A program made the position numbers and the translations under genes. Shown here piece after piece: positions 1 to 64,000 of a stretch of DNA of 64,000 nucleotides (position 1 is its first letter; every line of letters begins with the position of its first letter). Source of the DNA: Gemmatimonadales bacterium. Its GTDB lineage: Bacteria > Gemmatimonadota > Gemmatimonadetes > Gemmatimonadales > GWC2-71-9. The stretch spans positions 16,033 to 80,032 of the forward strand of contig DASYRI010000111.1 in the NCBI GenBank assembly GCA_036004545.1, read 5' to 3'. The notes under the pieces were generated by a model. That model was not told the DNA's origin. It saw nothing but the letters and a program-made list of their open reading frames with translations, and did not search any database.

Positions 1-114
1 CATCGAGGCGTAGGGCGGGAGGGCCTGGGCGGTGAGCCGGGCTCCCGGCGCCGGCGCCGCGACGGCTCCGCCGGCGAGCGACAGGATGAATCGTGCGCGG
101 GCACCTCGCGGCAT
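1..114 (-). CDS. 5' end of a gene running off the left edge; the N-terminus looks like a signal peptide (MPRGARARFILSLAGGAVAAPAPGA...)
   Basis: ATG at 114-112 on the minus strand, open for 38 codons to position 1, with GC-rich third positions. No homology call is possible. Confidence 0.3.
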   Translation of the reverse strand, partial: MPRGARARFILSLAGGAVAAPAPGARLTAQALPPYASM

Positions 115-152
115 CGGGGGGCTCCGATCTGGCGGGTTGGAGGAGGCGGACG

Positions 153-1366
153 CTAGCCCTTGACCGGGGTGATCCGCAGCATCACCACCCCGTGCGGCGG
201 CACCGTCGCGCTGAAGCGGCCGGTGAAGGTGCCCAGGTCGGCGTGCGCCCAGAGATCGCGCACCGCGGCCGCGCCGTGCAGGCCCAGCCGCCGCCAGCTC
301 GCCCCGATGGGCGTGGCCAGCGCCGAGCGGTTGAGGAGCACCACCGCGCTCGAGCCGTCGGCCAGGCGCTTCGCGATGACCTGCAGCTCGGGTCCCGGCT
401 CCTGCACCAGCATCCCCTGCGCGCCGAGCGAGTCCTGGTCCACCGCGATCACCTCGCGATTGGTGAGGATCTCGCGCGTCGCGGGCGACATGCTGCGCAC
501 GTCGTTCCCGGCCATGAGCGGCGCCGCCATCACCGCCCAGAGGCTCAGGTGGGCGCGGTACTCGTCGTCGGTCATGCCGCCGTTCCCGACCTCGAGCATG
601 TCGGGGTCGTTCCAGTGGCCCGGCCCGGCGGCGTGGGCGTACTGGAGGTTCAGGTCGAGCAGGGCGATCATGCTGGCCCAGCGGTCCTCGATGTCGCCGG
701 TGGTGCGCCAGAGGTTGCCGGTGGCCGGTCCCCACTCCCAGGGGCGGTTGGAGCCCCACTCGCAGATGCTGAACACGATCGGCCGGCGGCCCGGGCGAGC
801 GCGTCCCGGAACTTCGCGTACTGGACCGGCGCGTCGAGGCCCTCGGCGTTGCACCAGTCTTCCTTCACGTAGTCCACGCCCCATTCGGCGAAGCTGCGCG
901 CGTCCTGCTCCTCGTGCTGGTAGGTGCCGGGGCGCCCCTGGCAGGTGCGGCGGCCCGCATCGGTGTAGAGGCCGAACTGGAGCCCCCTGGAGTGCACGTA
1001 GTCGGCCAGCGGCTTGATGCCGCCGGGGAAGCGCGCCGAGTCGGCCACCAGCCGGCCCTGCCCGTCGCGGGCCACCTGCCAGCAGTCGTCAATGACGACG
1101 TAGCGGTACCCCGCGTCGCGGAGACCGTTCGTCACCATGGCGTCCGCCACCTCGCGGACCAGCTGCGCGCTCACGTCGCAGCCGAAGTGGTTCCAGCTGT
1201 TCCACCCCATCGGCGGCGTGCGGGCGAGGCCGTTGTCGAGCCCTGGGGCTGGGCCCGACGCGCCGATGGCGACCGACAGGACCAGCGCTCCCGCGACCGG
1301 TACCCTGGCGAGCAGGGAGGCACTCCCCGGGAGCGGGAATGAGGATCGGAGAGTCGGTCCGCGCAT
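153..1366 (-). pseudogene. GH27 alpha-galactosidase split by a frameshift
   Basis: ORF 668..1366 carries the signal peptide plus PPMGWNSWNHFGC...VIDDCW...YVKEDWC. ORF 153..884 continues with RPIVFSICEWG...DPDMLEVGNGGMT in another frame. The frames switch inside gcccgggccgccggcc at about 783-800. Confidence 0.8.
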
Positions 1367-1549
1367 GGGGTGGCCTCCTCCAGGACCGGAGCGACGCGGG
1401 CGGCGGCCTTTGCGATGCGGCGGACGTTACACGCTGCGGCGCCCGATGCAAGGCCGGTTCGCGGCAGCTCTGGGACGACCCGCCGGCAAACGAACGAGGG
1501 CGGCCGCCTGGCCGCCCTCGTTGCGCGAGCTGGGGCGCCGCCCGGCGCG

Positions 1550-2467
1550 CTACTCCTCTTTGTGCTTGTTCACCTGCCCGGTGACCGTCGTCCTGGTCTT
1601 GTTGCGCATGACCTCGAGCTTGAACGATTCACCCGGCTCGTAAGTTCGCAGGATCCGCAACAGGGTCCCCGGGCTGGTCGCCTTGCGGCCGTCAATGCTC
1701 AGGATCACGTCGCCGCCCTTGAGCCCGAGGGTGGACTCCTTGGGCACGCTGATCACCAGCACGCCCTCGGTGGCGCCGAAGTACTGGCCCAGGTCCGGGT
1801 TGATCGGCGCCAGCTCGAGGTCCATCAGCGGACCGCCGAAGGCGAACGCATAGCCCATTCCACCGTCCCGAAGCTTCTCGAACCGGAGCTCGCCCCGCTT
1901 CCCGGGCTCGAGCGGGAAACGCTTCATCATGGCGCCCGGGTCATCGAGGTGCATCTCGCCCAGCCCGGGGTATCCCTCGAACGCCGTCACCGGCTCGTCT
2001 CCGGTGACGAGTTTGGTGGTTTGCCGGGCGCTGCCCCGCCGGTACTCGACGGTGACGGTGTCGTTGGGCTTGAGCTGGGAGGCGACTTCGACCAGCCGCA
2101 CCCCGGGGAGCGACTCGTTCTCGCCGGCCCTCGTGCTGTCGGTGGCGACGAGGGACTTGCCGTTGATCCGGGTGATGATGTCGCCGCTCCGGATTCCCGC
2201 CCTCGCGGCGGGTCCCCCCGGCGTCACCGACTGAATGGTGGCGCCGATCGAGTCGTTCTCGCTCGCGCGCAGGTCCACCGTCACGCCCAGCCGGGCCCGG
2301 CGCTGGGTGATGATGCGGATCCGGTCGCGCACCGCCTGGGGGCCCTCCCCCGGCCAGACGTACACCCGGGGCCCCGCGCGGGGGGCGGGCTTGGGCTCCT
2401 GCGCGATGAGGGCCGCAGGGAGGGCCGCCACGGCGAGCCCGGTCAACACGATCGTTCGAACCGACAT
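1550..2467 (-). CDS. secreted protein with two PDZ domains
   Basis: N-terminal signal peptide, then two PDZ-like segments (GATIQSVTPGGPAARAGIRSGDIITRINGK and GVLVISVPKESTLGLKGGDVILSIDGR). It lies downstream of the sigma/anti-sigma pair. Confidence 0.8.
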   Translation of the reverse strand: MSVRTIVLTGLAVAALPAALIAQEPKPAPRAGPRVYVWPGEGPQAVRDRIRIITQRRARLGVTVDLRASENDSIGATIQSVTPGGPAARAGIRSGDIITRINGKSLVATDSTRAGENESLPGVRLVEVASQLKPNDTVTVEYRRGSARQTTKLVTGDEPVTAFEGYPGLGEMHLDDPGAMMKRFPLEPGKRGELRFEKLRDGGMGYAFAFGGPLMDLELAPINPDLGQYFGATEGVLVISVPKESTLGLKGGDVILSIDGRKATSPGTLLRILRTYEPGESFKLEVMRNKTRTTVTGQVNKHKEE

Positions 2468-2484
2468 AGCAACGCTCCTCAGGG

Positions 2485-3099
2485 TCAGAACCCCACCGAC
2501 CGCGCACGGGTCACGTGCACGTCAACCAGGGCGTTCAGCAGCCCAACCCGCTCCCGCCACAAGCGGAGCGCTTCCTGCTGCCGGACCCGCTGGTCCATGA
2601 GATCCACCAGCTGAAGCTGGTGGTCCACCCGGGCGAGCTTGTCCTCGATGGACTGGGCGACGACCGCCGTCCGTCCATCGGTGACCCGCTGCTCGGGGTT
2701 GTAGTCCTGGATCGCGCCCTCGAGCTGCCGAGAGCGCGCGATGATGCTGTCCAGCTCCCGCTGCTCCGCGAGCGCTGTCCCGGCGGGGGGGGCGGCGACC
2801 TTGGGGACGAGCACCACGGCGAGTGCCACCGACGCGGCCAACCCGAGCCCGGCGAGCGAAAAGAGCCGGAGTCGCCGCCAGCGGCGCTCGCTTCGGGTCC
2901 GGGCGGCGAGCTCCGCGAACCGGTTCCGGCCCGGCTTGAGCGAGGGGAGAGCCCGGAGCCGGGCCACCCGCTGGTCCATACGCTCGAGCTCGGCCCGGCA
3001 GAGCTCGCAAGCCGCCGCGTGATCCCGCCACCCCTGCACACCGGGCTCCAGGCCCGGCTCGCGCAGCGCGAGCAGCTGGTCCATGGTCAGATGGGTCAT
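2485..3099 (-). CDS. anti-sigma factor (zf-HC2-like, single TM)
   Basis: I start it at the internal ATG (MTHLTMDQLL...), which overlaps the sigma stop as ATGA at 3096-3099. It has an H..C..C motif (HAAACELCRAEL) and a TM segment (LFSLAGLGLAASVALAVVLV). The upstream 103 codons of the track ORF are rejected. Confidence 0.75.
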   Translation of the reverse strand: MTHLTMDQLLALREPGLEPGVQGWRDHAAACELCRAELERMDQRVARLRALPSLKPGRNRFAELAARTRSERRWRRLRLFSLAGLGLAASVALAVVLVPKVAAPPAGTALAEQRELDSIIARSRQLEGAIQDYNPEQRVTDGRTAVVAQSIEDKLARVDHQLQLVDLMDQRVRQQEALRLWRERVGLLNALVDVHVTRARSVGF

Positions 3100-3653
3100 A
3101 CCTGCACCTCCTCGCCCAGCCAGCGGCGGAGACGGGTGTGGGCCCGCGCCAGCTGGGACTTCGAAAAACTTACCGTCTTCTCCATCATCCCCGCGATCTC
3201 CTCGTGGGTGTAGCCCTCCACGTCGTGCAGCCACACCACCGCCCGCGAGGTGGAGCTCAACCGTTCCAGCGCCGCCTCCAGATCCATCCGGAGCGCGGTG
3301 TCCTCCCGGCGGAGGGGGACCACCGCGTCCTGCAGCTCGTCGGTCTCCCGGTACTTGTTCCGTCGCAACCGCATCAGCGCCTTGGACGATGCGATGGTCC
3401 GCACCCAAGCCCAGAGGCTTCCCTCGCCGCGAAAGCGCCCGATGCTCCGGAACACTTCCAGGAAGGTCTCCTGCAGCACGTCCTCGGCATCCTCGGCGGT
3501 GCGGCAGATCCGGCGGGCCAGGTTGTAGACCGGCGCCTCGAACGCGCGATAGAGCGCTTCCTGCGCCGCCGGGTCTCCCGCCTTCACTTTCAGGAGCACC
3601 GTCTCGGCGTCAGCCAGTCGGTAGAGATCCATCGCGAGGGTCCTGGTCAGCAC
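3096..3653 (-). CDS. ECF-type RNA polymerase sigma-70 factor
   Basis: Region 2 (DAEDVLQETFLEVFR) and region 4 (EGYTHEEIAGMMEKTVSFSKSQLARA) signatures are present. An alternative start is at 3632 (MDLY). Confidence 0.9.
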   Translation of the reverse strand: MLTRTLAMDLYRLADAETVLLKVKAGDPAAQEALYRAFEAPVYNLARRICRTAEDAEDVLQETFLEVFRSIGRFRGEGSLWAWVRTIASSKALMRLRRNKYRETDELQDAVVPLRREDTALRMDLEAALERLSSTSRAVVWLHDVEGYTHEEIAGMMEKTVSFSKSQLARAHTRLRRWLGEEVQV

Positions 3654-3694
3654 GTCCTAAAGATGCGGGGGGACGGGGGATAGTCGCAGGGGGG

Positions 3695-3893
3695 AGACAC
3701 GAAGACGCAAGGACGCAACGGCCCATGGGAGATCCGCCAGGGGCACCGACACTGGCGCCTCACCCCGCCCGTGCGCCGGCACGCATGTCACCATTAAGAA
3801 ACCTCAATCTCGCGTCCAGGGGGTGGCACGGCCGGCAAAACGAACCCGTTCGCGTCTTCGCGTCGTTTTTGCGTCTTCGCGTCTGTGCGTCTT
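3695..3893. repeat. mosaic short-period repeat block: inverted GACGCAA-type arms (3695-3721 and 3849-3893) flanking a ~127-bp core
   Basis: Left arm AGACACGAAGACGCAAGGACGCAACGG. Right arm TTCGCGTCTTCGCGTCGTTTTTGCGTCTTCGCGTCTGTGCGTCTT. Confidence 0.85.
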
Positions 3894-3903
3894 ATTTCCC
3901 TCC

Positions 3904-5046
3904 ATGCCCGCCTCCATTCCGCCCCCTCCAGCCACCTGGCTCCACCACCTCGCCGACGAGGCCGACGCGGCGTACCTCTATCGCGAGCTCGCGCGGGTGG
4001 AGCCGAACGCCTCGCGCGCCGAGATCTATCGCGACCTGTCCGACGTGGAACACCGGCACGTGGCGGCGTGGCGGCGCCTGCTCGCCGAGCAGGGCCACGA
4101 AGTGGCGTCGCCCGAGCCCAGCCGACGGGCGCGGTTCATGGCCTGGCTGGCGCGGCGGATCGGGCCGCAGGTCCTGCTCCCCTTCCTGCTCGAAGAGGAG
4201 GGCCGCGAGGTCAAGGGGTATCTGCAGCTCTACAGCGAGGCGCCCGGTGGAGCGGCCGCGCCGACCGCGCTCACGCTCGCCCGGGAATCCAAGGGCCACG
4301 CCGACCGGCTCGCGGGGCTGGTGAAGGGCGGCAGCGGCGAGCCGTGGCATAAGACCGGCGCCGGCGGTTTCCTCCGAAACCTGGTCTATGGATTCAACGA
4401 CGGTCTGACGGCGAATTTCGGGCTGGTGGCGGGGATGGTCGGGGCCCAACCGGGGCTGGGTGGTGGGGGGGGAGCCGTGAGCCACACCGTGCTGGTCGCC
4501 GGGCTCGCGGGCATGGTGGCCGACGCGCTCTCGATGGGCTCGTCGGGCTACCTCGCCGCCAAGAGCGAGCGCGAGGTCTTCGAGCACGAGATCGCGATGG
4601 AGCGGGAGGAAATCCGGCTCATGCCCGAGCTCGAGCGCGAGGAGCTCTCGCTCATCTACCAGGCCAAGGGCATCCCGGCCGGGCAGGCGGGTGAGCTGGC
4701 CACGGCGGTCATGGCCGATCCGGAGAAGGCGCTGAACGAGAAGGTGCGCGAGGAGCTCAAGATCGGCCCGGCGACCAGTACGCCGATGCGCGAGGCGTGG
4801 GTCACGGGGGTCGCGACCGCCTTCGGCGCGTTCATTCCGGTGGCTCCGCTGGTGCTCAGCCGGAGTCCCTGGGCGATCTGGACCTCGTTCGGCGTCGCGA
4901 TGGTTTCCCACTTCGGCGTCGGCGCAGCGCGGAGCTTCTTCACCGGCCGGGGCGTCGTCCGGAGCGGGCTCGACATGTTCGTGGTCGGGCTGGGAGTGGC
5001 GGTGCTCGGGTACTTTGTGGGGGAGTGGATCGTTCGGGTGCTGTAG
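3904..5046 (+). CDS. VIT1/CCC1-family iron/manganese transporter with an N-terminal ferritin-like domain
   Basis: EADAAYLYRELA...EHRH (ferritin-like) is followed by VYGFNDGLTANFGLVAGM...SMGSSGYLAAKSERE...FGAFIP (VIT1). I start it at the ATG at 3904 because the track extension runs through the repeat block. Confidence 0.85.
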   Translation: MPASIPPPPATWLHHLADEADAAYLYRELARVEPNASRAEIYRDLSDVEHRHVAAWRRLLAEQGHEVASPEPSRRARFMAWLARRIGPQVLLPFLLEEEGREVKGYLQLYSEAPGGAAAPTALTLARESKGHADRLAGLVKGGSGEPWHKTGAGGFLRNLVYGFNDGLTANFGLVAGMVGAQPGLGGGGGAVSHTVLVAGLAGMVADALSMGSSGYLAAKSEREVFEHEIAMEREEIRLMPELEREELSLIYQAKGIPAGQAGELATAVMADPEKALNEKVREELKIGPATSTPMREAWVTGVATAFGAFIPVAPLVLSRSPWAIWTSFGVAMVSHFGVGAARSFFTGRGVVRSGLDMFVVGLGVAVLGYFVGEWIVRVL

Positions 5047-5070
5047 AGCCGGAACAGACGCTGTCCCCCC

Positions 5071-7218
5071 TCACCCCCCGCGCCGTATCAGCGCGCCGGC
5101 CGCCTCGGCCTCCAGCGGCGCGCCGAGGTGGAATCCCTGGCCCAGCTCGCAGCCGAACGCGATCAGCCGCTCGAGCTGGGTCACCGTCTCGACTCCCTCC
5201 GCGATGACCCCCATTCCCAGCGTCCGGGCCAGGTCCATGATCGAGCCCACGATCTCGAGGTCGGTGCGGCGGAGCCCCATCCGGCGGATAAATGAGTGGT
5301 CAATCTTGAGGGTCTGCACCGGGAGCCGCGGCAGGTAGCTCAAGGACGCGTACCCGGTCCCGAAGTCGTCCATGAGGAGGTCCACCTCCATCTCACGGAG
5401 CTGCTGCAGGGTGCCGGCGGCGCTCTCCAGGTTCTCGAGAAGGGCCGTTTCGGTGATCTCGAGGCGGAGCCGCCGGGGCTCGAGCCGCTCGGCTTGCAAC
5501 ACCGCACGAACTTCCTCCACCAGATGGGCGTCTCCCAGCTGCTTGGCCGAGACGTTCACGCTGACGGGGATGTTGCCGGCGTCCGGGTAAGCCAGCTGCC
5601 AGCGGCGGGCGTAGCGGCACGCTTCGTGGAGCGCCCACAGGCCGATCGGCTGGATCAGGCCGGTCTGCTCGGCGATCGGGATGAACTCGGCCGGCGGGAT
5701 ATCGCCCCGGACGGGGTGATGCCATCGAAGCAGCGCCTCGAACGCCTTCAACCTGCGAGTCTCCAGGTCCACGATCGGCTGGAAGACGAGCGAGAACTCC
5801 TCGCGCTCGAGCGCGCCGTGGAGCTCGCTCACGATCCGGAAGCGGGCGTCGGCCTGGTCGCGCATGGCGATGTCGAAGACCTGGAAGCGGGACGGACCCA
5901 GCGCCTTGGCGCGGTACATGGCGATGTCCGCGTCGCGGAGCAGATCCTCGGCGCGGTGGTGGCCGGGCTCGCTCAGCACCGCGCCGATGCTCGCGGTGGC
6001 GACCAGGTCCCGCCCCGCCACCGGGAACGGCGGCGCGAGGGCTTCATGGATCCGCCGCGCGGCGTGCTCCACGTCGGCGGGCGCCAGCACCTCCTCGAGG
6101 AGCAGGGTGAACTCGTCCCCGCCCAGCCGCGCCACCACGTCTCCCGGCCGCAGGGCGGTCGTGAGGCGGCGGGCGATGTCGGTGAGGAGCTTGTCGCCGG
6201 CCTCGTGGCCCAGGCTGTCGTTCACCAGCTTGAAGTCGTCGAGGTCGAGAAATAGCACCGCGAATCGGTATCCAGGCTCCCGGCGGGCCCGTTCGAGCGC
6301 GCGGGTGACGCATTCGGCGAAGAAGCTCCGGTTGGGCAGATCGGTCAGCGCGTCGTGCAGCGCGGCGCGCTGGAGCCGGGCTTCGTCGAGCTTGCGCTCG
6401 GTGGCATCCCGCGCGATGGAGGAGGCGCCGATGATCCGTCCGCTTTCGTCGCGGATCGGCGAGACGGTCACGGAAACCGGCACCCGGGTGCCGTCCTTGC
6501 GGAGGCGGGTCGTCTCGTAGTGGTTCGCCCTCTCACCGCGGCGGAGCCGGGCCATGATCTCCGGGAGCTCGTCCGGCAGGTCGGGCGGGACGATGATCGC
6601 GATGGAGCGTCCGACCACCTCGTGGGCCCTCCATCCGTAGAGCCGCTCCGCCGCGGGATTCCAGCTGGTGATCACGCCGTCGAGCGTCTTGCCGATGATC
6701 GCATCCGTGGCCGAGCCCACCATCGCCTTGAACTGCGCGGCCATGAGCTCGGCCTCCATGCGGGGCGTGATGTCGCGGGTGATCCGATGGGCATCCACCA
6801 GCCGGCCCGCCACCAACCGCGCGCTGGCGCTGATCAGGCCGTAGCGGATCGAGCCATCCTTGTGGCGGAGCCGGACCTCGACGTCGCGCACCGATTCCCC
6901 GGCGCCGAGTCGGCGCCGGATGCCCGCCGCCTCCCGCGGGTCCACATGGAACTCGGCCACGTTGCGGCCGACGTACTCGTCGCGGGAGTAGCCCAGCATC
7001 TCGACCTCGGCCTGATTGGAGCGCAGGATGGTGCCGTCCGCCGCTTCCCAATGCATGCCCACCATGGCGCGCTCGAAGAAGTCCTCGAGATCCTCGGGGC
7101 GCAGCCCCGATGCCGCCCGGGAGCTCTCCCCGCCGGCCGCGGCCGGGGCTAGGCGCTGAGCCGTCAGGTCGAGGACGAGCTGATCCCGCGTGGGGCGCTT
7201 GGGGGTGGCGGCGGGCAC
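5071..7218 (-). CDS. PAS-PAS-GGDEF-EAL cyclic-di-GMP signalling protein
   Basis: RLGGDEF and FEALLRW motifs, two PAS-like segments, GTG start. Confidence 0.9.
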
Positions 7219-7645
7219 CTAGAGACTCTGATCGGGAAGAGGTATCGGCGCGGCGCAGCAGCCGCCGGCGGGGAGCAGGCTCGCGATCCAACGTTGCCCG
7301 GGGCGGTGCGAGGTGAGCCACTGCCCGAGCGCCGCTTCGATCTTTTTCGCGGCTGGTTTGGGGAGCCGCTGGCCGGGAGCGACGGCGACCGGGCGGAGTC
7401 GCGCGCCCTCATCCGCCTCCCAGCTGCCGGTAAGAGGCGATTGACAGACTTCGGCAACCCGGCGAAGAAATTCGCGCCACTTTGGCGGGACCACGAACTC
7501 GGGGCTCAAGCCTGGCCCTCCGTGTCCGAGTGGGCGAAACAGGCCGCATGCCGCGTGCCATCGTCGGGCCCGTCGCAGGGCGCCGCTTGCGCGGAGCCGG
7601 TTGCGGGATGGGGCAGGGATGCCCTGTTTCGGGGCGCCGGGGGGG

Positions 7646-7790
7646 GACGCAATGACACAATGACGCAATGACGCAAAGACGCCAGGACGCAAAGACGCGA
7701 AGGCGGACGGGCGGACAGGTGGACAAACGGAATGACGGGAGGACGGAAAGACGGAGGTGTTCACCGTTGACCCTTGACCGTTGACGCAGT
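7646..7790. repeat. composite repeat block: GACGCAA-type x~7, GGCGGAC/GGACGG-type, CCGTTGAC-type x3
   Basis: Read directly: 7646-7699, 7700-7757 and 7762-7787. Confidence 0.9.
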
Positions 7791-7798
7791 TCGCGCCG

Positions 7799-9145
7799 TT
7801 ACCCACCCCCGCCCCCACCCCCGACCCACACCACCCGCCACACCCGTCCCCGCTGATCGTCCGTGATGAACAGCGCCCCGTCGGGTCCCTGGGCGAGCCC
7901 GGTGGGCCGATGGGCCGCGCCGCCCGGGTCCCGGGATCTGCCCGCGAAGTCGTCCGCGAAGGTTTCGAAGCTCGGGCCCAGGCGCCCGCCGCTCGCGGGG
8001 ACGAACACCACCTTGTACCCCGCCTGGGGCATCGGCGCGCGATTCCAGGAGCCGTGAAACGCGATGAACGCGCCGCCGCGGTAGCGCGCGGGGAACATCG
8101 CGCCGGCGTAGAGGAGGAGATCATCGGGGCCCCAATGACCGGGGAATCCGATCAGCGGCGGCTTCGCCGCGGCGCAGCGGCCCACGGTGGTGCCATCGCC
8201 CCCGTACTCCGGCGCGAGCACCTTCCGGCCCAGCGCGTTGTCGTGATAACAGTAGGGCCAGCCGAAGTCGTCGCCCCGCTCCACCTGAACCAGCTCCTCG
8301 GACGGCTGCTCGGCGCTCCGGGCGGCGGTGTACAGCGCGGGGAAGAGCGAGGCGAGCCCGTCGCGGCCGTGCGAAGCGGCGTAGAGACGGCGGGTCGTCG
8401 AGTCCCAGGCGATGCCGACGGCATTCCTCAGGCCCGTGGCCCAGCGCTCGCCCCGGCCGGGATGTTGCTGGTGAAGCTTCTCCGCGTCATAGCGCCAGAT
8501 CCCGGCCCGCTCCACGAGCTCGGGGCAGGGGTCGGGTCCGGTGCGCGTGCCGGCGTAGGTGCACACGTTGGAATCGGAGCCCACGTGGACGAACATGCCG
8601 CCGCGATCGTCGAAGGCCAGGCTCCTGCTGATGTGACCCCCGTTTGGGATCCCCTCGACGAGCGTTTCGGGGGCCGCCGCCGCGCTCATCCGATCGGGAC
8701 CGAGGCGGATCCGCTCCACCGTCGTGGTGGTGGAGTAGTAGAGCCAGTCGCCCCGGAGCGCGATGCCGGTGCCGCCGCCGGTCGCGATGCGGCGGACCAG
8801 GTCGGCGCGGCCGTCGCCGGAGGTGTCGCGGAGGATGGCGATCCCGCCAGGCTCCCGGCGGCGGCTGGTGCCCGCGCTGGTGCGGCTTCCGGGCTCCAGC
8901 GCCACGTACACGATGCCGTCCGGCCCGACGACGGCATGGCGGGCCACCCCGAGCGTGTCGGCGAAGATCGCCGCGCAGAAGCCGGCCGGGAGGGAGATCC
9001 CGCCGTTGTCGCGGTCGCACTCCGGATGGTCCGGAGAGGGTCCGGAGCGCGCCGCGCCGCAGGCAAGCAGCGCGGCCGACACGCCCAGGCCCACGCGGGC
9101 GCCGGCGGATCGCCCCGGCGGCGCCGGAGCAGCGGGAAGCCTCAT
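7799..9145 (-). CDS. PQQ-dependent sugar (glucose/sorbosone) dehydrogenase-like beta-propeller, secreted
   Basis: Signal/lipobox-like N-terminus, with DFGWPYCYHD and RPTGLAQGPDGALFITDD motifs. The C-terminus ends in GGGGGGG, encoded by repeat-like sequence. Confidence 0.8.
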   Translation of the reverse strand: MRLPAAPAPPGRSAGARVGLGVSAALLACGAARSGPSPDHPECDRDNGGISLPAGFCAAIFADTLGVARHAVVGPDGIVYVALEPGSRTSAGTSRRREPGGIAILRDTSGDGRADLVRRIATGGGTGIALRGDWLYYSTTTTVERIRLGPDRMSAAAAPETLVEGIPNGGHISRSLAFDDRGGMFVHVGSDSNVCTYAGTRTGPDPCPELVERAGIWRYDAEKLHQQHPGRGERWATGLRNAVGIAWDSTTRRLYAASHGRDGLASLFPALYTAARSAEQPSEELVQVERGDDFGWPYCYHDNALGRKVLAPEYGGDGTTVGRCAAAKPPLIGFPGHWGPDDLLLYAGAMFPARYRGGAFIAFHGSWNRAPMPQAGYKVVFVPASGGRLGPSFETFADDFAGRSRDPGGAAHRPTGLAQGPDGALFITDDQRGRVWRVVWVGGGGGGG

Positions 9146-9225
9146 GCCGCGAACCTACTCGGCCTCACCTTGTCCCGACAGCCTGCCGGGGATAGGCTCT
9201 ATCGGAGCCTGGACTCCGATCCGCC

Positions 9226-10536
9226 ATGAGGCCCGCCCCGATGCGCTCCCTCCTGTTCGTCCTTCAAGTCATCTCGGCGGGCGTCGGCGGGCCTCCACCC
9301 CCGGCGGCCGCGCAGCAGGGTGGGGGAACCGAGTTCGCGGCGCTCATCGCCCGGCTCTCCGAGCCCGGGGGCTACTTCGACAGCGACAATCTGGTCTCCA
9401 ACGAGACCTCCTATCTCCACGTGATCCCGGCGCTCAGGGCGCTTGAGGTGCGGGGCGGGGCGTACCTGGGCGTCGGGCCGGAGCAGAACTTCTCCTACCT
9501 CGCGGAGATCAAGCCCGATCTGGCGATTCTGATCGACATCCGGCGGGACAACATGCTCCTGCACCTTCTCCTCAAGGCGATGTTCGAATCGGCGCGGAAC
9601 CGGATGGAGTACCTCTGCCTTCTCTACGGCCGGCCGGCCCCGCCCGACCCGCGGCGGTGGACCGACGCTCCGCTGGAGGACATTCTCACCTACCTCGACA
9701 TCACCCCCGGCGATTCGGCAAGCTACGCCGGGAGCCACGCGGCGCTGATGGAGCGAGTGATCCGCTACGGGGTACCGATCGCCGACTCCGACCGCGCGAC
9801 GCTGGGCCGCTTCCACGACGAGTTCTTTCATTCGGGGCTCGAGATCACCTTCACCAGCCGGGGCCGGCCGTCGCGGCCCGGCTATCCCAGCGAGCGGCAG
9901 CTCTACCTCTCCCTCGACCTGGACGGCCGGCCGTCGAGCTATCTCGCCACCGAGGATCGCTTCCGGACGGTGCGGGAGCTGGAGCGGCGGAACCGGGTGA
10001 TCCCGGTGGTCGGCGACCTCTCGGGGCCGGTGGCGATGAAGGCGATCGCCGGCTACCTGAGGGAGAAGGGGCTCAGGGTTTCCGCCTTCTACGTATCGAA
10101 CGTGGAGATGTACCTCTTCCGGCAGGGCTCGTTCGCCCGATACGCCGAGAACGTGCGTGCCCTTCCCTCCGGGCCGAACAGCGTGATCGTGCGGAGCGTG
10201 TTCGGCCGGGGGTGGCCCGGCCCGGCGGGCGGGGCGGTCGGGGGGGCCGGGGGAGGAAGCCGGGGCGACAGCGGGCCGGTGATCCCCCAGGCGTTGCCGG
10301 GGCACCTGAGCGCGCAGCTGCTGCAGACTTTTCCGGTGTTCCTCAAGCTCACCGTCCGGCCCGACAGCGTCTCCTACTGGGACATCCTGACCGGCGCGGC
10401 GGTGGATCTCCGCGCGCCCGTGCCGGGTGGGGGACGCCCGCGCCAGCGACGCCGCGGCCGTCCGCGCCCCCCCCCCCGGGCCCGGAGCGCCCGGCGCGGG
10501 AGGGCGCTCGGTCCGGCGCCGGACCGGTCCGCGTGA
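9226..10536 (+). CDS. conserved-looking secreted hypothetical protein
   Basis: Signal peptide and a long well-composed ORF. The last ~60 codons are Arg/Pro-rich low complexity spanning a C11 run, so the true 3' end is uncertain. The stop overlaps the rhomboid start (GTGA). Confidence 0.6.
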   Translation: MRPAPMRSLLFVLQVISAGVGGPPPPAAAQQGGGTEFAALIARLSEPGGYFDSDNLVSNETSYLHVIPALRALEVRGGAYLGVGPEQNFSYLAEIKPDLAILIDIRRDNMLLHLLLKAMFESARNRMEYLCLLYGRPAPPDPRRWTDAPLEDILTYLDITPGDSASYAGSHAALMERVIRYGVPIADSDRATLGRFHDEFFHSGLEITFTSRGRPSRPGYPSERQLYLSLDLDGRPSSYLATEDRFRTVRELERRNRVIPVVGDLSGPVAMKAIAGYLREKGLRVSAFYVSNVEMYLFRQGSFARYAENVRALPSGPNSVIVRSVFGRGWPGPAGGAVGGAGGGSRGDSGPVIPQALPGHLSAQLLQTFPVFLKLTVRPDSVSYWDILTGAAVDLRAPVPGGGRPRQRRRGRPRPPPRARSARRGRALGPAPDRSA

Positions 10537-11297
10537 CACCCTGGGTCCTGCGCATCATCCTGGCGAACGTCGCCGTCTTCTTCCTCCAGCAGACGGTGCC
10601 CGCGGTCACCGAGCTCTTCATCCTGGTTCCCGCCGAGGGCTGGTGGCGTCCCTGGACATTCGTCACTTACCTGTTCCTGCACGGCGGATTCGCCCACATC
10701 CTCTTCAACATGCTCTCGCTCTGGTTCTTCGGGCCCCGGCTCGAGGACCGGCTGGGCGGGCGCGCCTTTCTCGGGCTCTACTTCGCGAGCGGGATCACCG
10801 GCGGGCTGCTTTCCATTCCGTTCTCGCCCCATGCGGCGATCCTGGGCGCCTCCGGTGCGGTGTTCGGCGTCCTGCTGGGCTACGCCTGGTTCTGGCCCCG
10901 CGATCAGATGCTGATCTGGGGGATCATTCCGATCGAGGCGCGCTACATGGTGCTGCTGATGACCGCGATGTCGCTCTGGTTCGGGTTCAGCGGCGGGGGT
11001 GGTGGGGTGGCCCACTTCGCGCACCTGGGCGGCTTTGCCGGTGGGTATCTCTTCCTCCGCTTCCTCGGCCGGAGCTCGGGATCGCAGCGATTCCGGCGCC
11101 GCACCCAGCCGGTTATCCCGCGGGTGGAGACCACCTCGCGGGCCATGGAGCGGTGGTCCAAGATCCCGCGGGAGTCGATGCACGAGGTGAACCGGGACGA
11201 GCTCGACCGGATCCTGGACAAGATCAGTGCAAGCGGGATCGGCAGCCTGACGCCGGCGGAGCGGGAGTTTCTGGATCGGTTCAGCACCAGGCACTAA
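10533..11297 (+). CDS. rhomboid-family intramembrane serine protease
   Basis: FLHGGFAHILFNM, GASGAVFG (catalytic Ser) and AHFAHLGGFAGG (catalytic His) motifs. The GTG start is chosen at the GTGA overlap; the upstream part of the track ORF is rejected. Confidence 0.85.
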   Translation: MTPWVLRIILANVAVFFLQQTVPAVTELFILVPAEGWWRPWTFVTYLFLHGGFAHILFNMLSLWFFGPRLEDRLGGRAFLGLYFASGITGGLLSIPFSPHAAILGASGAVFGVLLGYAWFWPRDQMLIWGIIPIEARYMVLLMTAMSLWFGFSGGGGGVAHFAHLGGFAGGYLFLRFLGRSSGSQRFRRRTQPVIPRVETTSRAMERWSKIPRESMHEVNRDELDRILDKISASGIGSLTPAEREFLDRFSTRH

Positions 11298-11417
11298 ACG
11301 GCGTCAACAGTCCCGTCGCCAATTCACACCCTCCGGTCACCGAATTGTCATCCTGCCCAGAGGATGGGGAAAGAAAACCTCGCTTGATTGGGGAAACACC
11401 CTCTCAGCGAGGCCACC

Positions 11418-12107
11418 ATGTTCGAGGTGCTGCTCGGCTCGCGGGTTCGGCGCCAGGCCGGGCCGGGACGCGGACTCCTCGCGGCCGCGGTGCACGGGCT
11501 CCTGATCTTCGGGGCGATCCGCGCCTCCAGCGGATCCGCCCCGCCATCCATCGTCTCCCGCCTGGATACGACCCCCGTCGTGTTTTTCGAGCCCGCGCCG
11601 GCAACCCCGGTGCCGAGCCAGCCCACGGGAGGCGACGGGTTCGTGGCGCGGCCCGCCATCGCCCTTCCCGATCCACCCGTCACGATCCCCACGGGGCTCC
11701 CGCCGATTCCGGATCAGCCGGCGTGGGATCCCGCACGGCTGCGAGCGGTGCTGGGCGGACCGGGGCCGTCCGGGCCGGTGGCGGGCAATCCGCCGACGGG
11801 CGCGGCGGTTCTCGAAGCGTCGGAGACCGATGAGCCGGCGGCGGCAGTGCGTCAGCCGGCGCCGCGATATCCGGCGGCGCCGCGTGAGGCGGGCATCGAG
11901 GGGCGGGTGCTGGTCCGGTTCATCATTGATACCACGGGTCACGTCGAGCGCGGGTCGCTGCGGGTGGCGGAGAGCACCAATCCGGCGTTCGACGCCGCGG
12001 CGGTGGAAGCGATCGAGCGCTCACTCTTCCGCCCCGCGCGGGTCCGCGGCCGCGTGGTCCGGCAGCTCACCCTCCAGGGGGTCGCCTTCCGGATCGCACG
12101 GGAGTGA
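11418..12107 (+). CDS. TonB-family energy transducer
   Basis: N-terminal TM, Pro-rich spacer, and TonB C-terminal domain (PRYPAAPREAGIEGRVLVRFIIDTTGHV...FRPA). The ATG at 11418 is preferred over the TTG at 11388. Confidence 0.8.
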   Translation: MFEVLLGSRVRRQAGPGRGLLAAAVHGLLIFGAIRASSGSAPPSIVSRLDTTPVVFFEPAPATPVPSQPTGGDGFVARPAIALPDPPVTIPTGLPPIPDQPAWDPARLRAVLGGPGPSGPVAGNPPTGAAVLEASETDEPAAAVRQPAPRYPAAPREAGIEGRVLVRFIIDTTGHVERGSLRVAESTNPAFDAAAVEAIERSLFRPARVRGRVVRQLTLQGVAFRIARE

Positions 12108-12110
12108 GAC

Positions 12111-13649
12111 TCAACGCGAGGCCAGGGCTCCGGCCGGGGTGAGCTGGACTACGAAACCGTCGGCATCGCCCAGGCTGGTGAGCCCGAAGCTTCCGGTGCC
12201 GGGGTCGAAGTCCGGCGTGGCGAAGAAGATGCCCCCGACGAAGACGGCTCCGGAGCCGTCGGTCGCGACGGCCAGGCCGGCGTTCCTGTTGCCGGCTCCG
12301 TTGGCGGCGTCTCCGAAGCGGCTGACCCAGAGGAGCGCGCCCGCGGGAGTGTACTTGGCGGTGAAGACATCGGTGCCGCCGCTGCCGCCCAGGTTGGTGA
12401 GCACGAGGCTCCCCGAGCCCGGGTCGAAATCCACCGAGCCGGCGAATGCGCCGGTCACCACCAGATTCCCGTCGCTCCCGAACGCGAGATGGTTGGCGCG
12501 CTCGGTCCCGGTGCCTCCCACCGAGAAGGCCGATGCGAAGGTGCCGGTCCCGTCGAACCGCGCCACGTAGGTGTCGGTGGTCCCGATGCTGGTACGGACC
12601 ACCAGCGCCGGGCCGGGATCGAAGTCCACGCTGCCGCTGAACGCGCCGGTCAGCGCCACGCCGCCGATCGGGTCGGCGGCGAGGCCGCCCGGCGCGACGT
12701 CCTCGTCCAGGAGACCGCCGATTCGCTTCGCCCACAGCAGTGTGCCGCCGGTGGAGTAGCCGGCGAGGAAGACGTCGCTCCCGCCGGTCGCCGTGAGGCT
12801 GGTGACCGCGGCACCGGGGGCAAAGTCGGCGATGCCGCGGAAGGTCCCGGCCACCACCACGCCGCCGGCGCTGGTTACCCGCACCGCCGCGGCACTGTCG
12901 GCGTCGGTGCCCCCCACCGCGAAGGCCCACCGCACCGCGCCCGCCCCGTCGAAGGACACGACGAAGCCGTCGCTCGCGCCGAAGCTGACGATCGCCCCCC
13001 CGGCCGCCGGGAGCGCATCGGCCCGCTCGGCGAAGCTGCCCACCGCGTAGAGGTTACCGCCGGCATCGAGCGCCACGTCCGTGACGTCCTCTGACTGCGG
13101 GCCGCCGAAGCGGCGAGCCCAGACCACGGTGCCGTCGGCGCCGAATTTGGCGACGAAGCCGTCCCTGCCGCCTTGACTCACCAGCGCGGGCACGCCGGCG
13201 CCCAGGCCGAAGGTGGCGATGCCCTCGAAACCCCCGGCAAGGAAGAGGTTGCCCGCGGCGTCACGGGCGAGCGCCGTCACCGTGTCGTTGCCGGTCCCTC
13301 CCGCGCGCACCGCCCAGACCAGCGCACCCACCGCCGTGTACCTGGCGAGGAACCCGTCGACCCCGCCCAGGCTGGTGAGCGCGCCCACCCCGTTTCCGGG
13401 ATCGAAGTCCACCGTACCGGTGAAGGTCCCCGCCACGTACACGTTTCCGGTCGGATCCACCACCACGCCGGTGACCTGGTCGGCGGCGCTCCCGCCCAGG
13501 CGGAAGGCGAGTTGGGGCGTGGTCCCCGGCGGGGGAGGCGGTGGAGGCGGACTGAGGATCGACACGATGCGCTCGCCCCGGCACCCGAGGGCAAGTAGAA
13601 CAAATCCGATCCAGGCGCGCGCGGTGCGGGAATTCATTTCGGGCCTCAT
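12111..13649 (-). CDS. lipoprotein made of SBBP-type beta-propeller repeats
   Basis: Lipobox LLALGC, a Pro8 linker, then about 9 repeats of G..DGF(V/L)A(K/R)(Y/F)...G..(V/L)W. An alternative start is at 13637. The upstream 85 codons of the track ORF are rejected. Confidence 0.8.
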   Translation of the reverse strand: MRPEMNSRTARAWIGFVLLALGCRGERIVSILSPPPPPPPPGTTPQLAFRLGGSAADQVTGVVVDPTGNVYVAGTFTGTVDFDPGNGVGALTSLGGVDGFLARYTAVGALVWAVRAGGTGNDTVTALARDAAGNLFLAGGFEGIATFGLGAGVPALVSQGGRDGFVAKFGADGTVVWARRFGGPQSEDVTDVALDAGGNLYAVGSFAERADALPAAGGAIVSFGASDGFVVSFDGAGAVRWAFAVGGTDADSAAAVRVTSAGGVVVAGTFRGIADFAPGAAVTSLTATGGSDVFLAGYSTGGTLLWAKRIGGLLDEDVAPGGLAADPIGGVALTGAFSGSVDFDPGPALVVRTSIGTTDTYVARFDGTGTFASAFSVGGTGTERANHLAFGSDGNLVVTGAFAGSVDFDPGSGSLVLTNLGGSGGTDVFTAKYTPAGALLWVSRFGDAANGAGNRNAGLAVATDGSGAVFVGGIFFATPDFDPGTGSFGLTSLGDADGFVVQLTPAGALASR

Positions 13650-13716
13650 GGTGGCGGGCGGAGCGCACCGGAGATTAGCCTTCCCGGGTGCCCGCCGTCC
13701 ATGCCCGAGTCGCGCG

Positions 13717-16095
13717 ATGCGAATGATCCCCGGAGTCGGCCTGCTGATTCTTGCAGCCGCGGCCGCGCCGCGGGGCCTCGCCGCGCAATCCGCGCTCCTC
13801 GACTCGGCCCGGGCCCGGCTGGCTCGCCTCGACGGCGAGGTGCGGGTCGCCGGGCTCGACAGCGCGGTCGAAGTCCGCCGCGACCGGTGGGGGGTGCCGC
13901 ACATCTACGCGAAAACCGTCCAGGATCTTTTCTTCGCCCAGGGCTACGTCGTGGCGCAGGATCGGCTCTGGCAGATGGAGATGTGGCGCCGGGCCGGAGA
14001 GGGCCGCCTCGCGGAAATCCTCGGGCCACAGTTCGTGGAGCGGGACCGCGCCGCCAGGCTCCTCAAGTTTCGCGGCGACCCGGCCGCCGAGTGGACGAGC
14101 TACGCGCCAGACGCGCGGGAGATCGTCCGCGCCTTCGTGCGAGGAGTCAACGCTTACATCGCCGAAGTGAAGGACCGCCCGCCGATCGAGTTCTCGCTGC
14201 TCGGCGCGGCGCCTTCGCCGTGGGATGAGACGGTGCCGCTCCAGCGGATGGGCGCGCTCGCGATGACCGGGAACGCCGGGGATGAAGTCGCCCGCGCCCG
14301 GTTGCTCGCCCGGCTCGGGAAGGATCGGCTGGAGGCCCTCTGGCCGACCGATCCACTCCGCGCGCTCGATCCGGCGCCAGGGCTCGACCTCTCCGGCATC
14401 GGGGCGGGCTCCCTCGGTGCGGCGGCCGCGGACCCGACGATTCCGTTCACCCGGCGCGAAGGCTCCAACAACTGGGTGGTGAGCGGAGCGAAGACCGCCA
14501 CCGGCAAGCCGCTCCTCGCCAACGATCCCCACCGCGCCGTGACGCTTCCGTCGCTCCGCTATCTGACCCACCTCGTCGGCCCGGGGTGGAACGTCATCGG
14601 CGCGGGGGAGCCGGGCGTGCCCGGCGTGGCGGGCGGCCACAACGACCGGATCGGCTTCGGGTTCACGATCGTCGGGATGGACCAGCAGGATGTGTACGTC
14701 GAGAAGCTCTCGATCTGTCCCGGGTTCCGGACCACCCGCGCCGCGCGAGAGGGACGGGCGCCGCGCTGCAGCTGGCACAACGGCCACTGGGCCCCGCTCA
14801 AGACGATCGTGGACACGATCCCGGTCAAAGGGGAGCCGCCCCGCATCGTCCGACTGGAGTTCACCCACCACGGCCCGCTGGTCGGCGAGGACTCGGCGAA
14901 GGGCCGCGGGTACGCGCTCCGGTTCGTGGGGAGCGAGCCCGGCACCGCGGGGTATCTCGCCCAGCTCTCGGTGGACCGGGCCACCGACTGGGAGCGCTTC
15001 AAGGAGGCGGCGGCGCGCTGGAAGCTCCCGACCGAGAACCTGGTGTACGCAGACGTGGACGGGAACATCGGCTGGGTGGCGGCCGGGCTCATGCCGCTGC
15101 GGAGCTGGAGCGGGCTCCTCCCGGTGCCGGGCGACGGGACCTACGAGTGGCAGGGATTTCTCCCCTTCTCGGAGCTTCCGATGGCGTACAATCCGGCCTC
15201 GGGACTGATCGTCACCGCCAACAACAACATCCTGCCGCCGGCCTACGACAAGCCGCTCAACTACGACTGGGCCGATCCGTTCCGGGCCGATCGGATCGCG
15301 GCGGTGTTGCGCGACGCCTCGCGGCTCACCCGCGCCGATTTCGAGCGGCTGCAGCACGACGAGCTCTCGCTGCCGGCGAGCCGCCTGGTGCCGGTCCTGA
15401 TCGCCGCGGCGGCGCGGCTCTCCGATCTGGTGCAGGGCTCCGACCGGCTCGCCCCGGCGCTCCGGCTCCTGCAGGGCTGGGACTTCGTGATGCGGGCCGG
15501 CCAGGAGGCGCCGCTGGTCTATGAGGCGTGGTCGCGGGCGCTCCGGCGGCGGGTGGCGGCGCGCTGGCTCGGTCCCGCCGCGGGCGCCGCGGGCTCCCGT
15601 CCCGATCCCGGCGTGCTGGTGGAGGTCGTGACCCGGCCGGACCCGCTCTTCGGCGTCGCGGCGGCGGAGGCGCGCGATTCCACCGCGCTCCTGGCGCTGG
15701 AGGACGCGGTGGCGGAGCTCGAGAAGATCGCGGGCCCCGCGCCGGCCCGGTGGACCTGGGGGAACCAGCACCAGGCGAAGTTCCGCCACCCGCTCGCGGC
15801 GGCGTTCGATCTCGATTCGGTGCCGCGCGGCGGCGACGGGAATACCGTCAACGCCACCGGTGGCGCGGGTTACCTCCAGACCCACGGCGCGAGCTACCGG
15901 ATCGTCGTGGATTTCGCCGACTTCGACAACTCCACGGCGACCAGCGTGCCCGGGCAGTCGGGGCAGCCGGGGAGCGAGTACTATGGCAACCTGCTCCCGC
16001 TCTGGGGCCAGGCGAGGTATTTCCCCCTGGTCTATTCCCGCGCGGCGGTGGAGCGGGAGACTGCGCACATCCTGTGGCTCAAGCCGGCGCGATAA
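13717..16095 (+). CDS. penicillin acylase / AHL-acylase family Ntn hydrolase (S45)
   Basis: Signal peptide, RDRWGVPHIYA, DRLWQME, and the GSNNWVVSG nucleophile site. Start at ATG 13717 (MRMIPG). Confidence 0.9.
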   Translation: MRMIPGVGLLILAAAAAPRGLAAQSALLDSARARLARLDGEVRVAGLDSAVEVRRDRWGVPHIYAKTVQDLFFAQGYVVAQDRLWQMEMWRRAGEGRLAEILGPQFVERDRAARLLKFRGDPAAEWTSYAPDAREIVRAFVRGVNAYIAEVKDRPPIEFSLLGAAPSPWDETVPLQRMGALAMTGNAGDEVARARLLARLGKDRLEALWPTDPLRALDPAPGLDLSGIGAGSLGAAAADPTIPFTRREGSNNWVVSGAKTATGKPLLANDPHRAVTLPSLRYLTHLVGPGWNVIGAGEPGVPGVAGGHNDRIGFGFTIVGMDQQDVYVEKLSICPGFRTTRAAREGRAPRCSWHNGHWAPLKTIVDTIPVKGEPPRIVRLEFTHHGPLVGEDSAKGRGYALRFVGSEPGTAGYLAQLSVDRATDWERFKEAAARWKLPTENLVYADVDGNIGWVAAGLMPLRSWSGLLPVPGDGTYEWQGFLPFSELPMAYNPASGLIVTANNNILPPAYDKPLNYDWADPFRADRIAAVLRDASRLTRADFERLQHDELSLPASRLVPVLIAAAARLSDLVQGSDRLAPALRLLQGWDFVMRAGQEAPLVYEAWSRALRRRVAARWLGPAAGAAGSRPDPGVLVEVVTRPDPLFGVAAAEARDSTALLALEDAVAELEKIAGPAPARWTWGNQHQAKFRHPLAAAFDLDSVPRGGDGNTVNATGGAGYLQTHGASYRIVVDFADFDNSTATSVPGQSGQPGSEYYGNLLPLWGQARYFPLVYSRAAVERETAHILWLKPAR

Positions 16096-16101
16096 GCCCG
16101 C

Positions 16102-17757
16102 TCAGGGTCGCCCGGCGCCCACGCCTCCCTCCGCCGAGCGCCCCGGGCCATAGAGCACCATCCCCGGCCGGGCACCGGTGTGCTTCCCCTGGTCCACCAC
16201 CAGCTGGCCGTTGACCACCACGTATTCGATCCCCACCGGGTACTGCATCGGCTGCTCGTAGGTGGCCTTGTCCTGGATGGTGGCCAGATCGAAGACCACC
16301 ACATCGGCCCAGTTCCCCTCCTTGAGCGAGCCCCGGCCGGTGAGCCGCATCCGGGTGGCCGGCCAGGAGGTCATCTTGCGGATCGCCTCCGGTAGGGTGA
16401 GCACCGGCTCGTCCCGGACGTATCTGGCGATGACCCGCGGGAAGTTGCCATAGCTGCGCGGGTGCGGCAGGCCGATCGCGTCCATCGCGCTCGGCGCCAG
16501 CGCGGCGCCCGCATCGCTCCCGATGCTGACCCAGGGGAACCGGAGCCCGGTCTTCACGTCCGCTTCGCTCATCATGTGGTAGATCGCCGTGACCCGGCCC
16601 TGTCCCTGCAGCACCAGGTCCCACGCCGCGTCCACCGGGTCCTTGTGCAGCTCCTTCGCGATCGCCTTGAGGTTCCTGCCCTGGAAGCGCGCGTTCTCCG
16701 GATTGCGCGCGTTGGCGAGGACGATGTTCTCCCAGCCGCCGGACGCCTCCACGATGTTCCACCAGCCCGGCGAGCCGGTTTTCACCTCCTTCTTGAGCCG
16801 GGCCCGAATCGCGGGATTCACGAGCCGCGCCTTGAGGGAATCCTGGCCGCCGTCGAAGGCCCACGACGGGATGGTGGCTTCGAGCCCGGTGCCGCCCGCG
16901 GTGTAGGGATACTGGTCCGCCGCCACCTCGACGCCCCGGGCCCGGGCCGCCTCCACCAGCACTCCCGCCTGGGGCATGAGCTTCCCCCAGCCCGGCTTGT
17001 AGGCGGCCTTGAGGTGGAAGATCTCCACCGGGATCTTCGCCTCCTCGCCGATCTTGATGGCTTCGCCGATCGCCTCGAGCAGATCCTTGCCTTCGCCGCG
17101 GATGTGGCTCGCATACGTCCCGCCGTACGGCGTGAGCGCCCGGGCCACCTCGATCAGCTCGTCGGTCGTGGCGAAGCTGCTGGGCGGATAGATCAGCGCC
17201 GTGGTCATCCCCATCGCGCCGGCCCGCATGGCGGTGTCCACGATGGCCCGCATCCGCTCGAGCTCCTCGGCGGTCGGCTTGCGCGCGTTGAAGCCCAGCA
17301 CCGCGTTCCGCGCCTGGGTTTCGCTGAAGTAGGACCCGAAGTTGATGCTGATGCCCTTCTGCTCCAGCTCCTGGAAGTAGTCGGCCACCTTGCCGGCGGG
17401 GACCGGGGTGCCGCCCTCGCCGCCGATCGCGCTGGTGACGCCCATCAGGACCTTGTTCTCCGCCAGGCCGTTCCGGGGGAGGACCCCGCCCGACTGGTCC
17501 ATCATGTCAATCCAGCCGGGGGTGACGTACTTGCCGGCGGCGTCTATCTCCCGCGCACCGGTCTCGGCGATCCGCGCGATGCGGGCGATCCTGCCGCCCT
17601 TGATCCCAACGTCGGCCAGGATCCAGGGGTTGCCCATACCGTCGAGCACCCGCCCGTTGCGGATGACGATGTCGTAGGCCGGCTGCTGCGCGGCGGCGGG
17701 GTGGGGAAGGAGGGTGGCGAGGACGAGGCCAAGGAACAGAGCGGATCGTCGCGGCAT
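16102..17757 (-). CDS. D-aminoacylase-like amidohydrolase (N-acyl-D-amino-acid deacylase family), secreted
   Basis: Signal peptide, YDIVIRNGRVLDG...GWIDMM at the N-terminus, and family-typical length. Start at 17757 (MPRRSALFLG). Confidence 0.85.
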   Translation of the reverse strand: MPRRSALFLGLVLATLLPHPAAAQQPAYDIVIRNGRVLDGMGNPWILADVGIKGGRIARIARIAETGAREIDAAGKYVTPGWIDMMDQSGGVLPRNGLAENKVLMGVTSAIGGEGGTPVPAGKVADYFQELEQKGISINFGSYFSETQARNAVLGFNARKPTAEELERMRAIVDTAMRAGAMGMTTALIYPPSSFATTDELIEVARALTPYGGTYASHIRGEGKDLLEAIGEAIKIGEEAKIPVEIFHLKAAYKPGWGKLMPQAGVLVEAARARGVEVAADQYPYTAGGTGLEATIPSWAFDGGQDSLKARLVNPAIRARLKKEVKTGSPGWWNIVEASGGWENIVLANARNPENARFQGRNLKAIAKELHKDPVDAAWDLVLQGQGRVTAIYHMMSEADVKTGLRFPWVSIGSDAGAALAPSAMDAIGLPHPRSYGNFPRVIARYVRDEPVLTLPEAIRKMTSWPATRMRLTGRGSLKEGNWADVVVFDLATIQDKATYEQPMQYPVGIEYVVVNGQLVVDQGKHTGARPGMVLYGPGRSAEGGVGAGRP

Positions 17758-17828
17758 GTTCGTGTCTCCCGGGCGGGCGGATTCAGTATACCGACTCGGA
17801 TTGCGGAGGAGGGAGCGGCGGCGCCGAC

Positions 17829-19814
17829 TCACGAGCCGGCCGTGATCCCCTCCGGCACGGGTACCGCCTCCAGCGCCTGGCGAAAGGCGGCGGCGGTGGG
17901 CCAGCGTCGCGCCCGATCCTTGGCGAGGGCCCGGATCACCGCTTGGGCCAGCGACTCGGGAATGTCGGGATTGAGGCTCCGCGGATCCGGGGGCTCCTGC
18001 TCCAGCTGTTTGCCGATCAGGGCCATGACGCTCGGCGCGGTGAAGACCCGCTTCCCGGTCAGGCACTCGAACAACACCGCGCCGGCGGCGTAGACGTCGG
18101 CCCGCCCGTCCACCTCCTCTCCCAGCAGCTGCTCCGGCGCCATGTACTCGGGCGTCCCCACCACCATGCCGGCGATGGTCAGCGGCGGCTGCCCCCGGGA
18201 CCGCTCCTCGGCCAGCCGGGCGATTCCGAAGTCCATCACCTTGAGGAAGCCGGCGGGATCCACCACCAGGTTCTGCGGCTTGATGTCGCGCTGGATGACG
18301 CCGGCCTCGTGCGCCACCTCGAGCGCCCGGCAGAGCTGCTTCCCGATGGCGAGGGTGACGTCCACCGGCAACCGCCCGCGCCGCTGGATCAGCTGATCGA
18401 GGCTGGTCCCCTCGACGTGTTCCATGGTGATGAAGTAGTTGCCGCTCTCCTCGCCCAGGTCGTGGATCCGAACCACGTTGCGGTGGGTGATCCGGCGCGC
18501 CAGGCGGATCTCCTGCTTGAACCGCTCCAGCATGTGGGGATCGGCGCGGGCGAAGCCGGGGTGCAGCGTCTTCACCGCCACCACCTCGCCCAGCTCGCGA
18601 TCGCGGGCGCGGTAGACCACGCCCATCCCGCCGGAGCCCAGCACTTCCTTGAGCTCGTACCGGCCCGCCAGCACCGTTCCGGGAGCGAGGGGTGCCATAC
18701 CCGCGGGGACGCCTGCGGCGATCGGCGAATCCGGAGCCGCCTCGGCCCCCCGAGAAAGCGCGCGGCCGGCGCTCAGGAAGTCCACCAGCCGTTGCTTTTC
18801 CCGGAGCTCCTCCTGCATCCGGCGGAAGGCGCGGCCCAGCTCCCCGATCTCATCGGGAGAATCCACCTCGATCGCGGCGCTGTAGTCGCCCTCGATCACC
18901 CGGCGGGTCGCCGCCGCCAGCTGGACCACCGGCCGGGTAATCCGGCGGACGATCACTGCGGTGGAGAGCAGCGCCAGCAACAGGTCGCCACCCAGGGCCA
19001 CGGTGATCGCCCGCTGCAGCCGGACGTAGGGGGCCAGCTCCCGGGACTGCGATTGGAGCCCCACGAATCCGGCGACGGGGTAACCGCCCGCGGTCCTGAG
19101 CGCGCCGACCGATCCCACCCAGCGCTCGCCTCCCGCCGCGAGCCGGATCTGCGTCACCGTCGTATCCTCGCCCAGGGCCCTGACCACGGCATCGTCCACC
19201 GGCATGGTCCGCACCAGCGGGATGGGCCGGTCCAGGGAGTCGCGGGCGAAGAACACGATTTCGTTGCCGGTGTTCCGCTTCAGGGTATCGGCCAGCTCCG
19301 TATTCACGGGCAGCGTGGCGATAAGCACGCCGATGGGGGGCGAGCGGTCGCCGATGCGGAGCGGCACCGACACCGCCTGATAGAGCCTCGGCCCATCCTG
19401 CTCGGGCTCCAGCCAGACGCCCTCGCCCGTGCCGCCGCCCAGGGGGAGACCGACCAGCGCACCGCTCAGCTCGTTGCCGAACTTGTCCGGGCGCTCGGAC
19501 CAGGCCTGGAGCACCCCATGGGCATCGGTGAGGATGACCCACTCAGAGAGCAGCTGCCGGCGGAACTCGTCTGCCTGGTCCATGAGGGCGGCACGGTCGT
19601 GGCCTGCCTGCGCGCGCTCGATCCGCGCCACGCTGGCGGGAATCCGGGCCAGCGCCTCGGCGACGCGGCGCAGTGACCCGCTCCGATCCTCCAACTCGTG
19701 GCGGATGTCCGCCTCCGCGGCGCGGAGGTCGTCCTCCATGGAGAGCTGGGCGGCACGCGATGCGATGCCGCGGACCACCAGCATGGAGCCCCCCAGGGCG
19801 GCCGCGATCACCAC
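17829..19814 (-). CDS. membrane sensor - HAMP - Ser/Thr protein kinase
   Basis: TM, a ~250-aa extracytoplasmic segment, TM, HAMP (RRITRPVVQL...DEIGELGRAFRRM), then a Hanks kinase (GSGGMGVVY, VAVK, QRDIKPQN, DFG, APE). GTG start; a start further upstream is possible. Confidence 0.85.
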   Translation of the reverse strand: MVIAAALGGSMLVVRGIASRAAQLSMEDDLRAAEADIRHELEDRSGSLRRVAEALARIPASVARIERAQAGHDRAALMDQADEFRRQLLSEWVILTDAHGVLQAWSERPDKFGNELSGALVGLPLGGGTGEGVWLEPEQDGPRLYQAVSVPLRIGDRSPPIGVLIATLPVNTELADTLKRNTGNEIVFFARDSLDRPIPLVRTMPVDDAVVRALGEDTTVTQIRLAAGGERWVGSVGALRTAGGYPVAGFVGLQSQSRELAPYVRLQRAITVALGGDLLLALLSTAVIVRRITRPVVQLAAATRRVIEGDYSAAIEVDSPDEIGELGRAFRRMQEELREKQRLVDFLSAGRALSRGAEAAPDSPIAAGVPAGMAPLAPGTVLAGRYELKEVLGSGGMGVVYRARDRELGEVVAVKTLHPGFARADPHMLERFKQEIRLARRITHRNVVRIHDLGEESGNYFITMEHVEGTSLDQLIQRRGRLPVDVTLAIGKQLCRALEVAHEAGVIQRDIKPQNLVVDPAGFLKVMDFGIARLAEERSRGQPPLTIAGMVVGTPEYMAPEQLLGEEVDGRADVYAAGAVLFECLTGKRVFTAPSVMALIGKQLEQEPPDPRSLNPDIPESLAQAVIRALAKDRARRWPTAAAFRQALEAVPVPEGITAGS

Positions 19815-19860
19815 CGCCGTGAGGAGGTAAATGCGGACGAACAGCCGGGAGACGCGCGGG

Positions 19861-20541
19861 TTAATAGCGCCGTCCCTCGTCGTCGTAGGGCTTGCCGAAC
19901 TTGTTGAGGTGAGGCTTGGACTTGAATCCGCGGGCGTCGAGCGTCAGCTCCAGGCCCTGGAGCCCCGCGGGGCCGACTTCGATCTTCCGGCTCGCCTCGC
20001 CGCCGCGCTCGTGCCAGACCTGCAGGGTGTACTCGCCCGGGGGCACGTCCACGATGGCGAAGCTCCCGTCCGCCCCTGGCTGGGTGTAGAAGGGGTTGTC
20101 GCGCACCACGACGAACGCGTTCATGTTCGCGTGCACGTTGCAGTAGACCCGGATGATACCCGGCCTGGAGAACCGCGCGGTCCGGGTCTCGCCCCGGTCG
20201 TAGAGGCCGAGATCGAAGGGTCCCGCTTCCGAAAGGGAGAAGACGTTATGGTTGAAGGGATCGTGGTTGGGGAACGAGACCGCACTGCCCGCCGGCACCA
20301 CCAGCACGTGAGGCAGGAACTGCTTGTTCTCGGTGGAGATCTCCACCCGGCCGGCGGGGGACCCAGCCCGGCTCGCCTCCAGCCAGACGACCGCCTGGCC
20401 CACGTCGGCGGTCCGTTTGCCGCCCTTCTCCAGGAGGGCGAGCCTGCCCGCGACGGTTGTGCCGGGCTGCGCGCGCGCCTCCCCGGCTCCCGCCGCGAGC
20501 AGCGCGACGCAGGAGGCGATCCACCCGCCATGTGAGGACAT
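19861..20541 (-). CDS. secreted cupredoxin-like (type-1 copper) protein with a C-terminal Ig-like domain
   Basis: Signal peptide, then FPNHD...YCNVHANM (a His/Cys/His/Met ligand pattern). Start at ATG 20541. Confidence 0.7.
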   Translation of the reverse strand: MSSHGGWIASCVALLAAGAGEARAQPGTTVAGRLALLEKGGKRTADVGQAVVWLEASRAGSPAGRVEISTENKQFLPHVLVVPAGSAVSFPNHDPFNHNVFSLSEAGPFDLGLYDRGETRTARFSRPGIIRVYCNVHANMNAFVVVRDNPFYTQPGADGSFAIVDVPPGEYTLQVWHERGGEASRKIEVGPAGLQGLELTLDARGFKSKPHLNKFGKPYDDEGRRY

Positions 20542-20617
20542 GGCTCCTACACTAGCCCTCGCACCCGGGTGCGTCAACGGACTTTCCGTGGTCCCGCCGG
20601 CGGGACTCCCGGCCCCC

Positions 20618-21832
20618 TCACGGGAGGCGGCCGTACTTCCGCATCGCCAGGAGGAGACGGTCCACCGGCAAGGCATAGATGCGCAGGTCGTTCGCGCCCG
20701 TCGTCGTCTCCGCGGCCAGCAGCGCGTTCGTAATCGCGGCCTCGGTCGCCTGGGCGGTGGCCTGAAACAGCGGCGAGATGCGGTCGTTCGGAAGCATCTT
20801 CACGTCGGTCACCGGGTGGTCATTGAACCAGGCGCGGTCGTTGGCAGTGGAAAACGCGATGAAGATGTCGCCCGAGCTGTTGCCGCCGAACCCGCCCTGC
20901 CGGCCGATCCCGAGCGACACCCGCGTGGCGATGCGTTTGAGCTGATGGGGCAGGAGCGGGGCGTCGGTCGCCACCACGACGATGATGGATCCCTGCTCCG
21001 GCGCTTCGGAAGCGCCGCCGCTCCCGACCGCGTCGCAGCGCCGGCGTGGCGAGTCGGGCGGCGGGGGATCGCCGTTGGCGATGCAGCCCACGAGATCGGG
21101 AATCTCCTCGCCGACGGGCACGCCCGCGATCCTGAGCTCGCGGCGCGACCCGTAGTTGCACTGCACCAGCACGCCGACCGTATAGCCACCCTGTTCCGCG
21201 GAAAGCCGGCGCGAGGCCGTGCCGATGCCGCCCTTGAAGCCGTGGCACACCATTCCCGTACCGCCACCGACCGCTCCTTCCTGCGGCACGCCGCCCGAGG
21301 CCCCATCGAGGGCGGCCAGCACATGGTCGGGCTTCACGTGGAATCCATTGATGTCGTTCAAGCTGCCGTCGTAGGTCTCGGCGACCACCGGCAGCCACCA
21401 CGGTTGCAGGGCGTTCTTCCGGGACAGCTCCCACTGGATGATGGCGTCGCGGACCACGCCGACGCTGTGGGTGTTGGTGATCGCCACCGGCCCTTCGAGC
21501 AGTCCGCTCTCCTGGACCCAGGTGGTCCCGGTCATCTCGCCATTTCCATTGAGCGTGAACCAGGCGGCGAAAACCGGATCGGAGTTGCCCTTTCCGCGCG
21601 GATGAATCACGGTGACGCCGGTCCGGACCGGTCCCTTGCCGACCACCAGCTTTCCGCTGCCCGAAATCAGCGTGGTATGGCCCACCTCGACGCCGGCGAC
21701 GTCGGTGATGGCATCGAGCGCCCCCGGCATTCCGCCGATCGGCAGCTTGAGGTCGCGCTCTCGCGGCTTCTGTGCCTGTCCCGCGAGCGGAAGCCCGAAG
21801 AGAATGACGAGGGCAATGTTCGATGATCGCAT
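20618..21832 (-). CDS. S58 family peptidase (DmpA/BapA-like aminopeptidase), secreted
   Basis: Signal peptide and the self-processing site G|SIIVVVATDAPL, with family-typical flanks. Confidence 0.85.
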   Translation of the reverse strand: MRSSNIALVILFGLPLAGQAQKPRERDLKLPIGGMPGALDAITDVAGVEVGHTTLISGSGKLVVGKGPVRTGVTVIHPRGKGNSDPVFAAWFTLNGNGEMTGTTWVQESGLLEGPVAITNTHSVGVVRDAIIQWELSRKNALQPWWLPVVAETYDGSLNDINGFHVKPDHVLAALDGASGGVPQEGAVGGGTGMVCHGFKGGIGTASRRLSAEQGGYTVGVLVQCNYGSRRELRIAGVPVGEEIPDLVGCIANGDPPPPDSPRRRCDAVGSGGASEAPEQGSIIVVVATDAPLLPHQLKRIATRVSLGIGRQGGFGGNSSGDIFIAFSTANDRAWFNDHPVTDVKMLPNDRISPLFQATAQATEAAITNALLAAETTTGANDLRIYALPVDRLLLAMRKYGRLP

Positions 21833-22029
21833 CGTGAACCTCGAATCAACGTGATTGGCGGCCCGTCCACGCCGCGCGTTTGTGCGATCGCGAGGGCCAT
21901 GGGAGTATATCGCGTCCGATTCCGGATGCCACCGTGGGCGGGCCGGCGCTTGGAGCCCGGCCAGGGATTGTGTCAGTCAGCGGGCCTCGGGCATCTCCGC
22001 TATGCCCTCCCTTCAGATCGAGGCTTACC

Positions 22030-22485
22030 ATGTCGGACCACCGCCGCCGCCTCGCAGCAGTCCTCGCCGCATTCACCCTGCTCGGCTGCACCGGTGACGC
22101 CGCTTCCGGTCCGGTGCCGGGATACCCATTCGCCTACGCAAGCAACGACTGCGGCCCGGCCGACGGGCCGGCGGTCACCCTCTACCTGAGCGAACGCGCG
22201 CTGGACTCGCTCCCTCCGGGCGGCGGGCACCTCGCCCTCATGCTCTGGGTGGGCCGGGACCAGGCTCTCGGCCGGACGTTCCGCTCCTCGGATGCGCCGG
22301 TGCGAGGCGCCGCACTCGACTGCCGCACTCCCTCCGCGTGCGATCCCGCGAGCGTGTGGCGGGTGAGCCTGCGGGGATTCGCGCGCGACACCGTGGACGG
22401 CAGCGTGGACCTGCGGCTCGGCGGGCGCGTGGTGGCGGGGAGTTTTCGGGCACGGTGGACGCCGAAGCGTCAATACTGCGGGTGA
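22030..22485 (+). CDS. hypothetical lipoprotein
   Basis: Lipobox FTLLGC with in-frame ATG at 22030. No recognisable domain. Confidence 0.55.
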   Translation: MSDHRRRLAAVLAAFTLLGCTGDAASGPVPGYPFAYASNDCGPADGPAVTLYLSERALDSLPPGGGHLALMLWVGRDQALGRTFRSSDAPVRGAALDCRTPSACDPASVWRVSLRGFARDTVDGSVDLRLGGRVVAGSFRARWTPKRQYCG

Positions 22486-22500
22486 GGCCCCCCCGGAGCG

Positions 22501-24843
22501 TCAGAGCCGGAACAGATAGCTCAGCTTGACGAAGAAGCTGTCCCTGGTCCGGTGGAGGTCGCGAAAGCTGAACGCAGAGGCGTCGGTGAGGTCGCCGCCG
22601 TAGCCGGCGAAGATCACCGTCCCGGGGACGGGCTGAAACCCGAGGAGCAGGTCGGCGTGGAGGAGGTTGCTCTCCGTCGCCGCCGCACGCTGGAGGCCGT
22701 CCGGCCCCGGGATCAGGATCGGCGCGTTGGTGCGGGAATCGTCGCGAAGCGAGTCGGTCTTTTCCTGGAAGTACTGGCCCACCAGCCTCACGAAGAGGGG
22801 TCGAGTGATCTGGTATTCCAGCTTGAGCCGCGGGATCCGGCCCACATTCACGAGAGAGCCGTCGGTCCGGCGGTTGACCTGCTGCCAGGCGTAGGTGAAT
22901 TCCGCGCGGAGCCGGTCGGTGGGGCGATAGACCAGCCCCAGGTTCATGAGCACGAGGTTTGCCGAGGCCCACTCGAAGAAGTTCTCGTCCCCCCGCCCCA
23001 GCGCGACGAACCAGCTCCCGCTGAAGTGGCGCCACTGCGGGGTGCTCACCTGGAAGATGTAATCGACGTTGGGAATCGTCGGCTGCCCGACGAACGGGAT
23101 GGTGTCGAGTCCCCCCGCCGGGCGGGGAATCTCGAGCCGGTAGCCGGCGTAGAGAGCGGAGTCGTATCCGAACGACTCGAAGAACAGCCCCGCTCCGACA
23201 TTCCACCCTCCTCGCAGGGCCGCGTTCCCGTTGAAGTGAAGCTTCCGGTCCTGCACCCCGCGGCCGTGGATGAAGCTCTGGTACTGCCAGGTTCCGTCCA
23301 CCACGATGTCGCCGGTGAAGCGCTCCAGGAGCCCGCCGCGGCGGCCGTAAGTCGTGAAGCTCGGATCCAGGCTGGCGTGCACGATGCCGGGCCGGCCGAT
23401 GAAGCCGCTCCCGGCCCGGAAGTCGTCCGCGATGCCGGAAAAGAGGGCGCTCAGGCCAAGGACGCGGCCGCGGACGCTCAGCTGACCGCGCCAGAGCGGC
23501 GCCGTCGTCGTCAGGCCGCCGGCGCGGGTGCGGCTCGCCGCGAGCTGGAAGTCCACGCTGGAGATCCCGCCGAAGACGAGCCGCCCGTCCAGGTCCGCCA
23601 CGCGGTTGTAATCGTGGCCGTCGGCCCGGTCGGTCCAGGCCAGTCCGATCCGCGAGCGGCCGCCGAGATTCCGCTGGGCGCGGAGCAGGTTGAGGACCGG
23701 ATGATCTTCACCCGAGGCCGAGGCAAGCTTCCGGTCCACGGCCGAGAGAAGGCCGAGGTCCGCGCCGAAGGCGTTGCCGGTGAGCTTGACGGCCGCGATG
23801 GGTTGCACGATGCGGCGGGTGTAGATGAGGTTGTTGGGGACCTGGAACAGCTCGCTCCCTTCCTGAAAGAAGGGCCGCTTCTCCGGAAAGAAGAGCGCCT
23901 GGCGGGGGTCGAAGGCCAGCTGTCCGGCGTCCGACTCCACCTGCGAGAAGTCGGGCCTCACCGTGCCGTTGAGCGTGAGGTTGTCGCTCACCCCCCAGCG
24001 CAGATTGCCCCCCACCTGGGGCTCGCCGACGTCATAGGCGTATCCGGCCGGGCCGGGCGCGCCGACCGCCTTGCCGGTCGCTTCCGGGTTGAGGTCCATG
24101 ACGAGGCCGCGGTGGAGGCCGGTGAGCCCGACCAGCGCCCCGGACTGGCCCACGAAGGAGGGGCTCGCGCGGCGGGCCGGCGCCCAGGAGTCCTCGAAAC
24201 CGGAATGCTTCACCTGGCGGACGATGTTGAGACTCCAGGTCTGCACCTTGGACCGCTGGTAGCGGAGGCTCCGGAACGGGATCCGCACCTCCACCTCGTA
24301 GCCCCACTCGGTGATGCGCCCCCGCGACTGGTAGACGTAGTCCGGGCTCAGGTCGGGCTGCTCGCGGCCGACGACGGCCCCGCCGATGAAGCCACCGGCG
24401 CTGGTGTTCCGGCCCTCGACGATCGAGCCGTCGCCCTGCACGCCCAGCGGATTCACCGCGAACATGAGCGCCTGGTGGCCGTCGTCGAAGGTGCCCAGGA
24501 GCAGCTGCACGTTGTCGTCGTTGAAGATCCGGTCGCGGTCGGCGAGGGTCGCCGTGGGAGCGCCGTGGCGCTCGAACGCGCGGATACCGAAGTACATCGC
24601 GGTGGACGAATACCAGACCAGGACCTCGGTGCTGTCCGAGGCCGGGACTCCATCGCTCGGCGAGTACTGGGAGAAGCCGGTGAGGAGCGCGGCCCGGGCC
24701 CACACCGGCTCGTCGAGGCGCCCATCCACGGTGATCGTGGTGTCCACCCGCGGCGGGCGGATCTCCGGCCGGCCGTCGCGGGCCGGGTGGAGGGGCCCCG
24801 CCGCGAGACCGGTGCCGGCCAGGAGGAGAGGAACCAGCGTCAT
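22501..24843 (-). CDS. CBM9-like / DUF5916-type outer-membrane beta-barrel protein
   Basis: N-terminal ITVDGRLDEPVW...FSQYSPSDG, typical of this family. The long C-terminal part has alternating residues and ends in an aromatic residue (YLFRL). Confidence 0.7.
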   Translation of the reverse strand: MTLVPLLLAGTGLAAGPLHPARDGRPEIRPPRVDTTITVDGRLDEPVWARAALLTGFSQYSPSDGVPASDSTEVLVWYSSTAMYFGIRAFERHGAPTATLADRDRIFNDDNVQLLLGTFDDGHQALMFAVNPLGVQGDGSIVEGRNTSAGGFIGGAVVGREQPDLSPDYVYQSRGRITEWGYEVEVRIPFRSLRYQRSKVQTWSLNIVRQVKHSGFEDSWAPARRASPSFVGQSGALVGLTGLHRGLVMDLNPEATGKAVGAPGPAGYAYDVGEPQVGGNLRWGVSDNLTLNGTVRPDFSQVESDAGQLAFDPRQALFFPEKRPFFQEGSELFQVPNNLIYTRRIVQPIAAVKLTGNAFGADLGLLSAVDRKLASASGEDHPVLNLLRAQRNLGGRSRIGLAWTDRADGHDYNRVADLDGRLVFGGISSVDFQLAASRTRAGGLTTTAPLWRGQLSVRGRVLGLSALFSGIADDFRAGSGFIGRPGIVHASLDPSFTTYGRRGGLLERFTGDIVVDGTWQYQSFIHGRGVQDRKLHFNGNAALRGGWNVGAGLFFESFGYDSALYAGYRLEIPRPAGGLDTIPFVGQPTIPNVDYIFQVSTPQWRHFSGSWFVALGRGDENFFEWASANLVLMNLGLVYRPTDRLRAEFTYAWQQVNRRTDGSLVNVGRIPRLKLEYQITRPLFVRLVGQYFQEKTDSLRDDSRTNAPILIPGPDGLQRAAATESNLLHADLLLGFQPVPGTVIFAGYGGDLTDASAFSFRDLHRTRDSFFVKLSYLFRL

Positions 24844-24885
24844 CGCACTCCGGGGTCGAACGTTGGAGCGGCGCCGGGCGATCGG

Positions 24886-26037
24886 TCAGCGTCCGTATTT
24901 CCGCAGGAGCTTCTTCACCTCTTCCAGCGGGATCGCCTCGACCCGATTCCCGTTTCCGGCGACCGTCGTGGCGGTGAGGAGCGCGTCGTAGATGGCCTCC
25001 TCGGTAGCCTCGACCACCGCCTGGAAGAGCGGATTCATCTCCTCGTTGCCGAGCTCGGTGGTGGTGAGCCGGCGCGCGTCGCGGGAGCGGCGCACCGCCG
25101 GGCTGGTGGAGAACGCGATCACGTAGTCGCCCGACCCGTTCTGCGCCGCGGAGCCGGTGCGGCCCAGGCCCATCAGGGCGCGGGCGGCGAGCCGCCGCAG
25201 GTTCCGGTCGGAGATCGGGGCGTCGGTGGCGACGACGATGATGATGGAGCCGTCGCCGCCGCCCGCCCTCCCGTCCCCATTCTCCCTTGGCGCGCCACCG
25301 CGGGTTATGCCGGTCCGGCCCAGCTCCCGGCCCACCGGGATGCCGAGGATGGTGAGGTCGCCGCCATGGTTGGCCTGAACCAGCACGCCCACCGTCCACT
25401 CCGTCGTCCCGGCGCGCCGTGACGACGTGCCGATGCCGCCCTTCCACGAATAGGCGATGGTGCCGGTGCCCGCTCCGACGCTTCCCTCCGCCACGGCGCC
25501 GGTGTCGGCGGCGGCGAGCGCGGCGCGCACGTGCTCCGCCGTAATCGGCCGGGAGCGGATGGCGTTGAGGGTGCCGTCGTTGGTTTCGGCGACCAGCGGA
25601 TTGATCGAGCGCACGCTCTCAAGGCCCGGCTGCTCCAGCATCCAGGCCACCAGCGCGTCGGCCGCGTTCCAGACGCAGAGGGTGCAGGTGAGCAGGATGG
25701 GCGACTCGAGCTCGCCCAGCTCGTTCACCTGGGTGGAGCCGAGCAGCTTGCCGAAGCCGTTGCCGACCTGGACCGCGGCGGGTACCCGGTCGAGGAACAG
25801 ATTGCCGCCGTGGGGCAGGATCGCGGTGACGCCGGTGCGCACCGAATCGCCGAGGCGCACCGTGACCTGGCCCACGCGGACGCCGGGGACGTCGGTGATG
25901 GCATTGCGGGGGCCGGGCTGATAGACGCCGGGGGCAATGCCCAGGTCGCGGGCGCGGGGCCGGGGCGGCTCCTGCGCGGCGAGGGTCGCGGCGGCGGCGA
26001 GGGCAAACAGGAGCGGGCTCGGGAACCGCGTGATCAT
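24886..26037 (-). CDS. S58 family peptidase (DmpA/BapA-like), second paralog, secreted
   Basis: Signal peptide and the G|SIIIVVATDAPI site. Start at ATG 26037. Confidence 0.85.
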   Translation of the reverse strand: MITRFPSPLLFALAAAATLAAQEPPRPRARDLGIAPGVYQPGPRNAITDVPGVRVGQVTVRLGDSVRTGVTAILPHGGNLFLDRVPAAVQVGNGFGKLLGSTQVNELGELESPILLTCTLCVWNAADALVAWMLEQPGLESVRSINPLVAETNDGTLNAIRSRPITAEHVRAALAAADTGAVAEGSVGAGTGTIAYSWKGGIGTSSRRAGTTEWTVGVLVQANHGGDLTILGIPVGRELGRTGITRGGAPRENGDGRAGGGDGSIIIVVATDAPISDRNLRRLAARALMGLGRTGSAAQNGSGDYVIAFSTSPAVRRSRDARRLTTTELGNEEMNPLFQAVVEATEEAIYDALLTATTVAGNGNRVEAIPLEEVKKLLRKYGR

Positions 26038-26089
26038 CGAAGCCTTGCCGCGGTCCAGGGCACGGACGGAGGTCGTCTTCGCGGCGGTT

Positions 26090-26194
26090 CTATGGCCGGG
26101 GGGGTTTCCGGGGATGTCGCTCCCGGTACAAGGCGAAGAGGCCTGCGATGACCCCGAGGGTGAGGAGCATCGCATAGTAGGTCAGCAGGTCCAT
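26090..26194 (-). CDS. possible 34-aa single-TM micro-protein (MDLLTYYAMLLTLGVIAGLFALYRERHPRKPPRP)
   Basis: Hand-translated and below the ORF-track length cutoff. ATG at 26194, TAG at 26092-26090, a hydrophobic core with a basic tail, 7 nt after the preceding small ORF. Confidence 0.3.
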   Translation of the reverse strand: MDLLTYYAMLLTLGVIAGLFALYRERHPRKPPRP

Positions 26195-26200
26195 GTCCGC

Positions 26201-26415
26201 TCAATTCCCCAACTTGCGCCTGCGTTCGATGACGATCCCCAGGCCTACGAACCCGAAGACCAGGGCGGCGATCGTAATGGCGAAGCCCGGGGGACCGGCT
26301 CACCTTTCACGATGACTCGCTCCAGCGGTCCGAAGAGGGCAAGAAGCACCCCCAACTCGCGCAAGGCTTCGCCCACCATCTCCGCCGTCGTCTTGCGACC
26401 CATAATAGTACGCAT
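26201..26415 (-). CDS. possible small 2-TM protein interrupted by a 1-nt frameshift
   Basis: MRTIMGRKTTAEMVGEALRELGVLLALFGPLERVIVKGEPVP runs into a C5 run (plus-strand G5 at 26290-26294). With one more C the frame continues as PGFAITIAALVFGFVGLGIVIERRRKLGN and stops at 26203-26201. Confidence 0.3.
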
Positions 26416-26499
26416 CCTGAAGCCAAGGTGCAGGCGAGCAATAACCATTTCGACGCGATAGGCGGCCCAGAGAACGCGGTCAGCTCGGCTGGCATGCAT

Positions 26500-26946
26500 T
26501 CACGCCCCCAGAGCCAGCTCATAGTGCAGGAACTCCTCGTCCCGCCGCCAGCCGAGCGACTCGTAGAGCCGCTGCGCGGTCGCATTGGTGCGCTCGGTGG
26601 CGAGCGACATCCCGCCGGCGCCGGTCTCTATGGCGTGCGCCCGGGCCCGCTCCATGAGCAGTCGGCCGACGCCGGTCCCCCGCTGCCCGGGCATCACGTA
26701 CAGGTCGTTGAGGATCCAGGACCGGCAGAGCGCAACCGACCAGAAGCTGGGGTAGAGCTGGACGAAGCCCGCGGCCGCGTCTTCATCGAGCGCGAGGAAG
26801 ATCACCGACTCGCCGCCCGCGAGGCGCTCGCGCAGGAATCGCTCGGCGCGCGCGGGGTCGGACGGCTGGCGATAGAACTGCCGGTAGGCGTCGAAGAGAG
26901 GGACGAGGCGGGGCAGGTCGCTCGGCGTCGCGCGGCGCACGTCCAT
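26500..26946 (-). CDS. GNAT-family N-acetyltransferase
   Basis: Acetyl-CoA motif (QRGTGVGRLLMERA) and typical length. Confidence 0.85.
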   Translation of the reverse strand: MDVRRATPSDLPRLVPLFDAYRQFYRQPSDPARAERFLRERLAGGESVIFLALDEDAAAGFVQLYPSFWSVALCRSWILNDLYVMPGQRGTGVGRLLMERARAHAIETGAGGMSLATERTNATAQRLYESLGWRRDEEFLHYELALGA

Positions 26947-27011
26947 GAGGGGCCTCCGGGGGGTCCGGTCGGGTCGGAATGACCGCTGAGCCGTAGTATA
27001 TCGTCGCGCAA

Positions 27012-27050
27012 GGGTTGGGGGTTGGGGGTTAGGGGTCAGGGGTCAGGGGG
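27012..27050. repeat. GGGGTTG/GGGGTCA heptamer array (5 units)
   Basis: GGGTTGGGGGTTGGGGGTTAGGGGTCAGGGGTCAGGGGG, upstream of the second ECF sigma gene. Confidence 0.85.
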
Positions 27051-27105
27051 TGCCGTGTCCTATAGAAGTGCCCCGCGGGACACTCATCCGGTGCATGGAG
27101 CCCTG

Positions 27106-27633
27106 ATGAGGCGTGACGAACTCGAGGCTCACCTGGAACGCGAGCACGCCGGCGCCTTTGCCTGGGCCCTGCGCTGTGCGGGCGGCGGGCGCGAGGAGGC
27201 GGAGGACGCCCTCCACGCCGCCTACGAGCGGATCCTCGACGGGCGAGCCGAGTTCGAGGGTCGCTCCAGCTTCCGGACCTGGCTGTTCGGGGTCATCCGC
27301 CTGACCGCGCGCGCGGAGCGGCGGCGTGGGTGGCTCCGGGTGGAGCGGCTTCGCCGGTGGTTCAGCCGAGGCTCGGCCGCCGGATCGGGGCCGGGCACCG
27401 GTTTCGACGCCGGAGCGGACCTGGAACGCCGGGAGACCGCGCGCCGGCTGGGCGACGCGCTGGACCGATTATCGGAGCGGCAACGCCGGATGCTGCATCT
27501 CGTGTTCTACCAGGACCTGAGCGTGCAGGAGGCGGCCGACGTGCTCGGCATGCCGGTGGGAACTGCACGGACGCACTACCAGCGCGGCAAGGCCCGGCTC
27601 CGCGCGCTGCTACAGGGTGAGGACCTCGGATGA
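27106..27633 (+). CDS. ECF-type sigma-70 factor (second)
   Basis: Region 2 (EDALHAAYERILD...FRTWLFGV) and region 4 (LSVQEAADVLGMPVGTARTHYQRG). ATG at 27106. Confidence 0.85.
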   Translation: MRRDELEAHLEREHAGAFAWALRCAGGGREEAEDALHAAYERILDGRAEFEGRSSFRTWLFGVIRLTARAERRRGWLRVERLRRWFSRGSAAGSGPGTGFDAGADLERRETARRLGDALDRLSERQRRMLHLVFYQDLSVQEAADVLGMPVGTARTHYQRGKARLRALLQGEDLG

Positions 27634-28040
27634 TGCCGCTCGACGACGATCGCGATCTCCGCGACCTGTTTCAGGCCGCGCGCCGGGCCGAGGGGGAAGC
27701 CGCGCCGCCCTTCGCGCGGGTGCTCGCCGGCCGGTCGGTCTCCACGCCACGGCGGCGATGGCTCAAATGGACCCTGGCGGCGACCGCGGCGCTGGCGGGC
27801 ATCGTCCTGATCGCGAAAGTGGTCCGTCCACCGAGCGGGCCGGCCCAGGCGCTCGAGATCGCCCGCGAGCTCTCGAGCTGGAGGAGTCCAACGGAGTTTC
27901 TGTTGCGCGTGCCAGGCGCCGAGCTGCTCGGGAACCCGCCCCGGCTGGGCGAGGCGCCGGCCGGCTCACCGCTCAAGGCACTCGACCCCGGCGGTCCGCT
28001 AGGACCGCCGGTCACCCTTTCTAGGAGAATCCGGTCATGA
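27630..28040 (+). CDS. putative anti-sigma / membrane protein
   Basis: ATGA overlap with the sigma stop and a single TM (WTLAATAALAGIVLIA). The call rests on position only. Confidence 0.55.
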   Translation: MMPLDDDRDLRDLFQAARRAEGEAAPPFARVLAGRSVSTPRRRWLKWTLAATAALAGIVLIAKVVRPPSGPAQALEIARELSSWRSPTEFLLRVPGAELLGNPPRLGEAPAGSPLKALDPGGPLGPPVTLSRRIRS

Positions 28041-28546
28041 GGACGACATTATTGGCGGCATACCTTTTCACGACCATTGCGGTCGCCCCGGCGGCGGCGC
28101 AGGGTGGCGGCCACCAGGAGCCCCACGCTTCGCAGGGCCGCGACCACCCTCCTCACGCGGAGCAGGGTCCCGGGCACGCCGAGCCCGATGATCCGATTGC
28201 GCATCTTCTGTTCCCGCCCGAGCTGGTGATCCAGCATGCCCAGGACATCGGGCTCCAGCCGGCGCAGCGGGCCACCATCGTCAGCGCGCTCAAGGAGATG
28301 CAGGGCGACATGATAGAGCTGAAGCTCCAGATGGCGGAGCGGGGCGGGGACCTGGCCAAGCTGATCGGGGAGCCGAAGGTGGACGAGGCGGCGGCCCTGG
28401 CGCAGGTGGACAGGGTGCTGACGCTGGAGCGGGAGGTGAAGCGGCGGCAGATGCAGCTACTCATCCGGATCAAGAACGCGCTCACGCCCGAGCAGCAGGA
28501 GCGGCTGGCCAGGCTCCGGGACCGGGAGCCGGGCCGGCCGGAATGA
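28037..28546 (+). CDS. periplasmic Spy/CpxP/ZraP-like LTXXQ protein with a His-rich N-terminus
   Basis: Signal peptide, a His-rich stretch (GGGHQEPHASQGRDHPPHAEQGPGHAE), and LTPEQQERL (LTXXQ). ATGA overlap with the upstream gene. Confidence 0.7.
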   Translation: MRTTLLAAYLFTTIAVAPAAAQGGGHQEPHASQGRDHPPHAEQGPGHAEPDDPIAHLLFPPELVIQHAQDIGLQPAQRATIVSALKEMQGDMIELKLQMAERGGDLAKLIGEPKVDEAAALAQVDRVLTLEREVKRRQMQLLIRIKNALTPEQQERLARLRDREPGRPE

Positions 28547-28662
28547 ACCGGCGGGGAGGCCGGCCGTGGGGACGACTGGAGCGGCATCAGCATGGGCGGC
28601 GCCTTGGACCGCCCGGGGCAGCATGGTAGATTCAGGTCACTCCAGAACGACAACTCAGAGGC

Positions 28663-29793
28663 GTGACCATGACCGCACTCACTCGGCGGGCAGCACTCCG
28701 TATCGGCCCCACGCTCTCCCTCCTGTTCGCGGCCGGCTGCGCCGCCACTTCAGCCAACGGCGGCCGCACCCACGCCTATTACGTCGCCGCCGACGAGGTG
28801 ATGTGGGACTACGCGCCCGCCGCCGGCAACGGGATCTCGGGCGAGTCGTGGAGCCCGCTCGACAAGGAGTTCGTCGAGCAAAGGCCGGACCGGGTCGGGA
28901 AGGTGTACAAGAAGGCGGTGTACCACGAGTACACCGACAGCACGTTCACCACGCTCAAGCCCCGTCCGGCGGGGTGGGAGCACCTGGGCATCCTGGGCCC
29001 GCTGCTCCGCGCCTCGGTGGGCGACACCTTCCGGATCGTGTTCCGCAACAACGGGACCCATCCCTACAGCATGCACCCGCATGGGGTGATTTACGACAAG
29101 GATTCCGAGGGCGCGCCCTACGCCGACGGCACCACGGGGAAGGACAAGGCGGACGACGGGGTGCCGCCGGGCGGCACCCACGTCTACCTCTGGCCGGTGC
29201 CGGAACGGGCCGGGCCGGCGTCCGGCGACGGCAGCTCGGTGATGTGGATGTACCATTCTCACGTGAATGAGATGCTGGACGTGAACGCCGGGCTCATCGG
29301 GGGGATGATCATCACGGCGCGAGGCAAGGCTCGCGCCGACGGCAGCCCGGTGGACGTGGACCGGGAAATCATGGTGCTCTTCGGGGAATTCGACGAGAAC
29401 TTCAGCTGGTTCAAGGACGAGAACTTCAAGCTGGCGAAGCTGGATATGAAGAAGGTCCCGTCCAATCCGACCTTCGCCGATCCGTTCTACCTGGCGAACC
29501 TCCGGGAGACGATGAACGGGCTCTCGTTCGGCAACCTGCCCGCGCTCAAGGCGAAGAAGGGGGAGCACGTGCGGTGGTACGTCTTCTCGCTCACCGGCTT
29601 CGAGATGCACGCGCCGCACTGGCACGGCGAGACGGTGATCGAGAACCACATGCGGACGGACGTGGCCCCGCTCATCACCATGGAAATGAAGATCGCGGAC
29701 ATGGTGCCCGACAACCCGGGGACCTGGCTCTTCCACTGCCACGTCGCCCCGCATCTGATCGCGGGGATGCAGGCCCTCTTCACCGTCGAATAG
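28663..29793 (+). CDS. two-domain multicopper oxidase, ceruloplasmin/factor-VIII A-domain-like
   Basis: RR-containing lipoprotein signal. Copper motifs HPHG, YHSH, HAPHWHG and HCHVAPHLIAGM. Colinear by eye with a ceruloplasmin repeat unit (YYVAADEVMWDYAP, VYKKAVYHEYTDSTF, DENFSWF). Confidence 0.85.
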   Translation: MTMTALTRRAALRIGPTLSLLFAAGCAATSANGGRTHAYYVAADEVMWDYAPAAGNGISGESWSPLDKEFVEQRPDRVGKVYKKAVYHEYTDSTFTTLKPRPAGWEHLGILGPLLRASVGDTFRIVFRNNGTHPYSMHPHGVIYDKDSEGAPYADGTTGKDKADDGVPPGGTHVYLWPVPERAGPASGDGSSVMWMYHSHVNEMLDVNAGLIGGMIITARGKARADGSPVDVDREIMVLFGEFDENFSWFKDENFKLAKLDMKKVPSNPTFADPFYLANLRETMNGLSFGNLPALKAKKGEHVRWYVFSLTGFEMHAPHWHGETVIENHMRTDVAPLITMEMKIADMVPDNPGTWLFHCHVAPHLIAGMQALFTVE

Positions 29794-29810
29794 CTCGAAA
29801 TAAGTGGAAT

Positions 29811-29879
29811 AGGAGGTAGGAGGTAGCGAGGAGCGAGAAGGGGTGGTGGGGCGGCCCTCCTCGCTACTCGCTACCTCCT
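29811..29879. repeat. inverted GGAGGTA/GCGAGGA-type arms between the convergent MCO and leuS genes
   Basis: AGGAGGTAGGAGGTAGCGAGGAGCGAG ... CCCTCCTCGCTACTCGCTACCTCCT. Hairpin-capable, possibly a bidirectional terminator. Confidence 0.8.
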
Positions 29880-29895
29880 GCGTCCTCGGGCGCCC

Positions 29896-32346
29896 TCAGC
29901 CGACTACGAGATTCAATAGTCGATCCTTCACATACACCACCTTCTTGAGCTCTTTCCCGTCGGTGAACTTCCGCACGGTCGGGTCCCGGCGCGCGGCCGC
30001 CACCACATCGGGCTCCGACGCGCCGCGCACCGCTCGCACCTTGGACCGGGTCTTCCCGTTGATCTGCACGGCGATCTCCATCTCGCTCTCCTCCGTGAGC
30101 CCCGGGTCCCACGACGGCCACGCCGCGTCGAAGACGCTGGTCTTCGAGCCGAGCCGCTCCCAGCACTCTTCGGCGAAATGGGGCGCGAAGGGTGATAACA
30201 TGATCACGAATTCCTTCACGATCTTCCGCTCGGCGCAGTTGACCGCGCGGAGCGCGTTGAGCAGCTCCATCAGCGCCGCGATCGCGGTGTTGTAGGAGAG
30301 CCTCTCCAGGTCTTCGGTCACCCGCTGCTTGGTCTGGTGCCACTTGACCACGATGGCGTGATGCAGCTCGTTGCCCACCAGCGTGGCGCGCTCGCACTGC
30401 TGCACCAGCTCCCAGACCTTGTCGAGGAACCGCCGCGGGCCGGCCAGCCCCTCGTCCCGGAAGTCGCCGCCCTCCTCGTAGGGCCCGAGGAACATCATGT
30501 AGGTCCGGAACGTGTCGGCACCCCACCTCGCGATGTACTGGTCGGGGATGACCACGTTGCCCCGCGTCTTCGACATCTTGGCGCCGTCCTTCACGATGGT
30601 GCCGTGGGCCCGGAACTTCCGGAACGGCTCCTCGAAGGCGAGCCGGCCCTGGTCGTGGAGCACCATCGTGAGGAAGCGGCTGTAGAGGAGGTGGAGCACC
30701 GCGTGCTCGTTCCCGCCGATGTAGCTCGCCACCGGGAGCCAGCGCTTCACTCTCGCGTCGTCGAACGGCCGGTCGTCGAATTCAGTGGAGGTAAACCGCA
30801 GGTAATACCACCCCGAATCGAGGAAGGTGTCGGAGACGTCGGTCTCGCGGTGGGCCGGCTTGCCGCACCCGGGGCAGGCGACCTCGTACCACTCCTTGTG
30901 CCGGGCCAGCGGTGAGATCCCCGAGTCGTCGGGCTGAAAATCCGCAATCACCGGCAGAACCACGGGGAGGTCCTTCTCCGGCACCGGCACCGGGCCGCAG
31001 CCGTCGCAATGGATAATCGGAATCGGCGGCCCCCAGTAGCGCTGCCGCGAGATGCACCAGTCGTGCAGCCGGTAGCGCACCTGGGCCTTGCCATGCCCCT
31101 CCCGCTCCAGCCAGGCCACGATCGCCTTGATTCCCAGGGCGGCCGGCAATTCCGAGAATGCTCCTGAGTTGACCAGCCGGAATCCCTCGGTGTCCACCGC
31201 GGGGCCGTCGAGCGGCGTCGCCCCGGTCTCCCCGGGGCCCGCCAGCACACGGACGATCGGGAGCCGGAACTTCGTGGCGAACTCGAAGTCGCGCTCGTCG
31301 TGGCCCGGGACTCCGCCGATGGCGCCGGTGCCGTACTCCATCAGCACGTAGTCGGCGACCCACACCGGGATCTGTTGGCCGGTGGCGGGGTTTCGCGCGG
31401 TCGAGCCGGTGAAGACGCCGGTCTTCTCCTTCTCGCCCACCTTGCGGGAGACCAGGTCCCTGGCCGCGATGGCCTTCCGGTACGCCTCCATCGCCTCGCG
31501 CCAGGGCGGAACGGTGAGCGCGTCCACCAGCGGGTGCTCGGGTGCCAGCACCAGAAACGTCCCGCCGAAGAGGGTGTCGGGCCGGGTGGTGAAGACCCGG
31601 ATCGGGCCGGCGTCGCTGGGAAACTCGATCTCGGCCCCCTCGCTCCGGCCGATCCAGTTCCGCTGCGCCGTCGCGGTGGACGCCGACCAGTCCATCTTCG
31701 AGGGATCGTCGAGGTTGCCGAGCAGCCGCTCGGCGTAGTCGGTGATCCGGAAGAACCATTGCTCCAGAAAGCGCTGCTCCACCATCGCGCCGCAGCGCTC
31801 GCAGGCGCCGGCGATCACCTGCTCGTTGGCGAGCACCGTCTTGTCGCGCGGGCACCAGTTGACCGCCGCCTTCTTCCGGTACGCCTTCCCGGCGTGGTAC
31901 AGCTGGAGGAACACCCACTGGGTCCACTTGTAGTAGGCCGGGTCGGTGGTCGAGAGCTCGTGCCGCCAGTCGAACATCCCGCCCATCCGGGTGAGCTGGC
32001 GGCGGAAGTTGGCGATGTTCCGGGGGATGAGCTCCGCCGGGTGGGTCCCCATCTTGAGCGCGAAGTTCTCGCTGTGGATGCCGAAGGCGTCGAAACCCAT
32101 CGGCTCGAAGACGGTCTTCCCGCGGAGCCGCTGGAACCGGCCGAACACGTCGGCGCCGGTGAAGGCGAAGACGTTCCCCACGTGCAGTCCCTCGGCGGAG
32201 GGGTAGGGGAACATCATCAGGTTGTAGAAGGGGCGCTCGGCCCGGTCGAGGTCGGGCTCGTTGGTGTGGCGCTCCGCCCAGCGGGCCTGCCACTTGGCCT
32301 CGACCTGGTCGGGCCGGTAGCCGTCGTCGGAATCGTGCGGGCTCAT
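29896..32346 (-). CDS. leuS: leucyl-tRNA synthetase
   Basis: PYPSAEGLHVGN (HIGH region), KMSKTRGN (KMSKS), LeuRS-specific flanks, 816 aa. Confidence 0.97.
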   Translation of the reverse strand: MSPHDSDDGYRPDQVEAKWQARWAERHTNEPDLDRAERPFYNLMMFPYPSAEGLHVGNVFAFTGADVFGRFQRLRGKTVFEPMGFDAFGIHSENFALKMGTHPAELIPRNIANFRRQLTRMGGMFDWRHELSTTDPAYYKWTQWVFLQLYHAGKAYRKKAAVNWCPRDKTVLANEQVIAGACERCGAMVEQRFLEQWFFRITDYAERLLGNLDDPSKMDWSASTATAQRNWIGRSEGAEIEFPSDAGPIRVFTTRPDTLFGGTFLVLAPEHPLVDALTVPPWREAMEAYRKAIAARDLVSRKVGEKEKTGVFTGSTARNPATGQQIPVWVADYVLMEYGTGAIGGVPGHDERDFEFATKFRLPIVRVLAGPGETGATPLDGPAVDTEGFRLVNSGAFSELPAALGIKAIVAWLEREGHGKAQVRYRLHDWCISRQRYWGPPIPIIHCDGCGPVPVPEKDLPVVLPVIADFQPDDSGISPLARHKEWYEVACPGCGKPAHRETDVSDTFLDSGWYYLRFTSTEFDDRPFDDARVKRWLPVASYIGGNEHAVLHLLYSRFLTMVLHDQGRLAFEEPFRKFRAHGTIVKDGAKMSKTRGNVVIPDQYIARWGADTFRTYMMFLGPYEEGGDFRDEGLAGPRRFLDKVWELVQQCERATLVGNELHHAIVVKWHQTKQRVTEDLERLSYNTAIAALMELLNALRAVNCAERKIVKEFVIMLSPFAPHFAEECWERLGSKTSVFDAAWPSWDPGLTEESEMEIAVQINGKTRSKVRAVRGASEPDVVAAARRDPTVRKFTDGKELKKVVYVKDRLLNLVVG

Positions 32347-32418
32347 GGAGCGAATCTACCCGGAATCGGGGGCCGGCGTCACCGCAGGCCGTGGCCCGGC
32401 CGGGAGCCCGCTGCTAAT

Positions 32419-33723
32419 ATGCAGTCTCCCATGGCCCTCTTCGCGAATCGCCTGAGCCGCACCCTCCAGGCCGGCGGCGCCATCACCATCGCCGTGCTGA
32501 CCGCGGGGCTTGGCGGATTCCTCACCGGCCGGCTCGACTGGTCGCTCCCGCTGGTGCTCGGCATCTTCGCGCTGATCTGCCTCATCGTCCTCTGGGCCGT
32601 GCACGCGTGGCTGGAGAGGACGATCATGCGGCCCCTCGGCGTGGCCGCCGCGATCGCCCACCGGGTCGCCGAAGGCGATCTCTCGGTTTCCCGGGCCGAC
32701 CTCAAGCAGGTCGGTGGCGGGCCGGTCACCGAGGGCCTTTCCCGCATGGTGCGCGAGCTCAACCGGCTGGTGGGCTCCATCCGGAGCGCCGCGAACGACT
32801 CGGCGGCGCTGGCGGAGGAGATCTCCTCGTCGAGCGAGCAGATGGTCTCCTCGACCCAGGAAGTGGCCGGCACCACGGCCGAGCTCACCGACCGGGCCGT
32901 GGCCCAGGCGTCGCTGGTTGGCGCGGTGGCCGACGACGCCGCGCGCATCCTCGCCATCGCCGAGGAGCTGGCGGCCGGCGCGCTCAAGGCGGTGGAGCGG
33001 AATGCCGCGCTGGCAGACCTGGCGCGGGCCCACCGGGAGCGGCTCGGCGCGAGCGTCCGCGCGCTCGACCGCTTCGCCGAGGAAGTCGAGCTCGGCACCC
33101 AGGAGGCGGAGGCGCTCACCGAGGCCTCCCTGGAGCTGGAGCGATTCATTGACCAGGCCCGCACCGTGGCCAAGCAGACCCGGATCCTGGCCCTGAACGC
33201 CGCGATCGAGGCCGCGCGCGCCGGCGTCGGAGCGGGCGGCGGCGGCGGGGGGGGGGTGGAGTCGCAAGGGTTCTCGGCGGTCGCCGACGAGGTCCGGAAG
33301 CTCTCGGGACAGGCCGCGGCGGCGGCGACCGCCACCGGAGACACGGTGCGGGCGATCGCGGGCCGGGTGGCGAGTGCGCGGGAGCGCCTGCTCCGCCTGG
33401 GGGAGGGCGGACTGCTGGCGCGGGATGCCGCCCTGGCGGCGGCGGAAGGGCTCGCGACCGTCTCCGCGGAAGCGGATGCGGTGGACGCCTGGACCCGCGG
33501 CGTGTCCAAGGCGACCAACGAGGTGCGCGGGCTGATCGACGGCATCGCGGGACGGACCCGCGAGCTCGCCACCGGGACCGAGGATTTCGCCGCGGCGGCG
33601 GAGCAGATCTCCGCCTCGACCGAGGAGCTCAACGCCTCGACCGAGGAGATCACCGCCTCGGCGCTGACGCTCGCCAACGCGGCGGTCAAGCTCACCGAAG
33701 CAGTGGCGGTCTTCCGCGGCTGA
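32419..33723 (+). CDS. methyl-accepting chemotaxis protein with a minimal ectodomain (2 TM + HAMP + signalling domain)
   Basis: QTRILALNAAIEAARAG...GFSAVADEVRKLS. Start at ATG 32419. The upstream 373 codons of the track ORF are antisense to leuS and are rejected. Confidence 0.9.
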   Translation: MQSPMALFANRLSRTLQAGGAITIAVLTAGLGGFLTGRLDWSLPLVLGIFALICLIVLWAVHAWLERTIMRPLGVAAAIAHRVAEGDLSVSRADLKQVGGGPVTEGLSRMVRELNRLVGSIRSAANDSAALAEEISSSSEQMVSSTQEVAGTTAELTDRAVAQASLVGAVADDAARILAIAEELAAGALKAVERNAALADLARAHRERLGASVRALDRFAEEVELGTQEAEALTEASLELERFIDQARTVAKQTRILALNAAIEAARAGVGAGGGGGGGVESQGFSAVADEVRKLSGQAAAAATATGDTVRAIAGRVASARERLLRLGEGGLLARDAALAAAEGLATVSAEADAVDAWTRGVSKATNEVRGLIDGIAGRTRELATGTEDFAAAAEQISASTEELNASTEEITASALTLANAAVKLTEAVAVFRG

Positions 33724-33732
33724 GCCGGCCGC

Positions 33733-34398
33733 CTACGACGGGCCGGCCCGCTTGCCGAGCCCCGCGGCCAGCGCGTCGCGGAGCTGGCTGACCCGCTCCT
33801 CGGCCCGGCGGGCGAGCCGCCCCCAGAGAAGCCGCGCGCCGGCGAAGCTGAGCAGTCCCACCCCGCCCGCCACGCCCGCGGCGACCTCGGGCATTCCGCT
33901 GCCGAGCGCCGCCAGCGTGGCAAGGCCGGTGACCGCCCCCGCGATGAGGTACGACACCATCTTCTGCCCGCCGAATTCTCCCTCGACGCGGATTACGGCT
34001 TCGTCCTTTCCGGGCGCGACCGTCACCGCCAGCGAGCTGTACCCGGTGGAGCTCCGCCATTCGAGGGCGCCGGCGAGATCGCTGGGCTTGCCGGGGTCCC
34101 GGGTCACCCGGCGGATGATGGAGAGGAGCTCCGGATAGTCGGAGGGGGACACCGCTCCGGGTACCGCGCGGGTGGCGTAATACGAGGTGCCCGGGCCGCC
34201 GATGCCGGAACGCTCCGCCCCGGCGGTGAGCTCGTTCGCGGCGCGGGTGACCAGCTCCGCCGGGATCCCCACCTGCGCGGCGATCTGCCGGACCTCCTCC
34301 AGGGAGAATCGCCCTTCGTCGCCGGAGGCCTGGAGCGACGCGGCGCGCTTGAGGATCAGCGCCATCTGGCGGTCGGTGTACTTCGGCGTCTCACTCAT
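33733..34398 (-). CDS. hypothetical protein with C-terminal TM segments
   Basis: ATGA overlap with the upstream TPP-enzyme stop (34395-34398). Sensible composition, no recognised domain. Confidence 0.6.
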   Translation of the reverse strand: MSETPKYTDRQMALILKRAASLQASGDEGRFSLEEVRQIAAQVGIPAELVTRAANELTAGAERSGIGGPGTSYYATRAVPGAVSPSDYPELLSIIRRVTRDPGKPSDLAGALEWRSSTGYSSLAVTVAPGKDEAVIRVEGEFGGQKMVSYLIAGAVTGLATLAALGSGMPEVAAGVAGGVGLLSFAGARLLWGRLARRAEERVSQLRDALAAGLGKRAGPS

Positions 34399-36182
34399 GG
34401 CCCGGACCCCGCGAGCCGGCGCCGAAGGGCGCGGAGCACGAAGCGGAGGCGGTCGGGCCAGGGGAGCCGCGCCAGCATGGTCTTCACCACCCCCCGGGTG
34501 AACCAGGTCTTTTCGGAATAGTCGATCGCCACGTCCACCAGCACCGGCCGGCCCGACGCGACCACCGCGCGCGCCGCGGCGATGGTGTCCTCCACCTGCT
34601 CGTCGCGCTCGAGCGCCAGCCACTCGACCCCCACCGCTTCGGCGAGGCCCCCGGCGTGGAAATCGGGGAGCACGCTCGCGGTGCGGCGGTTGAACGCGGT
34701 GGCCTGGAACTGCGCGATCTGGGCGAGCTCGCGGTCGCGCAGCACGAATACCGCGATCGGCACCCCCTGGCTCGCCGCGGTGAGCAGCTCCAGCCCGGTC
34801 ATGAGGAGAGCGCCGTCGCCGGCCAGCGCCACGACCGGGCTGGCCGGCGCGCCCAGCTTCGCGCCGATGGCGGCGGGCACCGCATAGCCCATGCAGGAGT
34901 AATCCACCGGTGCGAGGAAGCGGCCCGGCCGCTCGAGGCGGAGACACTCCATCGCGAGGAAGGTGCCGTTTCCGCTGTCCGCGGTGAACACCGTTTCGGG
35001 GCCGAAGCCGCGCTGGAGCGCATCGAGGAGCACGAACGGGGTGACCCGGCCGGCGCTCCGCGCCGCGAGCCACGCCTTCCGAACGCCGGTGTGGCCCAGG
35101 CGGATCCGCTCGCGGAGCTCTCCGTCCGCCCGTCCGCCCGTCCGCCCGTCCGCCGCCTCTGCGTCCTCGCGTCCTTGCGTCTCTCCGAGCTCCGCGAGCA
35201 GCCCGGCGAGAAACTCCCGGGAATCCGCCGCAATCGCGAGCTCCGCCGGGTAGTTCCTCCCCAGCACGTCGGGATTGATGTCCACGTGGATGAGCCGCCC
35301 GGGCGGGGTGAGACCGTAGCCGCCGGTGCCCACTTCGCTGAACCGGCAGCCGATCGCGAGGGTTACGGCACGGTCCGCCGCGATGTCCCGCGCGAAAGGC
35401 GGCGCCGACCTGCCGAACCCGTTCCAGAGAAAGAGCGGGTGCGATTCCGGAAACACGCCCTTCCCCTGGATCGTGGTCGCGACCGGCGCCTCGAGAATCT
35501 CCGCCAGGGCCACGAGCTCGACCTGGGCGCCCTGCGCGCCGAGCCCGGCGTAGATGAGCGGCCTCGCGTCGGGCGCGCCGAGGAGGAGGGCGGCGCGGCC
35601 GAGCTCCTCCCGGTTGGGAGCCGGCGGCGAACCCGGGCTCGGCCCGGCCGTCCCCCACTCCCGGGGATCCACCTCGTGCCGGGTGAGGTAGAGGTCCACC
35701 GACACCTCGACCATCACCGGCCCCGGGGTGCCGCTTCGGGCGAGGGTGGAGGCGTCGCGGATGATCGAGTAGAGCTCGGCGCCGGTCGTGGGCGAAAAAG
35801 TACCCTTGGTGACGGGTCGGGCCATCGCGAGCTGATCCACGTCGTGGAGCTGGTAGGCGCGCCCCGGGCTCCGGCGGATTCCGCAGCCCAGCACCAGCAT
35901 CGGCACCCCGTCCATATAGGCCTCGGCGATGCCGGAGAGCGCGTGGGTGAGCCCGGCGCCGGGCACCAGGTTGACGCAGCCGAGCTCGCCCGACGCTCGC
36001 CAGAGGCCGTCGGCCATGAATCCGGCGCTCTGCTCGTCGGTGACCAGGACCGGCCGCACGACGCGGGAGTCCCTGAGCGCGTCGTAGAGCTCGATGTTGT
36101 GGGTGCCGGGGATGCCGAAGGCATGGCGGATGCCTTCAGCCTCCAGCGCTCTCACGACGATCTCCCCACCTGTCAGTTTCAT
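34395..36182 (-). CDS. thiamine-pyrophosphate-dependent enzyme (acetolactate-synthase-like fold)
   Basis: N-terminal TPP-Pyr domain (GIPGTHNIELYDAL) and C-terminal GDGALLM...motif. It contains a 63-nt repeat block in frame. Confidence 0.85.
   Translation of the reverse strand: MKLTGGEIVVRALEAEGIRHAFGIPGTHNIELYDALRDSRVVRPVLVTDEQSAGFMADGLWRASGELGCVNLVPGAGLTHALSGIAEAYMDGVPMLVLGCGIRRSPGRAYQLHDVDQLAMARPVTKGTFSPTTGAELYSIIRDASTLARSGTPGPVMVEVSVDLYLTRHEVDPREWGTAGPSPGSPPAPNREELGRAALLLGAPDARPLIYAGLGAQGAQVELVALAEILEAPVATTIQGKGVFPESHPLFLWNGFGRSAPPFARDIAADRAVTLAIGCRFSEVGTGGYGLTPPGRLIHVDINPDVLGRNYPAELAIAADSREFLAGLLAELGETQGREDAEAADGRTGGRADGELRERIRLGHTGVRKAWLAARSAGRVTPFVLLDALQRGFGPETVFTADSGNGTFLAMECLRLERPGRFLAPVDYSCMGYAVPAAIGAKLGAPASPVVALAGDGALLMTGLELLTAASQGVPIAVFVLRDRELAQIAQFQATAFNRRTASVLPDFHAGGLAEAVGVEWLALERDEQVEDTIAAARAVVASGRPVLVDVAIDYSEKTWFTRGVVKTMLARLPWPDRLRFVLRALRRRLAGSGP
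35121..35183. repeat. (CCGTCCGC)x4 plus TTGCGTC-type units, in frame inside the TPP-enzyme CDS
   Basis: 63 nt (21 codons), read as ETQGREDAEAADGRTGGRADG on the minus strand. Confidence 0.85.
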
Positions 36183-36195
36183 CTCACTCCTGCGA

Positions 36196-36312
36196 GGGGG
36201 CTGGGGAGCTGGGGAGCTAGGGGGCTAGGAGGAAGTGCCCGAGCTCCCTAGTTCCCTAGTCCCCTAGCTCCCTAGTTCCCTAGCTCCCTAGCTCCCTAGC
36301 CCCTAGCTCCCT
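36196..36312. repeat. inverted arrays of GGGAGCTAG / CTAGCTCCC octamers filling the whole intergenic gap
   Basis: Left arm 36196-36232, right arm 36241-36312 (about 9 units). The right arm includes the TAG stop of the GMC gene. Confidence 0.9.
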
Positions 36313-37799
36313 GCGTCAGCCAGCACGCCCTCCGCGACCCGGTCGGCCAGCGCCATGATCGTGAGATACGGGTTGATCTCCAGCGCGTCGGGGAAGAGGC
36401 TCGCGTCGGCCACCCGAAGCCACGGCCGGCCGTGCACCCGTCCCCACCCGTCGGTCACCGAGCCGGCCGGGTCGCCACCCATCGCGGAGCCGCCCATGAG
36501 ATGAGCCGCGGAGACCGAGATCGTGCCGGTGCGGAAGTGGCGGGCGTGAATCCGCTCCTCTACCCGGTCGGCCTCCCATGCCTCCAGGAGCGGCGGCTCC
36601 GCCTCCGGCGCGTGCACCCGGACCGCGCCCGCGGCGAAGAAGATCCTTGCGGCGGCGCGGGTGGCGCGGACCATCGCCTCGATCACCGCGGGAGTGAACC
36701 GGTAGTGCACCACCGGCCGGCCCCGGCGGTCGATGGTGATCCGGTTCTCCGGGATCGTCTTATCGCACGCCAGGACCAGGATCATCTGCAGCCGCGGAAA
36801 GGCCCCCATGAGCGCGCTGTGCGGCGCGCCGAAGCCGGTCAGGTTCTTCGCGGTGATGAAGGGGAAGTACATGCAGGTCTCCAGGACGTACCCCTCCTCC
36901 GCCCCGCGGTCCACGAAGAAGCTCTTCGGGTGCCCCACGTCGTTGCTGAGCGGCCGGAGATGCTCGGCCACCAGGATGTGGGCCGGATGGCAGGTGAACC
37001 CGGCCCCCACGCCGCGCGGAAGGCCCGGCAGCGCACTGCGGAGGAGGAGCGGTGGCGTGCCGAGCGCGCCGGCCGCGAGGACGACCTGGTCGGCTTCGAC
37101 GAGGTACTCGCCGGGGGCCCACTCGGGGTCGGCGCCCTTGCCGCCCGCGGGCCGGGGCGACACGACCACCCGCAGCCGGCGCTCCTCGACGCGGGTGACT
37201 TCGGCGCGGGTCACCACCAGGACGCCCTGCCGCTCCGCGCTCGGCAGCTGGACCCGGTCGGTACCCTGCTTGGCCGCGTTGGGACAGCCGAGGTTGCAGA
37301 GACTCGAGCCGCGGCAGCCCTTGAGGTTGAGCGGGAACTGCTCGGCGCGGTACCCCGCCTTCGACGCGCCCTCCACGAAGCGCCGGTTGTTCTCGTTGAG
37401 CAGGTCCGGCTCGAGCAGATGGACGTTGTTCTCCGCAAAGTACTTCCGGGAGCGCCGCTCGATGTCGGCGTGGGTGAGGCCGGGGACGCTCCACGCCCGG
37501 ATCACCCGCTCCGGCGCGATGAGCGAGGTTCCCGTATAGACGAGGGTTGAGCCGCCGTAGCCGTGCGCGAAGGCGAGGGTCATGGCGCCGTCGGCGGTGA
37601 GGAAGCCGCCCTCGTCGGCGTAGAGCGCGCTCGACATCTCGAGCTCCCGCCCGGTGAAGTCCTCGTCGCGGAAGCGGGGCCCCCGCTCGAACACCAGCAC
37701 GCGCTTCCCCTGGGCAACCAGCGGTGCAAGGGCTTGCGCGACGGTGCCGCCGCCCGCGCCCGAGCCCACGATCGCCACCGCGCAGCGCTCGGTCGTCAC
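36303..37799 (-). CDS. GMC-family FAD oxidoreductase
   Basis: VAIVGSGAGGG Rossmann motif and the C-terminal GMC signature region (AHLMGGSAMG...DASLFP). The GTG start overlaps the upstream stop (GTGA 37796-37799). The remaining 580 codons of the 1080-aa track ORF are rejected. Confidence 0.85.
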   Translation of the reverse strand: MTTERCAVAIVGSGAGGGTVAQALAPLVAQGKRVLVFERGPRFRDEDFTGRELEMSSALYADEGGFLTADGAMTLAFAHGYGGSTLVYTGTSLIAPERVIRAWSVPGLTHADIERRSRKYFAENNVHLLEPDLLNENNRRFVEGASKAGYRAEQFPLNLKGCRGSSLCNLGCPNAAKQGTDRVQLPSAERQGVLVVTRAEVTRVEERRLRVVVSPRPAGGKGADPEWAPGEYLVEADQVVLAAGALGTPPLLLRSALPGLPRGVGAGFTCHPAHILVAEHLRPLSNDVGHPKSFFVDRGAEEGYVLETCMYFPFITAKNLTGFGAPHSALMGAFPRLQMILVLACDKTIPENRITIDRRGRPVVHYRFTPAVIEAMVRATRAAARIFFAAGAVRVHAPEAEPPLLEAWEADRVEERIHARHFRTGTISVSAAHLMGGSAMGGDPAGSVTDGWGRVHGRPWLRVADASLFPDALEINPYLTIMALADRVAEGVLADAGS

Positions 37800-38200
37800 C
37801 GGCGGGCGTCCCACCCCGCGGGGCTCGCCCGGTAGCCGAGGGCGGCGCTGACCGCGGGCTGGGTGTACCAGCCCAGCATCACCAGCGTGCGGACGCCCCA
37901 GACGCCCTGGCGGACGGGCGGCAGCGATGAACGGGCCGCTCGTTCGAGGAACGCCGAGCGACGCGCGGCGTCGAGTGCGGCGAGGCCCCGGCCGTGGCGA
38001 AGCCAGGCGCCGAGGTCGAGAAGGCGGAGAAAGAGGCGCAGCCGGCGCCGGAGGGCCGCGGGCCGGGCCGCCAGGGCGCCCTCCACCGTCGCCTCGAGCG
38101 CGGCCCATTCCGCGGGGCCGGCGGAGGCGGTCTCGGGGACGAAAGTGGCTGCGAGGGCGCGGAACCGGGGCCGGGAGGAGGGGGTGATGAAGGTCTCCAA
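37796..38200 (-). CDS. small accessory subunit (gluconate-2-dehydrogenase subunit-3-like)
   Basis: Translationally coupled directly upstream of the GMC enzyme. Only weak family resemblance. Confidence 0.5.
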   Translation of the reverse strand: METFITPSSRPRFRALAATFVPETASAGPAEWAALEATVEGALAARPAALRRRLRLFLRLLDLGAWLRHGRGLAALDAARRSAFLERAARSSLPPVRQGVWGVRTLVMLGWYTQPAVSAALGYRASPAGWDARR

Positions 38201-38273
38201 GGCCCGAAGCTAGCGCACGCTTGCCGGGGCGGAAAGTGCGGCCTAGCTTGCCGCGAGAGACCGTGGAGGGTTC

Positions 38274-39536
38274 ATGTCCGGCACGATCGCGCCCAGCAGA
38301 GTTCCCCCGCTCGGGGCCGCCCCTCCGGTGGCTTCGGCGCCGCCGGCGGCTTCGCGTGCACCGGCGGTGGTGCGCACCGGCTACGCGGTCATCGCGGCCG
38401 CCGCGATGATAGCCATCGGACTCACCTGGGACATCGCCTGGCACCGGAGCGTGGGGCGCGACACCTTCTGGACCGCGCCGCACGTCGTCGAATACCTCGC
38501 GGCGCTGCTCGTCGGTGCGAGCTGCGGCGGGCTCATCCTGCGGAGCAGTTTCGTCGCGGGCGGCACGGGCCGCGAGCAGATGGTCCGCGTCTGGGGGTTC
38601 CGCGGCCCGTTCGGCGCCTGGGTCTCGGTGTGGGGGAGCCTCGCGATGCTCACCTCCGCGCCGTTCGACAACTGGTGGCACAACGCCTACGGCCTCGACG
38701 TCAAGATCGTGAGCCCGCCGCACATCCTGCTCCTGCTCGGCATGATCGGGATCGTGGCGGGGGCGATGCTCATGGCGCTGGCGGAGCAGAACCGCGCCAC
38801 CGACCGGGCGGCCCCCGCCCCGGCGGGGCAGGGGAGCCGCATCGCGGGCGAATTCGCGCCGGCGTTCGCGATCGCCTCCGGAATCCTTCTCCTCATGGTC
38901 GCGACCGCGACGTTCGAATACACCGGTTTCCCGAACCTCTGGCGGAGCCGGCTCTTTTACCAGATCTCCGCCGCGCTCTTCCCCCTGGTCCTCGCGGCGG
39001 CCGCCCGCGCCGGCCGGCTCCGCTGGCCCGCCACCGCGACCGCGGCGGTGTTCATGGGCGCGAGCCTGGTGATGAGCTGGGTCCTCCAGAATGTTCCGGC
39101 TGCTCCCAAGCTCGCGCCGATCAACAATCCGATCGAGCACCTGGTGCCGGCGCCGTTCCCGGTGGTGCTGGTGGTGCCCGCGCTGGTGTTCGATCTCCTC
39201 CACCGGTGGCTGGGCGACCGTCGCGACTGGCGGCTCTCCGCGCTGCTCGGCCTGGGGTTCGTGCTGTCGCTGCTCGCGATCAGCTGGCCGATGTCCACCT
39301 TCCTGCTCTCCCCCGCGGCTCGGAACCCCGTCTTCCTCGCAGACCAGTGGGACTACACCGCACGGCTTGGGCCCTGGCGTTACGAATTCTGGGATGACCT
39401 CCGCACCGGGGCCCGGGCGCTCCGGGCCGGAGGGGCCGCCCTCGGCAAGCCGCTCGCGATCGCGGTGGTGCTCGCCTTCGTCTCGGCCCGGCTCGGGCTC
39501 TGGTGGGGCGGGTGGATGCGGCGGGTCAGACGGTAG
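38274..39536 (+). CDS. polytopic membrane protein, unknown function
   Basis: GGAGGG upstream of the ATG, at least 8 hydrophobic segments, and Trp/His-rich motifs (WDIAWHRS, FDNWWHNAYGLD). Confidence 0.65.
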   Translation: MSGTIAPSRVPPLGAAPPVASAPPAASRAPAVVRTGYAVIAAAAMIAIGLTWDIAWHRSVGRDTFWTAPHVVEYLAALLVGASCGGLILRSSFVAGGTGREQMVRVWGFRGPFGAWVSVWGSLAMLTSAPFDNWWHNAYGLDVKIVSPPHILLLLGMIGIVAGAMLMALAEQNRATDRAAPAPAGQGSRIAGEFAPAFAIASGILLLMVATATFEYTGFPNLWRSRLFYQISAALFPLVLAAAARAGRLRWPATATAAVFMGASLVMSWVLQNVPAAPKLAPINNPIEHLVPAPFPVVLVVPALVFDLLHRWLGDRRDWRLSALLGLGFVLSLLAISWPMSTFLLSPAARNPVFLADQWDYTARLGPWRYEFWDDLRTGARALRAGGAALGKPLAIAVVLAFVSARLGLWWGGWMRRVRR

Positions 39537-39634
39537 AACGGTCAACGGTCAGCGGTCAACGGAACCTGCCTTGCACGCAGAGATCGGCGCGCACGGGGCT
39601 GTTCCCGTTGACCGTTGACCGTTGACTGTTGACG
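39536..39634. repeat. inverted GTCAACGG / CCGTTGAC arms with a ~41-nt spacer
   Basis: 39536-39562 versus 39604-39634, directly after the stop of the 38274..39536 gene. Confidence 0.9.
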
Positions 39635-39658
39635 TAGTTCTTCTGCGGGGGAGAGACG

Positions 39659-41191
39659 ATGTCTCGTCGTGCCAGGATCATCGCCGGCGCAACAGCGCTC
39701 GCCCTGCTCACGTCCGCCCACGTCGGCTCGCCCGACACCTGGTTCGAGGGCGCGGCGGGGCCGTACCCGGTCCGCATCGTGGTGCGCTCGCCGGGCGTGA
39801 TCCCTGGTCTCGCCGACGTCGTGGTCAGCGTCACCAGCTTCGAGCAGAGCGTGACCGCGGTCACCGCGAGCCCCGCCGCCTACAATGCCACCGATCCGAC
39901 CCGCATCCCACCCGCCGACACCGCCCGCGCGGTACCCGGCCGGCCCGGGAGCTGGACGGTGCCGCTCTGGATCATGATCCCCGGATCCTACGGCGTGCGG
40001 GTCACGGTGGCGGGCGCTCGTGGCACCGGCACCGCCATCGTCCCGGTCTCCGCCACCGCCACCCGCGTCCTCGGCATGGACCGGAAGCTGGGCTGGCTCC
40101 TCGGGGCGCTGGGCGTCTTTCTGCTGGTGGGCGCGGTGACCATCGTCGGCGCCGCCGTGCGGGAGAGCGTGCTCGCGCCGGGCGAGGCCCCCGATACCCG
40201 GCGCCGGAAGCGCGCCCGCTTCGCCATGGGCGGCGGAGGGGTGGTGCTGCTCGCGCTGCTCGGCGGCGGTAAGACCTGGTGGAACGCCGAGGACCGCGGG
40301 TATCGCAGAGGCCTGGACCGGCGCTGGACCGCCACGGCGGAGGTGGTGAGCCCGGCCGACGCGCCGCGGCTCCGGTTTTCCATCGCCGATTCGGTGTGGC
40401 GGGGCCGGAGCTGGCTGGATCGCGCCTCGACGCCGCTCATCCCCGACCACGGGAAGCTCATGCACCTCTTCCTGGTCAAGGAGGACGACGCCGGGGCATT
40501 CGCCCACCTCCATCCGGTCTCTACCGATACCGCCACCTTCGAGTCGCCGCTCCCGCCGCTCCCGCCCGGGCGGTACCGGGCCTTCGCGGACATCACCCAC
40601 GAGAGCGGATTCGCGCGGACGCTGGTCGCGAGCGTCGAGCTCCCGGGTGGCGGGCCCCCGGTCCCGACTCCCGCTCCCGGGTCACCGGCCGGCGCCGGCG
40701 ACCCCGACGACGCCTGGTTCACCGGGCTCCCAACCGATTCCGTCGCTTCGCTCGCGGGCGGCGGGTCCCTCATCTGGGAGGCGAAGCCCGGCCGCCTCAC
40801 GGCGAACGACGACGCCCGCCTCCACTTCCTGGTGCGCGAGGCGGACGGCTCGGTGGGCCGGGTGGAGCCGTACCTCGGCATGGCGGGCCACGCCGTCGTG
40901 ATGCGCGAGGATGGACAGGTGTACGTGCACTTGCACCCGATGGGGACCATCTCCGCGGCCGCGGAGGTGGCCCTCCGCGCGCGGTTGCCTTCCGACACCG
41001 CGTGGGGCATGCTCGGCCGGAGGCTCACCGCGAGCGGCGCGCTCGGCGCCGGCGCGGGACACGACATGACGTTCGATGGGCGGATCGGCTTCCCCTACGC
41101 GTTCCCCGATGCGGGGGTCTATCGGGTGTGGGTGCAGGTGCGGCGTAAGGGCGTCGTCGAGACCGCCGCCTTTCGAGTCACGGTGTACTGA
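39659..41191 (+). CDS. hypothetical exported/membrane protein with His-rich motifs
   Basis: Signal peptide ending ...LLTSA|HVGSP, two central TM segments, and a C-terminal domain with AHLHP and VHLHPMG. Confidence 0.65.
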   Translation: MSRRARIIAGATALALLTSAHVGSPDTWFEGAAGPYPVRIVVRSPGVIPGLADVVVSVTSFEQSVTAVTASPAAYNATDPTRIPPADTARAVPGRPGSWTVPLWIMIPGSYGVRVTVAGARGTGTAIVPVSATATRVLGMDRKLGWLLGALGVFLLVGAVTIVGAAVRESVLAPGEAPDTRRRKRARFAMGGGGVVLLALLGGGKTWWNAEDRGYRRGLDRRWTATAEVVSPADAPRLRFSIADSVWRGRSWLDRASTPLIPDHGKLMHLFLVKEDDAGAFAHLHPVSTDTATFESPLPPLPPGRYRAFADITHESGFARTLVASVELPGGGPPVPTPAPGSPAGAGDPDDAWFTGLPTDSVASLAGGGSLIWEAKPGRLTANDDARLHFLVREADGSVGRVEPYLGMAGHAVVMREDGQVYVHLHPMGTISAAAEVALRARLPSDTAWGMLGRRLTASGALGAGAGHDMTFDGRIGFPYAFPDAGVYRVWVQVRRKGVVETAAFRVTVY

Positions 41192-41195
41192 GCAT

Positions 41196-41310
41196 CAGGC
41201 GGACAGGCAGTCGGGCGGACAGGCGGTCAGGCGGTCAGGCGGACAGGCGGTCAGTTAGTCCGTCGGTTCACCATTTCCGCCCTTCCGCCTATCCGCCGTT
41301 CCGCCTTTCC
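41196..41310. repeat. GGCGGACAG/GGCGGTCAG array followed by an inverted TTCCGCC-type array
   Basis: 41196-41254 and 41276-41310, between the 39659..41191 stop and the kinase start. Confidence 0.85.
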
Positions 41311-41350
41311 CGTAGATTCCGGGGCTCCCACACCAGAGCCTTCCACCTCC

Positions 41351-43861
41351 GTGCCGACCGATCTTCGTTCGGATCTGCAGGCCACGCTTGGCTCCGGCTT
41401 CCGGGTCACCCGGGAGCTGGCCGGCGGGGGCATGTCGCGGGTCTTCGTCGCCGAGGAGGAGCTCCTCCAGCGCGAGATCGTGGTGAAGCTGCTCCCGCCC
41501 GACCTCATGGCGGGGTTGAGCGTCCAGCGCTTCCAGGCCGAGATCCAGCACGCCGCGCGCCTGCAGCATCCCCACATCGTCCCGGTTCTGTCGGCCGGCA
41601 TCGTCGAGTACGAGGGGGGCACCCGGGGCCCCTTCTACACCATGCCGTACATCCGTGGGCAGACGCTGCGCGCCCGGCTGGAGCGCGACGGCGCCCTGCC
41701 GCCGGACGAAGTTCGGCGCATCCTGCTCGACATCGTGGACGCGCTCACCCATGCGCACGACGCCGGTATCGTGCACCGCGACATCAAGCCGGACAACGTC
41801 TTCCTGGTGGGCAGGAACGCCCTCGTCACCGATTTCGGCGTCTCCAAGGCGCTGATGCCGACCCCGGGGGCGGTCCAGGTGACGGGGGTCGGCGTGGCCC
41901 TGGGGACCCCGGGCTACATGGCGCCGGAGCAGGCCGCGGCGGACTCGAGCCTCGACCACCGGGCGGACATCTACGCCATCGGGGTGCTGGCCTACGAGCT
42001 GCTCTCCGGGCGGCGGCCCTTCGAGGGGAGCTCGATCCAGGAGCTGCTGGTGGCGCAGGCGGTCGCGACGCCGGTCCCGCTGCTCGAGCTCCGCCCAGCG
42101 GTGCAGCCGGAGCTGGTGGCGATCGTGATGCGCTGCCTGGAAAAGCGCCCCCAGGACCGCTTCGGCACCGCCCACGAGCTGCAGGCCGCTCTCGAGGCGC
42201 TGCCCTCCGGCACCCACTCGAACGCGGGGATTCCGGTTCCGATCGCCACCACGCGGCGGCCGTTGCTCGGCTGGGCGGCGGCGGTGGTACTCGCGGCCGC
42301 GCTGCTGCTCGCCACGGGCTGGGCGCTCCGCCGCCGGTCGGCCGGTGTCGCGGCCGCCGCCGGGACAATCCACGACGCGTCGGTGGCGGTGCTCCCGCCG
42401 GAATACTTCCGGCCCGACTCCGCGGTCGCAGCGACTCTGGCCGACCTGGTGGACCGGATCAGCAACGACTTGAGCCGGATCGAGGGGCTCCGGGTGGTCA
42501 ACTACATGTCGGTCGGCGCGCTGCTCCGGCGCGGCAGCACCCCGACGCTCAAGGATCTGGGCACGGCGCTCGGGGTCGAGCATTTCGTGCTGTTCGTCCC
42601 CCGCCGCACCGGCCGCGGGGCGGAGGTGGCGGTGCAGCTGGTCGAGGCGCCGACCCAGGCCCAGCTGTGGGTGACCAGCTACGCCCCCGACGCGGCGAAC
42701 GTCGGGCAGATCGAGGAGGACGTCGTCTCCCGGGTGACCCACGCCATCCTGGGCCCGACCGCGCGGCTCCCGCTGCAGGCCCACGCGGCGCGCGCCCGGA
42801 GCGAGGGCGCGCACGAGCAATACCTCGCCGGCCAGCTCGCCCTCCGGCGGCGGACGGCGGAGGGCATTGCGGAGGCGATCCGGTACTTCGAGGAAGCCGT
42901 CCGGCTCGACTCGACCCACGCCCAGGCGGTGGGGCGGCTCGCCACGGCGCTCGCGCTCCAGCTGAGCTACGGCTACCGCACCACCATCCCGAGCTACCCG
43001 ACGGCGGCGCGGGCGCTCTCGCTCGCCGAGCGGGCGATGATTCTCGATCCCTCGCGGGGCGAGCCGGTCGCCTTCCGCGCCTACATCGAGTACCTCGCGT
43101 TCGCGCCGCTCTCCCGGGTGCGCGCGGATTTCGACCGCGCCGTCGCGCTGCACCCCGCCGAAGCCGACGTGGCCGGCTGGAACGCACTGGTGCTCCTGCG
43201 CGAAGGGCGGATCGAGCGCTCCCTGGCCGAAGCCCGCCGCGCGCTCGAGCTCGACCCGGTCTCATCCGCCCGGCACCTCACCCTGGCGCTCGCGGCGCTG
43301 GGCGCGCGTCGCTACGACCTCGCCGCGGTCGAGGCGCACCGCGCCAGCGAGACGGAGCCCGGCCTCCGGCGTCCCCGGCAGGTAGAGGCCCTGGCCCTGC
43401 TGCTTCAGAATCGCGGAGGCGAGTGCGCCGCGATGGATCTCTGGCCCCACCAGGGCGTCAAGGCGATGTGCCTGAGCGCCGCCGGCCGGGAAGCGGAGGC
43501 GCGCGCGCTGGTGGATTCGCTTCGCCGTGCCGCGGCCGGGCCGGACCAGGCCGGTCCCGGCTACTCCGACGCCGTGCCGGTGCAGGAGCTGGCGATCTAC
43601 TACGGGTGGACGGCCAACGGGCCCGAAGCGCTGCGCTATCTCCGGCTGGCGTTCGAGCGCTCGCCGGTGGGGGTGGACCAGCGGATCGTGCAATCGGGGG
43701 TATTCGACCGGATCCGCCGGGTCACCGGGTTCGGGCGGGAGCTCGAGGACCTCCAGAACGCGGTCTGGCCCCGGGTGCTGGAGCAGCGGCGGCGGCTCGA
43801 TGCCGCGGCCGGCACGACGCCGTTCGGGTTCCGGTCCGATTCCGAGAGGCCGGTCGGCTGA
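41351..43861 (+). CDS. Ser/Thr protein kinase with TM and C-terminal TPR-like region
   Basis: GGGMSRVF, VVK, HRDIKPDN, DFG and APE motifs. GTG start. Confidence 0.9.
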   Translation: MPTDLRSDLQATLGSGFRVTRELAGGGMSRVFVAEEELLQREIVVKLLPPDLMAGLSVQRFQAEIQHAARLQHPHIVPVLSAGIVEYEGGTRGPFYTMPYIRGQTLRARLERDGALPPDEVRRILLDIVDALTHAHDAGIVHRDIKPDNVFLVGRNALVTDFGVSKALMPTPGAVQVTGVGVALGTPGYMAPEQAAADSSLDHRADIYAIGVLAYELLSGRRPFEGSSIQELLVAQAVATPVPLLELRPAVQPELVAIVMRCLEKRPQDRFGTAHELQAALEALPSGTHSNAGIPVPIATTRRPLLGWAAAVVLAAALLLATGWALRRRSAGVAAAAGTIHDASVAVLPPEYFRPDSAVAATLADLVDRISNDLSRIEGLRVVNYMSVGALLRRGSTPTLKDLGTALGVEHFVLFVPRRTGRGAEVAVQLVEAPTQAQLWVTSYAPDAANVGQIEEDVVSRVTHAILGPTARLPLQAHAARARSEGAHEQYLAGQLALRRRTAEGIAEAIRYFEEAVRLDSTHAQAVGRLATALALQLSYGYRTTIPSYPTAARALSLAERAMILDPSRGEPVAFRAYIEYLAFAPLSRVRADFDRAVALHPAEADVAGWNALVLLREGRIERSLAEARRALELDPVSSARHLTLALAALGARRYDLAAVEAHRASETEPGLRRPRQVEALALLLQNRGGECAAMDLWPHQGVKAMCLSAAGREAEARALVDSLRRAAAGPDQAGPGYSDAVPVQELAIYYGWTANGPEALRYLRLAFERSPVGVDQRIVQSGVFDRIRRVTGFGRELEDLQNAVWPRVLEQRRRLDAAAGTTPFGFRSDSERPVG

Positions 43862-43920
43862 GCGAACGGCGGGGTCAGTAGCGCAAGCCGGAAGCGCACG
43901 TCGCGGGCGGCAGTTGCGGG

Positions 43921-44230
43921 TCAGGTCGTGCCGTTCCCGGCAGGGGCTCTAGGGCTGGCGCCGGCGGGCTCCGGCACGTTGTTCTTTCGTCTCCCGAAGT
44001 ACCGCTTGAAGGCCGCGGCCGCGGCCGCGGCCGCGGCGGCGAGGCCGAGGAGAATGAATTTCTTCAACGCGAGGATGGCGACCCACACCACTTTGAAGAA
44101 TCCGGCTTTGACGGCCGCCGCTCCGGCGATCAGGCCCACGACGCCGTACGTGGCGGCTTTGTCCTTCCCGGGGAGGTAGTCGGCGTAGCGGTGCCCTTCG
44201 TTGAAGTCTACCGCCGCCAGGACTGCAGCT
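43921..44230 (-). pseudogene. 3' remnant of a DUF2167-like membrane-anchored protein gene
   Basis: Only the C-terminal ~100 aa (FNEGHRYADYLPGKDKAATYGVVGLIAGAAAVKAG...FKRYFGRRK) resemble the family as I remember it. Upstream in-frame sequence is unrelated, and composition changes at about 44230. Confidence 0.5.
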
Positions 44231-44435
44231 CCGGAGGACGTTGCTGGCACGGTAGGCGTTATGGTGCGGGTCGGGTAACACGGCGCTGCATCCGCGAGGC
44301 GGGTGGGGCGTTTTTCGTGTCCGACACTGTTCGAGGTCACAAGTTTGGGTGACGAAAATGAGTCAGTCCGTCTGACTTGACAAATTGGCGGAATTCCGTT
44401 ACCGGTGGCCCGAATTCCCGACGGGGGCATTCCTA

Positions 44436-45167
44436 ATGAGATCCTTCGTCACCATGATGATCCTCCTCCTGTTCTCCTCGGGCTGCGGCACCGATTCGAT
44501 GTCTACCCCTCCTGAAGGCAGGAAGCCCCGGTTCGACGTCGACCCATCCAAGGTGACGATCCCGTCCGACGCGACGGCGAGGGACCTCCTCGAGCGACAA
44601 GTAATAGAACAAATCACCGCCCGTGTGAAACCCAAGGAGCAAGCCGCCGTCCTCGAAGCGATTCGCGACGATCGCCGGGGGCGAGCATGGGCTGTCTATG
44701 GCGACAAAGAACTCAGCCGGCTCTTCTCGGTTCTGTATGCGATCCGTGACGCCCGTGCGGACGAAGAAGGCATGCGGAGTCGGCGGGCGCTCGCGTCCTC
44801 CCAGGAGGCGAACGTGCTCGTCGCTGTTGTCGAGTCCTTTCCTGAACCCTCCGTTTTTGCGCAGGTCACCCGCTCGACGGGTCCGCACGCCAGAAATGTG
44901 GTTCTCATTCGGCGAAGTGCGCTCTCGCCAGCGCGGCTTGCGACCGCGCTCGAGGCCGTGTCCGAGTCCCGCCGAATGGACGGGGACTTCCCACGGGAGG
45001 AGCGCATCGTCCTGCTCCGAGACTCGGGTCCCGTCGCACCGACCGTGCATGCCGCGAGAGCCGCCACGATCATTTCCAAACTGCGTTCAGGCGCCCTGCG
45101 GGAGGTGCCTGGGCACGGCACGCTGGTGGCGACCGAGGTGACCCTGCCTCCCGAACCGCGGCGCTAA
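44436..45167 (+). CDS. orphan lipoprotein (cassette gene 1)
   Basis: Lipobox LLLFSSGC and ATG at 44436. No known domain. The C-terminal ~115 aa resemble cassette gene 3. Confidence 0.6.
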   Translation: MRSFVTMMILLLFSSGCGTDSMSTPPEGRKPRFDVDPSKVTIPSDATARDLLERQVIEQITARVKPKEQAAVLEAIRDDRRGRAWAVYGDKELSRLFSVLYAIRDARADEEGMRSRRALASSQEANVLVAVVESFPEPSVFAQVTRSTGPHARNVVLIRRSALSPARLATALEAVSESRRMDGDFPREERIVLLRDSGPVAPTVHAARAATIISKLRSGALREVPGHGTLVATEVTLPPEPRR

Positions 45168-45210
45168 CGCCCTCGTCGATCAGGAAAGCGAATAGAACCG
45201 GAGCCGAACC

Positions 45211-45825
45211 ATGCGTTGGAGAGTCCTTCTCGCTGCGGTGAGTGGATTCGCCGGACTGGGTTTCTTGGCCGATGCGGCAAACCCGTCACGGCTTTGCGCG
45301 GACGGGACGTGCGACGAGGAAGGCGCGGACCTTACCAGTCCTGAGTTCTATACATCCAACGTGCGGGTTGTGATTCGGATCAACAATGTTGGAGACCGAA
45401 CGCTCTATGCGCGAGCGACGCACTGGATCAATCAGAACAAACGTCAGGGCCCCGGCAGCGCGTGGTACGTGCCGGCATCCTGGGACCCGTCGGACAAAGA
45501 CTCGGACGGCAAACAGTGGTTTGCGGAAGGGAATTGGCTGGGACTCTGTACCTGCGTTGGAAGAATCCCCTATATCCGCGCGGCGTCTCCTCCCGGTAAC
45601 TTCGACGGAACCACTTGGTCGGTTCAGACGGAAGAAGACATCGAACAAGACACCGGAGGCGAAGGGGGCGGCGGCGGCGGTGGCGGGGGTGGCAGCGGAG
45701 GAGGGATGACCTGCTACACCCTGACAACCGATTGGTACTGGTACTATCCGGACACCGACACGTACGTATACGATCACTCGGATTACCGGAGCTGGTGCGA
45801 AAACAACGGGGAGTACCAGACGTGA
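45211..45825 (+). CDS. orphan secreted Cys-containing protein with a poly-Gly linker and an aromatic/acidic C-terminal mini-domain (cassette gene 2)
   Basis: GGAG 8 nt upstream of the ATG, a signal peptide, 6 Cys residues, and GGEGGGGGGGGGGSGGG followed by MTCYTLTTDWYWYYPDTDTYVYDHSDYRSWCENNGEYQT. Confidence 0.55.
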   Translation: MRWRVLLAAVSGFAGLGFLADAANPSRLCADGTCDEEGADLTSPEFYTSNVRVVIRINNVGDRTLYARATHWINQNKRQGPGSAWYVPASWDPSDKDSDGKQWFAEGNWLGLCTCVGRIPYIRAASPPGNFDGTTWSVQTEEDIEQDTGGEGGGGGGGGGGSGGGMTCYTLTTDWYWYYPDTDTYVYDHSDYRSWCENNGEYQT

Positions 45826-45874
45826 GAGCAGACGATTGCCGAACCGCCTGTTCGACCCCCGCTGGAGCTTGGGT

Positions 45875-46348
45875 ATGAATCCCAATAAGGTGGTCAACGT
45901 ATCTGCCTGCGCTCTGCTATTGATGTGTCCAGGGGTGGGTGGCAATCTTCTCGCACAGGGAAGCCCTTTTGCTCCACCAAATCTCCCGGACGGGCGAGTG
46001 CCTGTCACACTCGTCCTGGTGAGCAACGGAGCGGCTCCCACCGTGTTCAGACGCGCCGGTCCTGAGCCGAGGAATCTGGTCCTGGTGGATTCCGCGAAGA
46101 TGGATGTTCAGAAGCTTTCCGATGCGATCTTCGGGCTCCTCGTGCTGGAGGCAACCGATCCGGGCGGCACCAATCGCAGCGATAACGAGGCGAGGCGCAT
46201 CAGCCTTGACAAACCGCACCCGGTTTACCGATGGGCGGAAGACGCGCTCATTCGACTGAAAAGCGCCACAAAACAACCGATCAGCGGCCTGGGTGAGCAC
46301 CGAAGTCTTAGAATGTGGTTGCCACTAGTGCGAGGACACGGCCGTTAG
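45875..46348 (+). CDS. orphan secreted protein, distant paralog of cassette gene 1 (cassette gene 3)
   Basis: Signal peptide from ATG 45875. Shared pattern with gene 1: P(S/T)VF, GP..RN(V/L)VL(I/V), ...(I/L)..L(R/K)S......G.G......(V/W)(T/L)(L/P). Confidence 0.5.
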   Translation: MNPNKVVNVSACALLLMCPGVGGNLLAQGSPFAPPNLPDGRVPVTLVLVSNGAAPTVFRRAGPEPRNLVLVDSAKMDVQKLSDAIFGLLVLEATDPGGTNRSDNEARRISLDKPHPVYRWAEDALIRLKSATKQPISGLGEHRSLRMWLPLVRGHGR

Positions 46349-46472
46349 CATGAGCCCCTGACCTCCAGGAGGGCGCGCGAGAGCGCCGGCGAGAAAGTTC
46401 GAAGTCGAGCTCATGCGGTGCCCCACACGTCCTTCTCCGCAGCGGGGTGCTCGTTCGAAGGGCGCGTTGCAG

Positions 46473-46514
46473 AGCGGGCGACCGGACTCGAACCGGCGAC
46501 GTCCAGCTTGGGAA
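46473..46514 (-). tRNA. orphan 3' fragment of tRNA-Gly(CCC): anticodon loop to discriminator, no 5' half
   Basis: The minus strand reads TTCCCAA GCTGG ACGTC GCCGG TTCGAGT CCGGT CGCCCGC T. That is the anticodon loop (CCC), the 3' anticodon stem, the variable loop, a complete T-arm, the acceptor 3' strand and U73. No matching GCGGGCG 5' acceptor strand or D-arm lies upstream. Confidence 0.7.
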
Positions 46515-46854
46515 TGGGCGAGCCCGACGATCCCGACCTCTCGAGCGTTACCAGCGACCCCTTCCAGGTTCGACTCGACTGGTTCGACTATCCCCACTAC
46601 CGCACGGTGACGGGTATCGTCGAGATCGCGTTCTGAGCGCTCTCAGGAACACCGCGACGCGCCGTTGCCGTAGCGGGCCAGGAATCTCCTTCCCCCTCCC
46701 GACGGTTCTCTGTGCCATCGGTCCGGAGTGCGACCCCATCAGCCCCCGCGCCGCCCCGCCCGCGATCCTGTAGCTATCCGCTCGTCTCGCGATAACTTGA
46801 AGGCGTCCCTGCACCACTTGTACGCCTCCCACCCTCCGGCCGGAGCGCCGCGCG

Positions 46855-47820
46855 ATGGGAACCGAACCGGCCGAGAAAAAGCCCCGCCGCCGGCGGAAGA
46901 CCGCGGCACCCGAGCCGCGCGGCCTGAGCGCGCGGCAGGTCGGCGCCGGTTCGCCCCCCGGCCCGGTCATGCGCCTCATGGAGCAGGTCGAGGCCGACGG
47001 CGGCTCGGTGATCGGCCCCTATCGCGAGCCGCTGGGCGGGCTCTGGCAGGTCATCGCCGCGCTGCCGGTCGAGCGGGTGGAGCCCACACCCTACCAGCGC
47101 GACCTCTCCGAGCCCCACGTCGCGCGCCTCGCGGAAGCGATCGAGAAGCTGGGCCGCTACGTGGATCCGATCGTGGTGGTGCGCGGCGACGACGGCAAGT
47201 ACTGGACCCCGAACGGCAATCATCGGCTCGCGGCGCTCCGGTCGCTCGGCGTGCGCTCGGTGGTGGCGCTGGTGGTGCCCGAGCCGGAGGTCGCCCGGCG
47301 AATTCTGGTGCTCAACACCGAAAAGGCCCACAACGTCCGGGAGCGCGCGCTCGAGGTGATCCGCCTGGCGGAGGCGCTGGCCGGCCTCGACGACCGCCCC
47401 GAGCGCGACTACGCCACCGAGTTCGAGGAGCCGGCGCTCCTGACCCTGGGGCTCTGCTACCAGCAGAACGGGCGCTTCTCCGGCGGCGCCTATCACCCGG
47501 TGCTCAAGCGGACCGAGAAGTTCGGCGCGCAGAAGCTCTCCAGCGCGCTCGCCACGCGCCGGGACCGCTCGGCGCGACTCATGGAGCTCGATGCTGCGGT
47601 GTTGGAAGCGGTGAAGAAGCTCCGCGAGCGGGGGCTGGAGAGTCCCTACCTCAAGGCGTTCGTGCTGGCCCGGATCAACCCGCTCCGCTTCCAGCGTGGC
47701 GCCAAGGCGGATCCCGACGACGTGATCGCCACCATGCTCGCCGCCGCGAAAAGGCTCGACCCCGCCAGGGTGAAAGCGGACCAGGTGGCGCGGTCGGGGG
47801 GCGTGCCGGACGAGGGATGA
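46855..47820 (+). CDS. ParB N-terminal-domain (ParB/Srx-fold) protein
   Basis: VERVEPTPYQRDL...PIVVV....YWTPNGNHRLAALRSLG is typical of the ParB-like nuclease/CTPase fold. The basic N-terminus is KKPRRRRK. Confidence 0.7.
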   Translation: MGTEPAEKKPRRRRKTAAPEPRGLSARQVGAGSPPGPVMRLMEQVEADGGSVIGPYREPLGGLWQVIAALPVERVEPTPYQRDLSEPHVARLAEAIEKLGRYVDPIVVVRGDDGKYWTPNGNHRLAALRSLGVRSVVALVVPEPEVARRILVLNTEKAHNVRERALEVIRLAEALAGLDDRPERDYATEFEEPALLTLGLCYQQNGRFSGGAYHPVLKRTEKFGAQKLSSALATRRDRSARLMELDAAVLEAVKKLRERGLESPYLKAFVLARINPLRFQRGAKADPDDVIATMLAAAKRLDPARVKADQVARSGGVPDEG

Positions 47821-47830
47821 CATAACCCGC

Positions 47831-50218
47831 ATGGCCGAGCTCTGGGAGCAGCTTCAGGCCACGCTGGGCGGCGCCTACACGCTGGAGCGCGAGCTGGGCG
47901 GCGGCGGGATGTCGCGGGTTTTCGTGGCCACCGAACGGCGCCTCGGCCGCCGGGTGGTGGTGAAGGTCCTGCGCTCCGAGATCGCGGCCGGAACCAGCGC
48001 GGAGCGGTTCGAGCGGGAGATGGCGCTCTGTGCCCGCTGCCACCATCCCCACATCGTCCCGCTCCTCGCCGCGGGCGAGGTCGGCGGCCTTCCCTGGTTC
48101 ACGATGCCGCTGGTGGAGGGGGAATCGCTCCGCGACCGGCTGGAGCGGCAGGGCCCGCTGCCCGTGGGGGAGGCGGTGCGCCTGCTGACCGAAGTGGCCG
48201 ATGCCCTGGCCTACGCGCACCGCCTGGGCATCGTCCATCGCGACATCAAGCCCGAGAACATCCTGCTCCACGACGGCCACGCCGTCGTCGCCGACTTCGG
48301 GGTGGCCAAGGCCTTCCACGCCGCGACCCGGGCCGAGCTCCCGTCGCAGGCCACCGGCGTCGGCGTCGTGATCGGCACGCCGGCCTACATGGCACCCGAA
48401 CAGGCGATGGGTGACGCCGGCGTGGACCATCGGGTGGATCTCTACGCGCTCGGCGTGGTGGCCTTCGAGCTCCTCACCGGCCAGCACCCGTTCAGTGGGA
48501 TGACTCCTCAGGCGATCCTCGCGGCGCAGCTGAACCGGACTCCGCCGCCGATCGCGCGGGCACGTCCCGAGTGTCCGCCCGGGCTCGCGGCGCTGATCGG
48601 CCGGCTGCTCGCGCGGGAGCCCGCGGACCGCCCGGCGACGGCGGAGGAGGTGCGCGCCGAGCTCCTCGCCCTGGCGGGCGGCGCCGCCGCTCACGCCGGA
48701 AGCCGGCCTCCGGGCCGTCGGGTCTGGCTCGCGGTCGGGGCTCCCTTCCTCGCCGCATCGCTGCTGTTGATCGCGCTGGCCGCCCGGCATCGCCCGAATC
48801 CAAGGCCGGCGCCGGCCTCCGGCGATGCCGGAGTGAAATCGCTGGCGGTGCTTCCCTTTCAGAACATCGGAGGAGACTCGACCACCAACTACTTCAGCGA
48901 TGGGCTGGCCGAGGAGCTGATCAGCGCGCTGGGCCGGCTCGGGGGTCTCCGGGTGGCGTCGCGCACCTCCGCGTTCGCCGCCAAGGCGCGGAGCGGCGAC
49001 CTGCGCGAAATCGGACAGCGCCTCGCCGTGGCGACGGTGCTCGAGAGCAGCGTGCGCCGCGATGGTCCCCGGGTCCGGGTCACCACCCGCCTGGTGGACG
49101 TCGCGCGCGATTCCCAGCTCTGGACCGGAGAGTACGAGAGCCGGCTCGAGAACGTCTTTGCGGTGCAGGACACCATCGCCCACGCCATCGCGGGGGCGCT
49201 CCGGATCACCCTGGCCCGCGGAGGGGGAGCGCGGCTGGTCGCCCAGGGCACCGCCGATCCGGAGGCGCACGACCTGTACCTGCGGGGCCGCGAGTTCCTC
49301 GCCAATCGGACGCCGGTCTCGCTGCGGAAGGCGATCGACGCCTTCCGCGCGGCGCTGGCCCGGGACTCGACCTACGCGCTGGCCCAGGCGGGCCTCGCCG
49401 ATGCCTACAGCCTGGCCGTGCCGTTTGGCGGCTTCTACCCCGCCGAGGCGATTCCGCTGGCCGAGACCGCGGCCCACCGGGCGCTCGCGCTGGATTCCAC
49501 GCTGGCGGAGGTGCACGTCTCCCTCGGCATCATCGCGATGTTTCACGACTGGGACTGGAGGGAGGCGAGCCGGCGCCTTTCCCGCGCCGTCCAGCTCAAC
49601 CCAAGCTCGGCGCAGGCGCGGCTGTTCCATGCCTGGTACCTCCTGCTGACCGGCCGTCCCGAGGAAGGGCTGGCCGAAGTCGAGCGGGCGAGGACGCTGG
49701 ATCCGCTCTCGCTGATCATCAACACGCGGGTGGCGAGCTTCCTGCACTTCATGGGGCGCGACGCGGAGGCCATTCCCGCCTTCCAGCGTGCCCTCGCGCT
49801 CGACTCCACGTTCGCGCCCGCCCGGGCCGGGCTCGCGCTTTCCTATGCGGAGCTCGGGCGCTTCAAGGAGGCGCTGTCCCTTCCCGCCCCCCTCGAATCC
49901 CTGCTGGGGACCTTCGAGGCGGGCACGTTCGCCGCGGTGCAGGCGATGGCGGGCCGCCCCTTCGAGGCAAGGCGGATTCTGGGCGAAATGGAAACGGTTC
50001 GGAAGCAGCGCTACATGGGAGCGGAGGGATTCGCCGACGTGCGCGCGGTCCTGGGAGATACCGACGCGGCGTTCGCCGAGCTGGAGCGGGGCTATCGGGA
50101 GCGTGCGTTCACGCTCGTCACCATCCGGGTCGAGCCGATGCTCGCCCCACTCCACGCCGATCCGCGCTGGGGCCGGCTCATGGCACGGCTCAATTTTCCG
50201 CCTGCGCCCACCCGTTAA
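47831..50218 (+). CDS. Ser/Thr protein kinase with TM, periplasmic TolB-N-like module and TPR repeats
   Basis: GGGMSRVF, VVK, HRDIKPEN, DFG, APE; then SLAVLPFQNIGGDSTTNYFSDGLAEELI; then TPR-like repeats. Confidence 0.9.
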   Translation: MAELWEQLQATLGGAYTLERELGGGGMSRVFVATERRLGRRVVVKVLRSEIAAGTSAERFEREMALCARCHHPHIVPLLAAGEVGGLPWFTMPLVEGESLRDRLERQGPLPVGEAVRLLTEVADALAYAHRLGIVHRDIKPENILLHDGHAVVADFGVAKAFHAATRAELPSQATGVGVVIGTPAYMAPEQAMGDAGVDHRVDLYALGVVAFELLTGQHPFSGMTPQAILAAQLNRTPPPIARARPECPPGLAALIGRLLAREPADRPATAEEVRAELLALAGGAAAHAGSRPPGRRVWLAVGAPFLAASLLLIALAARHRPNPRPAPASGDAGVKSLAVLPFQNIGGDSTTNYFSDGLAEELISALGRLGGLRVASRTSAFAAKARSGDLREIGQRLAVATVLESSVRRDGPRVRVTTRLVDVARDSQLWTGEYESRLENVFAVQDTIAHAIAGALRITLARGGGARLVAQGTADPEAHDLYLRGREFLANRTPVSLRKAIDAFRAALARDSTYALAQAGLADAYSLAVPFGGFYPAEAIPLAETAAHRALALDSTLAEVHVSLGIIAMFHDWDWREASRRLSRAVQLNPSSAQARLFHAWYLLLTGRPEEGLAEVERARTLDPLSLIINTRVASFLHFMGRDAEAIPAFQRALALDSTFAPARAGLALSYAELGRFKEALSLPAPLESLLGTFEAGTFAAVQAMAGRPFEARRILGEMETVRKQRYMGAEGFADVRAVLGDTDAAFAELERGYRERAFTLVTIRVEPMLAPLHADPRWGRLMARLNFPPAPTR

Positions 50219-50272
50219 CTGTTAACCGTTCGCCGTTCACGGCCCCGTCCCCTGACCCCTGACCCCTGTCCT
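50212..50272. repeat. CCGTTAAC-type units followed by CCCCTGA heptamers
   Basis: Fills the 52-nt gap between convergent genes and includes both stop codons (TAA 50216-50218 and the complement of CTA 50271-50273). Confidence 0.85.
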
Positions 50273-51338
50273 ACGGCGCCTTCCCCAGCACCCCGATACT
50301 CGCCACGGTGCCGCCCTTGGTGAGCGACGGCACCGCGTTGATGTAGAGCACCAGCCCCGCCTCGGGCGCGGTGAAGTCCGCCAGCTTCCGGCCCAGGTAG
50401 TCGGTGACGTAGCCCAGCCGGGCGCCGGCCTGCACCCACATGTCGCGGGGAACCAGCGGGTAGAAGACGCCGTTCGTGTCGCTCGAAACGGTCACCACCC
50501 TGGTGAACCAGAGCGGGTGCTTGAGCGGCTTGAGCTCGCGCGGGATCATCCTGAGGTAGCCCATCACGTTGAGGCACCCGGCGATCAGCGCGTCGAGATC
50601 GGCGGGCATCACCGTCCCGGCGTAACCCGCCTCCGCGGTGATCGAGGGCTTGCCCCGGGTGGTCGCCGTGTTCTCCAGGTAGCGCGACGCGGCCGGGTCC
50701 TTCGGCCGGTCGGTCGAGACGATGATGTGGTCGAGCCCGAAGGCGAGCACCATCGCCTTGGAGATCGAGTCCTGCTTCGGGTTGCCGGTGACGGTCCAGT
50801 AGCTGTAGGGACGGAGGCTCTCGTCCAGGTCCCCGCCGTGGAGATCGATGAGATGGTCGCTCGGCTCCACGACCTGCCTGGTGATCAGGTCCGACGCCCG
50901 CTCGGTGACGGTGCCGGCCGGATTCCCCGGATAGAAGCGATTCATGTTCTTCCGGTCGCCCGGGTTCAGGTGCGGCACCTTCTGCTCGAACGAGGCGATG
51001 TTGACCAGCGGAACGACGATCACGGTGCCGGCGATCGTTCCGGGATCCAGCTGCCCTATCAGCTTCTCGAGCGCGATGATCGAGGCGTACTCGGTGCCGT
51101 GCGCGCCGGACACCAGGGCGAGCACCGGCCCCGGGCGGGCGCCGTGGATCACAGCGACGGGAATCGCGTAGCCCGAATCCACCCCCGGCGGAACGGTGAT
51201 CGCGCCGAAGGCCTTCTCGCCCCGCCGGGCCGTGGCCGTGCCGACCGTGAAGCTGAGATGGGCATCCGGCGCCTGGGCGGGCGCGGCGGGGGGCGCCGCG
51301 AGCGGCGCGAGCAGGGCGAGGGCGGCGGCGAAGCGCAT
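50271..51338 (-). CDS. succinylglutamate desuccinylase/aspartoacylase-family (M14-like) zinc hydrolase, secreted
   Basis: Signal peptide, SGAHGTEY...NR.YPG...DLHGGD motifs. Start at ATG 51338. Confidence 0.8.
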   Translation of the reverse strand: MRFAAALALLAPLAAPPAAPAQAPDAHLSFTVGTATARRGEKAFGAITVPPGVDSGYAIPVAVIHGARPGPVLALVSGAHGTEYASIIALEKLIGQLDPGTIAGTVIVVPLVNIASFEQKVPHLNPGDRKNMNRFYPGNPAGTVTERASDLITRQVVEPSDHLIDLHGGDLDESLRPYSYWTVTGNPKQDSISKAMVLAFGLDHIIVSTDRPKDPAASRYLENTATTRGKPSITAEAGYAGTVMPADLDALIAGCLNVMGYLRMIPRELKPLKHPLWFTRVVTVSSDTNGVFYPLVPRDMWVQAGARLGYVTDYLGRKLADFTAPEAGLVLYINAVPSLTKGGTVASIGVLGKAP

Positions 51339-51456
51339 GGCGGGCCTCAGCGGCGACGAGGTGATCTGGCGCGACGGCGGGCGGCGTCCGATGTTACTGC
51401 CGTTCCGCCGCCGTGGCGAGGCCGCGGCGCGGCCCGAAAGAGGGTGGAGGCGTGGC

Positions 51457-52758
51457 GTGAAACGGCGCGACTTCAACCGGCATCTCCTTGGGGCGGCGGC
51501 CGCCGCCCTCCTGCCGCCCTGGTCCTCCCGCCAGGCTGGGCTCCGGGTGGACGGTGCCCGGATCCTCGCCCACCTCGCCGCCCTCGCCGAGCTCGGGAAG
51601 AATGAGCGGGGAGGTGTCAGCCGGGTCGCGTACACCGAATCCGACCGGCAGGGCCGCGAGGTGGGGATGGGCTGGATGCGCGAAGCGGGGCTTGAGACCA
51701 CGGTGGACGCGGCAGCCAACCTGGTCGGCCGCCGCTCCGGGCGGGACGCGTCGCTCAAGCCGATCGTCCTCGGCTCCCACATCGACTCGGTGCCCCAGGG
51801 CGGAAACTACGACGGCGACGTCGGCTCGCTCTCCGCCATCGAGGTGGCGCGTACCCTCGATACGGCGGGTCTGACGCTCCGCCACCCGCTCGAGGTGCTG
51901 ATCTTCCAGAACGAGGAGGGTGGCACGATCGGAAGCCACGCGATCGCGACGGGCCTGAGCGAGGCCGAGCTGGGCCGCGTGGCCCAGAGCGGCAAGACGA
52001 TCCGGGAGGGAATCCGCTTCCTCGGCGGCGATCCCGACCGGCTGGAGTCGGCGCGCCGCAAGCCGGGCGACATCGCCGGGTATCTGGAGCTCCACATCGA
52101 GCAGGGCGGCGTCCTCGACGAGCGCAAGATCCCGATCGGGGTGGTCCTCGGAATCGTGGGGATCCGGCACTGGGACGTCACGATCGAGGGCTTCGCGAAC
52201 CACGCCGGCACCACCCCGATGGACCGGCGGAAGGACGCGCTGCTCACCGCCGCGCGGAGCATCGAGGCGGTCAATCGCCTGGTGCGCGCCACGCCCGGCC
52301 GCCAGGTGGGGACGGTCGGAAGGATCCAGGCAGCGCCGGGCGCCTATAATGTGATCCCTGACAGGGTTACCTTCGGACTCGAGCTGCGCGACCTGGACGA
52401 GGCGAAAATCCTCCGGCTGCACCGGCAGATCATCGCGGAGTGCCGGCGGCTCGCCCGCGCGGACGGTACCACGCTCTCGGAGAAGGAGACCCTCGCCATC
52501 ACCCCCGCCTTCTCCGACCCCCGGATCCGCCGCGTCATCGCGGAGGCCGCGCGCGTGCTCGGACTTGCCACGCTCGCGCTGCCGAGCGGGGCGGGCCACG
52601 ACGCGCAGGAGATGGCGCGGCTCGGCCCCGTGGGCATGATCTTCATTCCAAGCGTGGGCGGCATCAGCCACTCGCCCAGAGAATTCTCCCGCCCCGCCGA
52701 CATCGAGCGCGGCGCCAACGTCCTGCTCCACGCGCTCCTCGCCCTCGATGCCGCGTGA
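51457..52758 (+). CDS. M20-family amidohydrolase (allantoate / N-carbamoyl-L-amino-acid amidohydrolase type) with a Tat-like signal
   Basis: KRRDFNRHLLGAAAAALL, GSHIDSVPQGGNYDGDVG and HAGTTPM motifs. GTG 51457 is chosen; ATG 51391 is an alternative. Confidence 0.85.
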   Translation: MKRRDFNRHLLGAAAAALLPPWSSRQAGLRVDGARILAHLAALAELGKNERGGVSRVAYTESDRQGREVGMGWMREAGLETTVDAAANLVGRRSGRDASLKPIVLGSHIDSVPQGGNYDGDVGSLSAIEVARTLDTAGLTLRHPLEVLIFQNEEGGTIGSHAIATGLSEAELGRVAQSGKTIREGIRFLGGDPDRLESARRKPGDIAGYLELHIEQGGVLDERKIPIGVVLGIVGIRHWDVTIEGFANHAGTTPMDRRKDALLTAARSIEAVNRLVRATPGRQVGTVGRIQAAPGAYNVIPDRVTFGLELRDLDEAKILRLHRQIIAECRRLARADGTTLSEKETLAITPAFSDPRIRRVIAEAARVLGLATLALPSGAGHDAQEMARLGPVGMIFIPSVGGISHSPREFSRPADIERGANVLLHALLALDAA

Positions 52759-53254
52759 GGCCGTGACGGTGTCCCGCAAGCTGCTGGCCATCGCCGGCCC
52801 GGGCGAGGGTGCGTCCGCCGAGGCCGTCGCCGATGCCGAGCGGATCGGCGAGCTCGCCGCGAGCGCGGGCTGGGTGGTGATCTGCGGCGGACGGAACGCC
52901 GGCGTCATGGCGGCCGCGGCGCGCGGGGCCGCGCGGGCGGGCGGCATCGCGCTGGGCCTGCTCCCGTCGCCCGACGACCGCGACACGGCGCCGGGGCTCA
53001 CCGCCGCGCTCGCCACCGGGCTCGGCGAGGCGCGGGACGCCGTGCTCGCGCAGAGCTGCCACGCGATGGTGGTCTGCGGGATGAGCGCCGGCACGGCGGC
53101 GGAAGTGGCGCTCGCGATCAGGGCGTGGAAGCCGGTGGTGCTGGTCCGGCCCGACCGCGCCGCCGAAGAGTTTCTGGGCGGCCTGAGCGGCGACCGGGTC
53201 TTCGTCGTGAGCGACGCCGATCAGGCCGTCGCCCTGCTCATGACGAGCAGCTGA
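52748..53254 (+). CDS. TIGR00725/LOG-like Rossmann-fold protein
   Basis: VICGGRNAGVMAAAARGA...GG and MSAGTAAEVALA patterns. It overlaps the upstream stop by 11 nt and converges on selO with a 17-nt overlap. Confidence 0.65.
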   Translation: MPREAVTVSRKLLAIAGPGEGASAEAVADAERIGELAASAGWVVICGGRNAGVMAAAARGAARAGGIALGLLPSPDDRDTAPGLTAALATGLGEARDAVLAQSCHAMVVCGMSAGTAAEVALAIRAWKPVVLVRPDRAAEEFLGGLSGDRVFVVSDADQAVALLMTSS

Positions 53255-54755
53255 CCGGGACCTCGGGCGAGCCGGCGACGGGGGGCTCGGCGTACCGCGC
53301 CATGCCGGGATGCTCGGCGAACGGATCCGCGAGGAGGCGGCGCAGCTCCTCGATGAGCCCCAACTCCCTCGCCTCGGCCCGCTCGATGGCCTCCTGCGCG
53401 ATCCAGTTCCGGAGCACGTACTTCGGATTCACCCGCCGCATCCGCGCCGCCCGCTCGGCGTCCACGCTCCCTTCGGCGCCCAAGCGTGCCGAGTAGCGCT
53501 CGAGCCAGGCGTCGATGCCCCTGCGATCGGCGAACAGCGATTGGACAACCCTGTTCACCGTTGACCGTTGACCGTTGACGCTGTCCAGACTGTTCTCGTT
53601 GACTGTTGACTGTTGACTGTTGATGCGGTCGAGCTCCCGGAAAAAGCGGGCGTAGTCGACCCGCCCTTCCTGGAGAAGCGCCAGCGCGTCCCGCACCAGC
53701 CCCGCGTCCTCTTCCCGCTCGGTCGCGAGGCCGAGCTTCGCCCGCATCAGCCGGCCGTACTCGCCGGCGAACTCCTCGCGATAGCTCTCGAGCTCCGCCT
53801 GCGCCGCCTCCAGGTCAACCAGGGACAGCAGCGCCTCGCCGAGCCGGGCGCAGTTCCAGAGTCCCACCGCCGGCTGCCGATCGAACCCGTAGCGGCCTTC
53901 GGTGTCGGAGTGATTGCAGATGAATCCCGCGTCGTACTGGTCGAGGAAGCCGTAAGGTCCGTAGTCGAGGGTCAGGCCCAGTACCGACATATTGTCGGTG
54001 TTCATCACGCCGTGCGCGAAGCCGGCCGCCATCCAGCCGGCGATGAGCCGGCCGGTGCGGCGGCACACCTCGCCGAAGAAGCGGCGGTAGCGGTCGTCGG
54101 CCGGCGAGCCGCCCAGCGCGGCGAAATGCTTCGCGATCACGTAGTCCGCGAGCTCCCGAACGCGTTCCGTCTCGCCCCGAGCCGCGAAGTACTCGAAGGT
54201 CCCGAACCGGACGTGGCTCGGGCTCTGGCGCAGCAGGGTCGCGGCGGTCTCGATCCGCTCCCGCTGCACCGGGAGATCGCTCCCGACGATGGCGAGCGCA
54301 CGCGTCGTGGGGATGCCCAGGCCGTGGAGCGCCTCGCCGGCGAGATACTCGCGGATCGCGGAGCGCAGGACCGAGCGGCCGTCGCCCCCGCGGGAAAAGC
54401 GGGTGGTGCCGCCGCCCTTCAAGTGGAGATCCCAAGACTCGCCGCGGGAATTCCGCACCTCGCCCAGGAGAAACGCGCGGCCGTCGCCGAGCCGGGGGAC
54501 CCAGACGCCGAACTGGTGGCCGGCGTACGCCTGGGCGATCGGCTCCGCGCCGGGCATCCGCTTCGCCCCGCTCAGGCAGCGCGGCAGGTCGGCATCCGCC
54601 GACGCCGCGGGGTCGAGCTCGAGCAGCTCGGCGGCGTCAGGGTTGAAGGCGACCAGGTACGGATCGGGAAGCGGCGTCGGGTCCACCACCTCGTAGAACG
54701 CCGGGTGGAGCCGGGCGTAGCTGTTGTGGAACGGGAGGCGGGTCAGGGAAGCCAC
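53238..54755 (-). CDS. selO: protein adenylyltransferase SelO (YdiU family)
   Basis: LPFHNSYARLHPAFY, YAGHQFG, LGDGRA, GVMNTDNMS and DYGPYGF motifs. It contains repeat-derived sequence in frame. Confidence 0.9.
   Translation of the reverse strand: MASLTRLPFHNSYARLHPAFYEVVDPTPLPDPYLVAFNPDAAELLELDPAASADADLPRCLSGAKRMPGAEPIAQAYAGHQFGVWVPRLGDGRAFLLGEVRNSRGESWDLHLKGGGTTRFSRGGDGRSVLRSAIREYLAGEALHGLGIPTTRALAIVGSDLPVQRERIETAATLLRQSPSHVRFGTFEYFAARGETERVRELADYVIAKHFAALGGSPADDRYRRFFGEVCRRTGRLIAGWMAAGFAHGVMNTDNMSVLGLTLDYGPYGFLDQYDAGFICNHSDTEGRYGFDRQPAVGLWNCARLGEALLSLVDLEAAQAELESYREEFAGEYGRLMRAKLGLATEREEDAGLVRDALALLQEGRVDYARFFRELDRINSQQSTVNENSLDSVNGQRSTVNRVVQSLFADRRGIDAWLERYSARLGAEGSVDAERAARMRRVNPKYVLRNWIAQEAIERAEARELGLIEELRRLLADPFAEHPGMARYAEPPVAGSPEVPVSCSS
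53553..53625. repeat. two CCGTTGAC/CTGTTGAC arrays in frame inside selO
   Basis: 53556-53580 and 53595-53625, read on the minus strand as INSQQSTVNENSLDSVNGQRSTVN. Confidence 0.9.
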
Positions 54756-54923
54756 CCTCCGAAGATAGGGGTGCTCGTGGATACCCCCAACGATCCCAGC
54801 GACCCTGGCCGGAGTCGGGTCCGCCGCTCGGGAGGGTGATATTGACTAAGTTCATACGCGGCCGGGTTCGCCGCGGCCAACCGGGTCGTGCTGCGCCGCA
54901 CTCCGGAGAGGAACCGTCACTCC

Positions 54924-55862
54924 ATGGCCAATTCCTCGCTCGCGCGTGCCGTCCTGCTGCGCATGTCGAAGAGCCGCTGGCTCGCCGACCGGGTGATGTC
55001 CCGCGGGTTCGCCAAGCGGGCCGTGAAGAGGTTCATGCCCGGTGAATCGCTGGACGACGCGCTCGATGCCGCCGCCGCGCTCGCCCCCGACCGCCTCGGC
55101 AGCATCCTCACCAAGCTGGGGGAGAATCTCGCCAACCCCGCCGAGGCCGACGCGGTCCGGGCCCACTATCTCGACGTCCTCGACCAGATCGCCCGGCGCG
55201 GGCTCGACGCCCACATCTCCGTCAAGCCCACGCAGCTCGGCCTCGATTTCTCGTTCGATCACTGCGCCGAGCACATGGTGGCCCTGGCACGGAAGGCGGA
55301 GGCGACTCGCTCGATCTTCTGGATGGACATGGAGGATTCGAGCTACGTGGACCGCACCCTCGACCTCTACCGCCGGCTCAAGGCGGTGCAGCCGAAGGTC
55401 GGGATCGCCCTCCAGGCGTACCTCCGCCGCACGCCGCAGGACCTCAAGTCGCTGCTCCCCTTGAATCCGATCGTCCGCCTGGTGAAGGGCGCCTACGCCG
55501 AGCCGGCTCACGTGGCCTTCCCCGCCAAGCGGGACACCGACTTCGCGTACTACGAGCTGTCGAGCCAGCTGCTGGAGGCCGCGTCGCGGGGCCGGGCGCT
55601 GCCGATCTTCGGCACCCACGACCTCACCCTGGTGGACCGGATCGTCACCAAGGCGCAATCGCTGGGCGTGGGCGACGGCGGCTACGAGATCCACATGCTC
55701 TACGGCATCCGGATGGACGCGCAGCGGCGGCTCGCGGCGGCGGGGCGGAAGGTCAAGTGCCTCATCAGTTACGGCAACGCCTGGTTCCCCTGGTACATGC
55801 GGCGCCTCGCCGAGCGGCCCGCCAATGTCTGGTTCGTGATGAAGAGCATGCTCCCGGGCTGA
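54924..55862 (+). CDS. proline dehydrogenase (monofunctional PutA-like)
   Basis: ISVKPTQLG, MDMEDS, ALQAYLRR, RLVKGAY and GTHD motifs. ATG 54924 is preferred over GTG 54888. Confidence 0.85.
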   Translation: MANSSLARAVLLRMSKSRWLADRVMSRGFAKRAVKRFMPGESLDDALDAAAALAPDRLGSILTKLGENLANPAEADAVRAHYLDVLDQIARRGLDAHISVKPTQLGLDFSFDHCAEHMVALARKAEATRSIFWMDMEDSSYVDRTLDLYRRLKAVQPKVGIALQAYLRRTPQDLKSLLPLNPIVRLVKGAYAEPAHVAFPAKRDTDFAYYELSSQLLEAASRGRALPIFGTHDLTLVDRIVTKAQSLGVGDGGYEIHMLYGIRMDAQRRLAAAGRKVKCLISYGNAWFPWYMRRLAERPANVWFVMKSMLPG

Positions 55863-55927
55863 CCGGGCGCGGGAAACCGAACTCCTGCATATTCGTAGGG
55901 TCACTCCTTCTGGACACCGGAGCCCCC

Positions 55928-56530
55928 ATGAGCGCTGACCAGCTCTCCCGCCGCGCCTTTCTCGCCGCCGCCGGCGCGGCCGGCGCCGCCTGGCTGGCGG
56001 TTGACCCGGAAGCTCTCCACGCCGCGCTGGTTCACGCGCGGCTGACCGTCGCCCTGCCGCCCCCGTATCGCTTCGACGCCCTTACCGCCGCCCAGGCGGC
56101 CGACCTCGAGGCGATCGCGATGCGGATCTTTCCCTCCGACGGCACCCCGGGAGCCAAGGAAGCCGGAGTCATCCATTTCATCGACAAGGCGCTCTCCACC
56201 TTCGCGGCGCCCCAGAAGGACGACGTCATCAAGGGTCTGGACGACCTCAACCAGCGGGTCGCGGCGAAGTGGCCGGGGGGGGCGGGGGGGGCGACCGCGT
56301 CGTTCGCCGCGCTCAAGGCCGAGCAGCAGGACGAGCTGCTCAAGGAGATCGAGAAGACGCCGTTCTTCGGGCAGACCCGGTTCGCCGCCGTCGTCGGCAT
56401 GTTCGGCAATCCCTCCTACGGAGGAAACCAGGACCAGGCAGGCTGGAAGCTGCTTGGTTTCGAGGCGCACGGCATCTACCAGCCGCCGTTCGGCTGGTAC
56501 GACGCCGAAGCGGCGAAGGGAGGAGGCTGA
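55928..56530 (+). CDS. gluconate-2-dehydrogenase subunit-3-family protein with a Tat signal
   Basis: SRRAFLAAAGAAGAAW Tat motif and IFPSDGTPGAKEAGVIHFIDKAL, typical of the family. Confidence 0.75.
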   Translation: MSADQLSRRAFLAAAGAAGAAWLAVDPEALHAALVHARLTVALPPPYRFDALTAAQAADLEAIAMRIFPSDGTPGAKEAGVIHFIDKALSTFAAPQKDDVIKGLDDLNQRVAAKWPGGAGGATASFAALKAEQQDELLKEIEKTPFFGQTRFAAVVGMFGNPSYGGNQDQAGWKLLGFEAHGIYQPPFGWYDAEAAKGGG

Positions 56531-56532
56531 GC

Positions 56533-58179
56533 ATGCAGGGGCAACCGACCCGGAAGTATTCGCCCTCGACCGAAGTGGATTTCGTGATCGTCGGCTCCGG
56601 CGCCGCCGGCGGCGTGCTCGCCAAGCAGCTTTCCACCCGCGGCCACTCGGTGGTGGTGCTCGAGGCGGGCCCCCGCCTCGGGCCGAGCGATTTCAAGCAC
56701 GATGAATTCGACTACTGGATCCAGGGCGGGCTGGGGCCCAAGACGCCGGTCACCTGGCGCCAGACCGAAGACAAGGAGGCGAAGGTCGGGCAGGGCGGGA
56801 TCTTCCGGGCGAGCCTGGTGGGTGGGAGCAGCGTGCACTTCACCGCGAACTACTGGCGGCTTCACGAGATTGATTTCATCGAGCGGAGCAAGCTCGGGCC
56901 CGTGCCGGGCGCCAATCTGGCGGACTGGCCCATCGGCTACGCCGACCTCGAGCCCTACTACACCATGGTGGACTGGGAGGTGGGAGTGTGCGGCGTGCCG
57001 GGTCCGTTCGATCCGCCCAGGTCACGCCCCTACCCGATGCCGCCGCTGCCGGTCAAATCGTCCGGCGTCCTCTTCGAGCGGGGCGCGGCGAAGCTCGGCC
57101 TGCACCCACAGCCCTCGCCGATGGCCATTCTCTCCCAGCCGTTCAACGGGCGGAACGCCTGCCAGCACTGCGGCTACTGCATCGGCTTCGGGTGCGAGTT
57201 CGGGGCCAAGAGCTCGTCGCTCGCGTCGGTGATCCCGGTGGCGGAGCGGACCGGCAAGTGCGAGATCCGGCCCAACAGCTACGCGCGAAAGGTGGAGCTG
57301 GACGCGAAGGGCCGGGCGACCGGCGTGGTCTACTTCGACGCCGACAAGAAGGAGCAGCTCCAGCGGGCCAAGGCGGTGATCCTCTCGGCCAACGGCGCCG
57401 AGACCCCCAAGCTGCTGCTGATGTCCGTGTCGAGCCGGTTCCCGAACGGGCTGGCGAATTCGAGCGGCTACGTGGGCAGGCATCTGATGTTCAACGGCAA
57501 CACCGGGACGATGGCGCTCTTCGAGCATCCGCTCAACGAGTACAAGAGCGTGCAGGTCACCCGGCTCCTCCACGACTTCTACGACAGCGATCCCAAGCGC
57601 GGCTTCTACGGCGGCGGCGGGATCGACGCCCGCTTCCAGCAGTACCCGATCGTCTTCGCCCTGGGCGCGCTGCCGCCCGACGCCCCGGCCTGGGGCAGCG
57701 AGTACAAGCGCCTGCTGGGCGACTACTTCAACCGGACCATGATGATCGCGGGCCACACCACGTCGCTGCCGGTCGAGAGCAACAGCGTCACCCTCGATCC
57801 CAGCGTGAAGGACGACTGGGGGCTCCCCGCGCTCCGGATCACCTACAAGGACCACGACGACGATCTCAAGATCATGCAGTTCATGGTGGACCGATCGAAG
57901 GAGATCGCGGAGGCCGCGGGCGCGCAGAAGGTCTGGGCATTTCCGGTGCAGGTCTCCGGCGGCACCGCCCACCTGCTCGGCACCTGCCGGATGGGGAAGG
58001 ACCCCAGGACTTCGGTGATCAATCCGGATCACCGGACCCACGACGTTCCGAACCTCTTTCTCTGCGATGGGAGCAGCCTGGTGACGTCCGGTCGCGGCCA
58101 GCCGACGATGACCATCATGGCGCTGGCGTTCCGGGCGGGGGAGCGGATCGCCGCCTTGGCGAAGAGAGGGGCGATTTGA
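56533..58179 (+). CDS. GMC-family FAD oxidoreductase (large subunit)
   Basis: DFVIVGSGAAGG and the C-terminal AHLLGTCRMG...DGS signature. The ATG is 2 nt after the small-subunit stop. Confidence 0.9.
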   Translation: MQGQPTRKYSPSTEVDFVIVGSGAAGGVLAKQLSTRGHSVVVLEAGPRLGPSDFKHDEFDYWIQGGLGPKTPVTWRQTEDKEAKVGQGGIFRASLVGGSSVHFTANYWRLHEIDFIERSKLGPVPGANLADWPIGYADLEPYYTMVDWEVGVCGVPGPFDPPRSRPYPMPPLPVKSSGVLFERGAAKLGLHPQPSPMAILSQPFNGRNACQHCGYCIGFGCEFGAKSSSLASVIPVAERTGKCEIRPNSYARKVELDAKGRATGVVYFDADKKEQLQRAKAVILSANGAETPKLLLMSVSSRFPNGLANSSGYVGRHLMFNGNTGTMALFEHPLNEYKSVQVTRLLHDFYDSDPKRGFYGGGGIDARFQQYPIVFALGALPPDAPAWGSEYKRLLGDYFNRTMMIAGHTTSLPVESNSVTLDPSVKDDWGLPALRITYKDHDDDLKIMQFMVDRSKEIAEAAGAQKVWAFPVQVSGGTAHLLGTCRMGKDPRTSVINPDHRTHDVPNLFLCDGSSLVTSGRGQPTMTIMALAFRAGERIAALAKRGAI

Positions 58180-58200
58180 AGTTGACGCTGTTCTGCCGGT

Positions 58201-60102
58201 CTACCGGTCGAGATAGTCCTGGTATGCCACCTGCAGCATCGCCCGCCCCAGTCGCAGGTCGAGGTCGCTCACCCGCCCGGAGCTCGAGGTGATCCGGTTC
58301 GGGGCGTGCTCCCAGACGAACGCCCCCCGATCGGTCACCAGCCCGAAGCCGTCGTCGAAGCTGTAATAGGCGAACGGCCTGGGCTCCGAAGAGAAGAGAT
58401 CGCCGCCGAAGCGGTACCGCCCTGCGCCGGGCAGTCCGAGCAGCGCGAGGAGCGTCGGCGCGAGGTCCGTCTGGGAGCCGATCGCGTCCACCACCTCTCC
58501 CCTCCGGGCGAGCGCGCCGCCCAGCCAGAGCATCGGGACGTGATACCAGCTCGGCGCGGACTTGTACGGCACCGCCCGGTCGGTGCGCTCCAGCTTCTTC
58601 GAGTGATCGGCCACGATGATCACCAGGGTCCGGTCCCACCACGGCTCCTGTTCGGCGCGCGCGATGAAATCGCCCAGCACGTGGTCGGTGTAGGCCAGCG
58701 AGTTGAGGAAGCGCGATTCGCCGTCGCTGCCGGGAACCCGCACCGGCCCGGGCACGTCGAACGGCTCGTGGCTGCTCAGGGTCATCCAGGCGACGAAGAA
58801 GGGCGACCCCATCCCGCGAAGGTCCCCGAGCACCCGCTCCGCCACCGCCTCGTCGTGCGCGCCCCACTTCGAGGTCCGCGCCGAGCGCGGGAAATCGTCC
58901 TTGCCGGCGACCCGGGTGAACCGTCCGTCCAGCACGAAGCTCCTCAGGTTGGCGAAGCCCAGCTCGCCCCCGTAATAGAAGCCGGTGGCATAACCCGCGT
59001 CCGCCAGGTCCCTGGAGAGCATCGGCAGCGTCGCGGCCTTGGACGGCACCTTCAGGATGGAGGCGTTGGGGACCGTCGGCTGGCCCGAGAGCAGCGCGGC
59101 GAGGCCCTTGTCGGTGCGGTCGCCGGCGGCGTAGAAGCGGCGGAAGAGGAGGCCCGAATCCGCCAGCCGGCCGAAGGCCGGCGTGGTACCGCGCAGGCCG
59201 CCAAGCCGCTCCACCGCCCGGGCGGTGAAGCTCTCCCAGACGATCAGCAGCAGGTTGGGCCGCGCGACCCGGAGCAGCGGTGATCGCCCCCCGGCGGAAC
59301 TGCGCGGTCCGGCCGGCGCCGGCGGTCCTTCGGCTGTCGCCGCTCCGGCGCTCAACCGGGCGACCAGTGCCCCGGCGGAATCCGCCGGCATCACCACGTA
59401 CGGGTTGGTGCGGCGATCGAGCCCGCGGATCCACGAATCGAAGAAATTCCACCCGGCGTTGAGCGCCGCCTGGTTGGCGAACGGCTCGCTGGTGAACCAG
59501 GCGCTGCTCTGGTTGATCGGAATCTGCTGCAGTCCGCCCCGCGCCGGAATCACCAGCAGCAGGGCGCAGAAGCCGAGCGGCAGGCCTCCCGCGGCCGGTA
59601 CCGGCGGCAGCCTGGCGAGCCTCGGCCGGAAGAGCCGCCATGCGATCCCGGCGGAGAGCGCCGCGAGCCCGGTGAAGATCGCCACCAGCGCGAGACGCGG
59701 CACGCCTCCGGCGGAGGCCCACACCTCCCGCGGATGGGTCAGGTACTGGAGCACCGCCGCGTCAATCCGGCGTCCCCACGCGCGGAAGATTCCGAGGTCG
59801 GAGGCGGCCAGGAGCGCCAGCGCGGTGGAGGCGAGCACCGTGTAGCCCAGCAGCACGCGCCCCGTCCCGCGCGCGATGCTCGCGATGGCCGAGAGCGCGA
59901 TGAGCAGGAACGGGATCACCGAGAGCCACGCCGCGGCCGAGAGGTCGAGCGGGAACCCGTGCAGGAGGGTCCCCGCGAGGATGCCGCCCGGCAGCGCCGC
60001 GGCGCGATCGGCGTTCCAGAGGAGAAAGAGGAGCCGGCACCCGGCGAAGAAGGCGAGCCAGTAGAGGAGATAGATGAGGAGGAGCTGGAATCGGGGGCGC
60101 AC
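58201..60102 (-). CDS. LTA-synthase / sulfatase-family membrane enzyme
   Basis: Five N-terminal TM segments, then a sulfatase-fold domain (NLLLIVWESF, GLAALLSG, WMTLSSHEPF, ADHS). Confidence 0.8.
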   Translation of the reverse strand: MRPRFQLLLIYLLYWLAFFAGCRLLFLLWNADRAAALPGGILAGTLLHGFPLDLSAAAWLSVIPFLLIALSAIASIARGTGRVLLGYTVLASTALALLAASDLGIFRAWGRRIDAAVLQYLTHPREVWASAGGVPRLALVAIFTGLAALSAGIAWRLFRPRLARLPPVPAAGGLPLGFCALLLVIPARGGLQQIPINQSSAWFTSEPFANQAALNAGWNFFDSWIRGLDRRTNPYVVMPADSAGALVARLSAGAATAEGPPAPAGPRSSAGGRSPLLRVARPNLLLIVWESFTARAVERLGGLRGTTPAFGRLADSGLLFRRFYAAGDRTDKGLAALLSGQPTVPNASILKVPSKAATLPMLSRDLADAGYATGFYYGGELGFANLRSFVLDGRFTRVAGKDDFPRSARTSKWGAHDEAVAERVLGDLRGMGSPFFVAWMTLSSHEPFDVPGPVRVPGSDGESRFLNSLAYTDHVLGDFIARAEQEPWWDRTLVIIVADHSKKLERTDRAVPYKSAPSWYHVPMLWLGGALARRGEVVDAIGSQTDLAPTLLALLGLPGAGRYRFGGDLFSSEPRPFAYYSFDDGFGLVTDRGAFVWEHAPNRITSSSGRVSDLDLRLGRAMLQVAYQDYLDR

Positions 60103-60123
60103 CGGGGAACACTAAACGGAAGC

Positions 60124-60145
60124 GGGGGGCGATGTCTCGCCCCCC
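60124..60145 (-). terminator. candidate intrinsic terminator hairpin after the 60191..61045 gene
   Basis: Perfect 9-bp GC stem (GGGGGGCGA tgtc TCGCCCCCC). On the minus strand it is followed by GCTTCCGTTT, which is only a weak U-tract. Confidence 0.4.
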
Positions 60146-60190
60146 GCCCCCGGATTTCGCTCGCCGGGCGACGCTCCCCCCTCCCGCCGG

Positions 60191-61045
60191 CTACGGGCGC
60201 GGGAACCGGTGACGGGTGCTCAGATCAATGTCGAACGTCCGGTCGCCGATCGTGAGGGTGGCGGTGGCGGTGCCGTGGAAGGTGACGACCACGGTGCGCT
60301 GGATCGTCGTTCCGTCGTGGGGGCCGCCCACGATCGTGACGGTGCAGGAGCGGGTAATGGTCCCGCTCAGCGGGAAATGCGGTCCGCCGTCGCCGGAGGG
60401 CACCGGCACGACGACGTCCTGGATCGTCACCGAGCAGTCGAGGTTGTAGGTGCGGGTCTCGCCGCCCTCGGTGCTCCGGCTCCGGGTCACCTTGTCGTGC
60501 CCGGTGCCGTTCCAGGTGCGCTGGGTCTCCGCGCCCGCCAGGCCGGTGGCCGTCAAGTCCTTGCCCCGATCCACCGAGCCGCTCCAGAACTCGCCGCTTC
60601 GGGTGCCGACGAACGAGGTCTGGAGGTTGGCCTTCGCGGTGGTGGTCGCGTCGTAGGCCTGCTGCACCGCGTTCGCCGCATCCCAGAACGCGTAGCTCCG
60701 GTTGATGGTGATCCCGTCGTGCGAGATGGTGGGGCAGACCAGCCGGCCGGAGGCGGCGTCGAACGGGCAGTTCAGGGGATGGAAGTCGCCGCGCCCCAGC
60801 TCAAACACCGGGCCCGGCCCGGAACCGACCGCTCCCAGCGCGCCCGGAGCAAAGAAGGGCATGAAGGCGAAGAAGACCGGCTCCCGCATGACATCCACGT
60901 CTTCGCCGATGCCATCGGCCGCCGCCTGAGCCAGGTCCGCGGCCAGGAAGGGCAGCTGCTGGTCGGTCGGGCCGGTCGAGTCCTTGCTGCACGCGCCGAG
61001 CACCACGGCGCAAGTCAAGGCACCACAGCGGATTAGCGTCTTCAT
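60191..61045 (-). CDS. hypothetical lipoprotein
   Basis: Lipobox AVVLGAC from ATG 61045. No recognised domain. Confidence 0.6.
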   Translation of the reverse strand: MKTLIRCGALTCAVVLGACSKDSTGPTDQQLPFLAADLAQAAADGIGEDVDVMREPVFFAFMPFFAPGALGAVGSGPGPVFELGRGDFHPLNCPFDAASGRLVCPTISHDGITINRSYAFWDAANAVQQAYDATTTAKANLQTSFVGTRSGEFWSGSVDRGKDLTATGLAGAETQRTWNGTGHDKVTRSRSTEGGETRTYNLDCSVTIQDVVVPVPSGDGGPHFPLSGTITRSCTVTIVGGPHDGTTIQRTVVVTFHGTATATLTIGDRTFDIDLSTRHRFPRP

Positions 61046-61146
61046 GGTGGTCCTCGTGATGGAAAGTCGGTCGGGTCGGTTCACCCTGGCACTCAGGCAG
61101 ACGAACCGCCACCCGGGCCGTTAAGTGTATCACGTCCCCGATTCTC

Positions 61147-61195
61147 CCACCTGTCCGCCCGTCCGCCTGTCCATCCTTCCGTCATTGCGTCTTCC
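61147..61195. repeat. reverse-complement GGCGGAC-type plus GACGCAA-type units overlapping the DUF502 stop
   Basis: CCACCTGTCCGCCCGTCCGCCTGTCCATCCTTCCGTCATTGCGTCTTCC. Its first 21 nt are the exact reverse complement of 7702-7722. Confidence 0.85.
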
Positions 61196-61751
61196 CCGCC
61201 ACCGGCTCGGCGGACCGTGCGACCCCGCCCGATACGATGAAGGCGAGCATGTCGGCCGCGTCGCCCGCGAGTGGCTCCACGTGGTCGGGGGGCACCAGCA
61301 CCACCCGGCCGGCGAAGCTGTACGACCAGGGCATGTACACCGCCACGTGGCTGGGCATGCCGAGGTGCTCCAGGCTGTCGGCGGTAACGAAGCCGAGGTA
61401 CCAGACCACGCCGGCGTCGTCGAGGCGAACCCGCACCGGGCGGTTGAACCGGCGCCGCTCGCCCACGAAAGCGTTGATGAGATCCTTGGTGGAGGTGTAC
61501 ACCAGCCGGACGAACGGCACCCCTTCGACCAGCCGCTCCAGTTCGGCGACCACGCCCCGGGTGACGAAGTTGGAGGCGAGCGCGCCGACTCCGGTGATCA
61601 CGGCGATAGTGAGCAGGAGCCCGGCGCCCGGGAAGCCCAGGGGAAGCAGGGAGTCGAGGCTGGTCACCGCCCACCAGCAGATCCAGAGCGTGAGGGCGAG
61701 AGGGGTCGCGATCACCAGCCCGCGAACGAAGTACTGGATGAGCCGTCTCAT
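61182..61751 (-). CDS. DUF502-family membrane protein
   Basis: Two N-terminal TM segments plus the P(F/L)VR.VY motif region. ATGA overlap with the upstream aminotransferase stop. Confidence 0.75.
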   Translation of the reverse strand: MRRLIQYFVRGLVIATPLALTLWICWWAVTSLDSLLPLGFPGAGLLLTIAVITGVGALASNFVTRGVVAELERLVEGVPFVRLVYTSTKDLINAFVGERRRFNRPVRVRLDDAGVVWYLGFVTADSLEHLGMPSHVAVYMPWSYSFAGRVVLVPPDHVEPLAGDAADMLAFIVSGGVARSAEPVAGKTQ

Positions 61752-62824
61752 GCGAGCACCTCCCCGAGCTCGGCGAGCAGCGCCTCGAGATGCGCGGGGC
61801 CGAGATCGCCCATGTGGCCGATGCGGACGAGCGGATCGTGCCGCGGGTCGAGGCCTCCACCCACCAGGTAGCCCCGCTCCTCCAGCGCCTGGATCACGAG
61901 GACGGCGCTGGTGTGCGGGGGGAGCCGGATCGCCGAGACGGCGGGTGAGCGGGCCCCGGGCGCCGCCATGAGGCGCAGGTCGTTTCGCGTCCCGATCCAG
62001 GCTTCCATCGTGGCCAGCATCCGCCGGTGCCGCTCCCAGCGCGCTGGCCAGCCGCCGTCCCGCGCGACCCGGGCGAGCTGGCAGTCGAGGGCCAGGATCA
62101 GCGACATCGCCGGCGTCCAGGTGGGAAGGCTTTCGCGCGCGATGCGGACCATCCGTCGCACCGACTGGTAGTAGCCGGCATCGTCCTGCTGCGCTGCGCG
62201 CTCCTGGAAGCGCGGGCTCGCCGCGCCCAGGGCGAGGCCGGGCGGCAGTGCCATCGCCTTCTGGGAGCCGGTGCAGTAGAAGTCCACGCCCCACCGGTCC
62301 ATTTCGATCGGCATCGCGCCGACCGAGGTTACCCCATCCACCAGGAAGAGCACGTCCGTCCGCGCGCGCACCACGCGCGCCAGCGCGGGGATGTCGGCGA
62401 GCGCGCCGGTCGACGACTCCGAGTGCACCACCGCGACCGCGTCCACCGCGGGGCCCTCGAGGAACTGCTCCAGCTGGTCCGGCGTGATCGCGCAACCGGG
62501 GTGGACCTCGACTCGAAGTGCCTGCTTGCCGCACGCCTCCGCCACCCGGGCGAAGTATTCGCCGAAGTAGCCGCCCACGCCCACCAGGATCCGGTGGCGG
62601 ACCCCGTTCCGCACCGCCGCTTCGATGAGCCCGGTGGCGGACGAGGTGGCGAGGAAGACCGGCTCGCGGGTTCCGAAGCACTCCTGCAGCGAGGGCTGCA
62701 TCGCGGCGAGCATCGTGCGCATCCGCGGGCTGCGGTGCCCGAACATCGGCTGCCCGAGCGCGGCGAGCACCTCGGGGTGCACGTCGGTGGGCCCGGGGAG
62801 AAAGTTCCGGCCGAAGGCCGTCAC
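61748..62824 (-). CDS. class-V aminotransferase (serine-pyruvate / alanine-glyoxylate type)
   Basis: FLPGPTDVHPEVL, VHSESSTG and TGSQKAMALPPG (PLP lysine). The GTG start overlaps the upstream stop (GTGA). Confidence 0.85.
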   Translation of the reverse strand: MTAFGRNFLPGPTDVHPEVLAALGQPMFGHRSPRMRTMLAAMQPSLQECFGTREPVFLATSSATGLIEAAVRNGVRHRILVGVGGYFGEYFARVAEACGKQALRVEVHPGCAITPDQLEQFLEGPAVDAVAVVHSESSTGALADIPALARVVRARTDVLFLVDGVTSVGAMPIEMDRWGVDFYCTGSQKAMALPPGLALGAASPRFQERAAQQDDAGYYQSVRRMVRIARESLPTWTPAMSLILALDCQLARVARDGGWPARWERHRRMLATMEAWIGTRNDLRLMAAPGARSPAVSAIRLPPHTSAVLVIQALEERGYLVGGGLDPRHDPLVRIGHMGDLGPAHLEALLAELGEVLA

Positions 62825-63450
62825 GAGGCCAGGACCTCCTCGCTTGCGGCGAGCCGCACGCCCCGGCCCCGCCAGTCTTCCAGCAGGGCCGGCGCCTGGT
62901 CCGCGTGGATGGCGCGGGTCGCGTCGGTCACCAGGGTGAGCGGAATGCCGGGCCGGTGCCGGAGCAGCCCCTCGATGGCGTAACGGTCGCAGACGTCGAG
63001 CGCCACCCCATAGAGGATGACCTCCTCCGGAGCCACGGCGTCCACCGCCGGGAGCACGTTCCGGTTGGTGAACACGTCGAACCAGTGCTTGTGGAAGAGG
63101 ATGTCGCCGTCGTGCCGGCGCACCCGCGCCGCGAGCGCCGCCGGATCCTGGGGCTCCGGCTCGATCACGAGCGGGTTCCGGAGGGCGGTCTCGGGGATCT
63201 TTCGCTGGCCCGGGGTGCCCCGCATGCAGTGGTCCGGAAAAGTCTCCTTCCAGTCCGGCGCGGTGGAGAGCTCGCGGTGGCCGGGGACGTGGTCGTCGGC
63301 GCTCGCGATGATCCGGATGCCGCGGTCGTGGGCGTGACGAGTAAGCCGTGCGAGCACCGGGATGATCTCCTCGCTGCCCGGGACGTACAACTTTCCGGAG
63401 CTCCGCATGAAATCAACCTGGGTGTCGACGTCCCAGAAGATCGTGGCCAT
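62821..63450 (-). CDS. isochorismatase-family cysteine hydrolase (nicotinamidase-like)
   Basis: WDVDTQVDF, FHKHWFDVF and GVALDVCDRYAI motifs. It is adjacent to the NAPRTase gene. Confidence 0.75.
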   Translation of the reverse strand: MATIFWDVDTQVDFMRSSGKLYVPGSEEIIPVLARLTRHAHDRGIRIIASADDHVPGHRELSTAPDWKETFPDHCMRGTPGQRKIPETALRNPLVIEPEPQDPAALAARVRRHDGDILFHKHWFDVFTNRNVLPAVDAVAPEEVILYGVALDVCDRYAIEGLLRHRPGIPLTLVTDATRAIHADQAPALLEDWRGRGVRLAASEEVLAS

Positions 63451-63468
63451 CGGAGATCCTCACGCTGT

Positions 63469-64000
63469 TCAAACCACCCGCTCCAGCCGCGGGTTGGGCC
63501 GGTACTCCCTCCCCACCTTGGCGCTCGGCTTGACCACATCCGCGGTGAAATCGAACCGGCCCTGGAAGAGCGAGCTCCCCACGCCGTACGCGTCCACCGG
63601 CACTCGCTGGCGCTCGAACTCCCGGATCTTCTCGACGGTGAAGCCCCCGGAGACGATGATCTTGACCGCCTGAAAGCCGTGCGCGTCGAGGGCTTCGCGG
63701 ACGTTGTGGACCAGCTGGGGGCAGACTCCGGTGGGGCGGAAGCGGCCCATTTGCGGGACGACCGACTTGTCCACCAGCATCTCGCTCGTGTCGATGCGCA
63801 CGCCGTAGAGCCGCTCGCCCAGTGCCCTGGCCACCTCGAGCGAGGTGCGCACGCAGTCGTTCTCGAAATCCACCAGGGTCACCAGCCGCACGTTGGGCTC
63901 CATGTGCTCGGCGAACTTGGCGGTGGCGAGCGCCGTGTCCCCGCCGTAGGCGGCAATCAGCGCGTGCGGCACGGTGCCGATGCCCTCGCTCCCCCACCAG
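63469..64000 (-). CDS. pncB: nicotinate phosphoribosyltransferase, C-terminal part (gene continues beyond the right edge)
   Basis: GTVPHALIAAYGG...GVRIDTS...IIVSGG pattern. The frame is open to the window end. Confidence 0.8.
   Translation of the reverse strand, partial: WWGSEGIGTVPHALIAAYGGDTALATAKFAEHMEPNVRLVTLVDFENDCVRTSLEVARALGERLYGVRIDTSEMLVDKSVVPQMGRFRPTGVCPQLVHNVREALDAHGFQAVKIIVSGGFTVEKIREFERQRVPVDAYGVGSSLFQGRFDFTADVVKPSAKVGREYRPNPRLERVV

What the first reader, a model, noticed from the sequence alone, without database searches (positions are those of the whole stretch)
53553..53625. Repeat module C is embedded in frame inside the conserved selO gene
The SelO reading frame runs straight through two arrays of CCGTTGAC/CTGTTGAC units, the same units (including an identical 22-mer) that form the intergenic hairpin at 39604-39634. 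On the coding strand they read INSQQSTVNENSLDSVNGQRSTVN. This Asn/Ser/Thr/Gln-rich, lower-GC patch sits in an otherwise Ala/Arg/Gly-rich protein, between ...VDYARFFRELDR and ...VVQSLFADRRGIDAWLERY. It looks like an intergenic-type repeat element that was inserted or expanded inside a CDS without breaking the frame.
Basis: partly seen in the sequence, partly recalled or inferred. Interest (0 to 1): 0.55.

Follow-up and report, generated by a model that had tools for sequence, protein, structure and literature searches.

The report
Intergenic heptamer repeat translated within selO
A short 7-base tandem repeat, which in this Gemmatimonadales genome normally forms hairpins between genes, also sits in frame in a floppy loop of the conserved enzyme SelO, where it is translated and evolves as DNA repeat rather than as protein.

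Summary
selO (53238-54755, minus strand, 505 aa) reads straight through two direct arrays, 53598-53624 (GTCAACA type) and 53553-53579 (GTCAACG type). The unit is 7 nt, not 8. The arrays share a 22-mer and flanking bases with intergenic copies at 39605-39633 and 7758-7790.

They are one arm of a genome-wide family of 7-8-nt tandem arrays. Intergenic copies often form inverted pairs that fold into very stable hairpins just after stop codons.

It is not a recent insertion. Many Gemmatimonadales SelO orthologs (67-80% identity) carry one array in a loop of normal length. Only the window lineage has a second arm (+45 nt, +15 aa).

The array evolves at the DNA level:
- Unit variants switch in concert.
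- They match the intergenic family of the same genome (GTCAAC or GTGAAC).
- They fail to switch only where an in-frame TGA would arise.
- Copy number changes by three units.

AlphaFold places the patch in a low-confidence loop. The closest known relatives are cyanobacterial STRR heptamer repeats and the in-frame Rickettsia palindromic elements. The most likely reading is a tolerated passenger sequence. This is a new variant of known kinds and of moderate interest.

The parts
53238..54755 (-). selO/ydiU coding sequence (505 aa), intact, with conserved C-terminal part in the same frame downstream of the repeat patch
53598..53624 (-). Array 1 (coding strand ATCAACA GTCAACA GTCAACA GTCAAC), residues I378-N386 'INSQQSTVN'. 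This is the array shared with orthologs
53580..53597 (-). 18-nt spacer (coding strand GAGAACAGTCTGGACAGC), residues E387-S392. It carries the family's right flank (G[AG]GAACAG) and left flank (ACAGC)
53553..53579 (-). Array 2 (coding strand GTCAACG x3 GTGAAC), residues V393-N401 'VNGQRSTVN'. Lineage-specific second arm, 94% identical over 33 nt to the intergenic copy at 7758-7790
39524..39562 (+). Left arm (GGTCAAC x5.3) of the intergenic module-C hairpin. It overlaps the stop codon (39534-39536) of the upstream gene
39605..39633 (+). Right arm (CCGTTGA x4.1) of the same hairpin, containing the 22-mer shared with selO. The hairpin 39515-39645 folds at -72 kcal/mol, z=-6.5
7758..7790 (+). Single intergenic module-C arm at the end of a mosaic of 8-mer arrays (7646-7755)
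35116..35185 (-). Parallel case in the same window: octamer arrays (GACGCRAG x3 + GGCGGACG x4) in frame in the inter-domain linker of a ThDP enzyme (ORF 34395-36182)

Best explanation
The patch is a coding-embedded copy of a genome-wide family of short tandem heptamer arrays (here called module C). Each arm is AC[AT]GC-(GTCAACR)3-4-G(G)GAACAG. In selO there are two direct arms.

Between genes these arms usually come as inverted pairs directly after stop codons and fold into very stable hairpins. A role as transcript 3'-end or terminator structures is inferred, not shown.

One arm lies in a variable, poorly ordered loop between two helices of the C-terminal part of SelO. Its orientation is the only one without stop codons. 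It is translated as V-N-[G/S]-Q-[R/Q]-S-T.

This arm is ancient within a Gemmatimonadales clade. The window lineage added a second arm (+15 aa).

The sequence is governed by DNA-level repeat dynamics rather than by protein function. Replication slippage changes copy number, and only steps of three units survive. Homogenisation, probably ectopic gene conversion or templated repair from the many intergenic copies, keeps the units alike and in step with the genome's own family variant. Selection for an intact SelO frame vetoes only the changes that would create a stop.

For the enzyme the patch is most likely a tolerated passenger.

Shown: the anatomy, the sharing with orthologs, the concerted unit changes, the stop veto, the three-unit steps and the loop location. 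Inferred: gene conversion as the homogenising process, neutrality for SelO, and the function of the intergenic hairpins.
For: Family membership:
- The 22-mer and flanks are shared with intergenic copies. There is 94% identity over 33 nt to 7758-7790, including the degenerate end unit GTGAACA.
- Intergenic copies in relatives have the same design. L167 3176-3289 is stop-ACAGC(GTCAACR)4...(GTTGACY)4GCTGT-stop. L164 1416-1520 and L171 21664-21700 are similar.
- The intergenic pair at 39515-39645 folds at -72 kcal/mol (z=-6.5). The selO segment has no structure (z=+1.05).

Age:
- Orthologs L162, L167, L163, L166, L081, L164, L165 and L168-L170 (67-80% aa identity) carry a 4-unit array at the same place.

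DNA-level evolution:
- VNSQQST and VNGQRST differ by A/G at every 7th base.
- Against L163 the array is 36/39 identical, where third codon positions elsewhere are 54% identical (P=0.002).
- GTGAAC-type selO arrays occur in the genome whose two intergenic copies are also GTGAAC (L164/L171). GTCAAC-type arrays occur where intergenic copies are GTCAAC (window, L166, L167).
- In the five GTGAAC-type arrays, all 16 units read in frames 1 or 2 are GTGAAC. All 6 units where G-TGA-AC would be in frame are GTCAAC, GTTAAC, GTTCAC or GTTAGC (Fisher 1.3e-5).
- L165 has 7 units against 4 (+21 nt).
- In the ThDP linker, L172 has exactly 3 more octamers (+24 nt) than the window at 91% aa identity.

Orientation:
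- GTTGACC has TGA in every frame, while GTCAACR has no stop in any frame.

Loop:
- In the AlphaFold2 model (mean pLDDT 89) residues 381-400 have pLDDT 55-63. Residues 378-392 are coil between helices 368-377 and 393-405.
- Between the window and L161 the loop differs at 7 of 75 nt, against 1.4% elsewhere.
- Sister lineages have same-length decayed loops.
Against: - Co-variation of the selO unit with the genome's intergenic unit rests on four genomes, only one of which is GTGAAC type (two intergenic copies).
- The neighbour-joining tree has no support values. One ancient acquisition with decay cannot be separated from repeated acquisition at the same loop. The loop flanks differ between the 'SVNG..TLSAMF' and 'YCVNG..RGSP' groups.
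- No reads were available, so within-population length variation is untested.
- DNA conservation above the synonymous expectation would also fit a selected nucleic-acid function.
- Nothing here measures SelO activity with or without the loop.
- The spatial distance of the loop from the active site was not computed.
Confidence: 0.7

Rival explanations
1. The array inside selO is a selected nucleic-acid element. It could be a binding site on DNA or mRNA for a factor that recognises heptamer arrays, for example a regulator or nucleoid/RNA-binding protein that also acts on the intergenic copies. In that case its sequence follows the factor's specificity.
For: - The array is more conserved at the DNA level than synonymous sites elsewhere in the gene.
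- Its unit variant matches the intergenic family of the same genome.
- Units of several modules (GACGCAAW, GACGGAAA, GTCAACR) recur across different Gemmatimonadales genomes.
- GTCAACR arrays also exist in Cyanobacteria and Caldilinea.
- MacGregor 2015 proposed heptamer-binding proteins such as CspB or S1 for TAACTGA repeats (PMC4679880).
Against: - The array has decayed by point mutation in many sister lineages that keep selO.
- The selO copy lacks the inverted partner that characterises most intergenic copies, and it has no predicted structure.
- No promoter-like or terminator-like site is found there.
- The same kind of embedding in the ThDP-enzyme linker uses different units in different lineages. 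That fits a permissive site better than a specific site.
Confidence: 0.12
2. The Asn/Ser/Thr/Gln-rich loop has a protein-level function in SelO, for example as a regulatory or auto-modification segment. SelO AMPylates Ser/Thr/Tyr, which I state from my own knowledge. The repeat structure would then be incidental.
For: - The peptide VN[GS]Q[RQ]STVN recurs in many orthologs.
- It contains Ser and Thr.
- The second array is predicted as a weak helix.
Against: - Changes between variants are concerted at 7-nt spacing and include synonymous GTC to GTG changes in units 1 and 4 together with Q to E in unit 2.
- The loop is not conserved outside this clade, and it is replaced by unrelated sequence of equal length in sister lineages.
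- pLDDT is 55-63.
- The loop is the fastest-changing part of the gene between the window and L161.
Confidence: 0.06
3. The patch is a recent transposition of a REPIN/MITE-like mobile element into selO in this genome.
For: - The second arm is specific to the window lineage.
- It is 94% identical, flanks included, to the copy at 7758-7790.
- The intergenic copy at 39524-39633 is an inverted doublet like a REPIN.
Against: - The first array is shared by orthologs down to 67% identity.
- The arms are tandem heptamers, not imperfect palindromes.
- No target duplication or terminal inverted repeats are visible.
- No RAYT or transposase was looked for or seen.
- A 45-nt gain is equally explained by local duplication followed by homogenisation.
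Confidence: 0.08
4. The heptamer tract is a contingency (phase-variation) switch. Gain or loss of one 7-nt unit would frameshift selO on or off.
For: - The unit length is not a multiple of three, and the tract lies inside a CDS.
- Copy number does vary in the family.
Against: - There are only 3-4 perfect units per tract.
- All length differences seen are multiples of three units, or otherwise in frame.
- No truncated or frameshifted variant was seen, although protein databases would under-report these.
Confidence: 0.04

Closest known systems
STRR (short tandemly repeated repetitive) heptanucleotide sequences of filamentous cyanobacteria. PMC2670836 was read. The Mazel et al. 1990 units, including CAACAGT, are from memory.
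   Same: - Tandem 7-nt units, dispersed and mostly intergenic, able to form hairpins between genes, with function unknown.
- The same unit: STVNGQR/STVNSQQ repeat peptides, which are GTCAACG/GTCAACA arrays, turn up in tiny spurious ORFs of Calothrix, Microcoleus and Oscillatoriales.
- GTCAACA is a circular permutation of CAACAGT.
   Different: - The host is a 70%-GC Gemmatimonadales bacterium.
- The arrays are short (3-10 units) and combined in mosaics with 8-nt modules.
- A copy is translated inside conserved enzymes.
- In-frame occupation of a conserved enzyme, with co-variation and a stop veto, was not found in the papers I could read.
TAACTGA heptamer direct repeats of marine Beggiatoaceae, Cyanobacteria and Bacteroidetes (MacGregor 2015, PMC4679880)
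   Same: - Heptamer direct repeats, mostly intergenic, with a patchy distribution across phyla.
- One orientation has stops in all frames, so only the reverse orientation can be coding.
- A few copies lie inside ORFs, mostly at protein peripheries.
   Different: - TAACTGA repeats sit just upstream of start codons and are not described as hairpin pairs.
- The ORF cases are mostly hypothetical proteins or termini, not an internal loop shared by many orthologs.
Rickettsia palindromic elements (RPE) inserted in frame in protein genes (Ogata et al. 2000, from memory)
   Same: A dispersed non-coding-type repeat is found both between genes and in frame within conserved genes. It is translated and tolerated at surface positions.
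   Different: - RPEs are 100-150-bp palindromic elements that add a whole peptide segment.
- Here the piece is a 27-nt tandem heptamer arm, and the single arm does not lengthen the loop.
REP/REPIN elements (Bertels and Rainey 2011, PMC3116915; Di Nocera 2013, PMC3733652)
   Same: Intergenic inverted doublets that form long hairpins, with genome-specific sequence variants evolving within a genome.
   Different: - The arms are tandem repeats, not single imperfect palindromes.
- Module C has no GTAG/CGTC tag.
- No RAYT was identified.
Small dispersed repeats (SDR, 21-27 nt) of Nostoc, often embedded in heptamer arrays. Elhai et al. 2008: the reference was confirmed, but its content is from memory.
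   Same: A 24-nt insert (CCTTCGCTGCGCTCAGGGCAGGCT) sits exactly between units 2 and 3 of the selO array in L166. It is present or absent among relatives more than 90% identical.
   Different: No second copy of the 24-mer was found in the DNA held, so dispersal is unshown.

Membership tests
SelO/YdiU protein family (host gene) | Full-length match to the SelO profile and to solved SelO/YdiU structures | tested here: met
   PF02696 E=2.3e-134 over residues 6-470. 6iii, 9jym, 6k20 and 6eac match at E about 1e-127 to 1e-132 over the full length. The window protein carries every column that is invariant in the 92-sequence alignment it belongs to.
STRR-type heptamer repeats | Tandem repeats of a 7-nt unit | tested here: met
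   TRF period 7, 3.7-5.3 copies, 95-100% matches at 53553-53623, 39524-39633 and 7759-7785.
STRR-type heptamer repeats | Many dispersed copies, predominantly intergenic | tested here: met
   There are 2.5 period-7/8 arrays per 10 kb in 15 Gemmatimonadales sources, against 0.09 per 10 kb in 152 other loci. In loci with gene calls, all arrays outside selO and the ThDP enzyme lie between genes. A whole-genome count was not possible.
STRR-type heptamer repeats | Inverted arrays able to form hairpins between genes | tested here: met
   39515-39645 folds at -72 kcal/mol, z=-6.5. L167 3176-3289 and L164 1416-1520 have the same design. The selO copy itself does not fold.
STRR-type heptamer repeats | Host range: filamentous/heterocystous cyanobacteria | tested here: not met
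   Source names for the closest proteins are Gemmatimonadales. The same unit does occur in Calothrix, Microcoleus and Caldilinea.
In-frame repeat insertions of the RPE kind | The same repeat family present between genes and in frame in a conserved gene, with the frame kept | tested here: met
In-frame repeat insertions of the RPE kind | Palindromic element of about 100-150 bp that adds a peptide segment relative to orthologs | tested here: not met
   The arms are 27-nt direct heptamer arrays with no hairpin. Single-array orthologs have a loop of normal length. Only the second arm adds 15 aa.
In-frame repeat insertions of the RPE kind | Located at the protein surface, away from the functional core | tested here: inconclusive
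   The AF2 model shows coil and low pLDDT (55-63) at residues 378-400, between well-predicted helices. Solvent exposure and distance to the active site were not computed.
REP/REPIN | Each repeat is a 20-40-nt imperfect palindrome, with a GTAG or CGTC tag | tested here: not met
   The arms are tandem heptamers without internal palindrome. Tag criterion from PMC3733652.
REP/REPIN | Associated RAYT (IS200/IS605-like) transposase in the genome | not tested
   Only a few window ORFs were scanned. The whole genome is not available.
Phase-variable simple-sequence contingency locus | Long tract with population variants differing by single units that shift the frame | tested here: not met
   There are 3-4 units per tract. 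All observed length differences keep the frame: +3 units in L165, +24 nt in L166, +45 nt in the window. Read-level data were not available.

The most novel reading that the evidence does not exclude
Gemmatimonadales, along with Cyanobacteria and Chloroflexota that share the very same GTCAACR unit, may carry an undescribed, actively maintained system of modular 7-8-nt tandem-array elements. A dedicated trans-acting machinery (a transposase-like, RNA-templated or array-binding activity) would write and homogenise these arrays genome-wide. It would do so even inside coding loops of conserved enzymes such as SelO and a ThDP enzyme, and only stop codons would hold it back. The selO array would then be a live target of that system rather than a fossil.
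Probability: 0.15. Interest if true: 0.75.

Novelty: new variant of a known kind. Interest (0 to 1): 0.5.

Why it matters
This is a clean natural example of a non-coding repeat family and a protein-coding frame competing for the same bases. The repeat is kept uniform and in step with its intergenic relatives. Selection on the enzyme intervenes only where a stop codon would arise.

If general, variable loops and linkers of Gemmatimonadales proteins are partly written by repeat dynamics. That matters for alignment, for annotation (spurious small ORFs, odd low-complexity inserts) and for ideas on how new peptide segments arise.

It also extends STRR-like heptamer arrays, whose function in cyanobacteria is still unknown, to a second phylum with the same unit. 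That makes comparative tests of their function possible.

Tried and rejected
- The locus scans of genome contigs and metagenome contigs were saturated by conserved SelO motifs. Ortholog DNA came from exact-protein look-ups instead.
- Rfam at gathering threshold found nothing in the window.
- The promoter/terminator consensus scan of 53300-53900 found nothing. An internal sigma-70 promoter from the TTGAC motifs was rejected.
- The selO mRNA segment has no significant structure, so a hairpin inside the gene was rejected.
- The 24-nt insert of L166 was not found elsewhere in the held DNA.
- The peptide search with (STVNGQR)n found only tiny spurious ORFs, not further domain proteins. Four-unit arrays are below its sensitivity.
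- Literature: no paper on such repeats in Gemmatimonadota was found. Mazel 1990 and Elhai 2008 are not held, so their content is cited from memory.
- Assembly artefact was rejected because of the independent assemblies.
Full report
**1. Observation**

The + strand at 53553-53624 reads GTTCACC GTTGACC GTTGACC GTTGAC - GCTGTCCAGACTGTTCTC - GTTGACT GTTGACT GTTGACT GTTGAT. Tandem Repeats Finder reports period 7 for both arrays, at 95-100% matches. The unit is therefore a heptamer.

The minus-strand ORF 53238-54755 (505 aa) runs through the patch as ...FFRELDR INSQQSTVN ENSLDS VNGQRSTVN RVVQSLFADRRGIDAW.... It is SelO/YdiU:
- Pfam PF02696, E=2e-134.
- PDB 6iii, 9jym, 6k20 and 6eac, E=1e-127 to 1e-132 over the full length.

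Other points of the observation also hold:
- The 22-mer CCGTTGACCGTTGACCGTTGAC is shared exactly with 39605-39626.
- The motif GTTGACYGTTGAC (at most 1 mismatch) occurs 14 times in three loci, against 0.07 expected.
- The patch is 50% GC against 71% for the rest of the gene.
- The same loop is found in independent assemblies: P0121, P0122 (NCBI HEV8356604.1, Gemmatimonadales MAG) and the 97%-identical L161.

**2. What the repeat is**

The window carries many short arrays of 7-8-nt units. With two exceptions, all of them lie between the probable genes.

- Several are inverted pairs. 39524-39562 against 39605-39633 is GGTCAAC/GTTGACC. 36192-36229 against 36255-36292 is AGGGAGCT/AGCTCCCT. 29811-29842 against 29855-29886 is a third pair.
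- The pair at 39515-39645 folds at -72 kcal/mol, z=-6.5. Its left arm overlaps the stop codon of the upstream gene.
- Others are mosaics. 7646-7785 is GACGCAAW, then GGCGGACR, then GACGGAAR, then GTTGACC. A related mosaic lies in inverse orientation at 61147-61193.

Period-7/8 arrays occur at 2.5 per 10 kb in 15 Gemmatimonadales sources. In 152 loci from other bacteria the rate is 0.09 per 10 kb, or 0.15 among those above 65% GC.

Module-C elements in relatives have the same architecture:
- L167 3176-3289 is TAA-ACAGC-(GTCAACR)4-GG...GC-rich centre...CC-(GTTGACY)4-GCTGT-TTA. It exactly fills the gap between two convergent genes.
- L164 1416-1520 is TGA-ACAGC-(GTGAACR)4...(GTTCACN)4.
- L171 21664-21700 is TGA-ACAGC-(GTGAACN)4.

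The selO arrays carry these same flanks. Array 2 is ACAGC-GTCAACG x3-GTGAACA-GG, 94% identical over 33 nt to 7758-7790. Array 1 ends ...GTCAACG[A/G]GAACAG, like the inner end of the arm at 39601-39633. The patch is therefore two direct copies of one arm of this hairpin family. As expected for direct copies, the selO mRNA segment has no structure (z=+1.05).

**3. History in selO**

Among the 120 closest homologs, all from Gemmatimonadales-type sources, many carry VNSQQSTVN, VNGQRSTVNG or CVNGEPLTVN at the same place.

| Source | aa identity to window | Array in selO |
|---|---|---|
| L162 | 78% | (GTCAACA)4 |
| L167 | 73% | GTCAACA x3 + GTCAACG |
| L163 | 69% | (GTCAACG)4 |
| L170 | not given | (GTCAACG)4 |
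| L081 | 67% | GTGAACG GTGAACA GTCAACG GTGAACG |
| L164 / L169 | L164 70% | GTGAACR GTGAACC GTTAACC GTGAACA |
| L168 | not given | as L164/L169, but third unit GTTCACC |
| L165 | not given | seven units |

More distant Gemmatimonadota (L001, L002, L003, L082, at 59-68%) have none, and neither do the other phyla.

The distance between the flanking anchors (FFR to NPxxxLRN) shows how loop length behaves:
- Window and L161: 68 aa.
- Single-array orthologs: 49-54 aa.
- 103 other bacteria: median 50 aa (range 42-60, plus one of 89).

A single array therefore occupies a loop of ordinary length. The window lineage alone gained a second arm of 45 nt (15 aa).

A neighbour-joining tree puts array-bearing proteins in at least three clusters. 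Each cluster is mixed with sisters that have same-length but decayed loops. Within 90% clusters both perfect and decayed versions occur, for example P0167 against P0028. The tree has no support values, so a single origin and repeated capture remain open.

**4. DNA-level behaviour**

(a) Concerted unit changes. VNSQQST and VNGQRST differ by A/G at each seventh base. GTCAAC and GTGAAC differ at each unit, including synonymous GTC/GTG changes in units 1 and 4.

(b) Conservation. Against L163 the array is 36/39 identical, while third codon positions in the rest of the gene are 54% identical and all positions 72% (P=0.002).

(c) Co-variation with the genome's own family.
- The window, L166 and L167 have GTCAAC both in selO and in intergenic copies.
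- The genome of L164/L171 (one 1.3-Mb contig) has GTGAAC in selO and in both intergenic copies seen.

(d) Stop veto. (GTGAACN)3 contains an in-frame TGA in every frame. In the five GTGAAC-type selO arrays, all 16 units read as GTG-AAC or .GT-GAA-C are GTGAAC. All 6 units that would read ..G-TGA-AC are GTCAAC, GTTAAC, GTTCAC or GTTAGC (Fisher 1.3e-5; the lineages are not all independent).

(e) Orientation. GTTGACC has TGA in every frame and GTCAACR has no stop in any frame. Only the observed orientation can be coding.

(f) Frame-preserving length change.
- L165 has 7 units against 4 (+21 nt).
- L166 and its relatives have a 24-nt insert exactly between units 2 and 3. The insert is present or absent among proteins more than 90% identical.

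(g) Local instability. The window and L161 are 98.6% identical outside the loop, but differ at 7 of 75 nt within it and at more sites just 3' of array 2.

**5. Protein context**

AlphaFold2 on a 92-sequence alignment gives mean pLDDT 89 and pTM 0.92. Residues 381-400 have pLDDT 55-63. Residues 378-392 are coil between helices 368-377 and 393-405. E. coli/Salmonella YdiU have a short loop here (SLTEQHSAASP), with a 15-residue gap in the alignment. Exposure and distance to the catalytic site were not computed.

**6. It is not unique to selO**

- In the same window the ThDP enzyme ORF 34395-36182 (minus strand) carries GACGCRAG x3 + GGCGGACG x4 in frame (ETQGREDAEAADGRTGGRADGE). The segment lies in the linker between TPP_enzyme_M (ends at residue 327) and TPP_enzyme_C (starts at residue 402).
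- Its 91%-identical ortholog L172 has exactly three more octamers, +24 nt.
- Other orthologs have 8-aa-periodic linkers built from other units or the opposite orientation, such as SRPAVQPS x3 in P0257 and AGAGGGGC x4 in L171.
- L082's SelO has an in-frame octamer inverted pair in a different loop, at about residues 206-235.

**7. Comparison with what is known**

- Heptamer tandem repeats that form hairpins between genes are known in filamentous cyanobacteria as STRR, with function unknown (PMC2670836).
- A search with (STVNGQR)n found only tiny spurious ORFs in Calothrix, Microcoleus, Oscillatoriales and Caldilinea. The same GTCAACR arrays therefore exist in those groups. From memory, Mazel et al. 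1990 list CAACAGT as one STRR unit, which is a circular permutation of GTCAACA.
- MacGregor 2015 described TAACTGA heptamer repeats with stops in all frames in one orientation and a few ORF-embedded copies.
- In-frame, translated copies of an intergenic repeat are classically known from Rickettsia palindromic elements (from memory).
- REPINs share the hairpin-doublet design, but not the tandem-unit arms (PMC3116915).
- I found no report of such arrays in Gemmatimonadota. Rfam has no matching family.

**8. Verdict**

The patch is best explained as a passenger copy of an STRR-like hairpin family. It lies in a permissive SelO loop, is kept repeat-like by slippage and homogenisation with its intergenic relatives, and is policed only by the reading frame.

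It is a new variant of known kinds: STRR-like repeats in a new phylum, and in-frame embedding of tandem arrays rather than palindromic elements. Interest is moderate. The more novel possibility is an active, dedicated array-writing or array-binding system shared across phyla. That is not excluded, but nothing here supports it directly.

Noticed in passing
window 35116-35185 (minus strand, inside ORF 34395-36182): Octamer arrays (GACGCRAG x3 + GGCGGACG x4) lie in frame in the M-to-C domain linker of a ThDP (acetolactate-synthase-like) enzyme. Ortholog L172 (91% identity) has exactly 3 more units. Other orthologs have 8-aa-periodic linkers built from other units or the opposite orientation.
   Followed up: partly
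window 7646-7850 and 61147-61193: A mosaic intergenic element runs in a fixed order of modules: GACGCAAW x6.6, GGCGGACR x3, GACGGAAR x3.6, GTTGACC x3.9, then a C-rich CCCACC tract. A 47-nt stretch recurs in inverse orientation 53 kb away (83% complementary).
   Followed up: partly
window 36192-36312; L172 1800-1890: An AGGGAGCT/AGCTCCCT inverted array pair lies upstream of the ThDP gene. It is conserved at the orthologous site in L172, but with different copy numbers.
   Followed up: partly
window 29811-29886: A tandem-array hairpin (AGGAGGT/AGCGAGG against its complement, 88% complementary, 12-nt loop) lies between two convergent genes, in a terminator-like position.
   Followed up: no
window 41195-41310: Directly after a stop codon there is (CAGGCGGW) x7.5, followed by (TTCCGCCN) x4.6. 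The two arrays are partly complementary. They lie upstream of a Ser/Thr kinase gene.
   Followed up: no
window 50212-50268 and 27012-27049: Further heptamer arrays are present: CCGTTAA-type (a degenerate module C), CCCCTGA, GGGTTGG and GGGGTCA. CCCCTGA and GGGGTCA are complementary units at two distant sites. A CCCTGAC/GGTCAGR pair also occurs in L163 6640-6703.
   Followed up: no
L082 1293-1379 (inside its selO gene 676-2196): A different in-frame octamer inverted pair (CGTCTCGG x4 ... CAGACGTC x4) lies in another SelO loop, at about residues 206-235, in a 63%-identical Gemmatimonadota ortholog.
   Followed up: partly
L166 10053-10077 (inside its selO array): A 24-nt insert (CCTTCGCTGCGCTCAGGGCAGGCT, peptide PFAALRAG) sits exactly between heptamer units 2 and 3. 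It is present or absent among proteins more than 90% identical, and similar inserts occur in P0036, P0042 and P0025. This is reminiscent of cyanobacterial SDR micro-elements, but no second copy was found in the held DNA.
   Followed up: partly
window 53238-53254: selO and the convergent LDcluster4-family gene (52748-53254, + strand) overlap by 17 nt at their 3' ends. The overlap is conserved in L161, L162, L164, L165 and L167-L170.
   Followed up: no
L163 8667-9020; L166 7452-7805: A 23S_rRNA_IVP (four-helix-bundle) gene lies next to the proline dehydrogenase-selO pair in two relatives. From memory, this family is also abundant in cyanobacteria that have STRRs. No link was tested.
   Followed up: no
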